DNA of 64,000 nt from Dehalococcoidia bacterium (GCA_965216065.1 CBDCFB010000002.1:960756-1024755); one strand, 5' to 3'; positions 1-64,000 are shown, counted from the stretch's first letter. Notes: generated by a model not told the origin, from the sequence alone. A program made the numbers and translations.

Positions 1-1
1 C

Positions 2-1492
2 GACGGCTACAGCCGAGTCACCAACGGCGACAAGATGGGCGTGTTTGCCATGCAGTACGGGCCAGGAGCTGAGAACGCCTACTCGGGCGCGGCCACTGCC
101 TTCTCGGATTCGACGCCGATGTTGCTGCTTCCGCTCGGCCATCCACGTGACAGGCAGGGCGTTTTCCCGCTTTACAGCTCGTTGCAGAGCTACGCCTCGA
201 TCACGAAAAGCATTGAGCAGTTGAACACCCCTGACCGGACTTCAGAGGTGATGCGGCGGGCCTTCGCCGCCCTGCGGCAAGGGAGGCCAGGCCCGGTTGC
301 GGTCGAGATTCCTGCCGACATCGCCGTTGAAGAGGTGTCGGAGGAAGCATTCTATTATGTTCCGAGCCGCAGGACCGCTTCCCAGGGCGACCCCGGTGAT
401 GTCGAGGCGGCCGCCCGTGCGTTGTGCTCGGCAAGCAATCCGGTCATCCTGGCGGGCCAGGGCGTGATGTACGCCAAGGCTTCGGAGGAACTACAGGAAC
501 TGGCTGAACTGTTGCAGGTGCCGGTGACCACCACCCTTCTGGGAAAGAGCGCGTTCGACGAGACTCACCCCCTCGCCCTGGGCTCCGCCGCGCTGACCTC
601 CTCGTCGACCCTGGTGAACTTCATGCGGCGGGCCGACCTGGTCTTCGGAATCGGGACGAGCTTCACCCGCCACAACATGGTGATGACCATTCCGCCGGGA
701 AAGACGATGATCCACTCCACCAACGACCCCCGCGACATCAACAAGGACTACAACATCGACTATCCGATCGTCGGCGACGCCAAGCTGGTGCTCCGCCAGA
801 TGATCGATGCCTGCCGGGAGATCGTTGGCGACACGCGCAAGGGCAGCAACACCGCCGAGGAAGTGGCCAGGGAAAGGGATGCCTTCATCGAGGCGTGGAA
901 GCACAAGCTGACCGACGATTCCCGGCCAATCACCCCCTACCGCGTTATCTGGGACTTCATGCACACGGTTCCGCCGTCGGAGGCGATCATAACCCACGAC
1001 TCGGGAAGCCCCCGGGACCAGATTGTGCCCTTCTACCGGTCCAGTGGGCCGCGCACCTACCTGGGTTGGGGCAAGTCCCACGGCCTTGGCACCGGACTGG
1101 GGCTGGTCATCGGCGCCAAGCTGGCCGAGCCGGACAAGGTCTGCGTCAACTTCATGGGCGACGCGGCCTTCGGCATGGTGGGCCTGGACTTCGAAACAGC
1201 CGTACGGTCGAATATTCCCATCATCACCGTGGTGCTGAACAACTCCCACATGGCCGCCGAAGTCAACGCCATGGCCGACTCCCATCGGCTGTACAACACC
1301 CGGGACCTGGGTGGCAACTACGCGGACATGGGCCGCGCCATGGGAGGTTACGCGGAGCGCATCGAGGACCCCAACGAGATTTCAGCCGCGTTCACCCGAG
1401 CCCGGCGAGTGACTGAACAGGAGGGCCGCGCCGTCCTGCTGGAGTTCATCACCAGCATCGAAACGGAGGCCGCGCACCGGCGGGCTTTCTAG
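2..1492 (+). CDS. Thiamine-diphosphate-dependent enzyme (acetolactate synthase / sulfoacetaldehyde acetyltransferase-like); 5' end outside window
   Basis: Frame is open from base 2 (DGYSRVTNGDKMGVFAMQYGPGAENAYSG is typical of the TPP N-terminal domain). C-terminal TPP/Mg motif GDAAFGMVGLDFETAVRSNIPIITVVLNNS. Confidence 0.85.
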   Translation, partial: DGYSRVTNGDKMGVFAMQYGPGAENAYSGAATAFSDSTPMLLLPLGHPRDRQGVFPLYSSLQSYASITKSIEQLNTPDRTSEVMRRAFAALRQGRPGPVAVEIPADIAVEEVSEEAFYYVPSRRTASQGDPGDVEAAARALCSASNPVILAGQGVMYAKASEELQELAELLQVPVTTTLLGKSAFDETHPLALGSAALTSSSTLVNFMRRADLVFGIGTSFTRHNMVMTIPPGKTMIHSTNDPRDINKDYNIDYPIVGDAKLVLRQMIDACREIVGDTRKGSNTAEEVARERDAFIEAWKHKLTDDSRPITPYRVIWDFMHTVPPSEAIITHDSGSPRDQIVPFYRSSGPRTYLGWGKSHGLGTGLGLVIGAKLAEPDKVCVNFMGDAAFGMVGLDFETAVRSNIPIITVVLNNSHMAAEVNAMADSHRLYNTRDLGGNYADMGRAMGGYAERIEDPNEISAAFTRARRVTEQEGRAVLLEFITSIETEAAHRRAF

Positions 1493-1583
1493 CAGTCCAC
1501 TATCCGGCCACCCTCAGGGGCGCACAATCGTGCGCCCCTTCTATGCGATAGTCCTCCCTTGCGGAATTCAAGGAGATGAGAGA

Positions 1584-1943
1584 ATGGCGAGATCCAAGTA
1601 CCTGTTCGTTGCCAGCATGGATGTGGAACCGGCCAAGGAAGCGCTGTTCAACGAGGTGTACAACACAGAGCATTGCCCGGAGCTCGGGAATGTCAAGGGC
1701 GTGGGTGAAATCATCCGCTATGAAGCCGAAGCGTTCAAAGTCATGATCGGCGGTGAAGTGCGGACTATGTCCCCGGACGGACGGCCTCGCTTCCATGCCG
1801 TCTACGAAATCGACTCGCCCGAGGTGCTGACCTCCGCGGCCTGGGGGGAGGCGGTGGAACTGGGTCGCTGGCCGGAACAGGTGCGCCCCTATACCACCAA
1901 CCGGCAACACACTCTTTTGCGGCTGACCTACCCAGGGGAGTAA
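1584..1943 (+). CDS. Small hypothetical protein, possibly dimeric alpha/beta-barrel (EthD/DUF4286-like)
   Basis: ATG at 1584 preceded by AAGGAGA. The upstream part of ORF 1530-1943 has no RBS. The family call rests on size and hydrophobic pattern only. Confidence 0.5.
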   Translation: MARSKYLFVASMDVEPAKEALFNEVYNTEHCPELGNVKGVGEIIRYEAEAFKVMIGGEVRTMSPDGRPRFHAVYEIDSPEVLTSAAWGEAVELGRWPEQVRPYTTNRQHTLLRLTYPGE

Positions 1944-2022
1944 GCGTAGGGAACGCCCGGCCGCGCCGCGCTCCTGCCAACATGGGGCTGTAGGGGTATC
2001 GGAAATCAGGAGAAGACAGACT

Positions 2023-3213
2023 TTGGCTGTAGATCGCAAATCACCGGACGGTGCGGTGCCAGTGGATACCGACGGGCTCGTGGCCGCCGCCACGAGGCTG
2101 GCCGCCCAGTGCCTGGCCCCCAGAGCAGCATACTACGACGCAACTGCTACCCACCCAGTCGACAGCTGGCGCGATGTCTGGGAGCGCGGAATGCTGGCCA
2201 TGGGCATCCCCCGGAGGTTCGGGGGACTTGGTCTGGACATGCTCACCTACGTCAAGGTTGTGGAACAGCTGGCCACCGGATGCACGAACACGGGGATGAC
2301 CGTTCACATGCACTCAACGGTCACCAGGTCCATAGACGCCCTCTGCAGCGAGCAACAGAAAGAGTTCTATTTCCGCGAGGTAGTGGAGGAAGGCAGGCTC
2401 TTCGGCAGCTGGGGCAGCGAGCCGGAAACGCGGGGCGGCACGGCGATGCGCCTCACCACCATCGTCCCCCAGGACGGCGGTTATGTCATCGACGGAGTAA
2501 AGCACTTCTGCACCATGTCGGGGGGCGCTCACAGATACATGATCCACTGCAGCTCGGGCCTTGACGACCCGCTGGAGTCCCAGTGGCTGGCCCTGCTGCC
2601 ACACGACGCTGAGGGAATCGAACAGATCGGCGACTGGGACACCCTGGGCATGAGGGCCACGGTCAGCCCCGCCATGCGGCTGAACAATTGTTTCGTTGAC
2701 CCCGATGCGCCGCTGGGCCTCCCCGGCGACGCGCCGAGGTCCGGCGTGACGCAGGGATTCGGGCTGGGATTCGCCGCGGTGTACCTGGGCGCGGCACAAG
2801 CGGTCCTTGACTTTATCAAGGTGTTTGCCAGAACCGAGACCTTCGTGCCCGACCCGTCTCCCATAGCAGAAGGAATCGTGGTCCAGCGCACCGTCGCCGA
2901 AATGACCCTGGCGCTGGAGGGAGCGCGCAGGGTGCTGCACTCCGGCGCGTCGGTGTGGGCCGGGACCGACCCGGGGGAGAGGGCGGTGCTGGCCGCCCGC
3001 GCCAAGTACCTTGCCACGGTTGCATCGCTGGATGTGACATCCAAGGCCATCCAGATCGCCGGGGGACGCAGCGCTCACAAGCGCATGCCCTTGGAGCGGC
3101 TCTACCGCGACGTGCGGACATCCACCCTGATGCCGCCGAACCTGGACAGATGCCTCGAAATCGTGGGGCGAGCCGAGCTGGGACTGGACGCATCCCTCTA
3201 CCGGGATGTGTAG
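2023..3213 (+). CDS. Acyl-CoA dehydrogenase-family flavoprotein (type-2 C-terminal domain; could be an ACAD-like monooxygenase)
   Basis: TTG start with AGGAGA 9 nt upstream. ACAD N/M/C domain pattern (GIPRRFGGLGLD, GSWGSEPETRGG). The C-terminus RDVRTSTLMPPNLDR lacks the YEGT catalytic Glu motif. Confidence 0.75.
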   Translation: MAVDRKSPDGAVPVDTDGLVAAATRLAAQCLAPRAAYYDATATHPVDSWRDVWERGMLAMGIPRRFGGLGLDMLTYVKVVEQLATGCTNTGMTVHMHSTVTRSIDALCSEQQKEFYFREVVEEGRLFGSWGSEPETRGGTAMRLTTIVPQDGGYVIDGVKHFCTMSGGAHRYMIHCSSGLDDPLESQWLALLPHDAEGIEQIGDWDTLGMRATVSPAMRLNNCFVDPDAPLGLPGDAPRSGVTQGFGLGFAAVYLGAAQAVLDFIKVFARTETFVPDPSPIAEGIVVQRTVAEMTLALEGARRVLHSGASVWAGTDPGERAVLAARAKYLATVASLDVTSKAIQIAGGRSAHKRMPLERLYRDVRTSTLMPPNLDRCLEIVGRAELGLDASLYRDV

Positions 3214-3225
3214 GGCCGACGGCTG

Positions 3226-4443
3226 ATGTCGACACCAGCCGCATTGGAGGGCGTCACTGTCCTTGACCTGACCCACTGTATTGCCGGGCCCTACTGCACG
3301 AGGCTGCTGGCAGGGTTCGGGGCTGATGTCCTGAAGATCGAACCGCCCGGCGGAGAGCGGGGACGCCATATGGCTCCCTTCTACCAGGACGAACCAGCAC
3401 AAGATAACAGCCTTCCTTTCGCCTACCTGAACGCAGGAAAGCGCAGCGTCACCCTGAACCTGAAGTCCGAAGAAGGCCGGGAAATCCTGATGTCGCTGCT
3501 CCCGGAAACCGACGTGCTGGTGGAGAACTTCGCCCCTCGAGTGATGCCATCCCTTGGGCTGGGCTACGAGGCTCTGCGGGAGATTGCGCCGCACCTGGTC
3601 ATGGTCTCCATCTCCAACTTCGGGCAGACCGGCCCGTACCGCGACTACAAGGCCGCAGACATCGTCGAATACGCCCTGGGCGGTCTGATGTACATCTTCG
3701 GGGCCTACGACCGTGAGCCGCTGAAGCACGCGTTCAACCAGGCGCAATTCAAGGCGGGCACGGACGCTGCGTCGGCCACCCTGATGGCCCTGTACCACCA
3801 GCGCATGTCCGGCGGCCGTTCCGGCGGGGTCGGACAGCACGTCGATGTGTCGATTCAGGAAGCGGTTGCCTCGGGGCTCCGGGATGTGGTCAACAACTAC
3901 ACCTATACGGGCGCCATCAGACGGCGTCAGCCGAACCACAGCGGAGACATGCAGAGGCTGCGAGCCACCTCCGACGGCTACCTGCTGCCCAACCCGGGGC
4001 TTGGCGGCGGCCTGAACTGGGACTCCTTCGTTGAGTTCCTCGACCTGCCTGAGCTTGACGATGACCGGTTCCGGACGCCGACAGCACGGCTGGTGAACGC
4101 CGAGGAGCTGGGACGCATTCTCGACGAGTATTTCATCCGCCAGAACAGGTACGAGAGGTTTTACGGCTCTCACGAGCGGAGATTCATCTTCGGTGTGATT
4201 CAGTCGCCGGAAGAGGCCATGAACGACCCTCAGTTTGCCCACCGCGGATATTTTGAGGAACAACAGCATCCAGCGATGGGGGCACTCATCTTTCCCGGGG
4301 CTCCGGTCATCCTGGAGTCCACGCCATGGGAGACCGGTGTGCCCTCTCCCGCAGCCGGTCAGCACAACGAGGAAGTGCTTGGAGGACGGTTGGGTTTCTC
4401 GAAGGCTGAGCAGGCCGAACTCCGCTCGCAGGGGGCAATCTAG
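3226..4443 (+). CDS. Family III CoA-transferase (CaiB/BaiF family), first of pair
   Basis: N-terminal LEGVTVLDLTHCIAGPYCTRLLAGFGADVLKIEPPGG is the hallmark family-III Rossmann start. 405 aa. Confidence 0.9.
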   Translation: MSTPAALEGVTVLDLTHCIAGPYCTRLLAGFGADVLKIEPPGGERGRHMAPFYQDEPAQDNSLPFAYLNAGKRSVTLNLKSEEGREILMSLLPETDVLVENFAPRVMPSLGLGYEALREIAPHLVMVSISNFGQTGPYRDYKAADIVEYALGGLMYIFGAYDREPLKHAFNQAQFKAGTDAASATLMALYHQRMSGGRSGGVGQHVDVSIQEAVASGLRDVVNNYTYTGAIRRRQPNHSGDMQRLRATSDGYLLPNPGLGGGLNWDSFVEFLDLPELDDDRFRTPTARLVNAEELGRILDEYFIRQNRYERFYGSHERRFIFGVIQSPEEAMNDPQFAHRGYFEEQQHPAMGALIFPGAPVILESTPWETGVPSPAAGQHNEEVLGGRLGFSKAEQAELRSQGAI

Positions 4444-4445
4444 AA

Positions 4446-5840
4446 ATGGCCATGGAATCCAAAGCCGGCGCCGCTTCGGCACCGCGTGGGCCACTTCAGG
4501 GTGTCCGGATAGTGGAGATGGGGCAGCTCATCGCAATCCCGTTCGCGATGAAGCTGCTGGCAGACATGGGGGCGCAGGTCATCCGGCTGGAGTCCACGCG
4601 TCGCCTCGAGAGCTACCGCAGCGACTCGGTCTATCAGAACGAGATTCACGGTGAGTTCTGGAATCGCGGAGCCAACTTCTACGAGCAGAACCGCAACAAG
4701 CTCGGCATCACCCTCGACCTGGGCCGGCCCGAGGGGGTGGAACTCCTACGGCGGCTAATCTCCGTCAGCGATGTTTTTGCCGAGAATTTCACGCCAAGGG
4801 TGATACGGAACTTTGGGCTGGAATACCAGGACCTGCGAAGGACAAAGCCCGACATCATCATGGTGTCGTCGACTGGCTACGGGTTTGACGGACCGTGGGC
4901 AAACTTCGGGGCCACCGGTCCCGCCACAGAAGGTGCTTCGGGACTGGCGTACACCACGGGGTACGAAGGTGGGCCTCCCGTGATGGCCGAGATCCCCTAT
5001 GTGGACTATACGGCCGGAGAGCACACGGTATTTGCCGTGATGACCGCCCTGATGCACCGGCTGCGAACGGGGCAGGGCCAATTCATAGATGTGTCGCAGA
5101 CCCAGACTGCCGCCGCCACCATCCCTGAGGCGCTGCTGGACTTCGCCGCGAATGGACGCGATCCCACCCGCATCGGGAACTCGGACCCTGTAATGGCCCC
5201 TCACGGCTGCTACCCCTGCGCTGGCGAAGACCGCTGGATCGTGATTGCGGTCTCAGAGGACAGCGAATGGGGATGGCTGTGCCACGCGATGGGCCTTGAC
5301 GACTGGGCTGAGGACCAGCGGTTTTCGACAAGCATTGGACGCCGGAAGCACAGCGAGGAGTTGGACAGACTTCTAGCAGAGGCCACGGCTGGATGGGACT
5401 CGTACCGGCTGATGGAGGCGTTGCAGTCGGCCGGGGTACCGGCTGGGGCAGTGTTGGACAGCAAGGACCTTTTGTTCAACCCGCACCTCCGGGAGCGGGG
5501 CTTCTACGAGGTTGTGAGGCACCATCCCAGCACTGAAATGCCGCCGCTTCCCTATGCCGGCCGCCCCTGGAAGTTTTCGGAGACGCCAGCAGTCCCACCA
5601 GAGGCGGCTCCCCTGATGGGTGAACACAATGATTGGGTGCTCCGGGAGATGCTTGGCCTGCCGAAGGAAGAGGTCGCGGGACTGGAGGAGGCGGGTGTAA
5701 TCGGCTACTCCCCGGACGATCCCCGCCCAGTACAACGCCCGCCGCTGGACGAACAGGTCAGGCAAGGCCGGATGTTGAGATACGAAGCGGATTTCCGGGA
5801 ACAGGTGGCCCGAGCCTTCCCGCCACCCGAAGGCCTTTAG
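4446..5840 (+). CDS. Family III CoA-transferase (CaiB/BaiF family), second of pair
   Basis: LQGVRIVEMGQLIAIPFAMKLLADMGAQVIRLES. PYVDYTAGEH region with Asp at the CaiB/Frc catalytic spacing. Starts 2 nt after the upstream stop. Confidence 0.9.
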   Translation: MAMESKAGAASAPRGPLQGVRIVEMGQLIAIPFAMKLLADMGAQVIRLESTRRLESYRSDSVYQNEIHGEFWNRGANFYEQNRNKLGITLDLGRPEGVELLRRLISVSDVFAENFTPRVIRNFGLEYQDLRRTKPDIIMVSSTGYGFDGPWANFGATGPATEGASGLAYTTGYEGGPPVMAEIPYVDYTAGEHTVFAVMTALMHRLRTGQGQFIDVSQTQTAAATIPEALLDFAANGRDPTRIGNSDPVMAPHGCYPCAGEDRWIVIAVSEDSEWGWLCHAMGLDDWAEDQRFSTSIGRRKHSEELDRLLAEATAGWDSYRLMEALQSAGVPAGAVLDSKDLLFNPHLRERGFYEVVRHHPSTEMPPLPYAGRPWKFSETPAVPPEAAPLMGEHNDWVLREMLGLPKEEVAGLEEAGVIGYSPDDPRPVQRPPLDEQVRQGRMLRYEADFREQVARAFPPPEGL

Positions 5841-5895
5841 GTTCGCTGCCAGACCCCCGGATAGGAAGAGCCTGGCAACCGGCATTGATCGAAGG

Positions 5896-5920
5896 GTACT
5901 AGCACTATAACGACGGGTTA
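5896..5920 (+). repeat. Copy 1 of 20-25 nt motif GTACTAG.A.TA(C)AACGACGG, probable left terminal repeat of the IS701-like element
   Basis: GTACTAGCACTATAACGACGGGTTA lies 40 nt upstream of the transposase-fragment ATG. The same motif recurs at 6577, 6711(rc), 6841 and 6981(rc). Confidence 0.55.
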
Positions 5921-5960
5921 TCTGGTGGGATAGTTGGCCAGATGATGGTGGCCGGTTCGG

Positions 5961-6318
5961 GTGATGGATGCGGTGAACTTCGAGCGGGTCTACGACGGCT
6001 TTCAGCAATCTTATGCGTTCTTCGCCCCTGCTATTGGCAGCAAGCGGTGGCGGGAGCGCAGCCGGAGCTATCTCCAGGCCCTGCTGGTGCAGGTCGGGGA
6101 GCGGCGCAACGTCGAGAATGTCTCCGAGTCCGTGGGCATTTTTGCCCGGGTGATGTAGCGCTTTCTTACAGAGGCCCGCTGGGACGTCGCCGCTGTCATA
6201 GAGCGGCTGAAGGAGCGCCTGGCCCTCAGGCTGGGGCATCCCGAGGCGGTGTGGGTGTTCGACGGCAGCGACTTCCCCAAGCTGGGCAGGAAATCGGAGG
6301 GAGTGGCCCGGCGGTAAT
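5961..6318 (+). pseudogene. IS701-family transposase, N-terminal fragment with two in-frame stops
   Basis: Reads ...FAPAIGSKRWRERSRSYLQALLVQVGERRNVENVSE...ARVM*RFLTEARWDVAAVIERLKERLALRLGHPEAVWVFDGSDFPKLGRKSEGVARR*CGRLG. This is the typical IS701 N-terminus (F/L-S-x-S-x-WD, VDETGF.K.G..SVGVARQYCG). Stops at 6157 (TAG) and 6316 (TAA). Truncated at about 6325. Confidence 0.7.
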
Positions 6319-6321
6319 GCG

Positions 6322-6505
6322 GCAGGCTGGGCGGCACGCTGTCCCTGCCGTTGTCGGAGCAGTAGAACACGGCGAAATCTACGTCCCGGAACAACCGGCC
6401 CCGCAGCGATGCCATCAGACCGTAGAAGGTGTCCTTGCCCACGTGGTCCATATACAACTGGTCCGCTTCCCAGAGACCCCTCTGGTCCGAACGCTCTCCC
6501 AGCAT
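6322..6505 (-). pseudogene. IS5/IS1182-family transposase, N-terminal (DUF772-type) fragment
   Basis: MLGERSDQRGLWEADQLYMDHVGKDTFYGLMASLRGRLFRDVDFAVFYCSDNGRDSVPPSL matches the conserved N-terminal transposase domain. Similarity ends where it abuts the IS701 fragment. Confidence 0.65.
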
Positions 6506-6576
6506 TCTCAGCCCTCGCTACGCTTGTTGACCCCAAGTATAGTCGCTACCCGGCTGACGCCACTTTCCGGCCAGAC

Positions 6577-6734
6577 TTCTAGTATTACAACGACGGATTG
6601 GTGAATAAGATGGCTGACGGTTCTTGTCCAGCTACGAATCAGTGATCGTGGAAAGATCGCAGCGGTGCTGTGGCAGGTTAAATTTCCTCGCAGGAAGAAC
6701 CTCGTCAGTTAATCCGTCGTTGTAGTACTAGTAC
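6577..6734. mobile_element. MITE-like mini-element bounded by inverted copies of the GTACTAG..TACAACGACGG motif
   Basis: TTCTAGTATTACAACGACGGATT (6577-6599) and its reverse complement AATCCGTCGTTGTAGTACTAGTAC (6711-6734) flank a ~110-bp non-coding core. Confidence 0.45.
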
Positions 6735-6840
6735 TCTGTCACGTTTGAAATGGCAGGATAAATATCACGGGTGACAGTCAGTCCCACATTCGGCTCACAA
6801 AAACTTGCTTCTCAGCAACTGTCATTCCTGGCGTGACTGA

Positions 6841-7001
6841 GTACTAGCATTACAACGACACTTCCACAATTTGGCCGGTTTTTGGTCGGTCATCTCCCCG
6901 TGGAAGGCAAGGCGACAAAGCTGTCAAGCGTGTGGGAAAGTCGCCTTGAGGTGGTGCTCAAGGTCCCTTTCTGGCGAAGCGCCGTTGTAATTCTAGGGTA
7001 C
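6841..7001. mobile_element. Second MITE-like mini-element with the same inverted terminal motif but a different core
   Basis: GTACTAGCATTACAACGACA (6841-6860) and GCCGTTGTAATTCTAGGGTAC (6981-7001, rc). The right end supplies the stop codon of ORF 6993-7856. Confidence 0.4.
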
Positions 7002-7856
7002 GTCCCAATCCTCGTTGGAATCGAGAATATTGCTGGCACTGCGGGCGCGCACTAGTATTCCGATGGCCCGCCACACAATTTCGAAGTCTTCTACGTCCAA
7101 CTGCCCAATTTCTTCCAGGGTGAACGTGATGGTGTTGACCGGAGCCGACGGTATGGCTCTCTGTGAAGCTGCATGGCCAGGGATCACGGAAGATTGGGCG
7201 GCGTCTAAGGAATGGGACCCCATGCTTCCCGTATCGTCGAATGCGCCGTTGGCTCCGTCCGAAACTGCCAAGTAGGTGCCGTCGCCTTGGTGCTTGAGGA
7301 GATGGGCGTCCCGCGCCGAGTCCAGCAACATCCGCTCAGCCTGCTGTACCCTGGCATGCTCCACATGGAACTCACGCTCGAGCACGTTTCGCAAGGTCTG
7401 ACTGTCAGGCAGCCGCTGTCCTCGATAGCGTTCCGACACTGCCTGAAAAAGCGGAATAGCCATAAACGACTGCCTGTATCCGCGCTGCGCGTCCTCGCCG
7501 CTGGTCGGCTTCAGGATGGCCTTGGCGACAGGAGTGGTGCCCAGGGTGTCGCCCTGCTTGACGACGAGCTGGAATTGGCGAGCGGCGAGACTCTTCAGCC
7601 GGAAACCGCTGCTCTTCACAGACAGGCCCAAGTTAACCGCCAACGTTTCCTCTGAGAGGGTACCTCCTCCGCTCTCCTCTACCCTGCGGGCAATGTCGAG
7701 GGCGGTGGTGAAGCCATAGGCAGGAAACAGGTACACGGAACGCTGCCGCGCCTTTCTGCCAGTTGAACCCCTGTTCTGCGCAGAGCCATTGGAAGCGGAA
7801 TCAAGGGGCCTTGAGCCGATGCCGTCGTCGCCGGGATTGTTTTGCTCAGTGGTCAT
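6993..7856 (-). CDS. Hypothetical protein (disordered N-terminus, probable winged-helix-like core), C-terminus probably truncated by repeat insertion
   Basis: 287-aa ORF with no family recognised. Followed upstream by a visibly AT-rich promoter-like region (7857-8030). The last codons GTA CCC TAG lie inside the terminal-repeat motif. Confidence 0.55.
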   Translation of the reverse strand: MTTEQNNPGDDGIGSRPLDSASNGSAQNRGSTGRKARQRSVYLFPAYGFTTALDIARRVEESGGGTLSEETLAVNLGLSVKSSGFRLKSLAARQFQLVVKQGDTLGTTPVAKAILKPTSGEDAQRGYRQSFMAIPLFQAVSERYRGQRLPDSQTLRNVLEREFHVEHARVQQAERMLLDSARDAHLLKHQGDGTYLAVSDGANGAFDDTGSMGSHSLDAAQSSVIPGHAASQRAIPSAPVNTITFTLEEIGQLDVEDFEIVWRAIGILVRARSASNILDSNEDWDVP

Positions 7857-8011
7857 TGGACAATCTGGTTAAGGGCCGTTGATGTTAAACAGATGATTAT
7901 CTAGTTAACCAAAATAGCACGATATTTATGTAAATTACAAGTGTGAAACGAACAACTTCCTAAATCTATCGGCAAATTAGCCTTTTTCTTTCCGATATCA
8001 GTCGGAAAAAT

Positions 8012-8065
8012 TAAATACCGGAAAAGGATCAGCCCGAGGCCCGGATACGGACCGGGCCCCGGGCT
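8012..8065 (-). terminator. Candidate rho-independent terminator downstream of leuD
   Basis: GC-rich hairpin AGCCCGAGGCCCGG / CCGGGCCCCGGGCT (8031-8065), followed on the minus strand by a T-rich tract (CTTTTCCGGTATTTAATTTTT). Confidence 0.45.
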
Positions 8066-8095
8066 CGTGGTAACTAACTTTTCGGACGCCTGAGG

Positions 8096-8689
8096 TCAGA
8101 GTCCGCGGCCGGCCTCGTAGGCGGTGATCTTGTCCTCCAATTGCAGCGTGAGCCCGATATCGTCGAGGCCGTTCAGCATATTGTGGCGACGGGCGGGGTC
8201 AACCTCAAACGGGAACGAGATCTCTTCGTCCTCGTCCCACACGCGCTGCCCTTCCAGGTCAACGGTCAGGTTCACTCCCGGCTTGGAAGTGGCCTTGTCC
8301 ATGATGGCCTGTACATTTTCCTCGGACATGCGGAGGGGCAAGACGCCGTTCTTGAAGCAGTTATTGTAAAAGATGTCCGCGAAGCTGGGGGCGATGATGC
8401 AGCGGATTCCGTAGTCACGCAAAGCCCAGGGGGCGTGTTCCCGGGATGAGCCGCACCCGAAATTGTGACCGGCAACTATTACGCTGGCGTTCTGGTAGGA
8501 AGGTTGATTCAACACAAAGTCGCTCTTGGGGCTGCCATCCTCGTTGAAGCGCCACGAGAAGAACAGGCAGTCCTCGAAGCCGGAACGCTCTATACGCTTG
8601 AGAAAGACTGCCGGGATGATCTGATCGGTGTCGATATTCACCCTGTCCAGCGGCGCTACCACGCCGGTCAATTTTACGAAGGGGTCCAT
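8096..8689 (-). CDS. leuD: 3-isopropylmalate dehydratase small subunit
   Basis: 197 aa. Contains [40 protein letters not shown] and [12 protein letters not shown], all diagnostic of LeuD. Lies immediately downstream of leuC. Confidence 0.95.
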
Positions 8690-8812
8690 AGAGTCCTCCC
8701 TGTCAGCAATCGCTTTCTGGCGGCAATTGCCGAGTAGTTATGGGTATCAGTGGCGCCAGAAGTCTGATTCGCCAGTACACGCAGTCAGGTGTCGAAGGCC
8801 CCCGGATTACAC

Positions 8813-10216
8813 CTACAGGTCCCGCACGTCGACGAAGTGCCCCGCGATGGCGGCGGCGGCGGCCATGGCGGGGCTGACCAGGTGGGTGCGTCCGCCCTTC
8901 CCTTGGCGTCCCTCGAAGTTCCGGTTGGATGTGGCGGCGCAGCGCTGGCCCGGAGAAAGGATGTCGGGGTTCATGCCCAGGCACATTGAGCAGCCGGCTA
9001 CTCGCCAGTCAAGGCCGGCTTCGGTAAAGATGCGGTCCAGGCCCTCCTCTTCCGCCTCGCGCTTGATCTTGGCGGAACCCGGTACCACCATTGCATAGAC
9101 ATCCGGATGGACCTTGCGTCCCCTGACGACTTCTGCGGCGGCGCGAAGGTCCTCCAAGCGTGCGTTGGTGCAGGCGCCGACGAATATGCGGTCGATGTGG
9201 ATATCCTGGATTGGAGTTCCCGGCGCCAGATCCATGTACTGCAGCGCCCTGGTCGCGGCCTCTCTTTGAGAGGCCTCCTCGAAGGAGGCCGGGTCGGGCA
9301 CCTGCCCTGTTATGGGTGCAACCATTCCCGGGTTCGTTCCCCAGGTCACATACGGCACCATCTCAGAGGCATCGAAAATCTCGGTCTTGTCGTAGGTTGC
9401 CCCGGAGTCTGTCGGCAGTTGCTTCCAGCGCTCCACCGCGGCGTCGAATTCGGCTCCCTGGGGCGCGAACTGCCGGCCGCGGACATACTCGAAAGTGGTC
9501 TCATCAGGAGCGATCATTCCCGCCCGGGCTCCTGCCTCTATGCTCATGTTGCAGACAGTCATGCGCCCGTCCATCGACAGCGAGCGGATGGCTTCGCCGG
9601 TGTACTCGATAACGTGGCCAGTTCCCCCGTTGACTCCGATGCGTCCTATCACGCCCAGGATTATGTCCTTGCCGGTCACGCCAGGAGGCAGCGTGCCGTC
9701 GACACGCACTTCCATCGTCTGGGGCTTGAACTGTCGCAGGGTCTGCGTGGCCAGGACGTGCTCTACCTCCGAGGTGCCAATGCCCACGGCAAACGAGCCC
9801 AGCGCGCCGTGAGTCGAGGTGTGGCTGTCGCCGCAGACAATGGTCTTGCCCGGCTGCGTGTAGCCCAAGTCAGGGCCGATAATGTGCACGATGCCCTGGA
9901 GCGGGCTGAAGCGGTCGTAAAGGGTTACGCCGAACTCCTCGCAGTTGCGGGAGAGGGCCTCCAGCTGGGCCTGGGAAATCTCGTCGGCTACGGGAATGGA
10001 AAGGTCCCAGGTGGGCGTGTTGTGGTCTGCGGTGGCGACAGTGAGGTCTGTGCGCCGGACCTGGCGGCCTGCCATTCGCAGCCCGTCGAAGGCCTGCGGC
10101 GAGGTAACCTCGTGGACCAGGTGCAGGTCGATGTAGATGACCGCCGGTTCGCCCGGCTCTTCGGCGACCACGTGGGCGTCCCAAATCTTCTCGAACATCG
10201 TCTTCGGGGGCATCAA
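8813..10216 (-). CDS. leuC: 3-isopropylmalate dehydratase large subunit
   Basis: 467 aa. Contains [24 protein letters not shown] and [20 protein letters not shown] aconitase-family Fe-S cluster ligand motifs. Confidence 0.95.
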
Positions 10217-10331
10217 ATCACTCCTGAGGGCCTTGTGTGCGCCAAGCCTGATGGCGCAATTGAACCAAGATGAGTCGTGGGCGAAAACCGCAGCGTATTA
10301 TATCATCCTGAGCCTTGGCGCCAGATATCTT

Positions 10332-10634
10332 CGGGCCCGTGGGCAGGGCAATCGCGTCTTGAATTCAGCAACTCAGCAGGTTGGGTCGGATGAGCCGACA
10401 TTGCGGGTTTGCAGGGGCTGATTTTTTCGTTTTCCCGGTCATTTCTGGACATTCCGGGCTGGCCGCTGGTTCAAGAGACCCACGGAGATGTCGGTCGGGT
10501 TCTGTTAGCCATCCGTTATAAACATAGAACTAATGTTACAGAATGGGCGCCAGGCTTGGCAAGGAGCAAATGACAGCAAAATTGACAGCAAAATGAGATT
10601 CCAGCCTTCAAGACGCGATTTCCCTGGGCCCGCG
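10332..10634. mobile_element. MITE-like element with ~30-nt terminal inverted repeats (core GGCAGGGCAATCGCGTC)
   Basis: CGGGCCCGTGGGCAGGGCAATCGCGTCTTGAA (10332-10363) versus TTCAAGACGCGATTTCCCTGGGCCCGCG (10607-10634). A related pair is at 23969-24180. Confidence 0.5.
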
Positions 10635-10917
10635 AGCAGTATGCCAACTGGCCTTTGTGCACACATATCGTCTCCATTGGGCAAGTGCCGGGACCCGGTA
10701 AAGTGCAGAAATGTGGATCCGGGCGGCTCTTGAATTCTCTTCTGGTGAAGCGGCTCTGAGTTGCCCGGTTCATCTGACTGGTCATTGATTCATGGTAAAC
10801 TGGCAAAGTCAGAACGAATGCCAGTGATCCTGGCCGGAAACGGGCGCGTGGCAACGGGACTTGTCCGCTGCGAGCTTCATCCGGCCGGTTCGGCCGATTC
10901 AGAAAGGGGACCGATTC

Positions 10918-13506
10918 ATGCCTTCTGCCGAAGCCGTCGTACTGCCCACGAACGTCAAGCCCAGCAAGTACCGCATGACGCTCCAGCCCGATATCGGGAC
11001 CTTCACCTTCAAGGGTGAGCAGACGATAGACATAGACATCGATGTCCCAACCGCCCGCATAATGCTCAATGCGGCGGAACTGGAAATCAGCGAAGTGACC
11101 CTGCGAAGAAACGGGACTTACGCGCAGGTGAGCTCGATTTCTCTAGATGAGGAAAGCGAAACGGCCACGCTGGACTTCGGGCGGACGCTGGCCCAGGGGC
11201 CCGCGCAGATCGACATGAAATTCACGGGCATCCTGAACGACCGCCTGGTTGGGTTCTACCGTTCCGAGTACCAGGATGCCGAGGGTCAGACGCGTTACTT
11301 GGCCACCACACAGTTCGAGGCCACCGACGCCCGCCGCGCGTTCCCCTGCTGGGACGAGCCGGCGCAGAAGGCGGTGTTCGATGTCACGCTCGTGTTTGAC
11401 GATAGCCTGCAAGCAGTCTCCAACACGCCGATAGTGGAAGAGAGCAGCCCTGGGCCAGGGTTGAAGTCGGTCCGCTTCGGTGAGACACCGATCATGTCCA
11501 CATACCTGCTGGCGTTCGTAGTTGGAGACGTCGTATCGGTGCAAGCCGACGCGGCCGACGGCACGACCGTGGGAGTCTGGACCACGAGAGGCAAGGAGAA
11601 CCAGGCGGGATTTGCCCTGGACACCTCTGTCAAGCTGCTGGGGTACTTCAACGACTATTTCGGCATCCCCTACCCTCTGCCCAAGCTGGATCACATCGCG
11701 ATCCCGGACTTTGCCGCAGGCGCGATGGAGAACTGGGGCTGTGTCACCTATCGGGAGACCGCTCTGCTGGTTGACCCGGACAACTCGTCTGCCGGAACGC
11801 GGCAGCGTGTCGCCGAGGTGGTTGCCCACGAGATGGCGCACATGTGGTTCGGCGACCTGGTTACGATGGAGTGGTGGGATGACCTGTGGCTCAACGAAAG
11901 CTTCGCCTCGTGGATGGGCACCAAGGCCGTGGACTGGCTCTTCCCAGACTGGGAGATGTGGACGCAGTTCGTCAACATGGACACCAATCGCGCACTGAGC
12001 CTGGACGGCCTGAAGAATTCCCACCCCATCGAGCAAGAGGTCAAGAATCCTGCAGAGGTGAGCCAGCTCTTCGACGCCATAAGCTACAGCAAAGGTGGCT
12101 CGGTGTTGCGCATGCTGGAAAACTTCCTCACCCCCGATGTCTTCCAGAAGGGACTGTACCGATACCTGAAGGCCAACGAATACGGCAATGCCCGCACACA
12201 GGACCTGTGGTTGGCGCTCGAAGAAGAGTCCGGCATGCCGGTCACCAGTATCATGGATTCTTGGGTCAAGCAGACGGGCTATCCGGTCCTTCAGATCGAG
12301 GCCGACCGCAGGCCGGACGGCGTGATGGTCTCGCTGTCCCAGGAACGATTTGTTTATGATCACCTGTTGGGCGAAGAGGAACCCAATCCAGAAGTCTGGC
12401 AGGTGCCTGTGAGCGTGAGTGCTCCTGGCGATACGGTCGCATCCACGGTCATGGAAGCCAAGGAGGCGGTCGTCACCGTAACCACACCCAGGCCTTCCGA
12501 GGACTGGTACAAGGTCAACGCGGACCAGACCGGGTTCTTCCGGGTGAACTACGCCAGCGAAGACTGGCAGCGTCTGGCTCCGGCAATCAGTGGGCGGGAA
12601 CTGCCTGCCACCGACCGGCTGGGCATTCAGAATGACGCCTACGCGCTTTCCCGTGCCGGCCTTCTGCCCGTAACCCAGTTCCTCGAACTGGCGGGGTCAT
12701 ACGCCGGCGAGACCGACGCGTCGGTATGGAGCGACCTGGCGTCCAACCTGAGGGACATTGAGCAGCTGATTGCCGGGGAGCCGGTGCATCCGGCCTACCA
12801 GCGTTTCGGCCGCGAGCTGTTTGGCCCAGTTGCCCGCCGCGCCGGATGGACGCCCCGGTCCGAGGACGGACACCTGGACTCGCTGCTGCGATCGACGGTT
12901 TTGGGACAGGCCGGCAGCTACGGCGATCAGGAAACACTGTCCCAGGCCTCCGGCTTGTTCCGGCAATATCTGGAGAATCCGGAGGCTGTGCACCCCGACC
13001 TGCGGGGTATCGTGTTTAGCTTGGCCGCACAGGCGGGCGACCGCACCACCTACGACCAGCTCTGGGAGCTGGAGGAACGCACCGGCCTGCAGGAGGAGAA
13101 GATTCGCCTGCTTCTGGCTATGTCCCGCTTCCAGGATGTCGGGCTTCTCAACGAGGCGCTGGAGAGTTCGCTGTCCGCGCGTGTGCGCTCACAGGACACC
13201 ATCACGGTGGTAGCGGGCGTGGCCGCCAACCCCATGGGACGCGAACCGGCCTGGGAGTTCGTCAAGAGCAACTGGGCGGAGTTCGACCGGCGCTACGGCG
13301 GTGGCGGGTTCGGGCTTATGCGCCTGGTATCTATAGTCAACAGCTTTACCACCGAAGAGCGTAAGGCAGATGTTGAGAATTTCTTCTCCGACAATCCCGC
13401 TCCGGCCGCGGAGCGCACCATCCGACAGGCCCTCGAGCGCATGAGTCTCAACATACGATGGCTGGAGCAAAATCGCCCGGCCCTGAACGCGTGGTTCGGC
13501 GTGTAG
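10918..13506 (+). CDS. pepN: M1-family zinc aminopeptidase (aminopeptidase N-like, ERAP1-type C-terminal domain)
   Basis: GAMENWG exopeptidase motif and HEMAHMWFGDLVTMEWWDDLWLNESFA (HExxH-18-E). ATG at 10918 is preceded by AAAGGGGA, so the longer ORF start at 10861 is less likely. Confidence 0.9.
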   Translation: MPSAEAVVLPTNVKPSKYRMTLQPDIGTFTFKGEQTIDIDIDVPTARIMLNAAELEISEVTLRRNGTYAQVSSISLDEESETATLDFGRTLAQGPAQIDMKFTGILNDRLVGFYRSEYQDAEGQTRYLATTQFEATDARRAFPCWDEPAQKAVFDVTLVFDDSLQAVSNTPIVEESSPGPGLKSVRFGETPIMSTYLLAFVVGDVVSVQADAADGTTVGVWTTRGKENQAGFALDTSVKLLGYFNDYFGIPYPLPKLDHIAIPDFAAGAMENWGCVTYRETALLVDPDNSSAGTRQRVAEVVAHEMAHMWFGDLVTMEWWDDLWLNESFASWMGTKAVDWLFPDWEMWTQFVNMDTNRALSLDGLKNSHPIEQEVKNPAEVSQLFDAISYSKGGSVLRMLENFLTPDVFQKGLYRYLKANEYGNARTQDLWLALEEESGMPVTSIMDSWVKQTGYPVLQIEADRRPDGVMVSLSQERFVYDHLLGEEEPNPEVWQVPVSVSAPGDTVASTVMEAKEAVVTVTTPRPSEDWYKVNADQTGFFRVNYASEDWQRLAPAISGRELPATDRLGIQNDAYALSRAGLLPVTQFLELAGSYAGETDASVWSDLASNLRDIEQLIAGEPVHPAYQRFGRELFGPVARRAGWTPRSEDGHLDSLLRSTVLGQAGSYGDQETLSQASGLFRQYLENPEAVHPDLRGIVFSLAAQAGDRTTYDQLWELEERTGLQEEKIRLLLAMSRFQDVGLLNEALESSLSARVRSQDTITVVAGVAANPMGREPAWEFVKSNWAEFDRRYGGGGFGLMRLVSIVNSFTTEERKADVENFFSDNPAPAAERTIRQALERMSLNIRWLEQNRPALNAWFGV

Positions 13507-13620
13507 CGAATCGGATTTCGCTCGAACGATCTAGACAAACGGAAGCTCAGTAGACTGAGGTGATGTGATGCGAAAGGGCTCGGCTGGGCTGGGAAACTTC
13601 CCACTATGGTTAGCTAATTT

Positions 13621-17136
<3,516 letters not shown>

Positions 17137-17213
17137 CGCAGGCCCCCGGCTTCCCGTGTAGACATTCAAGAACCTGCCGCTGTTGAAACGGGCGGCGCGA
17201 ACCCGGAGGCACA

Positions 17214-18848
17214 GTGCAGACCATAAGCAAGATTGCCGACGCCCTCGGCTTCAAGTCCGAATACGTGCTGCCCTACGGCCACTACAAGGCGAAAATTTCC
17301 CTGGACGCCATCAGGGACGGCGGCGCCGGCCAGGGCAAGCTCGTCGTCGTCACGGGCATCACTCCCACGCCGGCGGGAGAAGGCAAGACCACCACGGCCA
17401 TCGGGCTGACCCAGGGCATGGGACGGCTGGGCCACAGGGTTACGGTTAATCTGAGGGAGCCGACCCTGGGGCCGATTTTCGGCATCAAGGGAGGCGGGAC
17501 CGGCGGCGGCAACGCGCGCATCGTCCCCGAGGACGAGATCAACATCCACTTCACCGGCGACGCTCACGCCGTGGCCTCGGCCCACAACCTGCTGGCCGCG
17601 CTGGTCGACAACGCGGTGTTCCGCAACGCTATCCCGGACTTCGACCCCTCCGGCATCCAGTGGTCGCGCGTGACCGACGCCTCAGACCGCGGTTTGCGGC
17701 AGGTGATCGCCGGTGTCGGAGGGACCGGATATGGCCCCCTCAGGGAGGCGAGGTTCGACATCGTCTCCGCCTCCGAGATCATGGCCATCCTGGCTCTTGC
17801 CGACGGGCCGGATGACCTGCGAGAGCGCGTCTCCCGCATTGTCGTTGGGTCCACCCGCGGCGGAGAGCCGGTGACCGTGGCGCAAATGGGCGTGCAGGGC
17901 GCACTGATGACGCTGCTGCACCAGACGGTGATGCCCAACTTGGTGCAGACGCTGGAAGGTCAGCCCTGCCTGGTGCATGCCGGTCCCTTCGGGAACATTG
18001 CCCATGGCTGCAGCTCCATCCTGGCCGACAAGCTGGCGCTGGGCTACGCGGACTATGTAATCACCGAAGCGGGGTTCGCTTCCGACCTGGGCTTCGAGAA
18101 ATTCATGCATATCAAGACCCGGACCAGTGGCCTGCTTCCCAGGGCTGCGGTGCTGGTGGCTTCGGTACGCGCCCTCAAGTGGCACGGGAGGATGCCGCGC
18201 CGCGACCTGGACAAGCCTGATGTTGACAGGGTCATCAGGGGCGGTCCCAACCTGGCCCATCATGTCGGCATCGTTACCAGCTTCGGGCTGCCCTGCGTGG
18301 TTGCCATCAACCGCTTCGGCACCGACAGCCCGGAGGAACTGGCGGCCGTTCGGGACATCGCGCTTGAGGCGGGCGCCACCGCCGCTGTCGAATGTGACGG
18401 CTATGCCCAGGGCGGAGCGGGGGCCGAGGAGTTGGCGCAGGCCGTGGTGGACGCCACTGAGGACGAGAGCGACATCACCTACGCCTACCCGCTGGAGGCA
18501 ACGGCACAGGAGAAGGTCCTGGCGTTGGCGCAGAAGATCTACGGCGCTGCCGATGTCAGCTGGTCGACGCAGGCAACCAGCCAGCTGAGGTACTTCGAGT
18601 CGCAGGGCTGGGGCAACCTGCCCATCTGCATGGCGAAGACTCACCTCTCCATCTCCCACGACCAGTCCCTGCGCAACCGGCCCCAGGGATACACCTTCCC
18701 GGTCAATGACCTGCGTGCCTCTGTGGGCGCGGGATTCCTCTACGCCCTGGCAGGACGGATCGAAACCCTCCCGGGCCTGCCCTCCCGTCCGCGGGCGCTG
18801 GACATGGATGTCAGCCCCGACGGAGAAGTTCTGGGTATCCTCAACTAA
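17214..18848 (+). CDS. fhs: Formate--tetrahydrofolate ligase
   Basis: 544 aa. P-loop-like TPTPAGEGKTTTAIGL and the FTHFS signature region VHAGPFGNIAHGCSS. Confidence 0.93.
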   Translation: MQTISKIADALGFKSEYVLPYGHYKAKISLDAIRDGGAGQGKLVVVTGITPTPAGEGKTTTAIGLTQGMGRLGHRVTVNLREPTLGPIFGIKGGGTGGGNARIVPEDEINIHFTGDAHAVASAHNLLAALVDNAVFRNAIPDFDPSGIQWSRVTDASDRGLRQVIAGVGGTGYGPLREARFDIVSASEIMAILALADGPDDLRERVSRIVVGSTRGGEPVTVAQMGVQGALMTLLHQTVMPNLVQTLEGQPCLVHAGPFGNIAHGCSSILADKLALGYADYVITEAGFASDLGFEKFMHIKTRTSGLLPRAAVLVASVRALKWHGRMPRRDLDKPDVDRVIRGGPNLAHHVGIVTSFGLPCVVAINRFGTDSPEELAAVRDIALEAGATAAVECDGYAQGGAGAEELAQAVVDATEDESDITYAYPLEATAQEKVLALAQKIYGAADVSWSTQATSQLRYFESQGWGNLPICMAKTHLSISHDQSLRNRPQGYTFPVNDLRASVGAGFLYALAGRIETLPGLPSRPRALDMDVSPDGEVLGILN

Positions 18849-18866
18849 CGAAAGCGGAGCACCTCG

Positions 18867-19514
18867 ATGCGCGTCGTGATGATCCATGCATTGGCCGAGT
18901 CCATTCCGCCCGTGCGGCTCGCCTTCAGGGACGAGTTCCCCGAGGCCGAGGTGATAAACCTGCTGGACGAGGGGCTGCTCATCGACTTTCCCGGCAGCAT
19001 CACCCCCGGCCTGCGGCGGCGGATGAGCGACCTCATATGCTACTCCCAGGACCACGATGCCGACGCCATTGGGCTCGCTTGCTCCGTCTACGCCCCGGTG
19101 GTGGACTCGGCGCGCGAACTGGTCGATGTGCCGTTGGTGTCGTCCTATGGCCCGGTGATGGCCGAGGCGGTCTCGGCGGGGCCTCGGGTCGGCGTGATCG
19201 CCACCAACGAGGCCACCATGTCCGATTCCGAATACTACCTGAGACTGGCAGCGCAAGAAGCGGGGACCGAAATTCAGGTGGTGAAGCGCCTTGCCACCGA
19301 CCTGATCCAGGTGCTGCGGGAGGGCGGACAGTCTGCCTTCGAGAAGAGGCTGGAAGAGGAGACGGTGGCGCTGGCTGGAGAGGTTGATGTGATACTGCTC
19401 AGCCAGTTCTCGTTCGCCACGGCCCTGGAACATCTGCAGGCGGTCTCGCCGGTCACCGTGCTTTCCGCCCCCCACAGCAGCGCCCGAACCCTGAAGAAAT
19501 TGCTGGAGGCCTAG
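18867..19514 (+). CDS. Asp/Glu/hydantoin racemase-family protein
   Basis: 215 aa. Two-lobed racemase pattern with AIGLACSVY (candidate catalytic Cys) and VILLSQFSF. Confidence 0.6.
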   Translation: MRVVMIHALAESIPPVRLAFRDEFPEAEVINLLDEGLLIDFPGSITPGLRRRMSDLICYSQDHDADAIGLACSVYAPVVDSARELVDVPLVSSYGPVMAEAVSAGPRVGVIATNEATMSDSEYYLRLAAQEAGTEIQVVKRLATDLIQVLREGGQSAFEKRLEEETVALAGEVDVILLSQFSFATALEHLQAVSPVTVLSAPHSSARTLKKLLEA

Positions 19515-19516
19515 AA

Positions 19517-20416
19517 ATGGCCAAATCGCCGGAACTGGACAATGTAATCGCCTTGGTCAGATCCAGGGAAGCCGATGAGTCCCAAGGCGCCACCGAGGGA
19601 CGGCGCCGCTCATTCGAGCGGATGACCGACGATTTTACGATCGATGTCCCGGCCAGGTACAGCCGGGTGAACGCCGGAGGAGTGACGGCCGAGTGGGTTA
19701 CCGCTGAGGGGGCGTCGGACAGCCGCGTTGTGCTTTACTTCCACGGCGGGGGATACATCATCGGCTCGCCCCGGACCCACCGTGCCATGTTGGCCCACCT
19801 GTCTCGGGACGCTGCGGCCCGGGTGCTCGCGCTGGACTACCGCCTGGCCCCGGAGCACCCATTCCCCGCGCCCGTCGAGGACGCGGTGGCCGCATACCGG
19901 TGGCTGCTCTCCGAGGGATTCGATCCGGCCAATATTGTCCTGGGCGGGGACTCCGCCGGTGGGGGACTGACCATCGCTGCCCTCGTCCAGATTCGATACC
20001 TCGGCCTGCCCATACCGGCTGCCGGGGTCTGCGTGTCACCCTGGGTCGACATGGAGGGCCTGGGCGATTCAATGGAGACAAGGGCCGCAGCTGACCCGAT
20101 GGTGGGGAAGGAGAACCTGATGGTTTCCGCGAAGACCTACCTGGGTGGGGCAGACCCGAGGGCGCCGCTGGCGGCTCCGCTATATGCCGACTTGCACGGC
20201 CTGCCGCCGATCCTGATCCAGGTGGGGGACGCTGAGGTGCTGCTGGACGACTCCACGCGTCTCGCCGGAATAGCGCGGGAGGCCGGTGTTGATGTCCAAA
20301 TGGATGTCTGGGACGATATGATCCATGTCTGGCACGTGTTCGCACCGATCCTCCCGGAGGGGAAGCAGGCGATCAAGCAGGCAGGGGACTTCATCAAGAA
20401 ACATACCGGAGGCTGA
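19517..20416 (+). CDS. Alpha/beta hydrolase, hormone-sensitive-lipase-type esterase
   Basis: Oxyanion FHGGGY, nucleophile elbow GDSAGG, distal DD..HVWH. Confidence 0.85.
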   Translation: MAKSPELDNVIALVRSREADESQGATEGRRRSFERMTDDFTIDVPARYSRVNAGGVTAEWVTAEGASDSRVVLYFHGGGYIIGSPRTHRAMLAHLSRDAAARVLALDYRLAPEHPFPAPVEDAVAAYRWLLSEGFDPANIVLGGDSAGGGLTIAALVQIRYLGLPIPAAGVCVSPWVDMEGLGDSMETRAAADPMVGKENLMVSAKTYLGGADPRAPLAAPLYADLHGLPPILIQVGDAEVLLDDSTRLAGIAREAGVDVQMDVWDDMIHVWHVFAPILPEGKQAIKQAGDFIKKHTGG

Positions 20417-20418
20417 AG

Positions 20419-21108
20419 ATGCTCTACGATTTCAGGATGTACACCCTCAAGCCCGGAGCGACGCCCGACTACCGGGCCGGCGTCAAGGAGGTGGGGCTGC
20501 CCATCAGGCAGAACCACGATGTGGCCCTGTCGGGATGGTACTGGAGCGATGTCGGTGCCCTGAACCAGGTGGTGCACATCTGGGGCTACAAGGACCTGGA
20601 GCACTTGAACTCGCAGAAGGCCGCGGTCTACGGCGACCCTGACTGGGGCGGCAAATATGTGCCTCGGGCGCAACCGCTGGTCGAGTCGCAGAAGACCTGG
20701 CTGATGATGTCGCCCGCCTTCGCGCCCACCTATCCTGTCAAAGGCCCCATCGCCGAAGAGGGCACGCCCGAGTACAAGCGCAAGAACGACATGGTCTTCG
20801 ACTTCCGTCAGTACACCCTGAACCCTGGGGGACTACCCACCTACATGGCGGCCGTGGAGGAGTTGGCCCTGCCCATCCGCCAGAGGCACGGCGTCAAGCT
20901 GGCTGGCTGGTTCTACAGCGACCTGGGCGACCTGAACCAGGTGGTGCACATCTGGGCCTTCGACAACGTCAAGCACCTGGAAGAGGCCAAGGCCGCCGTT
21001 GCTGCCGACCCGGAGTGGGGCGGCGCCTACATTCCCCGCGTCCGCGGCGTCATCTCGGCCCAGAACACCTACCTGATGAAGACCACGGAGTTCGGCCCTA
21101 CGCCGTAG
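20419..21108 (+). CDS. NIPSNAP-family protein (two tandem NIPSNAP domains)
   Basis: Internal duplication: YDFRMYTLKPG...LNQVVHIWGYKDLEHL and FDFRQYTLNPG...LNQVVHIWAFDNVKHL. Confidence 0.8.
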   Translation: MLYDFRMYTLKPGATPDYRAGVKEVGLPIRQNHDVALSGWYWSDVGALNQVVHIWGYKDLEHLNSQKAAVYGDPDWGGKYVPRAQPLVESQKTWLMMSPAFAPTYPVKGPIAEEGTPEYKRKNDMVFDFRQYTLNPGGLPTYMAAVEELALPIRQRHGVKLAGWFYSDLGDLNQVVHIWAFDNVKHLEEAKAAVAADPEWGGAYIPRVRGVISAQNTYLMKTTEFGPTP

Positions 21109-21163
21109 GCGGCAAAGGGCGTAGCGATTTACTCAAGTCCCTTGCTCAAGGGGCGAACAAGAA

Positions 21164-21205
21164 GGGAGGCGGATGGCGCGCGGCCACTCCGCCTCCCTTT
21201 CATTT
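21164..21205 (+). terminator. Rho-independent terminator between convergent genes
   Basis: GGGAGGCGGA (21164-21173) pairs with TCCGCCTCCC (21188-21197), followed by TTTCATTT. Confidence 0.6.
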
Positions 21206-21579
21206 AACCCTGTCCGGGCTTAAAGAGCCCTATGTAGTTTCCTTCAGGATCGATAAAACCTGCGATGGCGAACTTGCTGTCGTTGACTTCCATGTCCATC
21301 GGGGGCAGGACTTGGGTGCCACCTAGGCCGACCGTTTTGTTCAGGTAGGCCTGCAGGTCGTCAACCATCACGTAGAAAGTGACCATGAGACTGGGCGGGT
21401 CTTCGCCGGACTGGGAAATGCCACCCCCGATGCCGCTCTCGGAATGCTGCACCAGCCCGTAGTTCCGTTAGTCGTTGGTGGGCATGATTTCCCCGTCGAA
21501 GAGCGTTCCGTAGAATGAATTTCTGCTGTGCCTCGGTGTTGATGCAACCAATCTCGAAGTGGACCACCGGGTTTGGCAT
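21204..21579 (-). pseudogene. VOC/glyoxalase-family gene disrupted by a 4-nt duplication and an in-frame stop
   Basis: N-terminus MPNPVVHFEIGCINTEAQQKF, then a frame change at the tandem GAATGAAT (21513-21520). The shifted frame reads FYGTLFDGEIMPTND*RNYGLVQHSESGIGGG...DPEGNYIGLF, with TAA at 21468-21470. Confidence 0.75.
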
Positions 21580-21633
21580 GGATTGGTGTTCTCTTTTCGA
21601 AATATGAGTCCGGACCTCGAATAGATAGCTTTT

Positions 21634-22734
21634 CTAGTTGTGGCAGCCGCGCGCTTGAATGTCCCAGACGGCTTCGACCTTGCCGTTGCGCAGACCGACG
21701 AAGCGGTCCCACCGGCTAACCATCGCGTCCTGCTGGCCGGGGATCAACAGGAGCTGGTCCCCAACATGGAGCGAGGTGCCGCCGGTGAGCTTGAATACGG
21801 CGTGGTCGCCGTCCATTGACTCAACCTCAACCCCGGGGCGGCCGTCGACTTCGGGAAGACCTCGCAGCGAGCTGACGGCTCTCGACCCAGCATCGCCAAT
21901 GGCCACGCCGGGCCGCGGGGTGCTGATGACGGTGGTGAGTACCTTGGCCGCGTAGCTGAACTCCGTCATATAGCTGTAGTGGGTCTCCATCAGCAGGTAG
22001 CTGCCGCCCTGGACCTCGGTGACGCCGGCGATGTCGCCGGCGACATCGTAGCTCCAGGTCTCGCCGGTGGAGACGATGTCCACGGGCAGGCCGGAATCGA
22101 CGATGGCGTCCTTCAGGTCGATGACGCCCTTGATGACCCGGTTGCCCTCGGTTACCCGGTCTTCGCGGTCGGGCATGGCGGAAATGACCTGGTGGCTCAT
22201 GATGCCCCGGAAGCTGACGCCGGGCAGAGAATCAATCTCGTGGGCCAGGGACACCCCCTGCTGCATCTCCTGTACGCCGCAACGCTTCAGCCCGGTCTCC
22301 AGCTCGATGACCACTCCCAGGTCGACACCCTGGGCCGCTGCCTCCCTGGACAGGGCGAGTGCGTTGTCGGCGCTGTCGCAGGCCACCATGACCTCCGCCT
22401 GCCCGGCCAAGGAACAGAGGCGGCGGATCTTGAGGTCGCCGACAACCTCGCTGGTGATGAACACGCTGGGTACGCCGCCGTGAACCATGACCTCTGCCTC
22501 GGCGACCTTGGCCGCGCAGACCCCGCCGACGGTGCCGCCGCGGCGTATCTGGCGCAGCGCTATGGCAGGCGTCTTGTGGTTCTTGCTGTGCCCCCGAAGC
22601 TTGCTGGGGCGGTCGCGGTAGTAGTCGGCGATCACATCCATGTTGGCATCGAGGGCGTCCAAATCGATCACGAGGCAGGGTGTGTCCAGATCTTCCATGG
22701 GTGTACCGGGAAGGGGCGTCTGGCTGTCGATCAT
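21634..22734 (-). CDS. DSD1-family PLP enzyme (D-serine dehydratase / D-threonine aldolase-like, alanine-racemase-fold N-domain)
   Basis: LDTPCLVIDLDALDANMD and LRGHSKNHKTPAIALRQ (conserved PH.K.HK PLP-lysine block). C-terminal D-serine-dehydratase-like domain. Confidence 0.8.
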   Translation of the reverse strand: MIDSQTPLPGTPMEDLDTPCLVIDLDALDANMDVIADYYRDRPSKLRGHSKNHKTPAIALRQIRRGGTVGGVCAAKVAEAEVMVHGGVPSVFITSEVVGDLKIRRLCSLAGQAEVMVACDSADNALALSREAAAQGVDLGVVIELETGLKRCGVQEMQQGVSLAHEIDSLPGVSFRGIMSHQVISAMPDREDRVTEGNRVIKGVIDLKDAIVDSGLPVDIVSTGETWSYDVAGDIAGVTEVQGGSYLLMETHYSYMTEFSYAAKVLTTVISTPRPGVAIGDAGSRAVSSLRGLPEVDGRPGVEVESMDGDHAVFKLTGGTSLHVGDQLLLIPGQQDAMVSRWDRFVGLRNGKVEAVWDIQARGCHN

Positions 22735-22813
22735 AGCGTGGCTCCATTCGGTTCCCTCTCCCTCGAGGGAGAGGGCCAGGGTTAGGATGGAATGCTGTCA
22801 GACATTGTTGTCG

Positions 22814-23920
22814 TCAGGCGAAGCGTCCGCGGGCCGAGAGGGGCCAGTAACCTTCCAGCTTGCCGTCCCGAACAGCCCGGATGTAGTCGTACTGGTTGAC
22901 GCAGGTGGCCAGTTCCCAAGGGGCCAGGCGGGCCTTCTCTCCTGGCTTCAGTGCCTCCTCGGAACCTGCTTCCAGCTCCACGATGCCGTGCTCGGCGCTG
23001 AACCGGGCGGCAGTTCCCCCGGCGATGCCCTGGAGCACCGGGCGACCGTGGTCGGGGCCGGTGGCCTTGTGTCCCGAGTCGAGCACGGCCACTTCCGGCA
23101 CGGGATGGCTGATTACGGTGGCCAGCACCATCGCGGCCAGGGACAGCTCCGGCAGGTGGAGCTGGAGGCGCACATCCATCAGGGGATAACGTCCGGCACG
23201 TACTTCGGTAATGCCCGGCAGTTCGCTGGCCGCTGTCCAGCAATGTGCTCCGCCGACGCTGACTTCCGTCACGGACAGGCCTGCGCTCTCCATCAGGTCC
23301 TTGGCGTCGATGGCGACCTGGAACCGCTCGCGAGTCTGGCGGGCGTGGGACTCCGGGTCGTCTCCAACCGGGCCGGGAACGGTGGCCATGATGCCCTGAA
23401 AGTTCAGCCCGGGGGAGTCGCTTACGGCGCGAGCCAGTGCAACGGCTTCAGCATCGGGTGATACCCCGCAGCGGCCCATTCCCGCCTCGATTTCCACCAA
23501 CACCCCAAGCTCCACGCCAGTGGACGCAGCAGCTGTAGAGAGCTGTGCCACATTGTCCGCGTTGTCGACTGCCACGCTCACTGATGCCTGGGACGCCAAG
23601 GCACACAGCCTCATTATCTTGGAGGCGGTGACGACCTGGCTGGCAACGAGAATGTCGACGAAGCCCGACGCAGCGAAGACCTCCGCTTCTCCGAGGGTGG
23701 TTGCAGTGATACCACGCGATGACGGCGCGGCCAGTTGGCGGCGGGCGACCTGCGGGCAGAGGTGGCTGGAGACGACCGGGCGCACCGTAACCGGGGTCCC
23801 GGCGAAGTAGCCATGGTAGGCCTGGATGTTCCGCTCCATCAGTTCCAGGTCCACAACCAGCGCAGGGGTATCCAGCTCTTCGACGGACGTGCCAGCGGGC
23901 TGGAAAATGGGACGTTCCAT
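22814..23920 (-). CDS. DSD1-family paralogue lacking the PLP-lysine block
   Basis: Same architecture (LDTPALVVDLELMERNIQ), but the equivalent block reads VRPVVSSHLCPQVARRQ. ATG at 23920 (MERPIFQ) is preferred over 23962. Confidence 0.7.
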   Translation of the reverse strand: MERPIFQPAGTSVEELDTPALVVDLELMERNIQAYHGYFAGTPVTVRPVVSSHLCPQVARRQLAAPSSRGITATTLGEAEVFAASGFVDILVASQVVTASKIMRLCALASQASVSVAVDNADNVAQLSTAAASTGVELGVLVEIEAGMGRCGVSPDAEAVALARAVSDSPGLNFQGIMATVPGPVGDDPESHARQTRERFQVAIDAKDLMESAGLSVTEVSVGGAHCWTAASELPGITEVRAGRYPLMDVRLQLHLPELSLAAMVLATVISHPVPEVAVLDSGHKATGPDHGRPVLQGIAGGTAARFSAEHGIVELEAGSEEALKPGEKARLAPWELATCVNQYDYIRAVRDGKLEGYWPLSARGRFA

Positions 23921-23968
23921 GTGCGTATTGCTCCAAGCTTTGAATTGGCAGCAGAATACCACAAAGAC

Positions 23969-24180
23969 GGCCCTTGGCAGGGCAATCGCGCCTTATTTTG
24001 AGGCATACAAATAGAGCCGACCTGGCGGGAAAGACTCCCGAAACTCCTGCGAAAGCAAGAATACAGAGGTCATTTGCCAATGAATCGACACCTGTCTCAA
24101 GGCCCCTGGATTCCCGCCTTCGCGGGAATAACGAGTTATGGGTTCTCCGGCAAACAGGACACGATTGCCCTGGCCCTCGG
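23969..24180. mobile_element. Second MITE-like element with GGCAGGGCAATCG-type inverted ends, carrying a nested REP hairpin
   Basis: GGCCCTTGGCAGGGCAATCGCGCC (23969-23992) versus GACACGATTGCCCTGGCCCTCGG (24158-24180). The nested hairpin is CTGGATTCCCGCCTTCGCGGGAATAACG at 24106-24133. Confidence 0.45.
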
Positions 24181-24223
24181 GAACTCGGTTGCAATCGATG
24201 GTGGCCGGTGCCACAATCTCGGC

Positions 24224-25465
24224 ATGTCTGGATTGCTGGAAGGGGTCAGGGTTCTCGACCTGACCCATTATATTGCCGGACCCTACTGCACACGGCTCAT
24301 GGCCGGCCTTGGCGCGGATGTGCTGAAGGTGGAGCGGCCGGATACCGGAGACTCGATACGGGGATGCGGCCCCTTCGCTTCCCGCCCCGAAGTGAACCGG
24401 GACCAGGGAAACGATCCCGTAGAGGACGGGGCCTGGCACCTCTACCTGAACGCTGGCAAACGCAGCGTCGGCATTGACCTCAAGTCGCAAGACGGACGCC
24501 AATTGGTGCTGGAACTGGCAGGCAGGGCCGACATCCTTGTTGAGAACTTCGCTCCGGGAACCATGGTCCGCCTGGGGATCGGATACGAGGAACTGCGGAG
24601 GGTCAACCCGGTACTGGTGGTCACCTCCATCAGCAACTTCGGCCAGACGGGCCCCTATCGAGACTGGCGGGCCACCGAGGCGAATCTGTACGCCATGGGC
24701 GGACTGATGAACATCACCGGCGAGCCGGACCAGGAGCCGCTGAAGGAGGGAGCACCCCTCGCGCAACTGGGTGCCGGGCAGAACGCCTTCGCCGCGACCA
24801 TTGCCGCGCTGATGTACGCCGAGGAAACGGGCGAAGGTCAGCAGATCGACATCTCGATTGCTGAATACGCGACCAACATCCTGGAAAACGCTCTGATGCA
24901 GTACAGCTACTCGGGCCAGGAGTACACCCGGGTTGGCAACCGGGGTTATGGCCGAGCCGCTTGGGGTATCTATCCCTGCCAGGACGGCCATGTGGGCATC
25001 ATCGCCGGTCCCGACCATCGCTGGCCGGAGGTCGCTCGCATCATGGAGCGGGAGGAGTTGGCCGACCCACGCTTCGCCTCGCGTCGTGGCCGGCAGGAGA
25101 ACGCCGACGAGGTCGACGCGCTGATGCTGCCGTGGCTTATCGATCACGATAAGGTGGACATCTTCAAGGCGGGGCAGGAAAGCGGACTGGGATTCAGCTT
25201 TGTCGCGACGATGCAGGACATCCTGGAGATGGAGCAGCTGGTGGCCCGGGGCTATTTCGTAAACTTCGACCATCCTGTCGCTGGCGAGTTGACCTATCCA
25301 GGCGCGCCAATCTCATGCGAGCCTGACGCAGATGCCTGGGTGTTCAGGCGGGCCCCGTTGTTCGCGGAGCACACCCGGTCCGCACTCTCCGACTGGCTCG
25401 GTTGCGATGATGCGACGCTTGAAGAGCTTGCGGCGTCGGGCGCTATCCTCGGACCCAGGGTCTAG
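24224..25465 (+). CDS. Family III CoA-transferase, first of second pair
   Basis: MSGLLEGVRVLDLTHYIAGPYCTRLMAGLGADVLKVERP. The upstream part of ORF 24074 is repeat-encoded (WIPAFAGIT), so ATG 24224 is used. Confidence 0.88.
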   Translation: MSGLLEGVRVLDLTHYIAGPYCTRLMAGLGADVLKVERPDTGDSIRGCGPFASRPEVNRDQGNDPVEDGAWHLYLNAGKRSVGIDLKSQDGRQLVLELAGRADILVENFAPGTMVRLGIGYEELRRVNPVLVVTSISNFGQTGPYRDWRATEANLYAMGGLMNITGEPDQEPLKEGAPLAQLGAGQNAFAATIAALMYAEETGEGQQIDISIAEYATNILENALMQYSYSGQEYTRVGNRGYGRAAWGIYPCQDGHVGIIAGPDHRWPEVARIMEREELADPRFASRRGRQENADEVDALMLPWLIDHDKVDIFKAGQESGLGFSFVATMQDILEMEQLVARGYFVNFDHPVAGELTYPGAPISCEPDADAWVFRRAPLFAEHTRSALSDWLGCDDATLEELAASGAILGPRV

Positions 25466-25483
25466 CGCGGGGAACGGACCACA

Positions 25484-26764
25484 TTGAAAGCAGGAACGAA
25501 ACAGCCGCTGAAGAACTACCGGGTGCTGGACCTGTCCCGCATCTGGGCCGGGCCGTACTGCACCAAGCTGATGGCCGACCTGGGCGCCGAGATCATCAAG
25601 ATGGAGTCGCTCAGCGTCTACGACTCCCACCGGGGGCCAGTCAGCCCGGCGCGGGGCATCGCCGCCTACCCCGACGGCGAGCCGGGGGAAGAGCCTTGGA
25701 ACCGCAACGGCTGGTTCAACTGCCTTCACATGTCCAAGTACGGCATTACGCTCGAATTGACCAGCGACGAGGGACGCCGTGTCTTCGAGCGTCTGGTGTC
25801 CATAAGCGATGTGCTGATCGAGAACTTCCGGCAGGGAAGTCTGGAGCGGTTGGGCTATGACTACAAGGCACTGAGGAAGCACCGCCCCGACCTGATCTAC
25901 GTGTCCATGCCGGCCTTCGGCAACACCGGGCCTTGGAAGGGATACCTGGGGTACGGGATCGGGCAGGAGCAACTCTCGGGTATGGCTCACCTTACCGGAT
26001 ATCCCGACGATGGTCCGATGAAGTCCGGCATCAACCACGGCGACCCCATCACCGGCTCCCACGCCGCCGGGGTGCTGTTAGCCGCCTTGCGCCGCCGCCG
26101 CCGCACCGGCAAGGGCATGTACATCGATGTCTCACAGCAGGAGTCGGCGGTGGCCTTCATGGGGGGAGAGCTGCTGTCCTACCAGATGACCGGCCAAGAG
26201 CCGGACCGCATCGGCAACCGTTCCCGCTGGTACGCTCCCTGCAACGCATACCCCTGCGCTGGCGAGGACCGCTGGATAACCATCGCCGCAACCAACGACG
26301 CAGAATGGGAAAGGCTGACAGTTGCCATGGACGCCGCCCCCTTGGCTGAAGACGACCGGTTCGCCACCGCCGACGCCCGCATGGCGCACCAGGACGAGCT
26401 GGACCCAATCATCGCCGGGTGGACCAGCGACCATGACGCGTTTGCGCTTGCCGAGCGTCTGCAGGCTGCGGGCGTCCCTGCCGGGCCGGTGCTGCGTGGC
26501 CCGGACCTGCTGGCCGACAGGCACTACGCCGAGCGGGGCACCTTCGTCACCGTGGACCACCCCCAGGTGGGCCCGAAGCAGTACCCCGGCATACCGTGGA
26601 AGATGTCGGGCACGCCTGGCGAGGTGCGCTGGCCTTCGCCCACGCTGGGCCAGCACAACCGCCAGATCTTCGGAGGCCTGCTGGGCCTGACCACCGGGGA
26701 TATAGACGCGCTGGAGTCCGGAGGGGTCATCGGCACCAAGCCCACCGGCTCGCGCATCATCTGA
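25484..26764 (+). CDS. Family III CoA-transferase, second of second pair
   Basis: YRVLDLSRIWAGPYCTKLMADLGAEIIKMES. GINHGDPITGSH with Asp at the CaiB/Frc catalytic spacing. Confidence 0.88.
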   Translation: MKAGTKQPLKNYRVLDLSRIWAGPYCTKLMADLGAEIIKMESLSVYDSHRGPVSPARGIAAYPDGEPGEEPWNRNGWFNCLHMSKYGITLELTSDEGRRVFERLVSISDVLIENFRQGSLERLGYDYKALRKHRPDLIYVSMPAFGNTGPWKGYLGYGIGQEQLSGMAHLTGYPDDGPMKSGINHGDPITGSHAAGVLLAALRRRRRTGKGMYIDVSQQESAVAFMGGELLSYQMTGQEPDRIGNRSRWYAPCNAYPCAGEDRWITIAATNDAEWERLTVAMDAAPLAEDDRFATADARMAHQDELDPIIAGWTSDHDAFALAERLQAAGVPAGPVLRGPDLLADRHYAERGTFVTVDHPQVGPKQYPGIPWKMSGTPGEVRWPSPTLGQHNRQIFGGLLGLTTGDIDALESGGVIGTKPTGSRII

Positions 26765-26847
26765 CTTTCATGCCCTCCCCAGGGGGAGGGTTAGTCGCCA
26801 AATTACACGGGCCTTACCTTTTGATTGAGATATCACGGAGGAACCAG

Positions 26848-27612
26848 TTGACCGAGAGAGAAGTCATCTACGAGATCAGGGAAGGCATTGCCTACATCAT
26901 CCTGAACCGCCCGGAGAAGCTGAACGCCATCAACCCGGAGATGCGGGAACTGCTCTGGGACGCCTTCCAGGATGTGCGGAACAACGACGAGGTGCGTTGC
27001 GCCATCGTGACCGGCAGCGGCCGGGCATTCTCCACTGGCCACGACCTGGTGGCCATGGCCAATGCCCGCGCCAACGAGGGCCCGAGCACCGGTGATCTTT
27101 ATGTCGAGCAGTCCAAGATCTGGAAGCCGATCATCTCGGCCATCAACGGAATCTGCCTAGCCCAGGGCTGCGGTATAGCGCTGGGCAGCGATATCCGCAT
27201 TGCGTCATCCGAGGCCCGTTTCGGCTGGCCCCAGGCCAAGCGGGGCATCTCGTCGGTCAGCGGCCCGGCGCTGCTGTCCCAGGTGGTGCCGCGCAATGTG
27301 GCCTTCGAGTTCCTGTTCACCGGCGATTTTGTGGACGCCCAGAAGGCGCTGGAGCTGATGCTGGTCAACTATGTGGTGCCGCCGGAAGAGGTAATGCCCC
27401 GCGCCGAGGAGATGGCCCGCAAGATCACCGCCAATGCCCCCCTGTCCATTGCCGCCATCAAGGAGGCGTCCATCAAGGGCAGCGAGATGGGCCTCGAGGA
27501 ACGCGTGGCCTTCGCGCAGGCGAAGCGCGACGAGGTACTGACCACCGAGGACGCCCAGGAAGGCGTCCGGGCCTTCGCCGAGAAGCGCGCCCCGGTGTGG
27601 CGGGGCCGCTAG
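26848..27612 (+). CDS. Enoyl-CoA hydratase/isomerase (crotonase) family protein
   Basis: TTG at 26848 after GGAGGAA. IAYIILNRPEKLNAI, GSGRAFSTGHDL, AAINGICLAQGCGIAL. Confidence 0.85.
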   Translation: MTEREVIYEIREGIAYIILNRPEKLNAINPEMRELLWDAFQDVRNNDEVRCAIVTGSGRAFSTGHDLVAMANARANEGPSTGDLYVEQSKIWKPIISAINGICLAQGCGIALGSDIRIASSEARFGWPQAKRGISSVSGPALLSQVVPRNVAFEFLFTGDFVDAQKALELMLVNYVVPPEEVMPRAEEMARKITANAPLSIAAIKEASIKGSEMGLEERVAFAQAKRDEVLTTEDAQEGVRAFAEKRAPVWRGR

Positions 27613-27696
27613 CCGGCACTCGAACAGTCCGGACCAGTCGTTCAAACAGATCAACAGCCAACCAAGACAAGCCAACCAAACGGGAGAAGGAGTTCT

Positions 27697-28806
27697 ATGG
27701 CCACGCTGACCACGCCCGAAACCGTATCCATGAACCCGGCGGGGCTTGAACGGGTCAAGCAGATCTTCAACCGCCAGATTTCCGAGGGTCTGCATCCCGG
27801 CGCCGGTCTTGCCGTCTACCGCTACGGTAGCCTGGTGCTGGACATCCACGGCGGAGTTGCCGACCAGAGCGCGGGCCGTCGCGTCGACGACGAGACCATG
27901 TTCGTGCTGTTCTCGTCGACCAAGCCCCTGGCCGGGGCCTGCGGCTACATGCTCAAAGAGCGGGGCAGGCTGGACTGGGACGACCCCGTAGCCAAGTTCT
28001 GGCCGGAGTTCGGGCAGAACGGCAAGGAGTCGGTGACCATCCGGCACCTGCTGAGTCACCAGGGTGGCTTCCCCGACACCCCCGCCGACCTGCCGTGGAC
28101 GGACTGGCACGACTGGAGCCTGGTCTGCGCCGCCATGGAGCGGGCCACGCCCAAGTTCACGCCCGGCTCCACCTTGTCGTACCACCCCATCAACTACGGC
28201 TGGGTGATCGCCGAGCTGGTGCGCCGCATTGATGGCCGCACCTTCGACCGGTTCATCGCTGAGGACCTGGCCCGTCCCCTGCAGATGGAGGACACCTATG
28301 TCGGCCTGCCCGGGGATCTGGAAGATCGGGTGTCCCGTATCCACCTGATGGAGCTGGACGCCGACACCAACGGATACGCCAATGTGTTCGACAAGCCCGA
28401 GGTCCACCGGGTCATCTGCCCCGGCGCCAACGGCATCGCGTCGGCCGGCGACCTGGCGAGATTCTACGCGGCCATGGAGCGCAAGGGCACCCTCGATGGG
28501 GCCAAGGTACTGCGACCCGAGACCGTCGCCGAGGGGATCACCATGCAGGTCGAGGGGACCGACCAGTCCCTGGGCCTGTTCGCCCAGCGGGCGCTGGGGT
28601 TCGCGCTGAACGACGAGCGCATGGGCAAGCCCACCTGCGACCCGATGCACACCTTCGGGCACGGCGGGGCCGGGACGTCCATCGGCTGGGCCGATCTGGA
28701 CACCGGGCTGGCCGTGGGCTACATCACCAATGGCTTCCGGGGCGCCGACAAGAACAACGCCAGGCTGGCCGAGGTCTCGCAGGCTGTGCGGGACGCCTGC
28801 GCGTAG
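27697..28806 (+). CDS. Serine hydrolase, beta-lactamase/esterase (class C-like) family
   Basis: GAAGGAG RBS. SxxK motif FSSTKPLAG. C-terminal HGGAGTS block. Confidence 0.8.
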   Translation: MATLTTPETVSMNPAGLERVKQIFNRQISEGLHPGAGLAVYRYGSLVLDIHGGVADQSAGRRVDDETMFVLFSSTKPLAGACGYMLKERGRLDWDDPVAKFWPEFGQNGKESVTIRHLLSHQGGFPDTPADLPWTDWHDWSLVCAAMERATPKFTPGSTLSYHPINYGWVIAELVRRIDGRTFDRFIAEDLARPLQMEDTYVGLPGDLEDRVSRIHLMELDADTNGYANVFDKPEVHRVICPGANGIASAGDLARFYAAMERKGTLDGAKVLRPETVAEGITMQVEGTDQSLGLFAQRALGFALNDERMGKPTCDPMHTFGHGGAGTSIGWADLDTGLAVGYITNGFRGADKNNARLAEVSQAVRDACA

Positions 28807-28830
28807 GGCGGGGAACCTGTCAGAGTATTG

Positions 28831-28863
28831 AGGGGCGGGTCAACAGACCTGCCCCTTTTTTAT
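28831..28863 (+). terminator. Rho-independent terminator
   Basis: AGGGGCGGGTC / GACCTGCCCCT stem (one mismatch), followed by TTTTTTATTT. Confidence 0.65.
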
Positions 28864-28944
28864 TTGCAAGGGGTACGCCCTCACCCTAACCCTCTCCCTC
28901 AAGGGAGAGGGAATAATCGAAGGCCCTGGCGAACGCTGCTGGGA

Positions 28945-29361
28945 CTACGGAGCGAAGCTGGAGCGGGCTTGGGCTCCCCAGCGTCTGTCGACGTGGGTCA
29001 TTATCCACAGCGAGCGGTAGGTGGAGAGTGCGCCGCCCTCAGCGTCGCAGCGAGTGAACTGTATCAGCACGTGGACTTTGTGCTCCGAGCTATGGAGCAC
29101 CTGGGCGGAATCCAGCACGGTATGATGCCAGTCGGTACCGGCGCGGGCATAGAAATCCCGCATGTAGGTAGCCTCCAGCTCCTCCCTGTCGTGCCAGATG
29201 GCCAGTCCGCCACCGGAGATGCGGATGTGCGGCAGATGCAGCAACTCGAGCAGCGCATCGGTATCTCCGGCGTTGAGCGCGGCCATGAAGTTGGCGATTG
29301 CCGACACGGCTGCGGCGGCACTTTCCGGCCACTGGTTTTCCTGCCCTTGGAGCTCCGTCAT
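28945..29361 (-). CDS. NTF2/SnoaL-like fold hypothetical protein
   Basis: 138-aa ORF from MTELQGQ. The pattern FMAALNAGDTDALLELL...W is typical of SnoaL-like proteins. The upstream extension of the ORF is REP-encoded. Confidence 0.5.
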   Translation of the reverse strand: MTELQGQENQWPESAAAAVSAIANFMAALNAGDTDALLELLHLPHIRISGGGLAIWHDREELEATYMRDFYARAGTDWHHTVLDSAQVLHSSEHKVHVLIQFTRCDAEGGALSTYRSLWIMTHVDRRWGAQARSSFAP

Positions 29362-29529
29362 AGTTGGCCTTTCTTGCGCAATTGCCAGGAGGGGGTACGC
29401 CCTCACCCTCTCCCGGAGGGAGAGGGAACCTCATGGCGGAGGGTTCACCCCCACCCCAGCCCTCCCCCTCAGGGGGAGGGGGTTGTCCGTTCGTGGTTCG
29501 ACAGGCTGACCATGAACGGGCTGTCCAGT

Positions 29530-30708
29530 CTAGGTGAGGCGGAGCAGGGCCTCGGCGTTGCCGGACATGTGCTTGACCAAGGCTTCGTCGCCAAAGTCCT
29601 GCCAGAAGGGCCAGTTGATGACCATCTCGGCGGTGTCGGGGAAGTGGGCCTCGCCGTGGGGGTAGTCGGACTGGTGCATCAGGGCCTCGGTGCCCAGCAG
29701 GTCAATGCAGGCCTTGGTCATGGCCGCTCCCTCGAAGGGCTCGGCTCCACAGCGGAAGCGGCCCATCTGGGCGTACTCGATGGGCTTGTAATCGGTCTTA
29801 GGGGTTGTGCCGGAGACGTAGTTGCACATCTCTTCGAGGCGGATCAGCCAGTGGGGGAGCCAGCCGTGCCCCACCTCTGCGGCACCGGCGTTCAGGTTGG
29901 GGAAGCGGTCGAAGATCTTCCCGACGATCAGATAGGACAGCAGCCGCGCAGCGCCCCACGGGTGGGCGGCGGTGCGGGCTACGGCGATGTTGCCCCACAT
30001 GTCGCGGTAGCCGGGGAAATAGGGCGGCTCGAAGGTGAAGCTGTGATGCAGGATGGGCAGGTGTTCCTCGTTCAGCACCTCGAACAGCGGGTCGACGGCC
30101 GGGTGGTCGATGGGCATGCCCTCGGGCAGGATGATGGCCACCGCGGCGGCCCACTTCTCCTTCGACACGGCCTTGATCTCGTTGATGGACCATTCGATAT
30201 CGGCGGCGGGGGCAAGGACGATGCTGCGCAATCGCTCGGGGTCGGCGCTGCAGTACTCGCGCATGTAGCGATGGTAGGCGGAGTACAGGCCCTCGGCGAG
30301 GGTTACGTCCTCGATCCCGGTCAGGCCGTTGGCCCAGGTACCGGGAATGATCACGTCGATATCACGCCCCTCAAGGTCCATGTCGGCCAGGCGGCCGGCG
30401 GCGTTCTCATCGCTGACGCCCTTCTGCGGGTCGACGCGGTGGTGTCCCGAGTTCCGGGTGACTCGGCCTTCCAGCGCGCCCCGACCGCCTGCAACGGCAG
30501 CCTGGTCGTCGCCGCTGGGCGCCTCGCCGGGGAAGCGGTCGAAGGGGATGGAGGCGATGCTGAGGGCGTTGTACTCGCCCACGGTCCGGATGTAGGGCTT
30601 CAGGTCGTCCAGCCGGGGCCGGAAGCTGGGGTCGACAAACTTGACCAGGGTGTCCAGGCTGGGGTTCACGTGGGTGTCGATGTCGATTACGCGGTAGCCG
30701 TTCTTCAT
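29530..30708 (-). CDS. Amidohydrolase-2 family metal-dependent hydrolase/decarboxylase (ACMSD-like)
   Basis: MKNGYRVIDIDTHVNPS start with GGAGGAGG RBS. HxH metal motif and a conserved distal His/Asp pattern. Confidence 0.75.
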   Translation of the reverse strand: MKNGYRVIDIDTHVNPSLDTLVKFVDPSFRPRLDDLKPYIRTVGEYNALSIASIPFDRFPGEAPSGDDQAAVAGGRGALEGRVTRNSGHHRVDPQKGVSDENAAGRLADMDLEGRDIDVIIPGTWANGLTGIEDVTLAEGLYSAYHRYMREYCSADPERLRSIVLAPAADIEWSINEIKAVSKEKWAAAVAIILPEGMPIDHPAVDPLFEVLNEEHLPILHHSFTFEPPYFPGYRDMWGNIAVARTAAHPWGAARLLSYLIVGKIFDRFPNLNAGAAEVGHGWLPHWLIRLEEMCNYVSGTTPKTDYKPIEYAQMGRFRCGAEPFEGAAMTKACIDLLGTEALMHQSDYPHGEAHFPDTAEMVINWPFWQDFGDEALVKHMSGNAEALLRLT

Positions 30709-30855
30709 CGAGTCGCCTCCTCCGGGTTCAGTTTGAATCAGGAATTCAGGTGGCGGGAGATTTCACCCCCACCCCTTCGACGGGCTCAGGACAGGCCCAA
30801 CCCTCCCCCTCAGGGGGAGGGGATTTCGAGACCAGTTTCCATATTCTATCTGGGG

Positions 30856-31644
30856 TCAGGGTTTGAGGTAGCGGGACAGCCATTCGAGGCAGCGGCCCCA
30901 GGCCATTTGCGCGGCCTCGGGGCGGTAGCTTTCGCGGGTGTCGGACATGAAGGCGTGCCCGGCGCGGGGGTAGCTGACGAACTCGAAAGTCACGCCAGCC
31001 TGCTCCAGCAATTCCCGCAGGCGGGCCACATCGCCGGGCGAGGGGTTGGTGTCATCGTCGGCGAATAGGGCCAGCATAGGGCAGCCGAGGTTGGCGGCGA
31101 GCTCGCCGGGCGGTGTGGGGTTGACCCCGGTGGGCTGGAACAGGCCGTTGGAGTAGAAGTTGACGAACACGTCAACCTGCCCTGCCCCAGAGGCCCGGCT
31201 GCTGGCGAAGACCAGGCCGAGGCGGCCGCCGGAGCAGAAGCCGACGAGACCGATGCGCTCGCTCACGTGGGGGCTGGACCGCAGGAAGTCGAGGCCGCCC
31301 TGCAGGTCGCCGATGGTCTGGGCGTTGGGGCGGGCGTTCAGGGCGTCGCGGGCCAGGTCCATGTCCGAGTGCTCGACCACGGTCAGGAACCCGTCGCGGC
31401 TGTAGAGGGCGGGCACGATGGCGGCGTAGCCCAGCGCGGCGTAGCGGCGGGCCATGTCCTTCATGTGCTCCTCGTAGCCGTGGATGCCGTGGACGAGGAG
31501 CAGGCCGGGGTGCGGGCCGCCGTCGGAGGGACGGGCCACGTAGGCGGGCAGCGGGTCGCCGTCGTAGCCGCTGACGGTGATGTCGTAGGCGGTTATGTCA
31601 GCCGGGTGGTAGACCAGGCCGGGCGGCAGCGTTCGGGAGACCAA
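30856..31644 (-). CDS. Dienelactone hydrolase-family protein
   Basis: GLLLVHGIHGYEEHMKDMARRYAALGY and nucleophile elbow GFCSGGR. C-terminal HAF. Confidence 0.8.
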   Translation of the reverse strand: MVSRTLPPGLVYHPADITAYDITVSGYDGDPLPAYVARPSDGGPHPGLLLVHGIHGYEEHMKDMARRYAALGYAAIVPALYSRDGFLTVVEHSDMDLARDALNARPNAQTIGDLQGGLDFLRSSPHVSERIGLVGFCSGGRLGLVFASSRASGAGQVDVFVNFYSNGLFQPTGVNPTPPGELAANLGCPMLALFADDDTNPSPGDVARLRELLEQAGVTFEFVSYPRAGHAFMSDTRESYRPEAAQMAWGRCLEWLSRYLKP

Positions 31645-31740
31645 CGTTGATGCGACCTCGTGCCATCGCGGACCGTCGATTGGTCCGGGAGGGATGAGGG
31701 CATTCTATGGAGAGTGCCGCGGGGTTGCAACCGGGGGTGT

Positions 31741-32185
31741 CCGAACTGTGATTTTTGTGATTCCAGGATTTCGCTGATGCTTCGTATGCAGTCCGGGTCG
31801 GACGATGGCCAGGGGCGCAGCGTTGGAAAAATTGAAATATCCACTCATTTTCGAGCATTCTCGTTCATTTTCGCTCATTCCAGCTGGTCGCTGGGGATGC
31901 TGTCCTATCGGCCCGCGGAGATTGGCACGGGAAATTGTCTGAACTGTGATTTGTGTGATTCAGGGATTTCGCTGATTTTTGGATGCAGTCCGGGTCGGAC
32001 GATGGCCAGGGGCGCAGCGTTGGAAAAATTGAAATATCCACTCATTTCCGAGCATTCTCGTTCATTTTCGCTCATTCCAGCCGGTCGCTGGGGATGCTGT
32101 CCTATCGGCCCGCGGAGATGGGCACGGGGATTTGTCTGAACTGTGATTTGTGTGATTCAGGGATTTCGCTGATTTTTGGGTCCTG
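31741..32185. repeat. Tandem direct repeat, unit ~197-198 bp, about 2.25 near-identical copies plus a degenerate continuation to about 32300
   Basis: (C)TGAACTGTGATTT(T/G)TGTGATTC starts at 31741, 31939 and 32136. Units are near identical, including GCAGTCCGGGTCGGACGATGGCCAGGGGCGCAGCGTTGGAAAAATTGAAATATCCACTCATTT. Confidence 0.9.
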
Positions 32186-32524
32186 CTAAGAGCCAGGTCT
32201 GGAAAATTCGTCTTTTCCTCTCAAAGCCTCTCATTTTCGCCGAAGTGCCGCTGGTCGGACTGGGAGCCTGGCGTCGCTCGAGGGCCGTTGGTGCAGGGAG
32301 GAGGCGCCGACGGGGGATTATCGCTGTTTGGATGTTGCGAATATTTGTTTTCATAAGCATTTTAAGCAGGAAGGCTGGGGGTTGGCAAGGGGTGGGTGTC
32401 AGTGGGGGTGGGTTGTAGCTTGGGCAAAATGACTCTTGAGGTCTACAGCCATCTATTTCATTAGGTATAATTGTACAAGAGTTCTAACGATTGTCCGAAA
32501 GGGTAGGGTAGAGGAGTTCGAGAA

Positions 32525-33421
32525 TTGGATGAGACGCAACTTGCAGTTGATGCGGCGCAGATTGCCCGTGCAATGGCTCCGGGCTTTTGGACTTCGTTGG
32601 GGGTGCGATTGAGGGCCGGGCAAGACCGAAAGAACTTGGAAGCCGACCATGCCTTCATCGAGGGGATGTTGGAGGCTGGTCGGAATAATTTTCGCTACCG
32701 GGGGTTAGCTAGTGAGTTCGAGTTGTTCGAGGAACTACAGGATGATGAGGTCAGACGGCTTTTTGAAAACACAGTAAATGCAATGTTAAAAGCGAATTCC
32801 ATCGTGGACTGGTCTAAGGTGGACGTAAACAAATTCAATCCCGAGTTCCGGCGCCGGTGGATGTTCGAGGCAAGCAATGTTTCCGATGAAACTTTGCAGG
32901 ACCTCTGGGCTCGGCTCCTAACCGGCGAATTGGAATCCCCGGGTAGTGTGTCGAACGACACCATGTCGATAGCGAGGGACTTAACCAAGGAACGTGCGGA
33001 GGAATTCCAAACACTTTGCTCGGCGGCGCTCTGTGACTTGGATGGGACACCGATGACAGTGGTGAGTTGTGGCAATCCGGGGGCCAATTCGTTGAGGCCC
33101 TATGGGTTGTCCTATGACGTCCTGATGCGGTTGGCTCACCATAGACTCATCGTCAATGACATGACGTCTCATACAACTCTCGCTGTAGATCAGGTAATGC
33201 CGATAATCGCAGTGAGACAGCGGGAAGTCAGCTGGGTGTTACGTTGGAACGCTGTCAGCAAGCCAGTCTCCGAGTCTTACCGAATTCGGAGGATTCTATT
33301 TACTCTCGCCGGTAAAGAGCTATTCTCGGTCGTAGAGAAAGTTCCCATGCCAGACTACACCGCTGCCATGTTGAAGACGCTGCAAAAAGATGGGTGGGCA
33401 GTTACACCTATCTACAAGTGA
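32525..33421 (+). CDS. Hypothetical protein, DUF2806-like
   Basis: 298 aa in a visibly lower-GC segment. The central block FEASNVSDETLQDLWARLLTGELESPGSVSNDTMSIARDLTKERAEEFQTL resembles the DUF2806 core as I recall it. Confidence 0.6.
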   Translation: MDETQLAVDAAQIARAMAPGFWTSLGVRLRAGQDRKNLEADHAFIEGMLEAGRNNFRYRGLASEFELFEELQDDEVRRLFENTVNAMLKANSIVDWSKVDVNKFNPEFRRRWMFEASNVSDETLQDLWARLLTGELESPGSVSNDTMSIARDLTKERAEEFQTLCSAALCDLDGTPMTVVSCGNPGANSLRPYGLSYDVLMRLAHHRLIVNDMTSHTTLAVDQVMPIIAVRQREVSWVLRWNAVSKPVSESYRIRRILFTLAGKELFSVVEKVPMPDYTAAMLKTLQKDGWAVTPIYK

Positions 33422-33470
33422 TCTTGAGCGCATACCGTGGACAAGTTTGTTAGCCAGTTGGAGGAAATAT

Positions 33471-33821
33471 TCAAAGCGCTAGGTTGACTATGTTGGCCAC
33501 CGCCGCGACCACGGAGACAAGTATGGTTGCGGCGGCAACTGATGCTGCGAACCAGTTGCGCCGGAACCAGTACCAGCGAGGGGCTGTCAGTTTCTCCCAG
33601 TATTCCCGTCCGTAGGCCGTTACACGGTAGTTGCCATGGCCTAGATTCTCAAATGCCCCTATGTCGTGTAGATAGTTGGTCGCCTCCCGTTCCAAGGATG
33701 GCGTTCCCAGGCTAATGAAGATCATTGTGCCAGGCTCACCATGCACCATCTTGCTCAGTTGAGAACGAATCTCTCTTTCGAGTTCCCCTGTAATTCCTCT
33801 CGACACTTCCACCCTCCGCAC
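33471..33821 (-). CDS. Hypothetical protein with C-terminal transmembrane anchor
   Basis: 116 aa, convergent with the DUF2806-like gene. C-terminal hydrophobic stretch FAASVAAATILVSVVAAVANIV preceded by WYWFRRNW. Confidence 0.5.
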   Translation of the reverse strand: MRRVEVSRGITGELEREIRSQLSKMVHGEPGTMIFISLGTPSLEREATNYLHDIGAFENLGHGNYRVTAYGREYWEKLTAPRWYWFRRNWFAASVAAATILVSVVAAVANIVNLAL

Positions 33822-34084
33822 ACGGCATATGCTCTACCCACAACTTATCGTGGATTCGCACTTGTCGTCTATTGGCAAGTGTCCATTGAGGGTGCACAGT
33901 GAATTGTGAAGGGTTGACTTACCGCTGAGGCCCTGTGCCTTGTCCGAAGACTGGGGGTTAGAGCTCCCGGATTCCCACTGTCGCGGAAATGACAGTTGGG
34001 GTTGGCGATAGAGCAAAAGCTCTACATTGGTGTCAGAGATGCGCTTGTGCGGTGAGATCCTTCGCTGCGCTCGGAATGACAACC

Positions 34085-34107
34085 GGGGCGGATTTTAAAC
34101 CCGCCCC
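34085..34107. repeat. REP family C palindrome GGGGCGG(A/G)TTT(T/C)AAACCCGCCCC
   Basis: Perfect hairpin. A second copy is at 49057-49085. Confidence 0.7.
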
Positions 34108-34189
34108 TACACGTTTGTTGGACACTGCGATTTCACCCTCACCCCTGCCCTCTCCCTCAACGAAGAGGGGGTTGGGGGGAGTGGCGGCC

Positions 34190-35374
34190 CTACAAACCCA
34201 AGGCGGCGGCGAGTTCGCGCTTGTGTTGCCTGGGGTCGCCTAGGAAGTGGTAGAGAGTGCGGGAGGCGGCGGTGTGGAGGGTGAGGCCGTATTCGGTCAT
34301 GCTGCCGACGCCGGCGTGGACCTCGTGGGCGTAGTTGCAGGCCTCGTAGTAGCCCTCGCTGGCGACGGCCTTGGCCAGGCTGATGCTGCTGGCGGCGTCG
34401 CGGCCCACGTCCAGCTTCCAGAGGGCCTCGTAGGTGGTCCAGCGGGCGGCGTCCAGGTGGTTGACCAAGGCAATGACCTGGTCCTGCACGCGCTGGAAGC
34501 GCCCGATGGGGGTGCCGAACTGGATGCGGGTGCGGCTGTAGTCGACGGAGACCTCGTAGACGGCCTGGCAGCCGCCGACCTGGTAGGCGCCGATGACGGG
34601 GATGGCCTTGGCGACGGCGCGCTGCCACGCGGGCCAGCCCCCCCTTGAATTCCCCCCCTGAGGGGGGGAGGTAAGTGGGGCGTTCCCGCTATCAGGGGTG
34701 GAAGTAATTGGGGCGCCGCCGAGGACGTTGGTGCTGTCGGCGGGGACGTTGTCGAAGCGGACCTCGGCCAGGTTCCAGGCGAACCCTGGGAGTCCACGGG
34801 CACGGATTCCGGCGGCGTCGGCGGGGACGACGACCAGGCCGACTTCCTCGGACTCCTCGGATCGGACTGCGACCAGGTAGTGGCTCGCGGTCTCGCCGTC
34901 GAGCACAAAGGCCTTGGAGCCGTTGAGGCGCAGGCCGTCGCCGTCGACCGCTGCGGCGAGGCGTACATCGCGCTCGTCCCAGCCGTAATCCCGCTCGGTG
35001 ACGGCCGGGACCAGGCGCATCTCGCCGCTGGCGATGCGGGGCAGCCAGTCGCGCTTCTGCTCCTCGGTGCCGCCTTCGAGGATAGCGAGGGCGGACAGGA
35101 CGGCGGAGCTCAGGTGCGGACCGGGGACGGGGCCGCGGCCCAGTTCCTCGAAGAGCACGCCGGCGTCAGTGAACGAGCCGCCCTCGCCTCCGTACTGCTC
35201 GGGGATGAGGATGCCCAGCCAGCCGGTGGAGGCCAGGTGGCCCCAGGGCTCCAGGGGCGTGGTCTCGTCGGGGGAGGCGATCTGGAGCAGCGTCTCCTTG
35301 GGGTATTCCTGGGACACGAAGCGGCTGGCGGCCGCTTTCAGCATTTCCTGCTCGGGAGTTAGGGACAGGTCCAT
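34190..35374 (-). CDS. Acyl-CoA dehydrogenase-family protein carrying an in-frame REP-derived insertion
   Basis: MDLSLTPEQEMLKAAASRFV start (ATG 35374), then GILIPEQYGGEGG. The insertion APITSTPDSGNAPLTSPPQGGNSRGG is encoded by the palindrome CCCCCCCTGAGGGGGGG at 34637-34680. Confidence 0.8.
   Translation of the reverse strand: MDLSLTPEQEMLKAAASRFVSQEYPKETLLQIASPDETTPLEPWGHLASTGWLGILIPEQYGGEGGSFTDAGVLFEELGRGPVPGPHLSSAVLSALAILEGGTEEQKRDWLPRIASGEMRLVPAVTERDYGWDERDVRLAAAVDGDGLRLNGSKAFVLDGETASHYLVAVRSEESEEVGLVVVPADAAGIRARGLPGFAWNLAEVRFDNVPADSTNVLGGAPITSTPDSGNAPLTSPPQGGNSRGGWPAWQRAVAKAIPVIGAYQVGGCQAVYEVSVDYSRTRIQFGTPIGRFQRVQDQVIALVNHLDAARWTTYEALWKLDVGRDAASSISLAKAVASEGYYEACNYAHEVHAGVGSMTEYGLTLHTAASRTLYHFLGDPRQHKRELAAALGL
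34637..34680. repeat. REP family A-like palindrome inside the ACAD coding sequence
   Basis: GCCCCCCCTTGAATTCCCCCCCTGAGGGGGGGAGGTAAGTGGGG. Same style as the intergenic CCCTCCCCCTCAGGGGGAGGG copies. Confidence 0.7.
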
Positions 35375-35632
35375 TTCAGTCCTCGTTGATTGTCGGAGAG
35401 TGGGTTCTGACCGCATCCGGCGGGACATCCTTGAAAGTCCCGTCGACATTCCCTATGACGGCCACGGAATTCCCGCTTTCGCGGGAATGACGGGTGGCCC
35501 GGGAATGACGGTTGAGGGCGGAAATCACTGGTGCTTCAGGGGTGAAGGTAAGGTCCATTTCAGTCCTCTGGGTTGTTCGGGGTTGGCAACTGGGGCGACC
35601 ACAAGGGTCGCCCCGACAGGTGTCGACGCGGT

Positions 35633-36865
35633 TTAGCCGAGGGCCCCGGCGCGCTCGCGGACCTCGCGGCCGATGCCGATTCGGCGGGCCATGATGACCT
35701 TCTGGATATCGGTGGTGCCGCCGGGGTGGATGGCGACGATTCCGGCGCGGCTGTGGGCCTCCATGTGGCCTTCGGCGGCGCCGAGCTCGGGATCGTAGGT
35801 GAGACCGGCGGGGCCGAGGATGTCCAGCATGGCCTGGGCCATGCGGAGGCCGGAGGTCTTGCGCACATAGGAGGCTTGCGGCCCTTCGTAGGTTATGTTG
35901 GCCCCGCTGTGGCGCATCCAGTAGTTCCGCAGGTTGAGCAGCCGGACGATCTCGGCCTCGATGTAGACGTCGATGAGCCGGTCGCGGACATCCGGGTCGC
36001 TGGTCATGGGCTCGCCGCGGCGCTCGGTGGTGCGGCAGTGATCAAACAGCCGATCGACCAGCCAGTTGCGGCCGATGCGGCCACCGGTCCCGTGCTCCAG
36101 CTCCAGGTGGGTCGTGGCGACCTTCCAGCCCTGGTTCTCGCCGCCGATGAGGTTGAAGGCGGGCACGCGCACATTGTCAAAGTAGACCGTCTGCTTGACG
36201 CCGGAGCCCGCGCCGGACTCGCCGCCGGAGATCAGCAGGTCCATCGGCTGGATGGTGATGCCGGGCAGGTGGGAGGGCAACATGAACCAGCCGAGGTTCT
36301 CGTGGCGCTTGGCCTCGGGGTCGGTGACCGTGATGGTCCACATGAAGTCGCAGCCGTGGTCGCTGCCGACGAATATCTTCTGTCCGTTGAGGACATACTC
36401 GTCGCCGTCGCGGATGGCCTGGGTCTTGACGTTGGCAAGGTCTGAGCCGGCCTCCGGTTCCGAGAGCAACTGCCAGGTCCGTACGCGCCCGGTGAAGATG
36501 GGCGGGAGGAAGGACTGCTTCTGCTCCTCGGATCCCCACACGAGGATGGAGTTGCCGCCGAGGCGACCGCCTGAGTCGTAGTAGGGCGGCAGGGTCAGCC
36601 CGAAGGAGTCGATCTCCTCCTCGATGACCACGGCGCTGTCGACGTCGAGGCCGCCGCCGCCGTACTCCTCCGGCGCGGTGGGCCAGAGCCAGCCCTTGTC
36701 GCCCAGCTTGCGCCCAAGCTCGCGACGGAGCTGGTACTGGTCCCAGGTCAGGTCGGCCGGGTCGGCTGGGTGCTCCATGCCACTGGGCACGTGCTCCTTC
36801 AGCCAGGCGTTGACCTCGCGGCGGAACTTTTCCTGTTCGGGTGTGTAGGTCGGTTCAAAGTCCAT
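35633..36865 (-). CDS. Acyl-CoA dehydrogenase
   Basis: MDFEPTYTPEQEKFRREVNAWL, WPTAPEEYGGGGLD, and the HLELEHG block resembling the IVD-type catalytic Glu loop. Confidence 0.85.
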   Translation of the reverse strand: MDFEPTYTPEQEKFRREVNAWLKEHVPSGMEHPADPADLTWDQYQLRRELGRKLGDKGWLWPTAPEEYGGGGLDVDSAVVIEEEIDSFGLTLPPYYDSGGRLGGNSILVWGSEEQKQSFLPPIFTGRVRTWQLLSEPEAGSDLANVKTQAIRDGDEYVLNGQKIFVGSDHGCDFMWTITVTDPEAKRHENLGWFMLPSHLPGITIQPMDLLISGGESGAGSGVKQTVYFDNVRVPAFNLIGGENQGWKVATTHLELEHGTGGRIGRNWLVDRLFDHCRTTERRGEPMTSDPDVRDRLIDVYIEAEIVRLLNLRNYWMRHSGANITYEGPQASYVRKTSGLRMAQAMLDILGPAGLTYDPELGAAEGHMEAHSRAGIVAIHPGGTTDIQKVIMARRIGIGREVRERAGALG

Positions 36866-36877
36866 GGGTCCTCCGGG

Positions 36878-37123
36878 TTAGTCGGTGTAGAAATGGGGAG
36901 TCAATTCTTCTTCCGGAACGAACTGGCAAGCCCTGCGATAGACGCTGTGAAGTGTGCCAATCGGGATCTGCCTGTTGCGCGGCACAATCACAGGCTGGTC
37001 ACTGCCATCCGAGGCTGTTCTTACCATTTTGATATGGCTGCCGCGTTGTGAGTAAACCTCAAATCCAAATCGCCTTAGAATGGAAATTACCTGGTCGCTA
37101 GATAGCCTCCTAAGTCGCGGCAA
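36878..37123 (-). CDS. hicA: HicA-family mRNA interferase toxin
   Basis: 81 aa. SSDQVISILRRFGFEVYSQRGSHIKM is the HicA/YcfA core (G-S-H). Confidence 0.8.
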   Translation of the reverse strand: MPRLRRLSSDQVISILRRFGFEVYSQRGSHIKMVRTASDGSDQPVIVPRNRQIPIGTLHSVYRRACQFVPEEELTPHFYTD

Positions 37124-37373
37124 CTTCTGCCAGTTCCATCTGGTATATGAGGGTTATTCCGGGATTGGGTACCAAGCCTAATTCAGCCGGATCCTCGCCG
37201 TCCAGAAGCAGGCAGATGGCCTCCTGCAGGTTGAACACCGTTTCATCAAGAGTCCTGCCATCTGTAACTGCAGAAACCTCTAAACAAGTGGCCACGTAAT
37301 ACCCTTCGTATTTTCTGACCACAGCATGAATGTTTTTCTGCAAAGGCAATTCCGGGTCGTAAGGCATATCCAC
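37110..37373 (-). CDS. hicB: HicB-family antitoxin (UPF0150-type, no obvious DNA-binding tail)
   Basis: 87 aa. YEGYYVATCLEVSAVTDGRTLDETVFNLQEAICLLL is the HicB N-domain pattern. Overlaps hicA by 14 nt. Confidence 0.75.
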   Translation of the reverse strand: MDMPYDPELPLQKNIHAVVRKYEGYYVATCLEVSAVTDGRTLDETVFNLQEAICLLLDGEDPAELGLVPNPGITLIYQMELAEVAAT

Positions 37374-37535
37374 CTCCGGTGGTAAGCCGCAATAGGGGTC
37401 AAAAGAAAGCTGTTTTGCGTGGGCAGGACTTCCGGTGCGGTCGGCAAGCCGCCCAGAAGGGAACCAGCATAGGAGCTATTATCTAACACCGGCAGGCCCT
37501 TGACTACCAGCGGGCACTGCGGTCGGGGGGGACGG

Positions 37536-39299
37536 CTACGGGTTGGTGGGGGTGATGCGGACGGTGATGACCTCGGTTTCCTGGTACTGACGGTGGCTGA
37601 CCGATGAGGCATAGTGGTGCAGCAGCCGCAGCGACACATCTCGCTCGATGGCGGAGAGGTCCTCTGTCCCTGGGTCGGAGTTCCGGATGAGGGCTATCCG
37701 GTCTTCCAGGTTGCCCGAGCCGGTGGGAGAGCTGATGAATTCCAGTTCCGCTTCGTGGCGGTAGCCTCCAGCGAGGATCGTCAGCCGTCGCTTTCTGCCG
37801 CCAGTCTTTTGCTGGCGCTCCTCGTCTCGCTCGGACAGGACCACGACGGTCTCTTCGGCTACGGCGGTCATCCGGTCCTGGATTTCTCCGTCCCAGCCTT
37901 GGCGCCTGCAGAAGTCACCAAGGAAATCGTTTATCGCCGGCAATGATTCTGCGTTCAGTTCAGTCCGCAACCGGCGGCGGGTCTGGCCGAATAGCCCCAT
38001 GTAAAGGGAAAGGACGATCACGGTAATGCCGCCCGCAGTGAGTCCCTTCTGCAGCAGGGGGCCCCACAGTGCCTCTATGTTGAGATGCAGAACTTCGAAT
38101 TCGAAGCCCAGGCCGATGGCGATGGCAATCCCCACTATGAGGCTCCTGCGGTAGTCCGGTTCGTCCTGGGCCACGGTCCTCAGGCCCTCCACGAAGAGGG
38201 GTGCCGTCAGGATTGCCAGATACATGCCGGCCACGGGGCCGGGGACCGCGGCCAGGAGACTCCAGGCCTTGGGGAAGAATGCCAGCGCCACGATCACGCC
38301 GCCCGTCATCACGCCAACGACCCGGGAGGCGCAGCTTGTCTGCAGCACCACCGAGGTGCTTGAAGTCCCTATGTATAGCGGCAGTCCGCCCACGATACCC
38401 GAGACCAGGCTGCCAACCCCGCCGCTCAGGACTCCCCCCTGCACGCTCCTGAAGTCCATGGCCCTCTTGTCCCGCCACGAGACCCGTTGCGCCGTCAGAG
38501 CTAGGGTGTTGCCCTTGGCCACCGAGATGATCGCGAGGAACACGAATACCGGAAGCAGCGTCCAGAAGGTATTTCCGAACCGTGGCATGAGCCCCGGCCA
38601 GCCATCGACGGGGAAGCCTACCCAGGCGGCGTCCTTCACTAGATCGAAGTCGTAGAGGCCGTAGGCAACGGCAGCAGCAGAGCCCAGACCGATAGCAACG
38701 ACAGGCGACCACAGCCGGAGTTTCCCCGTGCTGCGCAGCAGGATGGCAATCATCGGGACGAAAGTCGCCGCGGCGCACACCAGAATCGCCTGCGACGAAG
38801 TCCCCTCAGGGACATTGTTCACCTGTCCCAGCATGATGGGTAGCAGGGTGATCACCGTCAGCATCATTATGGTTCCGTCGACGGTGGGAGTTACCATTCT
38901 ACGAAGCAGCGACAGCCGGGCGGTGAGTGCAATCTGAAACACGGCCGAAACGATTACGAGGGAGGCGAGGGTGCCCGGTCCGCCATTCACCAGCGCGAGA
39001 ATGCAGAACGGGATGGAAATCGTAGAAGGAATGGAGATGAGTATGCAGCCGGATCCGAAGTAGCCGAGGCGTACCGTCTGAAAGATGGTGGTGAGGCCGT
39101 TGATTGCCAGGGATGCAAAAAGGACCCAGGCAGAGTGAGCTAGATCCAGCCCCGCGGCCTGGGTGACTACCAGCGGGTAGAGCACGATGTGGCCGAGGGC
39201 GATGACCGCCGACTGCAGGCTGAGGCCAATCCCAACCGGCCACGGCGGCCTCTCGTGGGGTTCGTAGCGAGGGCTTGCAGAAGGATTCCCCTGAGCCAT
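37536..39299 (-). CDS. NCS2/xanthine-uracil permease-family transporter with ~140-aa cytoplasmic C-terminal extension
   Basis: Multi-TM N-terminal ~440 aa (GLSLQSAVIALGHIVLYPLVV...) followed by a soluble charged C-terminal domain of unknown family. Confidence 0.65.
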   Translation of the reverse strand: MAQGNPSASPRYEPHERPPWPVGIGLSLQSAVIALGHIVLYPLVVTQAAGLDLAHSAWVLFASLAINGLTTIFQTVRLGYFGSGCILISIPSTISIPFCILALVNGGPGTLASLVIVSAVFQIALTARLSLLRRMVTPTVDGTIMMLTVITLLPIMLGQVNNVPEGTSSQAILVCAAATFVPMIAILLRSTGKLRLWSPVVAIGLGSAAAVAYGLYDFDLVKDAAWVGFPVDGWPGLMPRFGNTFWTLLPVFVFLAIISVAKGNTLALTAQRVSWRDKRAMDFRSVQGGVLSGGVGSLVSGIVGGLPLYIGTSSTSVVLQTSCASRVVGVMTGGVIVALAFFPKAWSLLAAVPGPVAGMYLAILTAPLFVEGLRTVAQDEPDYRRSLIVGIAIAIGLGFEFEVLHLNIEALWGPLLQKGLTAGGITVIVLSLYMGLFGQTRRRLRTELNAESLPAINDFLGDFCRRQGWDGEIQDRMTAVAEETVVVLSERDEERQQKTGGRKRRLTILAGGYRHEAELEFISSPTGSGNLEDRIALIRNSDPGTEDLSAIERDVSLRLLHHYASSVSHRQYQETEVITVRITPTNP

Positions 39300-39553
39300 C
39301 TACACCACCACACACATCCTGGAATTGACCCGGCATCTGCAACCGGGGTTTCACTGGTGTTTCACAAAAATGCAAAACGCATTCTATTGGCCCGAACTCG
39401 GATTCACAAGGAATGCACCCTTTTCTTTCGGGCCATCGCATTTGGCTGGCAGAGCGCCGTCATTCCCGCGGAAGCGGGAATCCAGGGCTTCCGTCCTTCC
39501 GACCGCCAGGGCGGATTGTGCCTCATCCGGCAACAGTCAGGCTCGATCTTTGG

Positions 39554-39847
39554 CCACTGGATTCCCGCTTTCGCGGGAATGACGGGTAGGGGGGAATGAC
39601 GGTGTGGGGCGGGAATGACGGGTGGATTTCGTTATGTCACTGGCCTTGCGGTCCAAATGCGATAGCTCTGCCCTGTACTTACAAACCAACTCAAAACGAT
39701 TTTGTTCTGATGGCATTGAGCAATAACCGGCAGCACCACTGGATTCCCGCTTTCGCGAGAATGACGGTGTGGGGCGGGAATGACGGGTGGATTTCGTTAC
39801 GTCACTGGCCTTGCGGTCCAAATGCGATAGCCCTGCCCTGTACTTAG
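39554..39847. repeat. Two direct copies of a ~115-135-bp composite repeat that begins with the REP-B hairpin
   Basis: CACTGGATTCCCGCTTTCGCG(G/A)GAATGACGG...TGTGGGGCGGGAATGACGGGTGGATTTCGTTA(T/C)GTCACTGGCCTTGCGGTCCAAATGCGATAGC(T/C)CTGCCCTGTACTTA at 39554-39691 and 39736-39847. Confidence 0.85.
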
Positions 39848-39857
39848 CTATGGGAAC

Positions 39858-41411
39858 CTACTGGGACTTGAGTGCCCTTCCGGGCAGCGCGCCAGTATGG
39901 GCCCCGTCTTCGATTACGAGTCGGCCGTTGACCAGCACGTGGGAGATGCCGTCGGGGTACTGCTTTGGCTCTTCGAAGGTTGCGTTGGCGCGGATCGTGT
40001 CGGGATTGAACACAACCACGTCGGCCTTCATTCCGTCGCGCAAAATTCCCCGGTCCTGCAGGTTGAGGCGCTGGGCCGGGGCCGAGGTCATCTTGCGCAC
40101 GGCGTCCTCCAGCCGGAACAACCCCTCCTCCCGGGAGAACTGGCCCAGGACGTAGGGGAAGGTGCCGTAGGTGCGGGGGTTGGGCATGTCGCCAGTCATG
40201 ATGCCGTCGGAGCCCACCATCTGAGCCGGGTGCCGAACGATGGTGCGGATGTTGTCGGGATTGCCGGTGCGGGCCACGAATGCGACCTCCAGGTTCTCCT
40301 CGATCAGGAAGTCGCATATAGCATCCACCATCCGCTTGCCCTGGTGGCGGGCCAGGTCTCCAAGGGAACGGCCCTCCCATTCCTTGTTATTGGGTACGTT
40401 GCTGAAGATGTAATGGTCCAGGGTCAGTCCCCACATGGGCTCCACCGCGTCGCCGATTTCGTCGCGCACCGACTGCTGGCGAATTCGGTTCATCAGGGCG
40501 ACTGGGCCCCCGTCGTGCACCCAGTAGGGCAGCAGCGAGTGGAGGACGGTAGACGCTGCGGCGTAGGGATACTGGTCGAAGGTCACATCCACGCCTGAGT
40601 TGCGGCCCTCGTCCACCAACCCCACCATCTGCTCTCCCATGCCGTCGACGGGGTTGTGGTAGTGGGAGATGTGCACGGGGACACCGGCGCGGCGCCCGAT
40701 CTCAATGGCTTCCCGGAAGGGGTCCAGCAGCCTGTCGCCCAGCAAATACCGGGCGTGGGTCATGTAGATGCCGCCGAGGTCGGCGACGGCCTGGCTGACG
40801 GCGACCAACTCGTTGGTGTCGCTGTAGGCACCCGGAGGGTAGGTCAGGCCGGTGGCGAAGCCGAAGGCGCCATCCAGCATGGCCTGCCGGGCCAGTTCCC
40901 TCATGCGCGCCAGTTCGGGTTCGGTGGGCAGGCGGTCGTCCCAACCCATGGCTTCCACCCGGATGGCGGCATGGGGGGCCATGAACGCGACATTGCACGC
41001 GACCCTTCCGTCGAACAGGTCCAGGTATTCCCGCACCGTACCCCAGCGCATATCGGCCGGGGGCATGCCGTTCACCGCCGCTAGGTAGTACAGCAACTGC
41101 TCCAGCTTTTCCGGAGAGGATGGCGCATAGGAGAGCCCGTCCATGCCCATGAGCTCGGTCGTAACGCCCTGCCTCAGCTTGATTTCGTGCCGGGGATTGG
41201 AGAGCAGCACCAGGTCGGAGTGGGAGTGCATGTCGATGAATCCGGGGCAAATTACGCTTTCTCCGACGTCAATAGTTCTGGCGGCCTCAACGCCATCTTC
41301 ACCGGACCGGACGATGGTCACCTCGTCTCCGGTGATGCCGACGCCTCCCCGGAACCAGGTCTGCCCAGTGCCGTCGATAATGCGGCCATTGCGCAGGAAG
41401 AGATTAAACAT
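39858..41411 (-). CDS. N-acyl-D-amino-acid deacylase (D-aminoacylase) family amidohydrolase
   Basis: MFNLFLRNGRIIDGTGQTWFRGGVGITGDEV...CPGFIDMHSHSD. ATG 41411 is preferred, because the upstream ORF extension has no support. Confidence 0.85.
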   Translation of the reverse strand: MFNLFLRNGRIIDGTGQTWFRGGVGITGDEVTIVRSGEDGVEAARTIDVGESVICPGFIDMHSHSDLVLLSNPRHEIKLRQGVTTELMGMDGLSYAPSSPEKLEQLLYYLAAVNGMPPADMRWGTVREYLDLFDGRVACNVAFMAPHAAIRVEAMGWDDRLPTEPELARMRELARQAMLDGAFGFATGLTYPPGAYSDTNELVAVSQAVADLGGIYMTHARYLLGDRLLDPFREAIEIGRRAGVPVHISHYHNPVDGMGEQMVGLVDEGRNSGVDVTFDQYPYAAASTVLHSLLPYWVHDGGPVALMNRIRQQSVRDEIGDAVEPMWGLTLDHYIFSNVPNNKEWEGRSLGDLARHQGKRMVDAICDFLIEENLEVAFVARTGNPDNIRTIVRHPAQMVGSDGIMTGDMPNPRTYGTFPYVLGQFSREEGLFRLEDAVRKMTSAPAQRLNLQDRGILRDGMKADVVVFNPDTIRANATFEEPKQYPDGISHVLVNGRLVIEDGAHTGALPGRALKSQ

Positions 41412-41756
41412 GGAAGCCTCCAAATAAGTGACAGTAACGCTGTTCCGTAGGCTAACACAGGGGGTAAACGGGAGGGGTAAAAGTATGTACATTGGCAAGA
41501 TCACATGCACATTTTCGTTCGTACAATGTGAATTCAAGGTGAATTCGTGATGTCAGGAAGATAGGTCCGATTTCACCCCCTCAAGTCTAAAAAGGGTATA
41601 TCATTGGCCGCATCGCTGTAAGATAGTTGGCGAACTTCCCAGGCCAGCCCTGGTGCCTGACCCCCAGGGTGCCGAGTTATTGCAGGACCTGGAAGCGTGT
41701 ATTCCTCTGATTCTTGGCAACGACCCAAACCGACAGCAAAAGTGGAGTGACCTGGC

Positions 41757-42509
41757 ATGCTGAACCGCTTTCGGGATTTCGTCAAACGCCTCGAGTTGCC
41801 GCAGGAAGAGGAAGTTGTGTACCGGATAATCGACAACAACCTCAACACGCTGGAGGTAACGGCGGCGCAGTACGCCATTTGGCGCACGCGAAACGATGTT
41901 ACCCGCAGGGCAGTTGTCGGCCAAGATACCGTCGAAGACGTTATGGTCAGGACGACGTTTTCGATTATGCCCGAGAACAGGGCTTACAAGCCCTACGGCA
42001 CGTCAGCGTATGCGCTGCCCCTCTACGACCCCCTGCTTGAATACTTCCAAAGATATGATACCTGGACAGAGGCGGAGAACGGGCACCGGGATATCCTGGA
42101 GCTTATCAGTCATAAGGCGGACGAAGCCAGAGCAGATGAGGAGATCTCGCAGGCCTTTGCCGGAACTGCCGCCGAAGTTCGAGAGACCCTTTCGGCCCAG
42201 TTACCGGACCTGTTTTCGGTCAGGCGCACCGATGACCTGGCAGTGATTCGGACTCCGTTGCTTCGGCCCGACGGCTCGCCGGTTGAAGTGGCTGTGGGAA
42301 CGGCCGGCAGCGGCTACGAATTGACAGAGTATGGAAGTGCACAATCGGGGCCGGAGACTCTGCGGGGCAGTGCTCTACTAGAGGCCCTGGGCGTCGCAAC
42401 AGTTGACGGTCTGCTGATCTGCACGATTGATGATGTCGGTCAGCTGAGCGATGGGTTGCTCAGAGTGGCGCAAGCGATTTCCAGTGTGGCTTTGACAGCT
42501 TCAGAGTAG
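41757..42509 (+). CDS. Hypothetical protein, C-terminal half DUF1828-like
   Basis: 250-aa orphan between divergent metabolic genes. The segment AVIRTPLLRPDGSPVEVAVGTAGSGYELTEYG resembles the DUF1828 pattern as I recall it. Confidence 0.5.
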   Translation: MLNRFRDFVKRLELPQEEEVVYRIIDNNLNTLEVTAAQYAIWRTRNDVTRRAVVGQDTVEDVMVRTTFSIMPENRAYKPYGTSAYALPLYDPLLEYFQRYDTWTEAENGHRDILELISHKADEARADEEISQAFAGTAAEVRETLSAQLPDLFSVRRTDDLAVIRTPLLRPDGSPVEVAVGTAGSGYELTEYGSAQSGPETLRGSALLEALGVATVDGLLICTIDDVGQLSDGLLRVAQAISSVALTASE

Positions 42510-42834
42510 TATTCCCGACTTCCTCATCCTCCCGGAAAGTAGCGCGGTCAGTTGCTCTGGTAGTCCGCTCACCTGGCCGAGCGCATTCGCACCATGGCTC
42601 TTCCAATTTTTCCGGCCAATCTTCCGGCATCCCTGATGCGACTTGCCACCTGAAAAAGGGAATGTCGACGCCAGGTACGGCAAATCCGTTCGCGGATTGA
42701 ACACTGCGATCGTGGATGCCGGCTGGCCCCGAAGAGCAGGAAAGTTGGAGGGCTCCTGAGATACTTTTCAGTGCTTGCCAGCCGCCCCATCTATCTCTAT
42801 TATTGGCCCACCGCGTCCCTCTTGGAGTAGGGTT

Positions 42835-43242
42835 ATGTCGACCATTTCCATTGATCACATTGCGATGCCCACTGCCAATGCCGAGCGCCTGATCCACTTT
42901 TACAGGAAGCTGGGATTTACCATCAACGACGAGGCGGAATGGCGTGCCGGCACGGCCAACATCTTTTCCATTCAGGTTGGCGATTCAAAGATTAACGTGC
43001 ATCCAGAAGGATATGTGGCCGGCCTGCGGGGGCCCACGGCGGTACCAGGGTGCACAGACATCTGTTTCGTCTGGGAAGGAACTGTCGAGGAATGCCAGGA
43101 GTGGCTGGGAGAGGCGGGTGTTGAAGTGATCCAGGGGCCCGTCCCCCGGAAAGGGGCCCGGGGATCCGGGCACCTGCCTTCGAGGAGCCTGTATGCCCGG
43201 GATCCGGACGACAACCTGCTGGAGTGGATGGTCTATCTCTAG
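42835..43242 (+). CDS. VOC/glyoxalase-family protein
   Basis: MSTISIDHIAMPTANAERLIHFYRKLGF...ARDPDDNLLEW. Confidence 0.75.
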   Translation: MSTISIDHIAMPTANAERLIHFYRKLGFTINDEAEWRAGTANIFSIQVGDSKINVHPEGYVAGLRGPTAVPGCTDICFVWEGTVEECQEWLGEAGVEVIQGPVPRKGARGSGHLPSRSLYARDPDDNLLEWMVYL

Positions 43243-43494
43243 GTGAGGCTTCTACTTAGAAACTGTCTCAAAATACAAACAAAGGGTAGCCGAGAATCCG
43301 CTGGACTTCAAAGTGGGCCACTGGATTCCTGCTTTCGCAGGAATGACGTACTTTCGCAGGAATGAGGGAGTGGGTGCTGCCTCCATTTTGAGATAGTTAC
43401 TTAGCCTCCGTTCTCTGAGAACACAATCGCGTAGATGAGGACGCAGGATTCAGGAACAAGACGCAGGTTACGCTAAATCAAAGGCAGGTGGCCC

Positions 43495-45168
43495 ATGGCA
43501 TTGATGACCGGCAAGGATGCTCTGGTGAGGATGCTGATCGCGGAGGGAGTGGATCACATCTTCGGGAACCCGGGCACCAGTGAGACCCCAATGATGGATG
43601 CCCTGCAGGACTTCCCCCAGGTCAAGTACATTCAGGCCCTGCAGGAAGGCACTGCCGTCGGCATGGCAGATGGCTACGCCCGTGCCACCGGCCGCCCCGC
43701 CTTCGCCAACATCCACATCGCCGGTGGTCTGGCCAACGGCATCAGCGCCCTCTACAACGCCTACCGCGGCGGAACGCCGGTCGTACTGACTGCGGGCAAC
43801 TCCGACACCCGCATGCTGCTCAGCGAGCCGACGCTGTCGGGTGACCTGGTTCAGATGACCCGTCAGTACACCAAGTGGAGCCACGAGATCCATCACGCCG
43901 CCGACATACCCGCGGCGGTCAGGCGGGCCTTCAACGAGGCCAAGACCCCTCCCACCGGACCTGCTTTCCTCTCGTTCCCTTGGGACACCATGGACGTGCA
44001 GGCGGATGTCGACATCGTCGGGTCCAGCACCGGGTACCATCGCATACGGCCTGATCGAGATGCGCTGGAGCGGGCTTCCGCCTTGCTGGCCCAGGCCGAG
44101 AATCCGGTGATCATCATTGGCGACCGGATCGCGCAGTCGGGTGGGGTGGAGCAGATGGTGCAGGTGGCGGAACGCCTGGGGGCCAGGGTCTTCGCTGCTT
44201 CGTTTTCGGAGGTCAACTTCCCGACCAGCCACCCGCTGTGGGCGGGGATGCTGAACACCAGCAGCCCGGCAACTCGACGGCTGCTCTCGGGGGCAGACGT
44301 GGCCCTCGCGGTGGGCGCCAACGTCTTCTCGTCGTTCCTGTATGTGGACGTGCCCTTGCTTGACCCCACCACCAAGCTGGTGCACCTAGACAGTGCCACC
44401 AGCGAAGTGGAGAAGAATTACCCCACTGAGATCGGAGTCTTCTCGGACCCGGCCACGGGCCTGGCCGAGCTGGCAGACGCTCTTGACCAGGACATGTCGG
44501 CTTCGTCCAAGGAGGCTGCCGCCACCCGCATGGCGGAGTTCGGCGAACGCCGCCGGAGGGCGAGGGAAGAATACCAGCAGCGGCTGAAGGACAGGTGGGA
44601 CAACAGCCCGATGGCAGCGGAGCGGATGATGCACGAGCTGGCCTCGGCGGCGCCTCCTGGAACGATCGTGGCCGACGAGGCGGTCACTTCAAGGCCGGCG
44701 ATGATGCAGGAGTTCAGCTTCGACGAGCCGGGCACTTTCTTCGGCATCCAGGGCGGAGCGCTGGGCTGGGCGATGCCCGGAGCGCTGGGACTGAAGCTGG
44801 CGAAGCCCGACCGGCCAGTACTGGCAGTGGTGGGTGACGGGGCCTCTATGTACACGGTGCAGGCGCTGTGGACGGCAGCGACCTTCAACATTCCGGTTGT
44901 CTACGCCATCTGCAATAACCGCGCCTATCGAATCCTCAAAGTGAACATGGACATCTACCTCAAGAAGATCCTGGACGACGAAGGCCGGGTGAGCGAGTAC
45001 ACCGGGATGGATTTCGCCAACCCGCTTGACCTGGCGGCAGTTGCCCGCGGCCTCGGCGTGGACAGCGAGAAGATCGAGGACCCCGCCCAGATAGCTCCGG
45101 CAGCACGGCGCATGTTCGAGAGCGGGAAACCAGGGCTGCTGGACATCAGCATCGACGGGTCGCTGTAA
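43495..45168 (+). CDS. Thiamine-diphosphate-dependent enzyme (benzoylformate decarboxylase / acetolactate synthase-like)
   Basis: GKDALVRMLIAEGVDHIFGNPGTSE. TPP motif GDGASMYTVQALWTAATFNIPVVYAICNN. Confidence 0.88.
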   Translation: MALMTGKDALVRMLIAEGVDHIFGNPGTSETPMMDALQDFPQVKYIQALQEGTAVGMADGYARATGRPAFANIHIAGGLANGISALYNAYRGGTPVVLTAGNSDTRMLLSEPTLSGDLVQMTRQYTKWSHEIHHAADIPAAVRRAFNEAKTPPTGPAFLSFPWDTMDVQADVDIVGSSTGYHRIRPDRDALERASALLAQAENPVIIIGDRIAQSGGVEQMVQVAERLGARVFAASFSEVNFPTSHPLWAGMLNTSSPATRRLLSGADVALAVGANVFSSFLYVDVPLLDPTTKLVHLDSATSEVEKNYPTEIGVFSDPATGLAELADALDQDMSASSKEAAATRMAEFGERRRRAREEYQQRLKDRWDNSPMAAERMMHELASAAPPGTIVADEAVTSRPAMMQEFSFDEPGTFFGIQGGALGWAMPGALGLKLAKPDRPVLAVVGDGASMYTVQALWTAATFNIPVVYAICNNRAYRILKVNMDIYLKKILDDEGRVSEYTGMDFANPLDLAAVARGLGVDSEKIEDPAQIAPAARRMFESGKPGLLDISIDGSL

Positions 45169-45388
45169 CCACCTCCCCGAAGGGCCTCGGGGGCGAGGTC
45201 CGGACCCCCTCTGCCGGGACTGGGGAATTGGGGCTATTCACCATCTCGGCAACGGTATCGTTTCCCGGTTTATGTCACGCCATGGGTATCAGAATCGAGA
45301 GGGAAATTGTGGGGATTGCGTGTCCGGATGATAGTCATGGGTATCAGGAATTTCACAATTCTCTCACCATTTTTTAATATTATGTCGT

Positions 45389-45418
45389 TTGACAAATACG
45401 AATTATTTAACATATCCT
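45389..45418 (+). promoter_or_regulatory. Candidate sigma70-type promoter in the AT-rich region upstream of the tubulin-like operon
   Basis: TTGACA (45389-45394), 18-nt spacer, TATCCT (45413-45418). Two direct copies of CATGGGTATCAG(A/G)AAT lie upstream (about 45281 and 45335). Confidence 0.3.
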
Positions 45419-45461
45419 AAATCAATGGAATGATGGGGTTTTCTGTGCCCTAGGAGCCGCA

Positions 45462-46496
45462 ATGGTAACATCATCAACCGACACGGGGATGATGCGACTC
45501 AGCGCCAACAGCAGCGTGCAGCGCATCGTATCCCCCTCAATGGTAATAGGGCTGGGCTCTACCAGCTGCCAGATCGTACGCAAACTTGAGGCGAACTCTG
45601 AGAACTGGAGCTTTGCCGACCGCAAAAACCTTGCATTTCTCTATATGGATACCCGTGAAGCAACCCGCGGAGAAATTTCCCGGGGGGCTCGCTTCATCCC
45701 GTTGGTATTGCCGCACTTCTCCAACCTGCGCGATATGCGTCCCTGGATCACGGAGTGTGTGCCGGAGCTTAAATTCCTCAGCCTGTCGCGCGAGGGTGCG
45801 TTGGGTACCCTTGCCAACGCCGGGGTGGCTGGCCGCTTCAACTACAGCGACATCCGGGGCCACCTGGATTCCACGATAGAGCAGATCTGTCCCTACTACG
45901 AAGGTATCACCTACCTGCGAATACACATCGTAGCCTTCCTGGGCGGGGGCACGGTGGGTGCGCTGCCGGTGCTGTTGGCGGCGCTGTCCGAGGTGAGGGG
46001 CACCGCCTACAACTTCAGCGTGGTGCTTCACCTGCTGCTTCCGCAACGGGGCATGTCCCGAGACCCTGAGAACACCTATCCTCTGCAGCTGCGGAACGCC
46101 TACGCCATACTGCAGTTCCTGCGCTCCATCACCGGAGTGGAGGTGGGACGAGGCGAATATACGGGAAGCGACACCTTCACCCTAACCGTCTATCCCGACA
46201 AGAGAATCGAGGCCATCGGTCCCCACTTCGACGTGTGTCTGTTGCACAGATCGCCCAAGGACTCACTGCCGGTGCAACGGAACCATGTCGCCCGCGTGCT
46301 GGAGGACCTGGTGGCCGACGCCTGGGGGACCGGACAGGACTGGTGGGCGCGTTTCCACGAGACCATGCGAGAGGCAAACAGCCAGGAAGACGCGCGATTC
46401 GGGTCGATCAGTTCCCGGGAGATCGGGCTGCTGGACGGCTTCTTCACCCAGACGGCGAAGCAGTATCTCCAGAACCAGTGGCGCAGCAGGCTGTAG
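45462..46496 (+). CDS. Divergent tubulin/FtsZ-superfamily protein (Tubulin_2-like) with degenerate nucleotide-binding motifs
   Basis: AGGAG RBS. VIGLGSTSCQIV (T1-like, canonical GLGGTG), EGALGTLANAGVAGRF (GAG...GR-like), IVAFLGGGTVGALP (tubulin signature GGGTGSG-like), RNAYAILQFL (ANAYAAL-like block of Tubulin_2 proteins). Confidence 0.6.
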   Translation: MVTSSTDTGMMRLSANSSVQRIVSPSMVIGLGSTSCQIVRKLEANSENWSFADRKNLAFLYMDTREATRGEISRGARFIPLVLPHFSNLRDMRPWITECVPELKFLSLSREGALGTLANAGVAGRFNYSDIRGHLDSTIEQICPYYEGITYLRIHIVAFLGGGTVGALPVLLAALSEVRGTAYNFSVVLHLLLPQRGMSRDPENTYPLQLRNAYAILQFLRSITGVEVGRGEYTGSDTFTLTVYPDKRIEAIGPHFDVCLLHRSPKDSLPVQRNHVARVLEDLVADAWGTGQDWWARFHETMREANSQEDARFGSISSREIGLLDGFFTQTAKQYLQNQWRSRL

Positions 46497-46511
46497 AAGA
46501 GGGGAGGTAAC

Positions 46512-48059
46512 ATGGCACGTTTCAAGATACGCAGAAACCGACCGTCCTTCAGCGAAATGAACAGCATCCTGCCGTCGCCGGTGGACGCGCTGGCCTTCAT
46601 TCAGAACCAGGGCCGCGGCGGATCCGGGGGCGCCAGAGATGCTTACAACCAGTTGATGGGGGCATTCCACGATACGCTTGCCGACGTGGAGCGCGCGCTA
46701 AGTTCCATCTTTGAGAGGTTGCGCCCCGAAGGGAATGTCAGCGACCGCATGGCAATGGAAGCCAACAGCGATGTGCGAACGGAACTGGCCAGAGCCAATA
46801 CGCTGGCCGACGTCCAGCGCAATGAACTACAGTCCGGGATATCCTTCCGTCTTCAGGCAATGTTCCTTCAGAACCTGATCATGACCCCGGACCAGGACCC
46901 GCCGGTGCGGCGCTGGGCGTCCCTGGCGGACAGGGTCGTACAACGGGACATGCCCATTGTCTCAGAGCCCGCTCACAGCGAGCTGGACGTGAACCCCAAC
47001 GAGCGCCGCAAGAGGCTGATGCGTTGGCAGATGGAGACGGACGAGTGGCTGGAGACCCTGTGTCTCAACCGGGTGGGTGAGGTCATCGCTCACCTGCTGG
47101 AAGAAATCGGCGATTATTCTTCTTCATGGACCGATACAGTCAATCAGTTGCGCCGGGAGTCGGTGGGTGGCGGGCGGCTGTTCCGAGAAGTAACCGACCC
47201 CGAATACTGGACCTTCGACAACGACGACCCCACGGTGAAGAACCTGGTGACAGGGGTACAGGCCCAGAATATTGCGGCCCGCATCCTCAATCGCTTCCAG
47301 CTCAGCAACATGGAGCTCATGGACATCTGCCAGTCAGTGCACCAGTCGCTTGGCGGCAAGCCGGTATACGGCTCTGAGCGGGTGGATATACTGGAGTTGG
47401 AGAACCTTCTGGCGGAGGCCACGGCTGTCAAGATCAAAGATACCGTTGCCATAGATGACGGCTTCCTGTCGCTGATATCCACGGGCTCCCGTTCCGGTGA
47501 GGAACTGGGCGAGTTGCTGGTGGAGATGCGCTTAGGCGCCGCGGCGATGGAAGAGAAGATGTGGAGGGTCGGAGAATTTCGGCTGGGCCACGTGGACTCT
47601 GCTTCCGGCGTCGGCATCACTTCCCAGGCCCTGCACGACTCGGTCATGCGCGGGCTGGGCGGCGGGCGCAAGTTTGCCGCCGTCGAGGGACACCCCAACA
47701 ACAACCACCGGTTCGAAGTGCAGATGTCGACCGTAGGCGCCTCCCTTTCCGATCTGGCTATCTTCCGGGACATGGTAAATGCCTGGTACTCGTGGCACTT
47801 CGAGGAACGCCGGGGAGAAAACGGGAACCGCAACGCCCGGATGGAAGCGGTCAGAAAGGAGTCCTGGAAGCTCTACCCGGACATCGGGCAGAACTCAGGC
47901 GTCCGCCCGGCAGTCATCGAGCTGATCGACGACGACCTTCGGCAGGTCTGGAACACCTCCGGAGATGTGGCTCTGCGCCTCGCCTATGGGCACCTCGAGG
48001 AGACCGATGCGGAGTTGATTCACACTCCGGAAAACGGAAGGGCTAGGCTCTCCAGCTAG
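46512..48059 (+). CDS. Hypothetical 515-aa partner protein of the tubulin-like gene (largely helical, unknown family)
   Basis: GGGGAGG RBS, 15 nt after the upstream stop. No family recognised. May correspond to the long C-terminal region of single-chain Tubulin_2 proteins. Confidence 0.6.
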   Translation: MARFKIRRNRPSFSEMNSILPSPVDALAFIQNQGRGGSGGARDAYNQLMGAFHDTLADVERALSSIFERLRPEGNVSDRMAMEANSDVRTELARANTLADVQRNELQSGISFRLQAMFLQNLIMTPDQDPPVRRWASLADRVVQRDMPIVSEPAHSELDVNPNERRKRLMRWQMETDEWLETLCLNRVGEVIAHLLEEIGDYSSSWTDTVNQLRRESVGGGRLFREVTDPEYWTFDNDDPTVKNLVTGVQAQNIAARILNRFQLSNMELMDICQSVHQSLGGKPVYGSERVDILELENLLAEATAVKIKDTVAIDDGFLSLISTGSRSGEELGELLVEMRLGAAAMEEKMWRVGEFRLGHVDSASGVGITSQALHDSVMRGLGGGRKFAAVEGHPNNNHRFEVQMSTVGASLSDLAIFRDMVNAWYSWHFEERRGENGNRNARMEAVRKESWKLYPDIGQNSGVRPAVIELIDDDLRQVWNTSGDVALRLAYGHLEETDAELIHTPENGRARLSS

Positions 48060-48087
48060 CGTTCACCCCTCACAAATCGGGAAAAGT

Positions 48088-48126
48088 CGCGCCGCCTGTT
48101 TTCCAGCAGGCGGCGCGGTTTATTTT
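48088..48126 (+). terminator. Rho-independent terminator of the two-gene operon
   Basis: CGCGCCGCCTG / CAGGCGGCGCG perfect 11-bp stem with 8-nt loop, then GTTTATTTT. Confidence 0.75.
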
Positions 48127-48181
48127 GTCCAAGGTCGGGGCTAAGATTTAGCAGATCCAAGGTCAAGCGGACGGAGGCAAG

Positions 48182-48997
48182 ATGCAGCGACCAAGATTCA
48201 GGCTCGAAGGAAAGGTGGCCATCGTTACCGGAGCGGGGTCCAGTGGCCCTGGGGTCGGTACCGGCAAGGCTACAGCCACCCTGTTCGCCCGCGAAGGCGC
48301 TAAGGTGCTGCTGGTGGACCTCTCCCTGCGTCAGGCCGAGGAAACGCTCTCTGCAATTCGCGAGGAGGGCGGCGAGGCTTCGGTCTTTGAGGGCGACGTC
48401 ACCAGTTCCGCGGACTGCCGCGCCATGGTCGACGCAGCGGTGGGGCAATTTGGCGGACTCAACATCCTCTTCAACAATGTGGGAATCCTGGGCCAGGGCA
48501 GCGTGGTTGATGTGGATGAAGACCACTGGGACCATGTTCTTAATGTCAACCTGAAGTCGATGGTGCTGACCAGCAAGTACGCCATTCCCCGAATGATCGA
48601 GGGCGGGGGAGGCTCCATCATCAACATCTCATCCATAGCTGGCCTGCGCGCGGGAAGCACCGGAGCGGCCGTGCCCTACGCCGCCTCAAAGTCCGGCATC
48701 ATAGGGCTCACTTCGACCATGGCGGTGACTCACGGGCGCGACAACATCCGCGTAAACTGCATCGCTCCTGGCCACATCTACACGCCGATGGTGGCGGGAA
48801 TTATGCCCGACGAAACCCGAGAATTGCGTCGCCGGGCCGGGCCGCTGGGCACGGAGGGCGATGCCTGGGACATTGCCTGGGCGGCAGTGTTCCTGGCCAG
48901 CGACGAGTCGCGCTGGGTGTCGGGCATCGTCATGCCGGTGGACGCGGGCCTGCTGGCTACCACGCCCCTGGCCATGCTCAACCACCTGCGCGATTAG
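48182..48997 (+). CDS. Short-chain dehydrogenase/reductase (SDR) family oxidoreductase
   Basis: VAIVTGAGSSGPGVGTGKA cofactor motif, NNVG, and the S...YAASK catalytic triad region. Confidence 0.88.
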   Translation: MQRPRFRLEGKVAIVTGAGSSGPGVGTGKATATLFAREGAKVLLVDLSLRQAEETLSAIREEGGEASVFEGDVTSSADCRAMVDAAVGQFGGLNILFNNVGILGQGSVVDVDEDHWDHVLNVNLKSMVLTSKYAIPRMIEGGGGSIINISSIAGLRAGSTGAAVPYAASKSGIIGLTSTMAVTHGRDNIRVNCIAPGHIYTPMVAGIMPDETRELRRRAGPLGTEGDAWDIAWAAVFLASDESRWVSGIVMPVDAGLLATTPLAMLNHLRD

Positions 48998-49056
48998 GGG
49001 CTAAAGAGCCAGAGGAAGACAATGCCGCAGCGGTAATTCACTGTCTGTTGGCCCAC

Positions 49057-49085
49057 CTAGGGGCGGGTTTCAAACCCGCCCCTAG
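49057..49085. repeat. REP family C palindrome
   Basis: CTAGGGGCGGGTTTCAAACCCGCCCCTAG. Confidence 0.7.
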
Positions 49086-49274
49086 GTCTTGCACGCTTGG
49101 TTGACTGGCAATGGGCTATCGGATATGTGTAACAACCGGCCCCCACCACAAAATGGTGGTCCAGTGTGGTAGTTGACGTTCCATGGGGCGCCCTCACCCT
49201 AGCCATCTCCCGGAGGGAGAGGGGATATGTTCTGCGTCATCTTTGAGCGTTGCTCTGGCCTGATGATGAAGTGG

Positions 49275-50228
49275 CTACTCCTCGTCTGGGTGGGTGGTGA
49301 TGAACCGAGCCGACTTCGCCGGGTCGACGTGGGGAGCGCGCACCTCGACGCCGGACTGCTCCTCCTGGAGGCGAATGGTGACGGAGCTGTCCATGCCGCC
49401 CCAGCCGCGGTTCATCGCTTCGATGGCGATCTGCTCGGCGAGGTTGGCAACGGGCATGGGCACGTTGAACTCGCGGCCCAGGTCGGTGGCTAGGCCGATG
49501 TCCTTGCGCGCCAGCTCCAGCGCGAAGCTGGGCGGCTCGTATTCTCCCCGGAACAGGGTGCGGACTACGCCCTCGTGCAGGACATTCATCCGGCCCAGGG
49601 AGCCGCGGCGGACGCACTCCCAGAGTGGCTCCGGGTCGACCCCGGCCTTCACTCCCAGGGTCAGGCCCTCGGCGATGGCCTGCCTCACGCCGTGGCCGAT
49701 CATGTTGTGCACCAGCTTGGCGACGGAGCCGGCGCCGACCTCGCCGGCGTAGAACACCTTGTCGCCGAAGGAGTCCAGCAGTGGCTTGACGCGGTCGAAG
49801 ATCTCACGCTCGCCGCCGACCATCACGGCCAGGTTGCGGGACTGGGCGCCGCTCTTGCCTCCGCTGACCGGGGCGTCCATCACATGAACGCCCTTGGCCC
49901 GGAACTTGACCGCAAGTTCACGGATCAGGGTGGGGCGGCTGGTGGACAGGTCGATGTAGATCGAGCCGGGCTTGATTCCTTCGAGAATGCCCTCTGTCCC
50001 GGTGGCCACCAACTCCACTTCGCGGGGTCCGGGCAGGGAGGTCAGCGTGACATCGCAGCGTTCCGCCACATCGGCGGGCGAGCTGCCCAGCCTGGCGCCC
50101 GCTTCCAGGAAGGTACGGGTCGCCTCCTCCCGCAGATCAAAAACCACCATGGGGTAGCCGGCCTTCTGGATGTTCCCGGCCATGCCGCCGCCCATATTGC
50201 CGAGTCCGATAAATCCTACAGTCTCCAT
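49275..50228 (-). CDS. NAD(P)-dependent 3-hydroxyisobutyrate/6-phosphogluconate dehydrogenase-family oxidoreductase
   Basis: VGFIGLGNMGGGMAGNIQKAGY Rossmann start. DAPVSGG and the NAD-binding-11 C-domain pattern. Confidence 0.85.
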   Translation of the reverse strand: METVGFIGLGNMGGGMAGNIQKAGYPMVVFDLREEATRTFLEAGARLGSSPADVAERCDVTLTSLPGPREVELVATGTEGILEGIKPGSIYIDLSTSRPTLIRELAVKFRAKGVHVMDAPVSGGKSGAQSRNLAVMVGGEREIFDRVKPLLDSFGDKVFYAGEVGAGSVAKLVHNMIGHGVRQAIAEGLTLGVKAGVDPEPLWECVRRGSLGRMNVLHEGVVRTLFRGEYEPPSFALELARKDIGLATDLGREFNVPMPVANLAEQIAIEAMNRGWGGMDSSVTIRLQEEQSGVEVRAPHVDPAKSARFITTHPDEE

Positions 50229-50399
50229 TCTTCACCTCTACGGCCGCGATGCCGCTGCTGGGACACGGCGGCCTTGATTTGCGCTTCGATTATAGCAACC
50301 AAGGCAGCCACAAGGGCTGCCCCTACCGGTTCAATGAACGGGACTACCTGAGTCAGCGATCCGACGGTGCATGAGGAACCAATGCGTTTTTGAGTGCTG

Positions 50400-51092
50400 C
50401 TAAGTTTCCAAGGCCATGGAGGCCAGTGCGGCAAGGTCGGGCACTTCCAGCGACGGCACGGCGTCGGTGGGGCGGGTCCCGCCGCCCCGGTCCGGGCGGT
50501 TGACCCAGATACTGTCGATGCCAAGCCGGTTGGCCGGCCCTATGTCGTGGTACAGACTCTCGCCCACATGGAGCCACGCCTCGTTTTCCATGCCCATGCG
50601 CTCCTGCGCCAAGTGAAAGACCCGCAGGTCGGGCTTGTAGGCGCCCTCCTGCTGCGAGGTTATGACGGCACTGAACTTGATCCCCAAGGCCGTCTCTGAT
50701 TGCGAGAACAGGCCGTCATCCACGTTGGAGATAACCGCCAGCCTGTAGCGTGCTTTCAGTGCCTTGAGAGCGTCTGGTGCGTCGGGGAAGACCGGCCAGC
50801 GGGGCAGGGAATCTGGCAGCAGTTCCGCCTCCGCTGGGGACAGGCGGATGCTGGCCTCCCACGCCATTAACTGCATCACGTCGGACAGCACCCGGCGGTA
50901 GTCGAGGAACTCCCCGGAGCTCTGGACCTTCGGTTCAGCGTCGGCGAACAGCGCCAGGATTTCTGCCCTGCTCTTGCGAACGCCGTGGCGGGCGAACACC
51001 CCTGCGACGGCGTCGGAAATGCCGGTCTCCCAGTCAACGAGGGTGCCGTAGCAGTCGAAGCTGAGCCATTCGTATTTGTTGAAATCGAGCAA
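50400..51092 (-). CDS. HAD-superfamily hydrolase, haloacid dehalogenase type II-like
   Basis: FDCYGTLVDWE (DxYGT nucleophile motif), ISNVDD, HVGESLYHDI. Start is ambiguous: TTG 51092 with GGAG RBS is preferred over TTG 51134. Confidence 0.75.
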   Translation of the reverse strand: MLDFNKYEWLSFDCYGTLVDWETGISDAVAGVFARHGVRKSRAEILALFADAEPKVQSSGEFLDYRRVLSDVMQLMAWEASIRLSPAEAELLPDSLPRWPVFPDAPDALKALKARYRLAVISNVDDGLFSQSETALGIKFSAVITSQQEGAYKPDLRVFHLAQERMGMENEAWLHVGESLYHDIGPANRLGIDSIWVNRPDRGGGTRPTDAVPSLEVPDLAALASMALET

Positions 51093-51249
51093 AATGGAAC
51101 TCCGATTGGGTATGGGCCTTTCGGGGGATCTCAAATTCTGGTCGTTATGTTACCAGCCATGCCAGCCTTTGAGCGGGTGGCGGTTTTCGGATACACTTGC
51201 CCGCAGTCCAATCGGGACCATTCTGCCGCAAGGCCCGACGAGGTGCGCC

Positions 51250-52056
51250 GTGCTGTTTCCCACCCCCGCCACCGACCGGCTGCTGTACAACCTGGAGAAC
51301 GAGCTGCCGTCGCTGTGCGCATACGTATTCAGTCACCCCAACATGGTGGAGGTGGCCGGCATTGCGGGCATGGACGCCTTCATGGCCGACATGATGTTCA
51401 CCGCCCACGACTGGGACAACATCGCCCACCTGATCCGGGCCGCACGGGGCACCGGCATCTCGCCACTGATCCGGGTGCAGTCCTTCCCTTGGGCGACGGG
51501 CACCGACCGCCGCACCGTCTCCGACGCCGCCCGCGCACTGTCGCTGGGAGCCACGGCCGTTACGGTCTCGGTCAGCTCGAAGGAGGAGGTGCAGGAACTG
51601 ATGGGGCTGCGCGATGACTGGCACCGTCTCATCCACCTGCGCCGCTTCAACACCGCCGAGGAGTTTCCGGAGTTCAACCGAAAGACCCGTGAGGGAACGC
51701 TGGTCGTCCCGACTGTCGAGAGCGAGGGAGGCCTCCGAGACCTCGACGAAATTCTCGCCATCGATGGCATTCGCCTGGTATGGCTGGCCGCCGGCGATAT
51801 CACCAAGATCCTCGGAGTGCCCTTCAAGTACGATGACCCCAAGGTGATGCGGCTGCTGGAGAATGCAGTCAAGACCGGCGAGAAGCACGGCTCGGCCATC
51901 ATGTACAACATGGGCCTGGATTCGCCGGATTTCGACGCCATGGCCGATTCGGCGAAGCGGTACTTCGATGTGGGGGTGCGCGTGGTCGGCCTGGGCGCCA
52001 TGGAGTGGCACATGCAGATGGCGCTGCAGCACATCCGACGCAGGGCCATCGGGTAG
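51250..52056 (+). CDS. HpcH/HpaI aldolase / citrate-lyase-beta family protein
   Basis: HPNMVEVAGIAGMDAFMAD..., ALSLGATAVTVSVSSKEEV, VVPTVESEGGLRDLDEILAIDGI. Start is uncertain: GTG 51250 after GAGG was chosen to avoid overlapping the divergent HAD gene. Confidence 0.6.
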   Translation: MLFPTPATDRLLYNLENELPSLCAYVFSHPNMVEVAGIAGMDAFMADMMFTAHDWDNIAHLIRAARGTGISPLIRVQSFPWATGTDRRTVSDAARALSLGATAVTVSVSSKEEVQELMGLRDDWHRLIHLRRFNTAEEFPEFNRKTREGTLVVPTVESEGGLRDLDEILAIDGIRLVWLAAGDITKILGVPFKYDDPKVMRLLENAVKTGEKHGSAIMYNMGLDSPDFDAMADSAKRYFDVGVRVVGLGAMEWHMQMALQHIRRRAIG

Positions 52057-52165
52057 CGGGTACGGCTGCCAACTCCCGTTCCGAGAGAAGGAGTTTTCCG
52101 CAGAGGGAGGGGACGCCCTCACCCTAACCCTCTCCCGGAGGGAGAGGGAAATCTCACTCATTCTT

Positions 52166-53719
52166 TCAGGCGTACAGCCAGCCGGGGACGTCACTGCCCT
52201 GGGCACCGGCGCCGCGGGCCAGCGAGTCCTTGAGGATGCCAATGCGCGAGCGGAAGGGATTCACCTGGTTTCGCTCATGGGTGATGCCCAGTCCCACCAG
52301 GAACATCAGGCTCTTGCCTGCCGCGTGGGGCGAGAAGAAGGCGGTCACGGCGTCGTCGTAGAAGGTCATGCCCGTGGCGCCCAGGCCCATGGCGTGGGTG
52401 GCCAGGTACATCCGCCCGCCGATGATACCGGCCTCGAGCTGCGCGATGCGGTAGCCCCGGTTGCCGAATCGGGACAGGATGGCGTCCAAGTCGGCCATGA
52501 AGTAGGCGACAGCGCTGGAATCGGCGCCGAGGGCCTGCTCGAAGCAGAGGTGTCCCGCCTCCTCGCGGAACTCGCCCTCCGCCAGCAGCTCCAGCTTGCC
52601 CATCTCTGTGGAGTAGTAATAGGTACCCGGAGCGATTCCCTCTGCGGCGTTGACGATCAGATAGGTGTCGATGAGGCTGCCACCGTAATCCGCATTCACC
52701 TGCGAGGTGGACGCGGCCAGCAGCGCCACCAGCCTGCCGGCGGGCATCGGCTCGCGGGCGAAGCGCCGCGTCGAGCCGCGGTGGGCGATGGTGGGACCGA
52801 GAGGTCTGCTGTCCAGCCACCCTTCGGTTGAGGCGGGCAGGGCCATCGCGGTGCTGTCGCGCCAGGCGGCTACTTCTGAAGATCTGATGAGGACGGAACC
52901 AATGTGCAGAGCGCTGGTCTCCGGGTACTCGGTGCGGCGTTCAACTCCCAGCTCTCCGGCGTCGATGGGTCCGGGGTGGGCTACCGCCGGCGGTGCTGCG
53001 CTGCCCGTGCCAACCGGCACAAGGCATAAGCTGGCCTCGCTAGACGACTCCAGTCCCAGCAGCGAATCAACATCGGCGTCGACGAACCCGGCGGCGATCT
53101 CTGCCGGCTGGCCGAGGGCGCTGGCTGTGGCGGTCATGTTGGCCAGGATGGTGCCGTTGTCCCAGTAGCAGTAGCGGTAGCCCCGCTCGCGGTACTTCCA
53201 CGCGCTGCGCCAAAACACGCAGGTGCAGACGATGGTGGCCGGGGCGTTTGCGACGCCCGAATGCCCTCCCGAGGCCGATGCCAGGTTCCCGCGGAAGTCT
53301 CCCGAGCGCAGCAGCGACAGCGAGTTCCCCGAGGGCGAGTAATGGTAGATACCGGCCGCCAGCCCCGGCAGGTCACCGCAGACAACATACAGCTCGATGG
53401 GATACAGAGCGCCCGCGGAGGCCGCCGCCCGGTAGTGCACCTCTCCCGCCGTTCGCAGGGTGCTGCGGCGGATCAGACCGGCGGAGTAGTGCAGCAGTTG
53501 GGCCAGCGTTGCCAGGTCCAGCGGTCCCTGTGCCGTGGAGATCTCGCCGCCAACCGACGGCAACGTGGGCGCCTCGGGCGATGGCATGTCTGCTGGCAGC
53601 GCCACACTCGGCCGGTCGGGGTATAACTTGTAGAGGGGCGGCTTGGTGGCCAGGCTGATGTAGCTGAGCTTGGTGGAGTCGTGAAAGCTCCGGGCCGAGG
53701 TGGTGTCGTTGTTGGGCAT
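52166..53719 (-). CDS. SagB/ThcOx-type nitroreductase-family protein, two tandem nitroreductase-like domains
   Basis: 517 aa. N-terminus FHDSTKLSY...LYKLYP is typical of SagB-type dehydrogenase domains. It repeats with HRGSTRRFAREP...YYYS in the second half. Confidence 0.7.
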   Translation of the reverse strand: MPNNDTTSARSFHDSTKLSYISLATKPPLYKLYPDRPSVALPADMPSPEAPTLPSVGGEISTAQGPLDLATLAQLLHYSAGLIRRSTLRTAGEVHYRAAASAGALYPIELYVVCGDLPGLAAGIYHYSPSGNSLSLLRSGDFRGNLASASGGHSGVANAPATIVCTCVFWRSAWKYRERGYRYCYWDNGTILANMTATASALGQPAEIAAGFVDADVDSLLGLESSSEASLCLVPVGTGSAAPPAVAHPGPIDAGELGVERRTEYPETSALHIGSVLIRSSEVAAWRDSTAMALPASTEGWLDSRPLGPTIAHRGSTRRFAREPMPAGRLVALLAASTSQVNADYGGSLIDTYLIVNAAEGIAPGTYYYSTEMGKLELLAEGEFREEAGHLCFEQALGADSSAVAYFMADLDAILSRFGNRGYRIAQLEAGIIGGRMYLATHAMGLGATGMTFYDDAVTAFFSPHAAGKSLMFLVGLGITHERNQVNPFRSRIGILKDSLARGAGAQGSDVPGWLYA

Positions 53720-53748
53720 ATCGTGTCCGCCCCTGAATTCGGTTAGTT

Positions 53749-54558
53749 CTAGATGGTGCCCCTGTACTGGGGAGCGCGTTTTTCGACGAAGGCACGGGCT
53801 GCCTCGGCGTGGTCGGGATGGCGGGCGCTGCGGGCCTCCAGCGACAGGCCGAGGTCGAGGGCCTGGTTCAGGTCGTTCCAGACCTTCTTGTTGATGGCGT
53901 GCTTGGTGCCGCGGATGGCCAGAGCGGGGCCGTCGGCCAGGCGATTGGCCAGTTCCATAACGGTGTCCATCAGGTCGTCGTGGGGTACCACCCGGTTGAC
54001 GAGCCCGATTCGCTCGGCCTCGGCGGCGTCGATTATTTCGCCCGTCATCAGCAGTTCCTTGGCTTTGGCCACGCCCACCAGCAGGGGCCAGATGACAGCG
54101 CCGCCGTCACCCGCGACCAGACCGGCGCGGACATGGGTGTCGCCGATGCGGGCGCGGTCCGAGGCGTAGATGACATCGCAGAACAGGGCCAGCGTGGCGC
54201 CCAGTCCAGCCGCAACGCCGTTCAGGGCGCAGATGACGGGCTGCTCCACCCAGAGGATGTTCTGGATGATACGCCGTCCGCTGGGCGAGATGGCGCCGAT
54301 GGGCCGGTCCTGCAGGGCGATGGCACCGCCGCGCTCGTCCATGGCCCGGACGTCGCCGCCGGAGCAGAAGCCGCGGCCGGCGCCGGTCAGCACCACGGCG
54401 CTCACGTCTGCGTCGCGTCCCACTTGGTAGAAGGCGTCCTCTATCTCGTGGTGCATCACCTCGTTGACCGCGTTCAGGGTCTCAGGGCGGTTCAGGGTGA
54501 TCGTCAGCACCTTGCCGGTCTGTTCCGCAATCAGTGTTTCGTACTGGTAGTCGGGCAT
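53749..54558 (-). CDS. Enoyl-CoA hydratase/isomerase family protein
   Basis: MPDYQYETLIAEQTGKVLTITLNRPETLNAV, GAGRGFCSGGDV, ALNGVAAGLGATLAL. ATG 54558. Confidence 0.85.
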   Translation of the reverse strand: MPDYQYETLIAEQTGKVLTITLNRPETLNAVNEVMHHEIEDAFYQVGRDADVSAVVLTGAGRGFCSGGDVRAMDERGGAIALQDRPIGAISPSGRRIIQNILWVEQPVICALNGVAAGLGATLALFCDVIYASDRARIGDTHVRAGLVAGDGGAVIWPLLVGVAKAKELLMTGEIIDAAEAERIGLVNRVVPHDDLMDTVMELANRLADGPALAIRGTKHAINKKVWNDLNQALDLGLSLEARSARHPDHAEAARAFVEKRAPQYRGTI

Positions 54559-55091
54559 GTCTTCACCTGTGGGAGGTGGGGTGAGTGCCTGGGCGGACGG
54601 GGAAATTCTCGAATAGCATGACAATACCTGACATTATCTGATATTTCCCCGGTCCAGGGGCGTTGGTCGGGACTCAGAGGGCGTGTGACAATTGGATTCG
54701 CTTTTCCGTTTTGATCCAGTCTCACTTCGTTTAGAGGCACTGGATTCCCATCCCGGTTCAAGTCCGGGGTGACGTTCTTTCGCGGGAATTACCATGGCCT
54801 TGGGGCCACGCAAGTGTATGAAAATCAACTTCTACGGGAGTTCAGCAAGGATTTCGCCCCCCACCCCTTCGACAGGCTCAGGACAGGCCTAACCCCCCCT
54901 CAAGGGAGAGGGAACTGTTTTGCTCCCTATTTTCATGGCAATGACGGATTGGGTGCCAGGCGATTGTCACCCAATCCGAGGAATTCCGCGCATGAGCGGC
55001 GACCGGATGCGGTATACCTGCCTCCATGCTAATTCGCTACTTCCTGTGGTCGCAATGGGCAAGCGTCACCAATCCTCGGTGAGAGAGCAGG

Positions 55092-55562
55092 TTATTGTCC
55101 CATGGCGAGGATTTCGTCGAACTCCTCCCTGGTCACGGGCTGGATGGAGAGGCGCTGGCCCTTGCGGATCAGCAGCATGTCCTTCAGCCTGGGGTTGGCC
55201 TTGACCGCCTGTAAAGTGACGGGGTTCGGCAACGGTTTCTCGCCCTGGATCTCCACCACCGTCCAGACGGTCTCGCCGGGGCTGCTCTTGGGATCGTAGT
55301 GCTTGTCGTTTGGGTCCCAGGCGGTGGCGTCGGGGTAGGCTTCCTTCACGATGCGGGCGGTCCCGACGACGGCGGTGGGCTTGGCGCTGCTGTGGTAGAA
55401 GAGCACCCGGTCTCCCACCTTCATATCGTCGCGCATGAAGTTGCGGGCCTGGTAGTTGCGCACGCCGTCCCACTCCGCCGTGCTGTTCTCCTCGTTCAGC
55501 AGGTCGTCGAAGGAGTAGGCAGACGGTTCCGACTTGAACAGCCAGTATTTCGGTTCTGACAT
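55092..55562 (-). CDS. EVE (PUA-like) domain protein
   Basis: MSEPKYWLFKSEPSAYSFDDL...WDGVRNYQARNFMRDDMKVGDRVLFYHS is the canonical EVE/DUF55 pattern. Confidence 0.85.
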   Translation of the reverse strand: MSEPKYWLFKSEPSAYSFDDLLNEENSTAEWDGVRNYQARNFMRDDMKVGDRVLFYHSSAKPTAVVGTARIVKEAYPDATAWDPNDKHYDPKSSPGETVWTVVEIQGEKPLPNPVTLQAVKANPRLKDMLLIRKGQRLSIQPVTREEFDEILAMGQ

Positions 55563-55698
55563 TTTCACCCTCACCCTGGCCCTCAATTCAGAGGGAAATG
55601 ATGGTGCTGGGAGATTTCACCTCCACCCTATGTCCGGTAGAGAGGCGAATTGCGCAGAATTTCACCCCCACCCTAACCCTCCCCCTCAGGGGAGGGGA
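55561..55698. repeat. Cluster of three REP family A units (TTTCACCC.CACCCT...CCCTC-loop-GAGGG)
   Basis: Units at 55561-55598, 55612-55646 and 55658-55698. Further copies are at 22752, 26773, 28871, 29391, 29441, 30759, 34129, 49188, 52111, 54850 and 59383. Confidence 0.8.
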
Positions 55699-55720
55699 CA
55701 AGAACGGGGAGGCATCTGTC

Positions 55721-57397
55721 TTACCGCAGGCGTATGCCGGCGGCTTCAGTGTCGTAGCAGCCCTCGATCAGGTCCTCGCGCTCCTGTCGCAGTACATCCT
55801 TGCGGACGCGGAGGCTGGGAGTGCGGGGCAGCTCGTCGCGGACCTCCCAATACCGGGGCACCTTGAAGTAGGCCAGGTGCTCGGCGCACCAGTAGACAAC
55901 CTCCTCGGGGTTTACCGTGGAGCCCTCGCGAGGCGTCACGTAGGCCTTGACCTCGTCCTCGCCCAGGTCGGAGGGCACGGCCACCACGGCGCAGTCCAGG
56001 ACGTTGGGGTTGGCCTTAATGACATTCTCCACCTCCTGGGAGGAGATGTTCTCCCCGCGGCGGCGGATGATGTCCTTCTTGCGGTCGACGAAGTACAGGA
56101 ACCCGTCGTCGTCCAGCCAGCCGAGATCGCCGGTGTAGAGCCAGCCGTCGCGCAGGGTCTCGCGGTTCTGCTCGTCGTTGCGCCAGTAGCCGGGCATGAC
56201 CGCCGGGTTCTTGATGGTGATCTCGCCGACCGTGCTGGGGCCGACGTGCACGCCGGTCTCGGCGTCGGCGATGCGGATGGTGTTTTCGAAGCGCGGGTCG
56301 GGGTGCTGGCGCCCCCGGCCGGAGGACCCGGAGCGCCGGTCTTCACGGATGGCCTCGATGGTACCGTAGCAGGTCTCGGTCATGCCGAAGCCGACGATGA
56401 TGTCGGTGGAGAAGCGGTTCTGGAACTCCGCGAGAAACTCGGGCGAAAAGGACGGCGAGCCGTAGAACAGCCGCACGGTGTTGTCGGCGTCGTCGGGCTG
56501 TTCGGGGTTCTTGGCCAGCACCGGCATCATCATGCCGATGAAGTTGACCACCGTGGCCCGGGCCTCGCGCACTTGTCCCCAGAACCGCGACGCGCTGAAT
56601 CGGTCGACGATGACCAGCGTGGCGCCGGATGCGAGGGCGCCCATGGTCGAGTAGTACTGGATGTTGGCGTGGTAGAAGGGCAGGCAGGTGAAGAAGCGGT
56701 CGTCGGGGGTGGCCTGTGTCCAGTGCCTGAATCCCTGCCCGGCGGCGGCATACATCCGGTGGGTGACCATCACGCCCTTGGGATTGCCGGTGGTGCCGGA
56801 GGTGTAGACCAGCATGGACACGTCGTCGGGCGACACTTCGGGGCGGTCGGCCAGCGGCTTGGCGCGGTTGAAAGCCTCGCTGAACGAGGTCCATCCCGCC
56901 CTTTCACCCCCACCCCGGCCCTCCCTCGTCGAAAGGGAAGGAGATGACGTTGGATCGTCGCCCCGCAGGATGCGGTGGCGGATGCTGGGAGCAAGGTCGG
57001 CGGCGGCTCCGGCGACTTCGGCCAGCGACGGGTCGGTGACCAGCGCCACGGCCTCGGCGTTGTTCAGTATGTAGGCGGTCTCGTCGCGACGGTAGGCGGT
57101 GTTGATGGGCACGCTGATGGCGCCCAGCTCCGACAGGCCGAACCAGCAGTACAGGTACTCGATGGCGTTGGGCATGAACAGGCACACCCGGTCGCCGTGC
57201 TGCACGCCCATCTCGCGGAACATAGCCGCTGTCCGCAGCACGCCGTCCCGGATCTCGCCATAGGAGTAGGAGGCGCCAGCGATCTCGACGAAGGTCTTGT
57301 CCGGGTCGGCGTCGGTGATGCGGTCGAGGACCTGCCCGATGGTGGTGTCCCAGGGCAGTGTCGCTTCCGATTGTGCCGTGTCTTGGTGTGTGCTCAT
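55721..57397 (-). CDS. AMP-dependent acyl-CoA synthetase/ligase carrying an in-frame REP-derived insertion
   Basis: LVYTSGTTGNPKGV (AMP motif), YGMTE-like GFGMTETC, TGDLGWLDDDGFLYFVDRKKD. ATG 57397. The insert DPTSSPSLSTREGRGGGERAG is encoded at 56901-56943. Confidence 0.88.
   Translation of the reverse strand: MSTHQDTAQSEATLPWDTTIGQVLDRITDADPDKTFVEIAGASYSYGEIRDGVLRTAAMFREMGVQHGDRVCLFMPNAIEYLYCWFGLSELGAISVPINTAYRRDETAYILNNAEAVALVTDPSLAEVAGAAADLAPSIRHRILRGDDPTSSPSLSTREGRGGGERAGWTSFSEAFNRAKPLADRPEVSPDDVSMLVYTSGTTGNPKGVMVTHRMYAAAGQGFRHWTQATPDDRFFTCLPFYHANIQYYSTMGALASGATLVIVDRFSASRFWGQVREARATVVNFIGMMMPVLAKNPEQPDDADNTVRLFYGSPSFSPEFLAEFQNRFSTDIIVGFGMTETCYGTIEAIREDRRSGSSGRGRQHPDPRFENTIRIADAETGVHVGPSTVGEITIKNPAVMPGYWRNDEQNRETLRDGWLYTGDLGWLDDDGFLYFVDRKKDIIRRRGENISSQEVENVIKANPNVLDCAVVAVPSDLGEDEVKAYVTPREGSTVNPEEVVYWCAEHLAYFKVPRYWEVRDELPRTPSLRVRKDVLRQEREDLIEGCYDTEAAGIRLR
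56901..56943. repeat. REP family A unit inside the acyl-CoA synthetase coding sequence
   Basis: CTTTCACCCCCACCCCGGCCCTCCCTCGTCGAAAGGGAAGGAG. Same head (TTTCACCCCCACCCC) and palindromic tail as the intergenic copies. Confidence 0.75.
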
Positions 57398-57623
57398 ACC
57401 CACTCGCCGTATGCGTGTCTGTCCGGTCAACCTACCATGCCGGTATGGGCCGGTCAACAATCCCGTGAACTCTGACGGACCAGGGCCGCCATGCTAATAC
57501 TGTCGCAGGCCAATAGCGAGGCACTCGCCACAATATATGGTATGCAACGCTAAAACACGGGTATAATCGTGGTTGGCCTAGCTGCCCATTCTTGTGGTGT
57601 AGAATAGTCCTCGAACTCCCCGT

Positions 57624-59360
57624 TTGAGGCCGAAAATCTCCCGGCGAAGGAGGCCCGCCACGACTACTTCCAAGCTGCCGCTGGGCCGCAGGGTGGCCGC
57701 CAGCGACGACCTCGAAGTCTCGGCCTACCTGGAAATTGCCCAGGGCGTGGAAGCCGAGGCTCCCGGTTCCGCCAGGCAGGTCAACGAGGGCATCGCAGTC
57801 ATCGACTTCGGCTCCCAGTACAGCCACCTAATTGCCCGCCGCATCCGGGAACTGAAGGTCTACTCCGAGATCGTCAACCCCACCGACTCGTGGGAGAAGG
57901 TGGAGCGCATCAATCCCAGGGGCATCATCCTCTCCGGAGGGCCGGCGAGCGTCTACGAAGACGGTGCACCGCGCATCCCCGACTGGGTATTCGAGCGAAA
58001 ACTGCCAGTGCTGGGCATCTGCTACGGGATGCAGGCGCTGGTGCACCAGCTGGGCGGGACGGTGTCCCGGGGCCTCAAGCAGGAGTTCGGCCACGCCACG
58101 CTGCACCAGGACAGCCCGTCGGCCGGGTGGGGACTGCCCGGCGGCCGCCCGCCACTGTTCCACGACCTGCCTCCGTCGATGCAGGTGTGGATGAGCCACG
58201 GCGACCGGGTGGAGGAGCTCCCGCCGGGGTTCTCCGGCTTGGCGTTCACCGAGAACTCCCCGGTGGCCGCCATAGGGAATGGCCGAGACCTTTTCGGCCT
58301 GCAGTTCCATCCCGAGGTCCAGCACACCCCGCTGGGCACCGACATCCTCGAGAACTTCCTGTTCCGCATCTGCGAGTGCGAGGGCACATGGACCCCCGGC
58401 AATGTGGCCTCGGACGCAATTGCCCGCATCCGGGAGCAGGTGGGCGACGGCCGCGTGATCTGCGCCCTGTCCGGGGGCGTCGATTCGGCCGTTACAGCCG
58501 CGCTGCTGCACCGGGCCATCGGTGAGCAGCTGACCTGCATCTTCGTCAACAACGGCCTGCTGCGGCTTGAGGAGGCCGAGCGGGTGCAGGCCACCTTCCG
58601 GCGCGGCATGGGCCTGAACCTGGCCTACGTGGATGCCTCGGAGCGGTTCGTCTCCAAGCTGGCGGGAGTGATAGACCCGGAGGCCAAGCGCAAGGTCATC
58701 GGTGAGGAGTTCATCCGCGTCTTCGAGGATGCGGCGTCCGAGCTTGGAGAGGTCAATTTCCTCGCGCAGGGCACGCTGTACCCCGATGTCATAGAGAGCG
58801 AGGCCCCCGCTAACTCTGCGCCTGGCGCCGGACTGTCCGCCCGTATCAAGACGCATCACAACGTGGGCGGCCTGCCGGAGAACATGAAGCTGCAGCTGGT
58901 GGAGCCCCTGCGATACCTGTTCAAGGACGAGGTCCGGGATGTGGGCCTCGAGCTTGACCTGCCGCCCGACATGGTCTACCGCCAGCCTTTCCCTGGGCCG
59001 GGTTTGGCCATCCGTGTCATCGGCGAAGTGACGCAGGAGAAGCTGGACATGCTCCGCGCCTGCGACTGGATCGTCATCGACGAGATCAAGGGCGCCGACT
59101 TGTACAACCGCGTCTGGCAGAGCTTCGCCGTGCTCAGCGACAGCCGCACCGTGGGCGTGCAGGGCGATTTCCGCACCTACGGCTATGTCTGCGCCATCCG
59201 CTGCGTTACCAGCGAGGACGCCATGACAGCCGACTGGGTGCGCCTGCCATACGAGGTGCTGGCCCGCATCTCCAGCCGCATCGTCAACGAGGTGCCCGGC
59301 GTCAACCGGGTGGTCTATGACATCACCAGCAAGCCGCCGGGGACCATCGAATGGGAGTAG
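57624..59360 (+). CDS. guaA: GMP synthase (glutamine-hydrolysing)
   Basis: [27 protein letters not shown] (GATase Cys), SGGVDS (PP-loop), C-terminal KPPGTIEWE. True start is probably internal (GTG 57693 or 57747), because the first ~40-60 codons of the ORF have no GuaA counterpart. Confidence 0.9.
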
Positions 59361-59424
59361 CCCCGGCAGAAGTTCGGCGATATTCCCTCTCCCACTGGGA
59401 GAGGGTTAGGGTGAGGGCGATGCC

Positions 59425-60684
59425 GTGAAGGTCCTCGTCGTCGGCAATGGCGGACGGGAGCACGCCTTGGCGTGGCGCATCAGCCGCAGTCCCTTCCTGA
59501 CGCAACTTTGGGTCGCGCCAGGCAACTACGGCACGGCGCAGATTGCATCCAACCTGCGAGTCGGCAGCAGCGTGGAAGAACTGTGCGATGCGGCCCGTCA
59601 CGTTGCCGCAGACCTGGTCGTGGTGGGGCCCGAGGCACCGCTGGCCCAAGGGCTGGCGGACCGGCTCGGCGAGATGGGCATCCCGGTTTTCGGCCCGACC
59701 CGCGCTGCCGCCCGCCTCGAGTCCAGCAAGAGCTTCGCCCGAGAGGTCATCCAGAGCGCCGGCGCCCCAGGCCCGGAGTTCGCCGTTTTCACCGAGGAGT
59801 CCGAAGCCCTTGACTACCTGCGCCGCAATCCCGGCCCCCGCGTGGTCAAGGCCGACGGCCTAGCCGCAGGCAAGGGCGTGGTCGTCTGCGGCGACGAATC
59901 GCAGGCGGCAGACGCGGTGCGCGCCTGCATGTCCGAACGAGCCTTCGGAGACGCCGGTGCAAAGGTCCTGCTGGAGGAGCGCCTCGAGGGTCGGGAGGTC
60001 AGCGTGTTCGCCTTTTCCGACGGCGAGCATGTCTCTCCCCTCGTGGCCGCCTGCGACTACAAGCGGCTGGGCGATGGCGACAAGGGCCCCAACACCGGCG
60101 GCATGGGCAGCTATTCTCCACCATCGTTCTGGACTCTGGAGTTGCGCGGCGAGGTGGACCGCAGCATCATGCGCCCCGTCATCACTGCGATGGCGGAAAG
60201 GGGGACGCCGTACCGCGGCGTCCTGTACGCCGGGCTGATGCTGACCGCCGCCGGGCCGAAGGTCCTGGAGTTCAACTGCCGCTTTGGGGACCCGGAGACG
60301 CAGGTGCTTATGCCGAGGCTTCTTTCAGACCCGCTGGAGCTGATGCTGTCCTGCCATGAGGGCGGCCTGCACAGGGCGGAAGTCAGGTGGGATGACCGCA
60401 GCCATGTCGGCTTGGTGATGGCGTCGGGAGGCTATCCGGACGCGTACGATACCGGCTTTGAAGTCTCGGGCCTGAAATGCGCCGAGACTGACAACACGTT
60501 GGTCTTCACTGGAGGTGTTTCCTCGGGCCAAGACGGGCGACCGGTCACCTCGGGCGGCCGGGTGCTGACGGTGGTCGGTGGTGAGGAGAGCATTGCCGCC
60601 GCCCGGCAGAGTTCCTATGACCGCTTGCAGGGAATCTCGTTCCAAGGGGCCTGCTGGCGGACTGACATCGGGCTGGACGCATGA
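59425..60684 (+). CDS. purD: Phosphoribosylamine--glycine ligase
   Basis: [22 protein letters not shown]-grasp core, RFGDPETQ. Confidence 0.95.
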
Positions 60685-61289
60685 GTGGTCCGACCACGCC
60701 CTACATTGCGGGCCCGGCGGACCTCCGGCCGCTTTACGACGAGGCGGTCGGACTGGGCAGGGTTGATGCCTACAGGAAGCGGCGATGGGACAGGGCCGAG
60801 GAGTTCGCTTCCTGGCTGAACGAGGACTCCCTGCCGGAACTTTCCCACGATCGGGCCGTGCGGCTGTACCGGGCCTCCGGCGGTCGGAATGCAGCGGCCT
60901 TCGCCGCCATCCCCATCGAGGAGGTCAGGGACAGTCTGGACTTCCTCTTGTATGATACTATCAAGCTTGAAGGCCGCTTCGACGAATGCGTCAGCGAGGG
61001 CGGGGCCTACAAGCTCGACGGGGCCGGAAAGGAGTTCATCTCCTGGCTCCTGTGCCTCCGCAGCCCGACCCTGTTCGGAGTCTGGAACGGCAATGCCGAG
61101 CGTATGTTGCGGTTGGTCAGGGCCTACCCGGAATCAATGAAGCGCGGCCCTATGGGCATACGCTACCTGGACATGCTGGAAGCGCTGGCCCGGGTCCAGG
61201 TTCATGGGAGACTCCCCGACTTCATAGAAGTCGACATTATGTCCTACGTGGCAACCCGACCCAAAGCCCGGATAGCCAAACTTTCCTAG
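60681..61289 (+). CDS. Hypothetical protein (202 aa) translationally coupled to purD
   Basis: ATGA stop/start overlap with purD. No family recognised with confidence. Confidence 0.55.
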   Translation: MSGPTTPYIAGPADLRPLYDEAVGLGRVDAYRKRRWDRAEEFASWLNEDSLPELSHDRAVRLYRASGGRNAAAFAAIPIEEVRDSLDFLLYDTIKLEGRFDECVSEGGAYKLDGAGKEFISWLLCLRSPTLFGVWNGNAERMLRLVRAYPESMKRGPMGIRYLDMLEALARVQVHGRLPDFIEVDIMSYVATRPKARIAKLS

Positions 61290-61311
61290 TCGGCAAACTG
61301 GAGCGGTAGAA

Positions 61312-61752
61312 ATGCCCTGGCGCGACTCGCTTCTGCAAATTAAAGAGGAACTCACGGCTGCACGGGCCTCCCGGTTGCAACGCCTGCAAGCCTTCGACCG
61401 GCAGGTCGCCGCCGAGAGGCAGGAACTGCTGTCCCGGCACGAGTCGCTGGAGATCGCCGCGCTCCTGCGGGAGATGAACGAAGTGCTCCTGGAAGGGCAG
61501 GGCGAAGTCGAGACCACTGTCGAATGGGAAACGGGCGAAGAGGAAGAGTTGTTCGAAGGTGACGAAGACGCCGCCGACGTGATCACCTCCTCCCTGACCT
61601 GGGATGAGGGAGAAGAACTGGAGGTCGTCATTGAGTTGGCGATGCTGGACGAGGGCTTGTCGCTCATGGTGAACGGCATCCAGGTTCGCCAGGACCGCGA
61701 CGCCCTTGAGCGGGCCTTGGTCGAGGCTTTCCGGGAGCAGCTGGAGCTATAG
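61312..61752 (+). CDS. Hypothetical acidic protein (146 aa, coiled-coil-like N-terminus, Glu/Asp-rich centre)
   Basis: ORF follows 60681-61289 by 22 nt. Composition ETGEEEELFEGDEDAADV. No family recognised. Confidence 0.45.
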   Translation: MPWRDSLLQIKEELTAARASRLQRLQAFDRQVAAERQELLSRHESLEIAALLREMNEVLLEGQGEVETTVEWETGEEEELFEGDEDAADVITSSLTWDEGEELEVVIELAMLDEGLSLMVNGIQVRQDRDALERALVEAFREQLEL

Positions 61753-61883
61753 CCGGAGTCCTTTTCGGCTACGGCAATCGCATTGTAGTTGAGCCAACTC
61801 GTTACTCCTGCGAGAGCAGGAGCCTTGGGTGCGCAACCAGGTTAAATCTCGGTTAATTCTCGCGACGAAACTATTGCCACTGA

Positions 61884-61958
61884 CCACTGGATTCCCGCGA
61901 AAGCGGGAATGACGGTGTGAATGGCCAAGAGAATGACGGTGCGAATGGCAATAACGGG
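61884..61958. repeat. REP family B unit (CACTGGATTCCCGC-GAAA-GCGGGAATGACGG) with GAATGACGG/GAATGGC tail repeats
   Basis: Hairpin ATTCCCGCGAAAGCGGGAAT. Related copies are at 24106, 33968, 35466, 39458(rc), 39554, 39736 and 43318, plus a disrupted copy at 54738. Confidence 0.8.
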
Positions 61959-62126
61959 ATTGCCCGGCCATTTCAGCCGAAGTATCCCCAGAGGGCAAGG
62001 CAGGTGTTATGATTAAGGGCGTTGTGGTTTCCAGTGCTGCGAGCAGGAATAACACAGTGGCCGGATTCCAGGAAATGAACGCGGAGGAAACTCAGCCATG
62101 ATTGATGGCTTGAACCGGGGGCTGCC

Positions 62127-62585
62127 GTGCCGCTGGTAGGAGTCGTAATGGGAAGCGCGTCGGACGAGCCGGTGGTCAAGGACACCGTCGCGACGCTGGA
62201 ACAGCTGGGCATAGATTACGAGGTACGCGTGATGTCGGCCCACCGGACGCCCGAGCGGGTCGCGGAGTACGCACAGCAGGCTCGCGACAGGGGCATCCAA
62301 GTGCTGATCGCGGCCGCCGGAGGCTCGGCTGCCTTGGGCGGGGCTCTGGCCGCCTGGTCCACATTGCCGGTAATCGGCATTCCGCTGGCGTCCAGTGAAC
62401 TGAAGGGCATAGATGCCCTGATGTCCACTGCGCAGATGCCTCCGGGAATCCCGGTGGCCGCCATGGCTGTCGGGTCCTGGGGGGCCCGCAACGCCGCCTT
62501 CTTCGCCGCCCAAATCCTGGGTCTTCAGCACCCCGAAATCAGGCAAGCATATGACGACTACCGGCGCGAACTCCGCGAACGGTAA
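62127..62585 (+). CDS. purE: N5-carboxyaminoimidazole ribonucleotide mutase
   Basis: GVVMGSASDEPVV, VMSAHRTPERV, AAGGSAALGG, VIGIPL. GTG start. Confidence 0.93.
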   Translation: MPLVGVVMGSASDEPVVKDTVATLEQLGIDYEVRVMSAHRTPERVAEYAQQARDRGIQVLIAAAGGSAALGGALAAWSTLPVIGIPLASSELKGIDALMSTAQMPPGIPVAAMAVGSWGARNAAFFAAQILGLQHPEIRQAYDDYRRELRER

Positions 62586-63249
62586 ACTCTCCCCTGCGTT
62601 CCTCACCGATTTCGATGACACCGCCGCGGTACAGAACGTGGCGGAGTTGCTGCTTAACCGCTTCGGAGACCCAACGTGGACCGAAGTACGCCAGCAGTTC
62701 CGCGACGGAAAGATGAACCTGAAGGAATATCAGGAAATCACTTTCCGCAACATTCGGGCCGACCGCTCTGCCATGCAGCATTATGTCAGGGAGCACGCAA
62801 CGCTGCGTCCGTTCTTCCATGAGCTGCGCCAGTTCTGCCGCGCCAATGAAATACCCCTCGCGGTGGTCAGCCAGGGGCTGGACTTCTACATCGAGGCTCT
62901 GCTGGGACGCGACGGGTTCAACGATGTACCAATCTACGCCGTCAAGACCAGCTTCGATCAGGGACGCATCTCCTACCACTACAATCACGTCTACCCTGGC
63001 CGGGAAACCCAGGGCAATTCCAAGGCGCTGATAGTCGAACAGTTTCAACAGCAGGGCCATTTCGTAGTCTTTGCCGGAGACGGCGCCTCCGACCAGGAGG
63101 CTTCCAGGCAGGCGGACATGGTGTTTGCCCATCGTACGCTGGCCCGGTACTGCGAAGCGGAAGGTATTGAATACACGCCTTTCAAGGACTTCAAGTCCAT
63201 CTTGCTGGCGGTGCGTGAACTCCATCTGAACGGCGCCGCATCATCCTGA
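62551..63249 (+). CDS. HAD-superfamily phosphatase, MtnX/phosphoserine-phosphatase-like
   Basis: FLTDFDDTAAVQN (DxDxT), VVSQGLDFYI, FAGDGASDQEA, FAHRTLARYCEAEGIEYTPFKDF. Overlaps the purE 3' end by 35 nt. Confidence 0.7.
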   Translation: MTTTGANSANGKLSPAFLTDFDDTAAVQNVAELLLNRFGDPTWTEVRQQFRDGKMNLKEYQEITFRNIRADRSAMQHYVREHATLRPFFHELRQFCRANEIPLAVVSQGLDFYIEALLGRDGFNDVPIYAVKTSFDQGRISYHYNHVYPGRETQGNSKALIVEQFQQQGHFVVFAGDGASDQEASRQADMVFAHRTLARYCEAEGIEYTPFKDFKSILLAVRELHLNGAASS

Positions 63250-63280
63250 CGCCGCCACACATCCACACGGGGACTGGGCT

Positions 63281-64000
63281 GTGATTGACCGATACTCCCG
63301 GCCCGCCATGAAGCGGGTCTGGTCCGACGACAACAAATACGAAAAGTGGCTGTCCGTGGAGCTCGCCGTCTGCGAGGCCTGGTGCGAAGAAGGGGTGATT
63401 CCTTCCGAGGACATGGCCCTGCTGCGCGCCGCCAAGTACGACCCGGTGCGCATGGACGAGATCTTCCAGACCACGCGGCACGACGTCACAGCCTTCATTT
63501 CATCCATCACCGGCTCCATAGGGTCGGAGGGCCGTTGGTTGCACCTCGGTCTGACCTCCAGCGACATGCTGGACACCGGCCTTGACCTGCAGCTGGTGGA
63601 GGCCGGCGGGCTGCTGCTGGAAGAGGTGGACAAGGCCATAGCCGCTCTTGCGGAGCAGGCTCTGCGCCACAAGGACACCCTGATGATGGGGCGGACCCAC
63701 GGGGTCCACGCCGAGCCCATGACCCTCGGCCTGAAACTGGCGCTGTGGTGGGACGAAATGAATCGCCAGCGGGAGCGGCTGGAGGCTGCGCTGGAGACGG
63801 TGCGTGTGGGCAAGATCTCGGGCGCTGTGGGCACCCACGCGACCGTGCCGCCGTCGGTGGAGGAACGTGTCTGCCGCCAGTTGGGGCTGAAGGTGGCCGG
63901 AGTATCCAACCAGGTCATTCAGCGGGACCGCTACGCCCATTTCATGACCACGCTGGCGCTTATCGCGGCGTCCCTGGAGAAATTCGCCACCGAGATCCGG
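63281..64000 (+). CDS. purB: Adenylosuccinate lyase, 3' end outside window
   Basis: Not in the ORF track, because there is no stop in the window. GTG 63281 gives VIDRYSRPAMKRVWSDDNKYEKWLSVELAVCEAWCEEGVIPSED...LTSSDMLDTGL...GRTHGVHAEPMTLG. Frame is open to base 64000. Confidence 0.9.
   Translation, partial: MIDRYSRPAMKRVWSDDNKYEKWLSVELAVCEAWCEEGVIPSEDMALLRAAKYDPVRMDEIFQTTRHDVTAFISSITGSIGSEGRWLHLGLTSSDMLDTGLDLQLVEAGGLLLEEVDKAIAALAEQALRHKDTLMMGRTHGVHAEPMTLGLKLALWWDEMNRQRERLEAALETVRVGKISGAVGTHATVPPSVEERVCRQLGLKVAGVSNQVIQRDRYAHFMTTLALIAASLEKFATEIR

Follow-up and report, generated by a model that had tools for sequence, protein, structure and literature searches.

In the 64,000-nucleotide stretch of DNA analysed here (the window; Dehalococcoidia bacterium, GCA_965216065.1, CBDCFB010000002.1:960756-1024755), we have identified a compact cassette of two co-oriented genes, ORF1 and ORF2, which are separated by 15 nt, each with its own Shine-Dalgarno sequence (Table 1). 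The cassette was first read from the sequence and is real; the coordinates and spacing of both ORFs are exactly as that sequence-only reading had described them. AGGAG or GGAGG is found at an equal distance from the ORF1 start in nearly all of 67 related loci.

Table 1. Features of the two-gene cassette (positions counted from the first nucleotide of the window)
Feature	Position	Strand	Remarks
Direct repeat, copy 1, CATGGGTATCAG	45281-45292	+	exact 12-nt repeat; possible operator
Direct repeat, copy 2, CATGGGTATCAG	45336-45347	+	exact 12-nt repeat
Candidate sigma-70-like promoter, TTGACA-18 nt-TATCCT	45389-45418	+	10/12 positions matched; in AT-rich stretch
Shine-Dalgarno of ORF1, AGGAG	45452-45456	+	5 nt 5' of ATG, read from sequence
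ORF1	45462-46496	+	344 aa, ATG start
T1-loop equivalent, VIGLGSTS	45543-45566	+	ORF1 residues 28-35
T3-loop equivalent, EGALGTLANAGVAGRF	45792-45839	+	ORF1 residues 111-126
T4 signature-loop equivalent, FLGGGTVGA	45936-45962	+	ORF1 residues 159-167
Shine-Dalgarno of ORF2, GGGGAGG	46501-46507	+	within the 15-nt gap, 4 nt 5' of ATG
ORF2	46512-48059	+	515 aa, ATG start
Predicted bundle of long helices (coiled-coil-like stalk)	46539-47447	+	ORF2 residues 10-312; confident AF2 prediction
Most conserved ORF2 region, rich in W, H and G	47448-47951	+	ORF2 residues 313-480; from alignment
Intrinsic terminator	48084-48131	+	17-pair hairpin at 48084-48121, then T-rich tail

The upstream region is AT-rich, as had been noticed, with a GC content of 0.495 over 45170-45460 and 0.359 over 45330-45460 versus 0.627 for the whole window. 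The candidate promoter recognised there is the best of 6 promoter-like sites upstream, where shuffled sequences yield 0.9 +/- 0.8. Two copies of the 12-nt repeat lie 55 nt apart with no third occurrence in the window; the longer consensus given to the repeat was slightly off, as the copies run on differently (AATCG and GAATT). Its 8-nt core, ATGGGTAT, is present at about -181 and -126 in L012, the closest relative, and several other relatives have one copy each. Since conservation at comparable positions among the closest relatives stops at this core, the repeat is no more than a weak candidate for an operator. Downstream of ORF2, the perfect 11-bp GC-rich stem already reported (48088-48098, CGCGCCGCCTG, paired with 48107-48117, CAGGCGGCGCG) is part of a longer terminator hairpin.

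The two ORFs are real genes, subject to strong purifying selection and co-conserved in related genomes. ORF1 lies directly upstream of ORF2 in 67/67 Dehalococcoidia/SAR202 loci holding both genes, and in 65 of these the ORF1 stop is 2-47 nt (mode 11) from the ORF2 start. The locus is kept across 60+ species-level genomes with a stable chromosomal position, and dN/dS is 0.017-0.043 for ORF1 and 0.038-0.087 for ORF2; the TPP enzyme and SDR on either side have 0.03-0.08.

ORF1 is a divergent tubulin/FtsZ-like protein

From its motifs alone, ORF1 had been placed in the Tubulin_2 branch of the tubulin/FtsZ superfamily, and both profile and fold bear this out; ORF1 is a divergent protein of the Pfam Tubulin_2 or FtsZl1 type. 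It matches PF13809 (Tubulin_2) with 38.1 bits (gathering score 27, E 1.4e-9), with residues 127-310 aligned to positions 131-314 of the 356-position profile, and many ORF1 orthologues carry precomputed PF13809 matches. An hhalign comparison with the Tubulin_2-annotated protein P0267 gave a probability of 97.8% (E 1e-12). When the AF2 model of ORF1 (pTM 0.76, mean pLDDT 69.6) was searched with Foldseek at E <= 1e-3, the 3 PDB matches were TubZ and FtsZ only, and the 4 BFVD matches were 3 phage proteins named tubulin/FtsZ and 1 unnamed protein; CetZ, tubulins and PhuZ took the next ranks. The best structural matches were 3v3t TubZ (E 5e-5) and 4dxd FtsZ (E 8.5e-5), with 3zid CetZ also among them. 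As the TM-scores are low (0.36-0.45, at 7-17% sequence identity) and the pLDDT is 69.6, the fold is assigned from ranking and E-values and not from a tight superposition; no sequence-level match of ORF1 to any PDB chain was found. Past helix 205-224 the model holds only three short strands and three helices. FtsZ_C, Tubulin_C and PF00091 were not found in ORF1 by Pfam search, and no acidic T7 motif could be assigned as a catalytic loop. Since the T7 loop, FtsZ_C and Tubulin_C are not identifiable, GTP hydrolysis and head-to-tail polymerisation by ORF1 stay putative.

The four motifs that had been quoted for ORF1 are present (residues 28-35, 111-126, 159-167 and 211-220), and the nucleotide-loop positions rank among the most conserved residues of the ORF1 family. 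In the T1 loop, G30-L-G-S-T34 and C36 are each at least 90% conserved. In the T3 loop, EGALGTLANAGVAGRF, which aligns with NGAGGIRNNGHVA of P0267, G112, G115 and R125 are invariant, even in the single-chain fused forms described below. F159, G161, G162, G163, T164 and G166 of the T4 loop are likewise invariant in the clade and in the fused forms, and so are D63/T64, P194 and N212 at other loops of split and fused forms. The canonical GGGTG[ST]G is not matched; ORF1 reads GGGTVGA (G161-A167), the clade consensus is GGGT[VI]G[AGS], and the ORF1 loop is one residue shorter than both FLGGGTGSGILP of P0267 and the canonical signature.

The sequence-only reading called such a protein degenerate and a possible pseudo-GTPase, which is correct as to the deviation of T4 but overstated, for the GSTS of T1 is not a sign of degeneration: P0267 and P0268, two Tubulin_2 proteins with the canonical GGGTGSG, carry it as well, within LLGSTSA. 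The true departure from the tubulin signature is confined to the second half of the T4 loop. If this altered loop abolished nucleotide binding or hydrolysis, ORF1 would be a static scaffold or would use a different ligand, and the changed, shortened T4 together with the unidentifiable T7 catalytic loop and C-terminal activating domain could be taken that way. However, we consider it unlikely, since the deviant T4 loop is itself invariant, as are D63/T64, G112/G115, P194 and N212 in both split and fused forms, as would be expected of a ligand site that functions and not of one that has decayed.

ORF2 and its single-chain relatives

ORF2 had been described as a protein without a nameable domain, and indeed it has no match in Pfam, NCBIfam, PADLOC, PHROGs or PDB. 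The helical bundle predicted by AF2 for its first part (pLDDT mostly 84-97) includes the helices 41-69, 78-124 and 162-217. Near the start of this bundle is a DPLxFL motif (residues 25-30; DALAFI in the window copy), in which L27 and F29 never vary and D25 and P26 hardly do, fused forms included. In the conserved C-terminal region (313-480), residues 339 to 475 are densely set with invariant positions; the AF2 pLDDT of the C-terminal region is below 50, and no structural or profile match was found for it.

It had also been suspected that ORF2 is the detached C-terminal part of what is elsewhere a single chain, and fused homologues were in fact found. A search of the ORF2 profile against 1.84 billion representative proteins returned 41 proteins only, two of which, P0227 (969 aa) and P0231 (850 aa), are such fused and rare forms. 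ORF2 corresponds to the C-terminal two-thirds of these relatives, running colinearly with P0227 from residue 362 to 817 and with P0231 from residue 355 to 808. By blastp, the fused proteins match ORF1 with 39-40% identity (E 1e-71 to 1e-76) and ORF2 with 28% identity (E 1e-39 to 1e-40), in colinear order. Because these colinear homologues have ORF1-like N-termini, the sequence comparison identifies the pair as the split version of one protein, an FtsZl1-type chain composed of a tubulin-like domain, a helical region and a C-domain. A more distant split pair is present in L081. The pair also documents gene fission or fusion within the FtsZl1/Tubulin_2 family.

Neighbourhood, mobility and a possible role

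The pair is self-contained and autonomous as a cassette, in agreement with the first description: it has its own promoter-like site and terminator, and the second copy in L055 comprises exactly the two genes. The segment copied there is 2.8 kb long (154 nt upstream, ORF1 and ORF2) and is 92-96% identical to primary copies elsewhere; the genes were thus copied together with their proximal upstream region. Second copies in L055, L079 and L069 all lie in unrelated contexts. The one in L055 is surrounded by AbiEi_4, GmrSD_N, a large serine recombinase and a DDE transposase (a mobile island), and that in L079 adjoins TnpB.

Around the primary copies, most of the 69 loci share one gene order, amidohydrolase(-)/glyoxalase(+)/[TPP(+)]/pair/[SDR]/NAD_binding_2(-)/HpcH, even where ORF2 identity has fallen to 47-50%. 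One reading of this is a functional tie between the pair and its metabolic neighbours (the glyoxalase-fold protein, TPP enzyme, NAD-binding dehydrogenase and HpcH aldolase), with the pair perhaps organising or regulating an enzyme assembly rather than forming a module of its own. Yet such a partnership seems very improbable to us: an entire subclade (L036, L039-45, L047, L048, L050, L056, L075 and L077) has the pair but no TPP gene, the SDR is often absent, the pair has a promoter-like region and terminator of its own, and the copied cassette holds the two genes alone. Moreover, all three second copies and the distant relatives in L010, L011 and L081 have entirely different neighbours.

In these distant relatives, the genes belong to operons of five to six genes with uncharacterised membrane proteins, the partners having one, two or four TM segments. 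For one membrane partner, SLATT_1 is matched weakly (E 9e-4; 19 bits, where the cut-off is 41) and in only 1 of 3 orthologues, and a Prok-JAB gene in L010 reaches 24.8 bits against a cut-off of 25. Such operons, as well as the contexts of the L055 and L079 copies, might point to a minimal biological-conflict module (anti-phage or abortive), in which a tubulin-like, NTP-dependent assembly would serve as the switch and the effectors would lie elsewhere or in the C-terminal domain of ORF2. Tubulins with C-terminal coiled-coil or alpha-helical extensions have been assigned by Kaur et al. to GAP1-N2 GTPase-centric systems with vWA partners (PMC7159879). A conflict system was among the options of the sequence-only reading; however, the conservation pattern disfavours it and we regard it as quite unlikely. 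ORF1, like ORF2, has no PADLOC match; no GTPase, vWA, HSP70 or recognisable effector was found in the window or in flanks of +/-8 kb at 69 loci; the family gave no matches in phage, plasmid and IMG/VR collections; and two of the three SLATT orthologues lack the match. The metabolic-enzyme-like dN/dS and the stable chromosomal position are atypical for defence genes. Nor is the distribution patchy, mobile and fast-evolving as in conflict systems, given the 60+ species-level genomes and the dN/dS of 0.017-0.087, although three second copies are found in variable or mobile settings. Likewise, no vWA, protein kinase, divergent P-loop GTPase or OmpA-family gene was found among the called neighbours of the pair or in the contexts of the second copies. 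As had been noticed before, cell-division, plasmid-partition and phage genes are absent from its vicinity, and no TubR/centromere context was found.

On balance, we lean towards a cassette that encodes a two-subunit, split FtsZl1/Tubulin_2-type protein with nucleotide-dependent assembly and a housekeeping-like function. The pair would be transcribed from its own promoter, probably with coupled translation. ORF1 would be the nucleotide-binding module, while ORF2 would contribute a long-helix stalk and the conserved C-terminal domain, and the two may form a heterodimer recreating the single-chain protein. The likely contact is between the conserved tail of ORF1 (about residues 290-344) and the N-terminal DPLxFL/helical region of ORF2. 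A guanine nucleotide bound at the conserved T1-T5 loops of ORF1 may then drive self-assembly into oligomers or filaments, with ORF2 acting as a spacer or adaptor. In Dehalococcoidia/SAR202, the pair would be a vertically inherited housekeeping element, cytoskeletal or scaffolding, and not a mobile defence gene. Heterodimerisation, nucleotide binding, polymerisation and the cellular role of the pair are what we infer here. Perhaps ORF1, ORF2 and their rare relatives even represent a tubulin-superfamily branch of their own that has yet to be described, with a separate phosphate-loop geometry (GGGT[VI]G[AGS]) and with the unique, conserved 313-480 domain of ORF2 replacing the C-terminal activating domain in trans. 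Such a branch would descend from an ancestral five- to six-gene membrane machine, as in the L010, L011 and L081 operons, of which only two genes, encoding a cytomotive or scaffolding filament with a housekeeping function, would be left in SAR202/Dehalococcoidia; we put this forward tentatively and think it unlikely.

Within the tubulin superfamily, FtsZl1/Tubulin_2 proteins diverge furthest, and fifteen years after their prediction they are still interpreted in silico only, in two competing ways, membrane remodelling versus a conflict system. The reduced, partner-less form argues for a cellular over a defensive role, at least in the Dehalococcoidia/SAR202 clade. Furthermore, the cassette is a natural dissection into a small soluble 344-aa module, predicted to bind nucleotide, and a separate partner, and it is strongly selected in SAR202/Dehalococcoidia, a lineage that is uncultured yet abundant in marine and subsurface habitats. 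Thus GTP binding and polymerisation, the role of the stalk and C-domain, and a tubulin fold without an activating domain become easier to address biochemically.

Comparison with known systems

The pair had been put forward as a candidate for an undescribed system, a proposal that has to be withdrawn for its architecture. FtsZl1, comprising an FtsZ-like domain, a coiled coil and an alpha-helical C-domain, was described in silico in 2010 by Makarova & Koonin, according to whom its T7 catalytic loop or C-terminal activating domain is not identifiable (PMC2875224). In 2020, the tubulin plus coiled-coil architecture was reread by Kaur et al. as a conflict-system component (PMC7159879). Similar to FtsZl1/PF13809, ORF1 scores above the gathering threshold, has inserts between T1 and T4 and lacks a recognisable T6-H7 region or C-terminal FtsZ/tubulin domain; a tubulin-like domain followed by long helices and a C-terminal domain is rebuilt by ORF1 with ORF2, and by P0227 and P0231. 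The differences are two genes (344 + 515 aa) instead of a single chain of ~1000 aa, the shorter T4 loop, the absence of the operon partners typical of FtsZl1 (vWA, protein kinase, P-loop GTPase, OmpA) and a rare, clade-specific ORF2-type region. As this region has only 41 matches among 1.84e9 representatives, a profile search in which no similarity to the bulk of FtsZl1 C-terminal regions was detectable, the equivalence of ORF2 to the generic FtsZl1 stalk is architectural and not sequence-based.

With the GAP1-N2/DO-GTPase conflict-system tubulins of Kaur et al. (PMC7159879), the pair shares a tubulin domain with a C-terminal coiled-coil or alpha-helical extension and predicted NTP-dependent multimers. 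In contrast to those systems, it has no linked GTPase, vWA, FNIII, HSP70 or effector gene, it is chromosomal, vertically inherited and slowly evolving, and it occurs in Dehalococcoidia/SAR202 rather than in Firmicutes or Actinobacteria. Structurally, the ORF1 model matches TubZ, PhuZ, FtsZ and CetZ best and has the same T1-T5 loop order as they do, whereas ORF1 lacks their canonical C-terminal domain, T7 loop and exact signature and, unlike TubZ and the phage tubulins, the pair is not carried on a plasmid or phage. While the FtsZl1 architecture is already known, the split two-gene arrangement with a shortened, invariant T4 loop is a new form of it.

Architecture of the pair: a single-chain protein split into two genes

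ORF1, the 344-aa tubulin/FtsZ-like protein, and ORF2, its 515-aa partner, form a compact cassette (see the table below), whose ORFs, ribosome-binding sites, AT-rich upstream region, promoter candidate and terminator were all found where the sequence-only reading had placed them, as was each of the four ORF1 motifs it had quoted. Upstream, 6 promoter-like sites are present vs 0.9 in shuffles. The direct repeats it had described exist as two exact 12-nt copies, the long-form consensus being slightly inaccurate. As a conserved operator the repeat was rejected; the exact 12-mer is unique to the window and near relatives keep an 8-nt core only. A GC-rich short hairpin (e.g. GGGCGCA...TGTGCCC, ~45435-45450) lies directly 5' of the ORF1 Shine-Dalgarno, and a GC hairpin occupies the same position in the closest relatives L012-L037 (84% paired across 18 sequences). 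It was set aside as an RNA element, with covariation not above shuffles and no RNAalifold consensus. Neither Rfam families nor tRNAs were found on scanning the window and the upstream region.

Layout of the cassette in the window, and nucleotide loops (T1-T5) and helix H5 of ORF1
Feature	Position (window nt or ORF1 residues)	Strand	Description
AT-rich intergenic stretch 5' of ORF1	45330-45460		GC 0.359 vs 0.627 in the window
Direct repeat	copies at 45281 and 45336		exact 12 nt, CATGGGTATCAG
Promoter candidate	45389-45418		sigma-70-like, TTGACA-18-TATCCT; best such match of the region
Shine-Dalgarno of ORF1	45452-45456	+	AGGAG
ORF1	45462-46496	+	344 aa
Shine-Dalgarno of ORF2	46501-46507	+	GGGGAGG
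ORF2	46512-48059	+	515 aa; co-oriented with ORF1, 15 nt after it
Intrinsic terminator hairpin	48084-48121		perfect 11-bp GC-rich core, then T-rich tail; rated good
T1	G30-L-G-S-T-S35
T2	D63-T64
T3	G112-A-L-G115...N119-A-G...R125
T4	G161-G-G-T-V-G-A167
T5	P194-Q-R-G
H5	Q209-L-R-N212-A-Y

Profile and fold both place ORF1 in Pfam Tubulin_2/FtsZl1, the branch to which it had been assigned from its motifs. It matches PF13809 (Tubulin_2) at 38.1 bits over a curated cut-off of 27, and alignment of the ORF1-family profile with the Tubulin_2-annotated database protein P0267 by hhalign reached a probability of 97.8% (E 1e-12). NCBIfam, PADLOC and PHROGs gave no match, and the ORF1 profile matched no chain among PDB sequences, with nothing below E 0.08. 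The AF2 model, made with 31 orthologues as input (pTM 0.76, mean pLDDT 69.6), was searched against the PDB with Foldseek, at which all top matches belonged to the tubulin superfamily: phage c-st TubZ (3v3t, E 5e-5), S. aureus FtsZ (4dxd, E 8.5e-5) and further CetZ (3zid), B. thuringiensis TubZ (2xkb) and eukaryotic tubulins. Similarly, phage tubulin, FtsZ and PhuZ proteins ranked top in BFVD. The TM-scores of 0.36-0.45 are modest, in keeping with a strongly diverged family member and with medium confidence in the model. A homologue search with a broadened ORF1 profile was saturated with close relatives and added two distant Tubulin_2 fragments only, which allowed motifs to be compared and left the clade unplaced.

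ORF2 has no nameable domain, in line with the first reading. Pfam, NCBIfam, PADLOC and PHROGs gave sub-threshold noise only (DehI 19 bits, VanS-O 15 bits), and its profile found nothing below E 0.08 among PDB sequences. A ClyA/tripartite-toxin-like bundle was considered and rejected, the best Foldseek PDB match (E 0.64, non-significant) being to generic helical bundles. The AF2 model is confident for the N-terminal 300 residues, with long helices at 41-69, 78-124 and 162-217 (pLDDT mostly 84-97), and gives no resolved fold for the C-terminal 200 residues, the most conserved part, where invariant W, H and G are frequent. When the ORF2 profile was run exhaustively with HMMER on 1.84 billion cluster representatives, it matched 41 proteins only, mostly fragments. 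Among them, ORF2 aligned to residues 362-817 of P0227 (969 aa) and 355-808 of P0231 (850 aa), single chains whose N-terminal ~340 residues share 39-40% identity with ORF1 (E 1e-71 to 1e-76); in tblastn these fused proteins are colinear with the window through both ORFs. Together, ORF1 and ORF2 thus correspond to a single-chain protein in split form, ORF2 being its detached C-terminal part, as had been supposed. The tubulin-like part ends in a conserved "...KW" and the helical part begins with a conserved DPLxFL; the split falls in the low-complexity linker that joins them.

In P0102 (455 aa) and P0098-P0101, the ORF1 C-terminus is joined to ORF2 or to unrelated domains (phage-integrase-type, phosphotriesterase). 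Each occurs once, on one contig, and looks like a gene-calling or frameshift artefact rather than a real fusion.

On the most probable reading, one transcript yields a two-subunit FtsZl1-type protein, in which ORF1 would bind the nucleotide and ORF2 would dock on it, reconstituting the fused protein. We infer that the two may heterodimerise and polymerise; the complex would self-assemble in a nucleotide-dependent manner, with the helical stalk and C-domain as a spacer or adaptor.

The nucleotide loops of ORF1

Loops were assigned from secondary-structure order in the model and alignments, following the nomenclature of PMC2875224. Beyond H5 the ORF1 model holds three short strands and three helices only, and neither an FtsZ_C/Tubulin_C-like domain nor an assignable T7 loop was found there; FtsZl1 proteins likewise lack a C-terminal FtsZ/tubulin-like domain and a T7 loop, according to Makarova and Koonin (PMC2875224).

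The description of these loops as degenerate holds for T4, which departs from the signature: throughout the clade, fused relatives included, it reads GGGT[VI]G[AGS]LP, one residue shorter than GGGTGSGILP. It does not hold for the GSTS of T1, a subfamily trait, since it is also present (as LLGSTSA) in the Tubulin_2 proteins P0267 and P0268 alongside a canonical FLGGGTGSGILP signature. Moreover, the deviant T4 is itself invariant in the clade, and the remaining nucleotide-loop positions are among the few residues invariant in split and fused forms (39-45% identity). The pseudo-GTPase claim should thus be toned down, and a role of ORF1 as a pseudo-GTPase scaffold, to which the altered T4 could point, seems rather doubtful beside this invariance. 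We read the ligand site as remodelled but probably functional, and on these sequence patterns ORF1 is likely to bind a nucleotide.

Pairing, neighbourhood and transfer of the cassette

A survey with one genome per GTDB species gave 69 loci, nearly all labelled Dehalococcoidia, Chloroflexota or SAR202. Complete Dehalococcoidia chromosomes with the pair include OZ247426.1, OY282565.1 and OZ240213.1. ORF1 lies directly upstream of ORF2 in 67/67 loci with both, at a gap of 2-47 nt (mode 11) in 65 of them, and the pair is thus co-conserved. Both ORFs are under strong purifying selection, with dN/dS of 0.017-0.043 (ORF1) and 0.038-0.087 (ORF2); the flanking TPP enzyme and SDR have similar or higher values. 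At the deepest divergence identity is ~70% for ORF1, ~49% for ORF2 and 73-80% for the neighbouring enzymes. Searches of phage, plasmid and IMG/VR collections with both proteins found no relatives.

A few loci are broken: a ~1.5-kb insertion and a frameshift interrupt ORF2 in L076:5915-9070, and in L028:6941-7983 and L056:6951-9472 ORF1 and/or ORF2 lie in two frames with frameshift-like breaks. These reflect occasional pseudogenisation or errors of long-read assembly. A contig assigned to Longimicrobiales retains just the final ~60 codons of an ORF2 homologue (L080:8037-8213), directly before the SDR and NAD_binding_2 genes that typify the Dehalococcoidia locus; the contig is probably a mis-binned one from Dehalococcoidia, with a gene remnant left by a deletion. 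A partial ORF1 labelled 'Dadabacteria' (P0090, 77% identity) may likewise owe its label to mis-binning.

Primary copies stand in a conserved block with the order amidohydrolase, glyoxalase-fold protein, TPP enzyme, pair, SDR, NAD_binding_2 dehydrogenase, HAD and HpcH aldolase. The TPP gene is missing from a whole subclade that retains the pair, and the SDR is often absent; that the pair is functionally tied to these metabolic genes, as their steady company might suggest, is very improbable. Between the amidohydrolase and the glyoxalase-fold gene, a 250-aa ORF (41757-42509, +) has no precomputed Pfam match; it keeps its position in close relatives, is absent from deeper ones and evolves fast (42-81% identity vs 80-95% for its neighbours). 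A few kb downstream of the pair, an EVE-domain (PUA-like) gene (~55094-55564, -, from L001:19633-20103) is conserved across the clade beside nitroreductase and AMP-binding genes, with no apparent link to the pair.

Second copies were found at three loci. The copy at L055:6798-9583 (contig CBDCQN010000003.1, same genome as L051) sits among AbiEi_4, GmrSD_N, a large serine recombinase and a DDE_3 transposase, that of L079 adjoins TnpB, and that of L069 lies among metabolic genes and minC. The DNA shared by L055 spans 2.8 kb, from 154 nt upstream of ORF1 through the ORF2 stop, and is 95.8% identical to L054, the primary copy of another genome, vs 92.4% to L051, the primary copy of its own. This suggests lateral transfer of the 2.8-kb cassette. 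The shared segment holds the pair and its proximal upstream region only; hence the genes move with that region as a unit, which is the strongest evidence for the self-contained cassette first proposed.

Distant relatives and known systems

The fused genes (L010:643-11200, L011:3106-10467) and a distant split pair (L081:2-7891; 45% identity between its ORF1-like protein and ORF1) each belong to a co-directional operon, and these operons have three or four other proteins in common: an upstream protein with a C-terminal TM helix (305+/388/429 aa), a downstream one with two or three central TM helices (699-755 aa), a four-TM protein (233-246 aa) and, at two loci, a membrane protein of 384-408 aa. 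These shared partners match no family in Pfam, PHROGs or PADLOC, and the operons look like an undescribed multi-gene system. A weak SLATT_1 match in partner C (2-TM protein) of L010, 19 bits vs a cut-off of 41 and in 1/3 orthologues, was set aside as a lead only; L010 also carries a near-threshold Prok-JAB gene. A search of metagenomes for more full operons with the partner-C alignment gave pattern matches and no confirmed homologue. Homologues of the partners are absent from the 64-kb window and, at the 69 Dehalococcoidia loci, from the 8 kb on either side of the pair. Thus, either the cassette has become autonomous by reduction of a membrane-associated system of several genes, or the partners are encoded at other sites of the genome.

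The cassette itself gives no direct functional clue. Second copies on mobile island(s) and the SLATT/JAB hints of the distant operons would suit a conflict system in the sense of Kaur et al. 2020 (PMC7159879), yet the pair evolves slowly, keeps a stable chromosomal position and lacks defence neighbours, and we consider such a system unlikely. For these same reasons a cellular role, cytoskeletal or scaffolding, is favoured.

The first interpretation was essentially correct, save for the degenerate or pseudo-GTPase point and the notion of an undescribed system, both of which call for more cautious wording. FtsZl1 proteins combine a tubulin-like domain, long helices and a further C-terminal domain (PMC2875224), the same architecture as that of ORF1 plus ORF2. 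Full-text literature searches turned up no paper on the split form, nor on any tubulin-like protein in SAR202/Dehalococcoidia. ORF2-type sequence has no detectable similarity to the many other FtsZl1 C-terminal regions expected among the 1.84 billion representatives. Unlike typical members, ORF1 departs from the exact GGGTG[ST]G signature, and the pair is encoded by two genes rather than one chain and stands outside a vWA/kinase/GTPase/OmpA operon context. Given membership by profile and fold together with these three differences, we file the pair as a variant of the in-silico-defined, experimentally uncharacterised FtsZl1 kind, not categorically new: a clean and tractable form, with two genes and strong conservation, of the tubulin-superfamily branch that is least understood.
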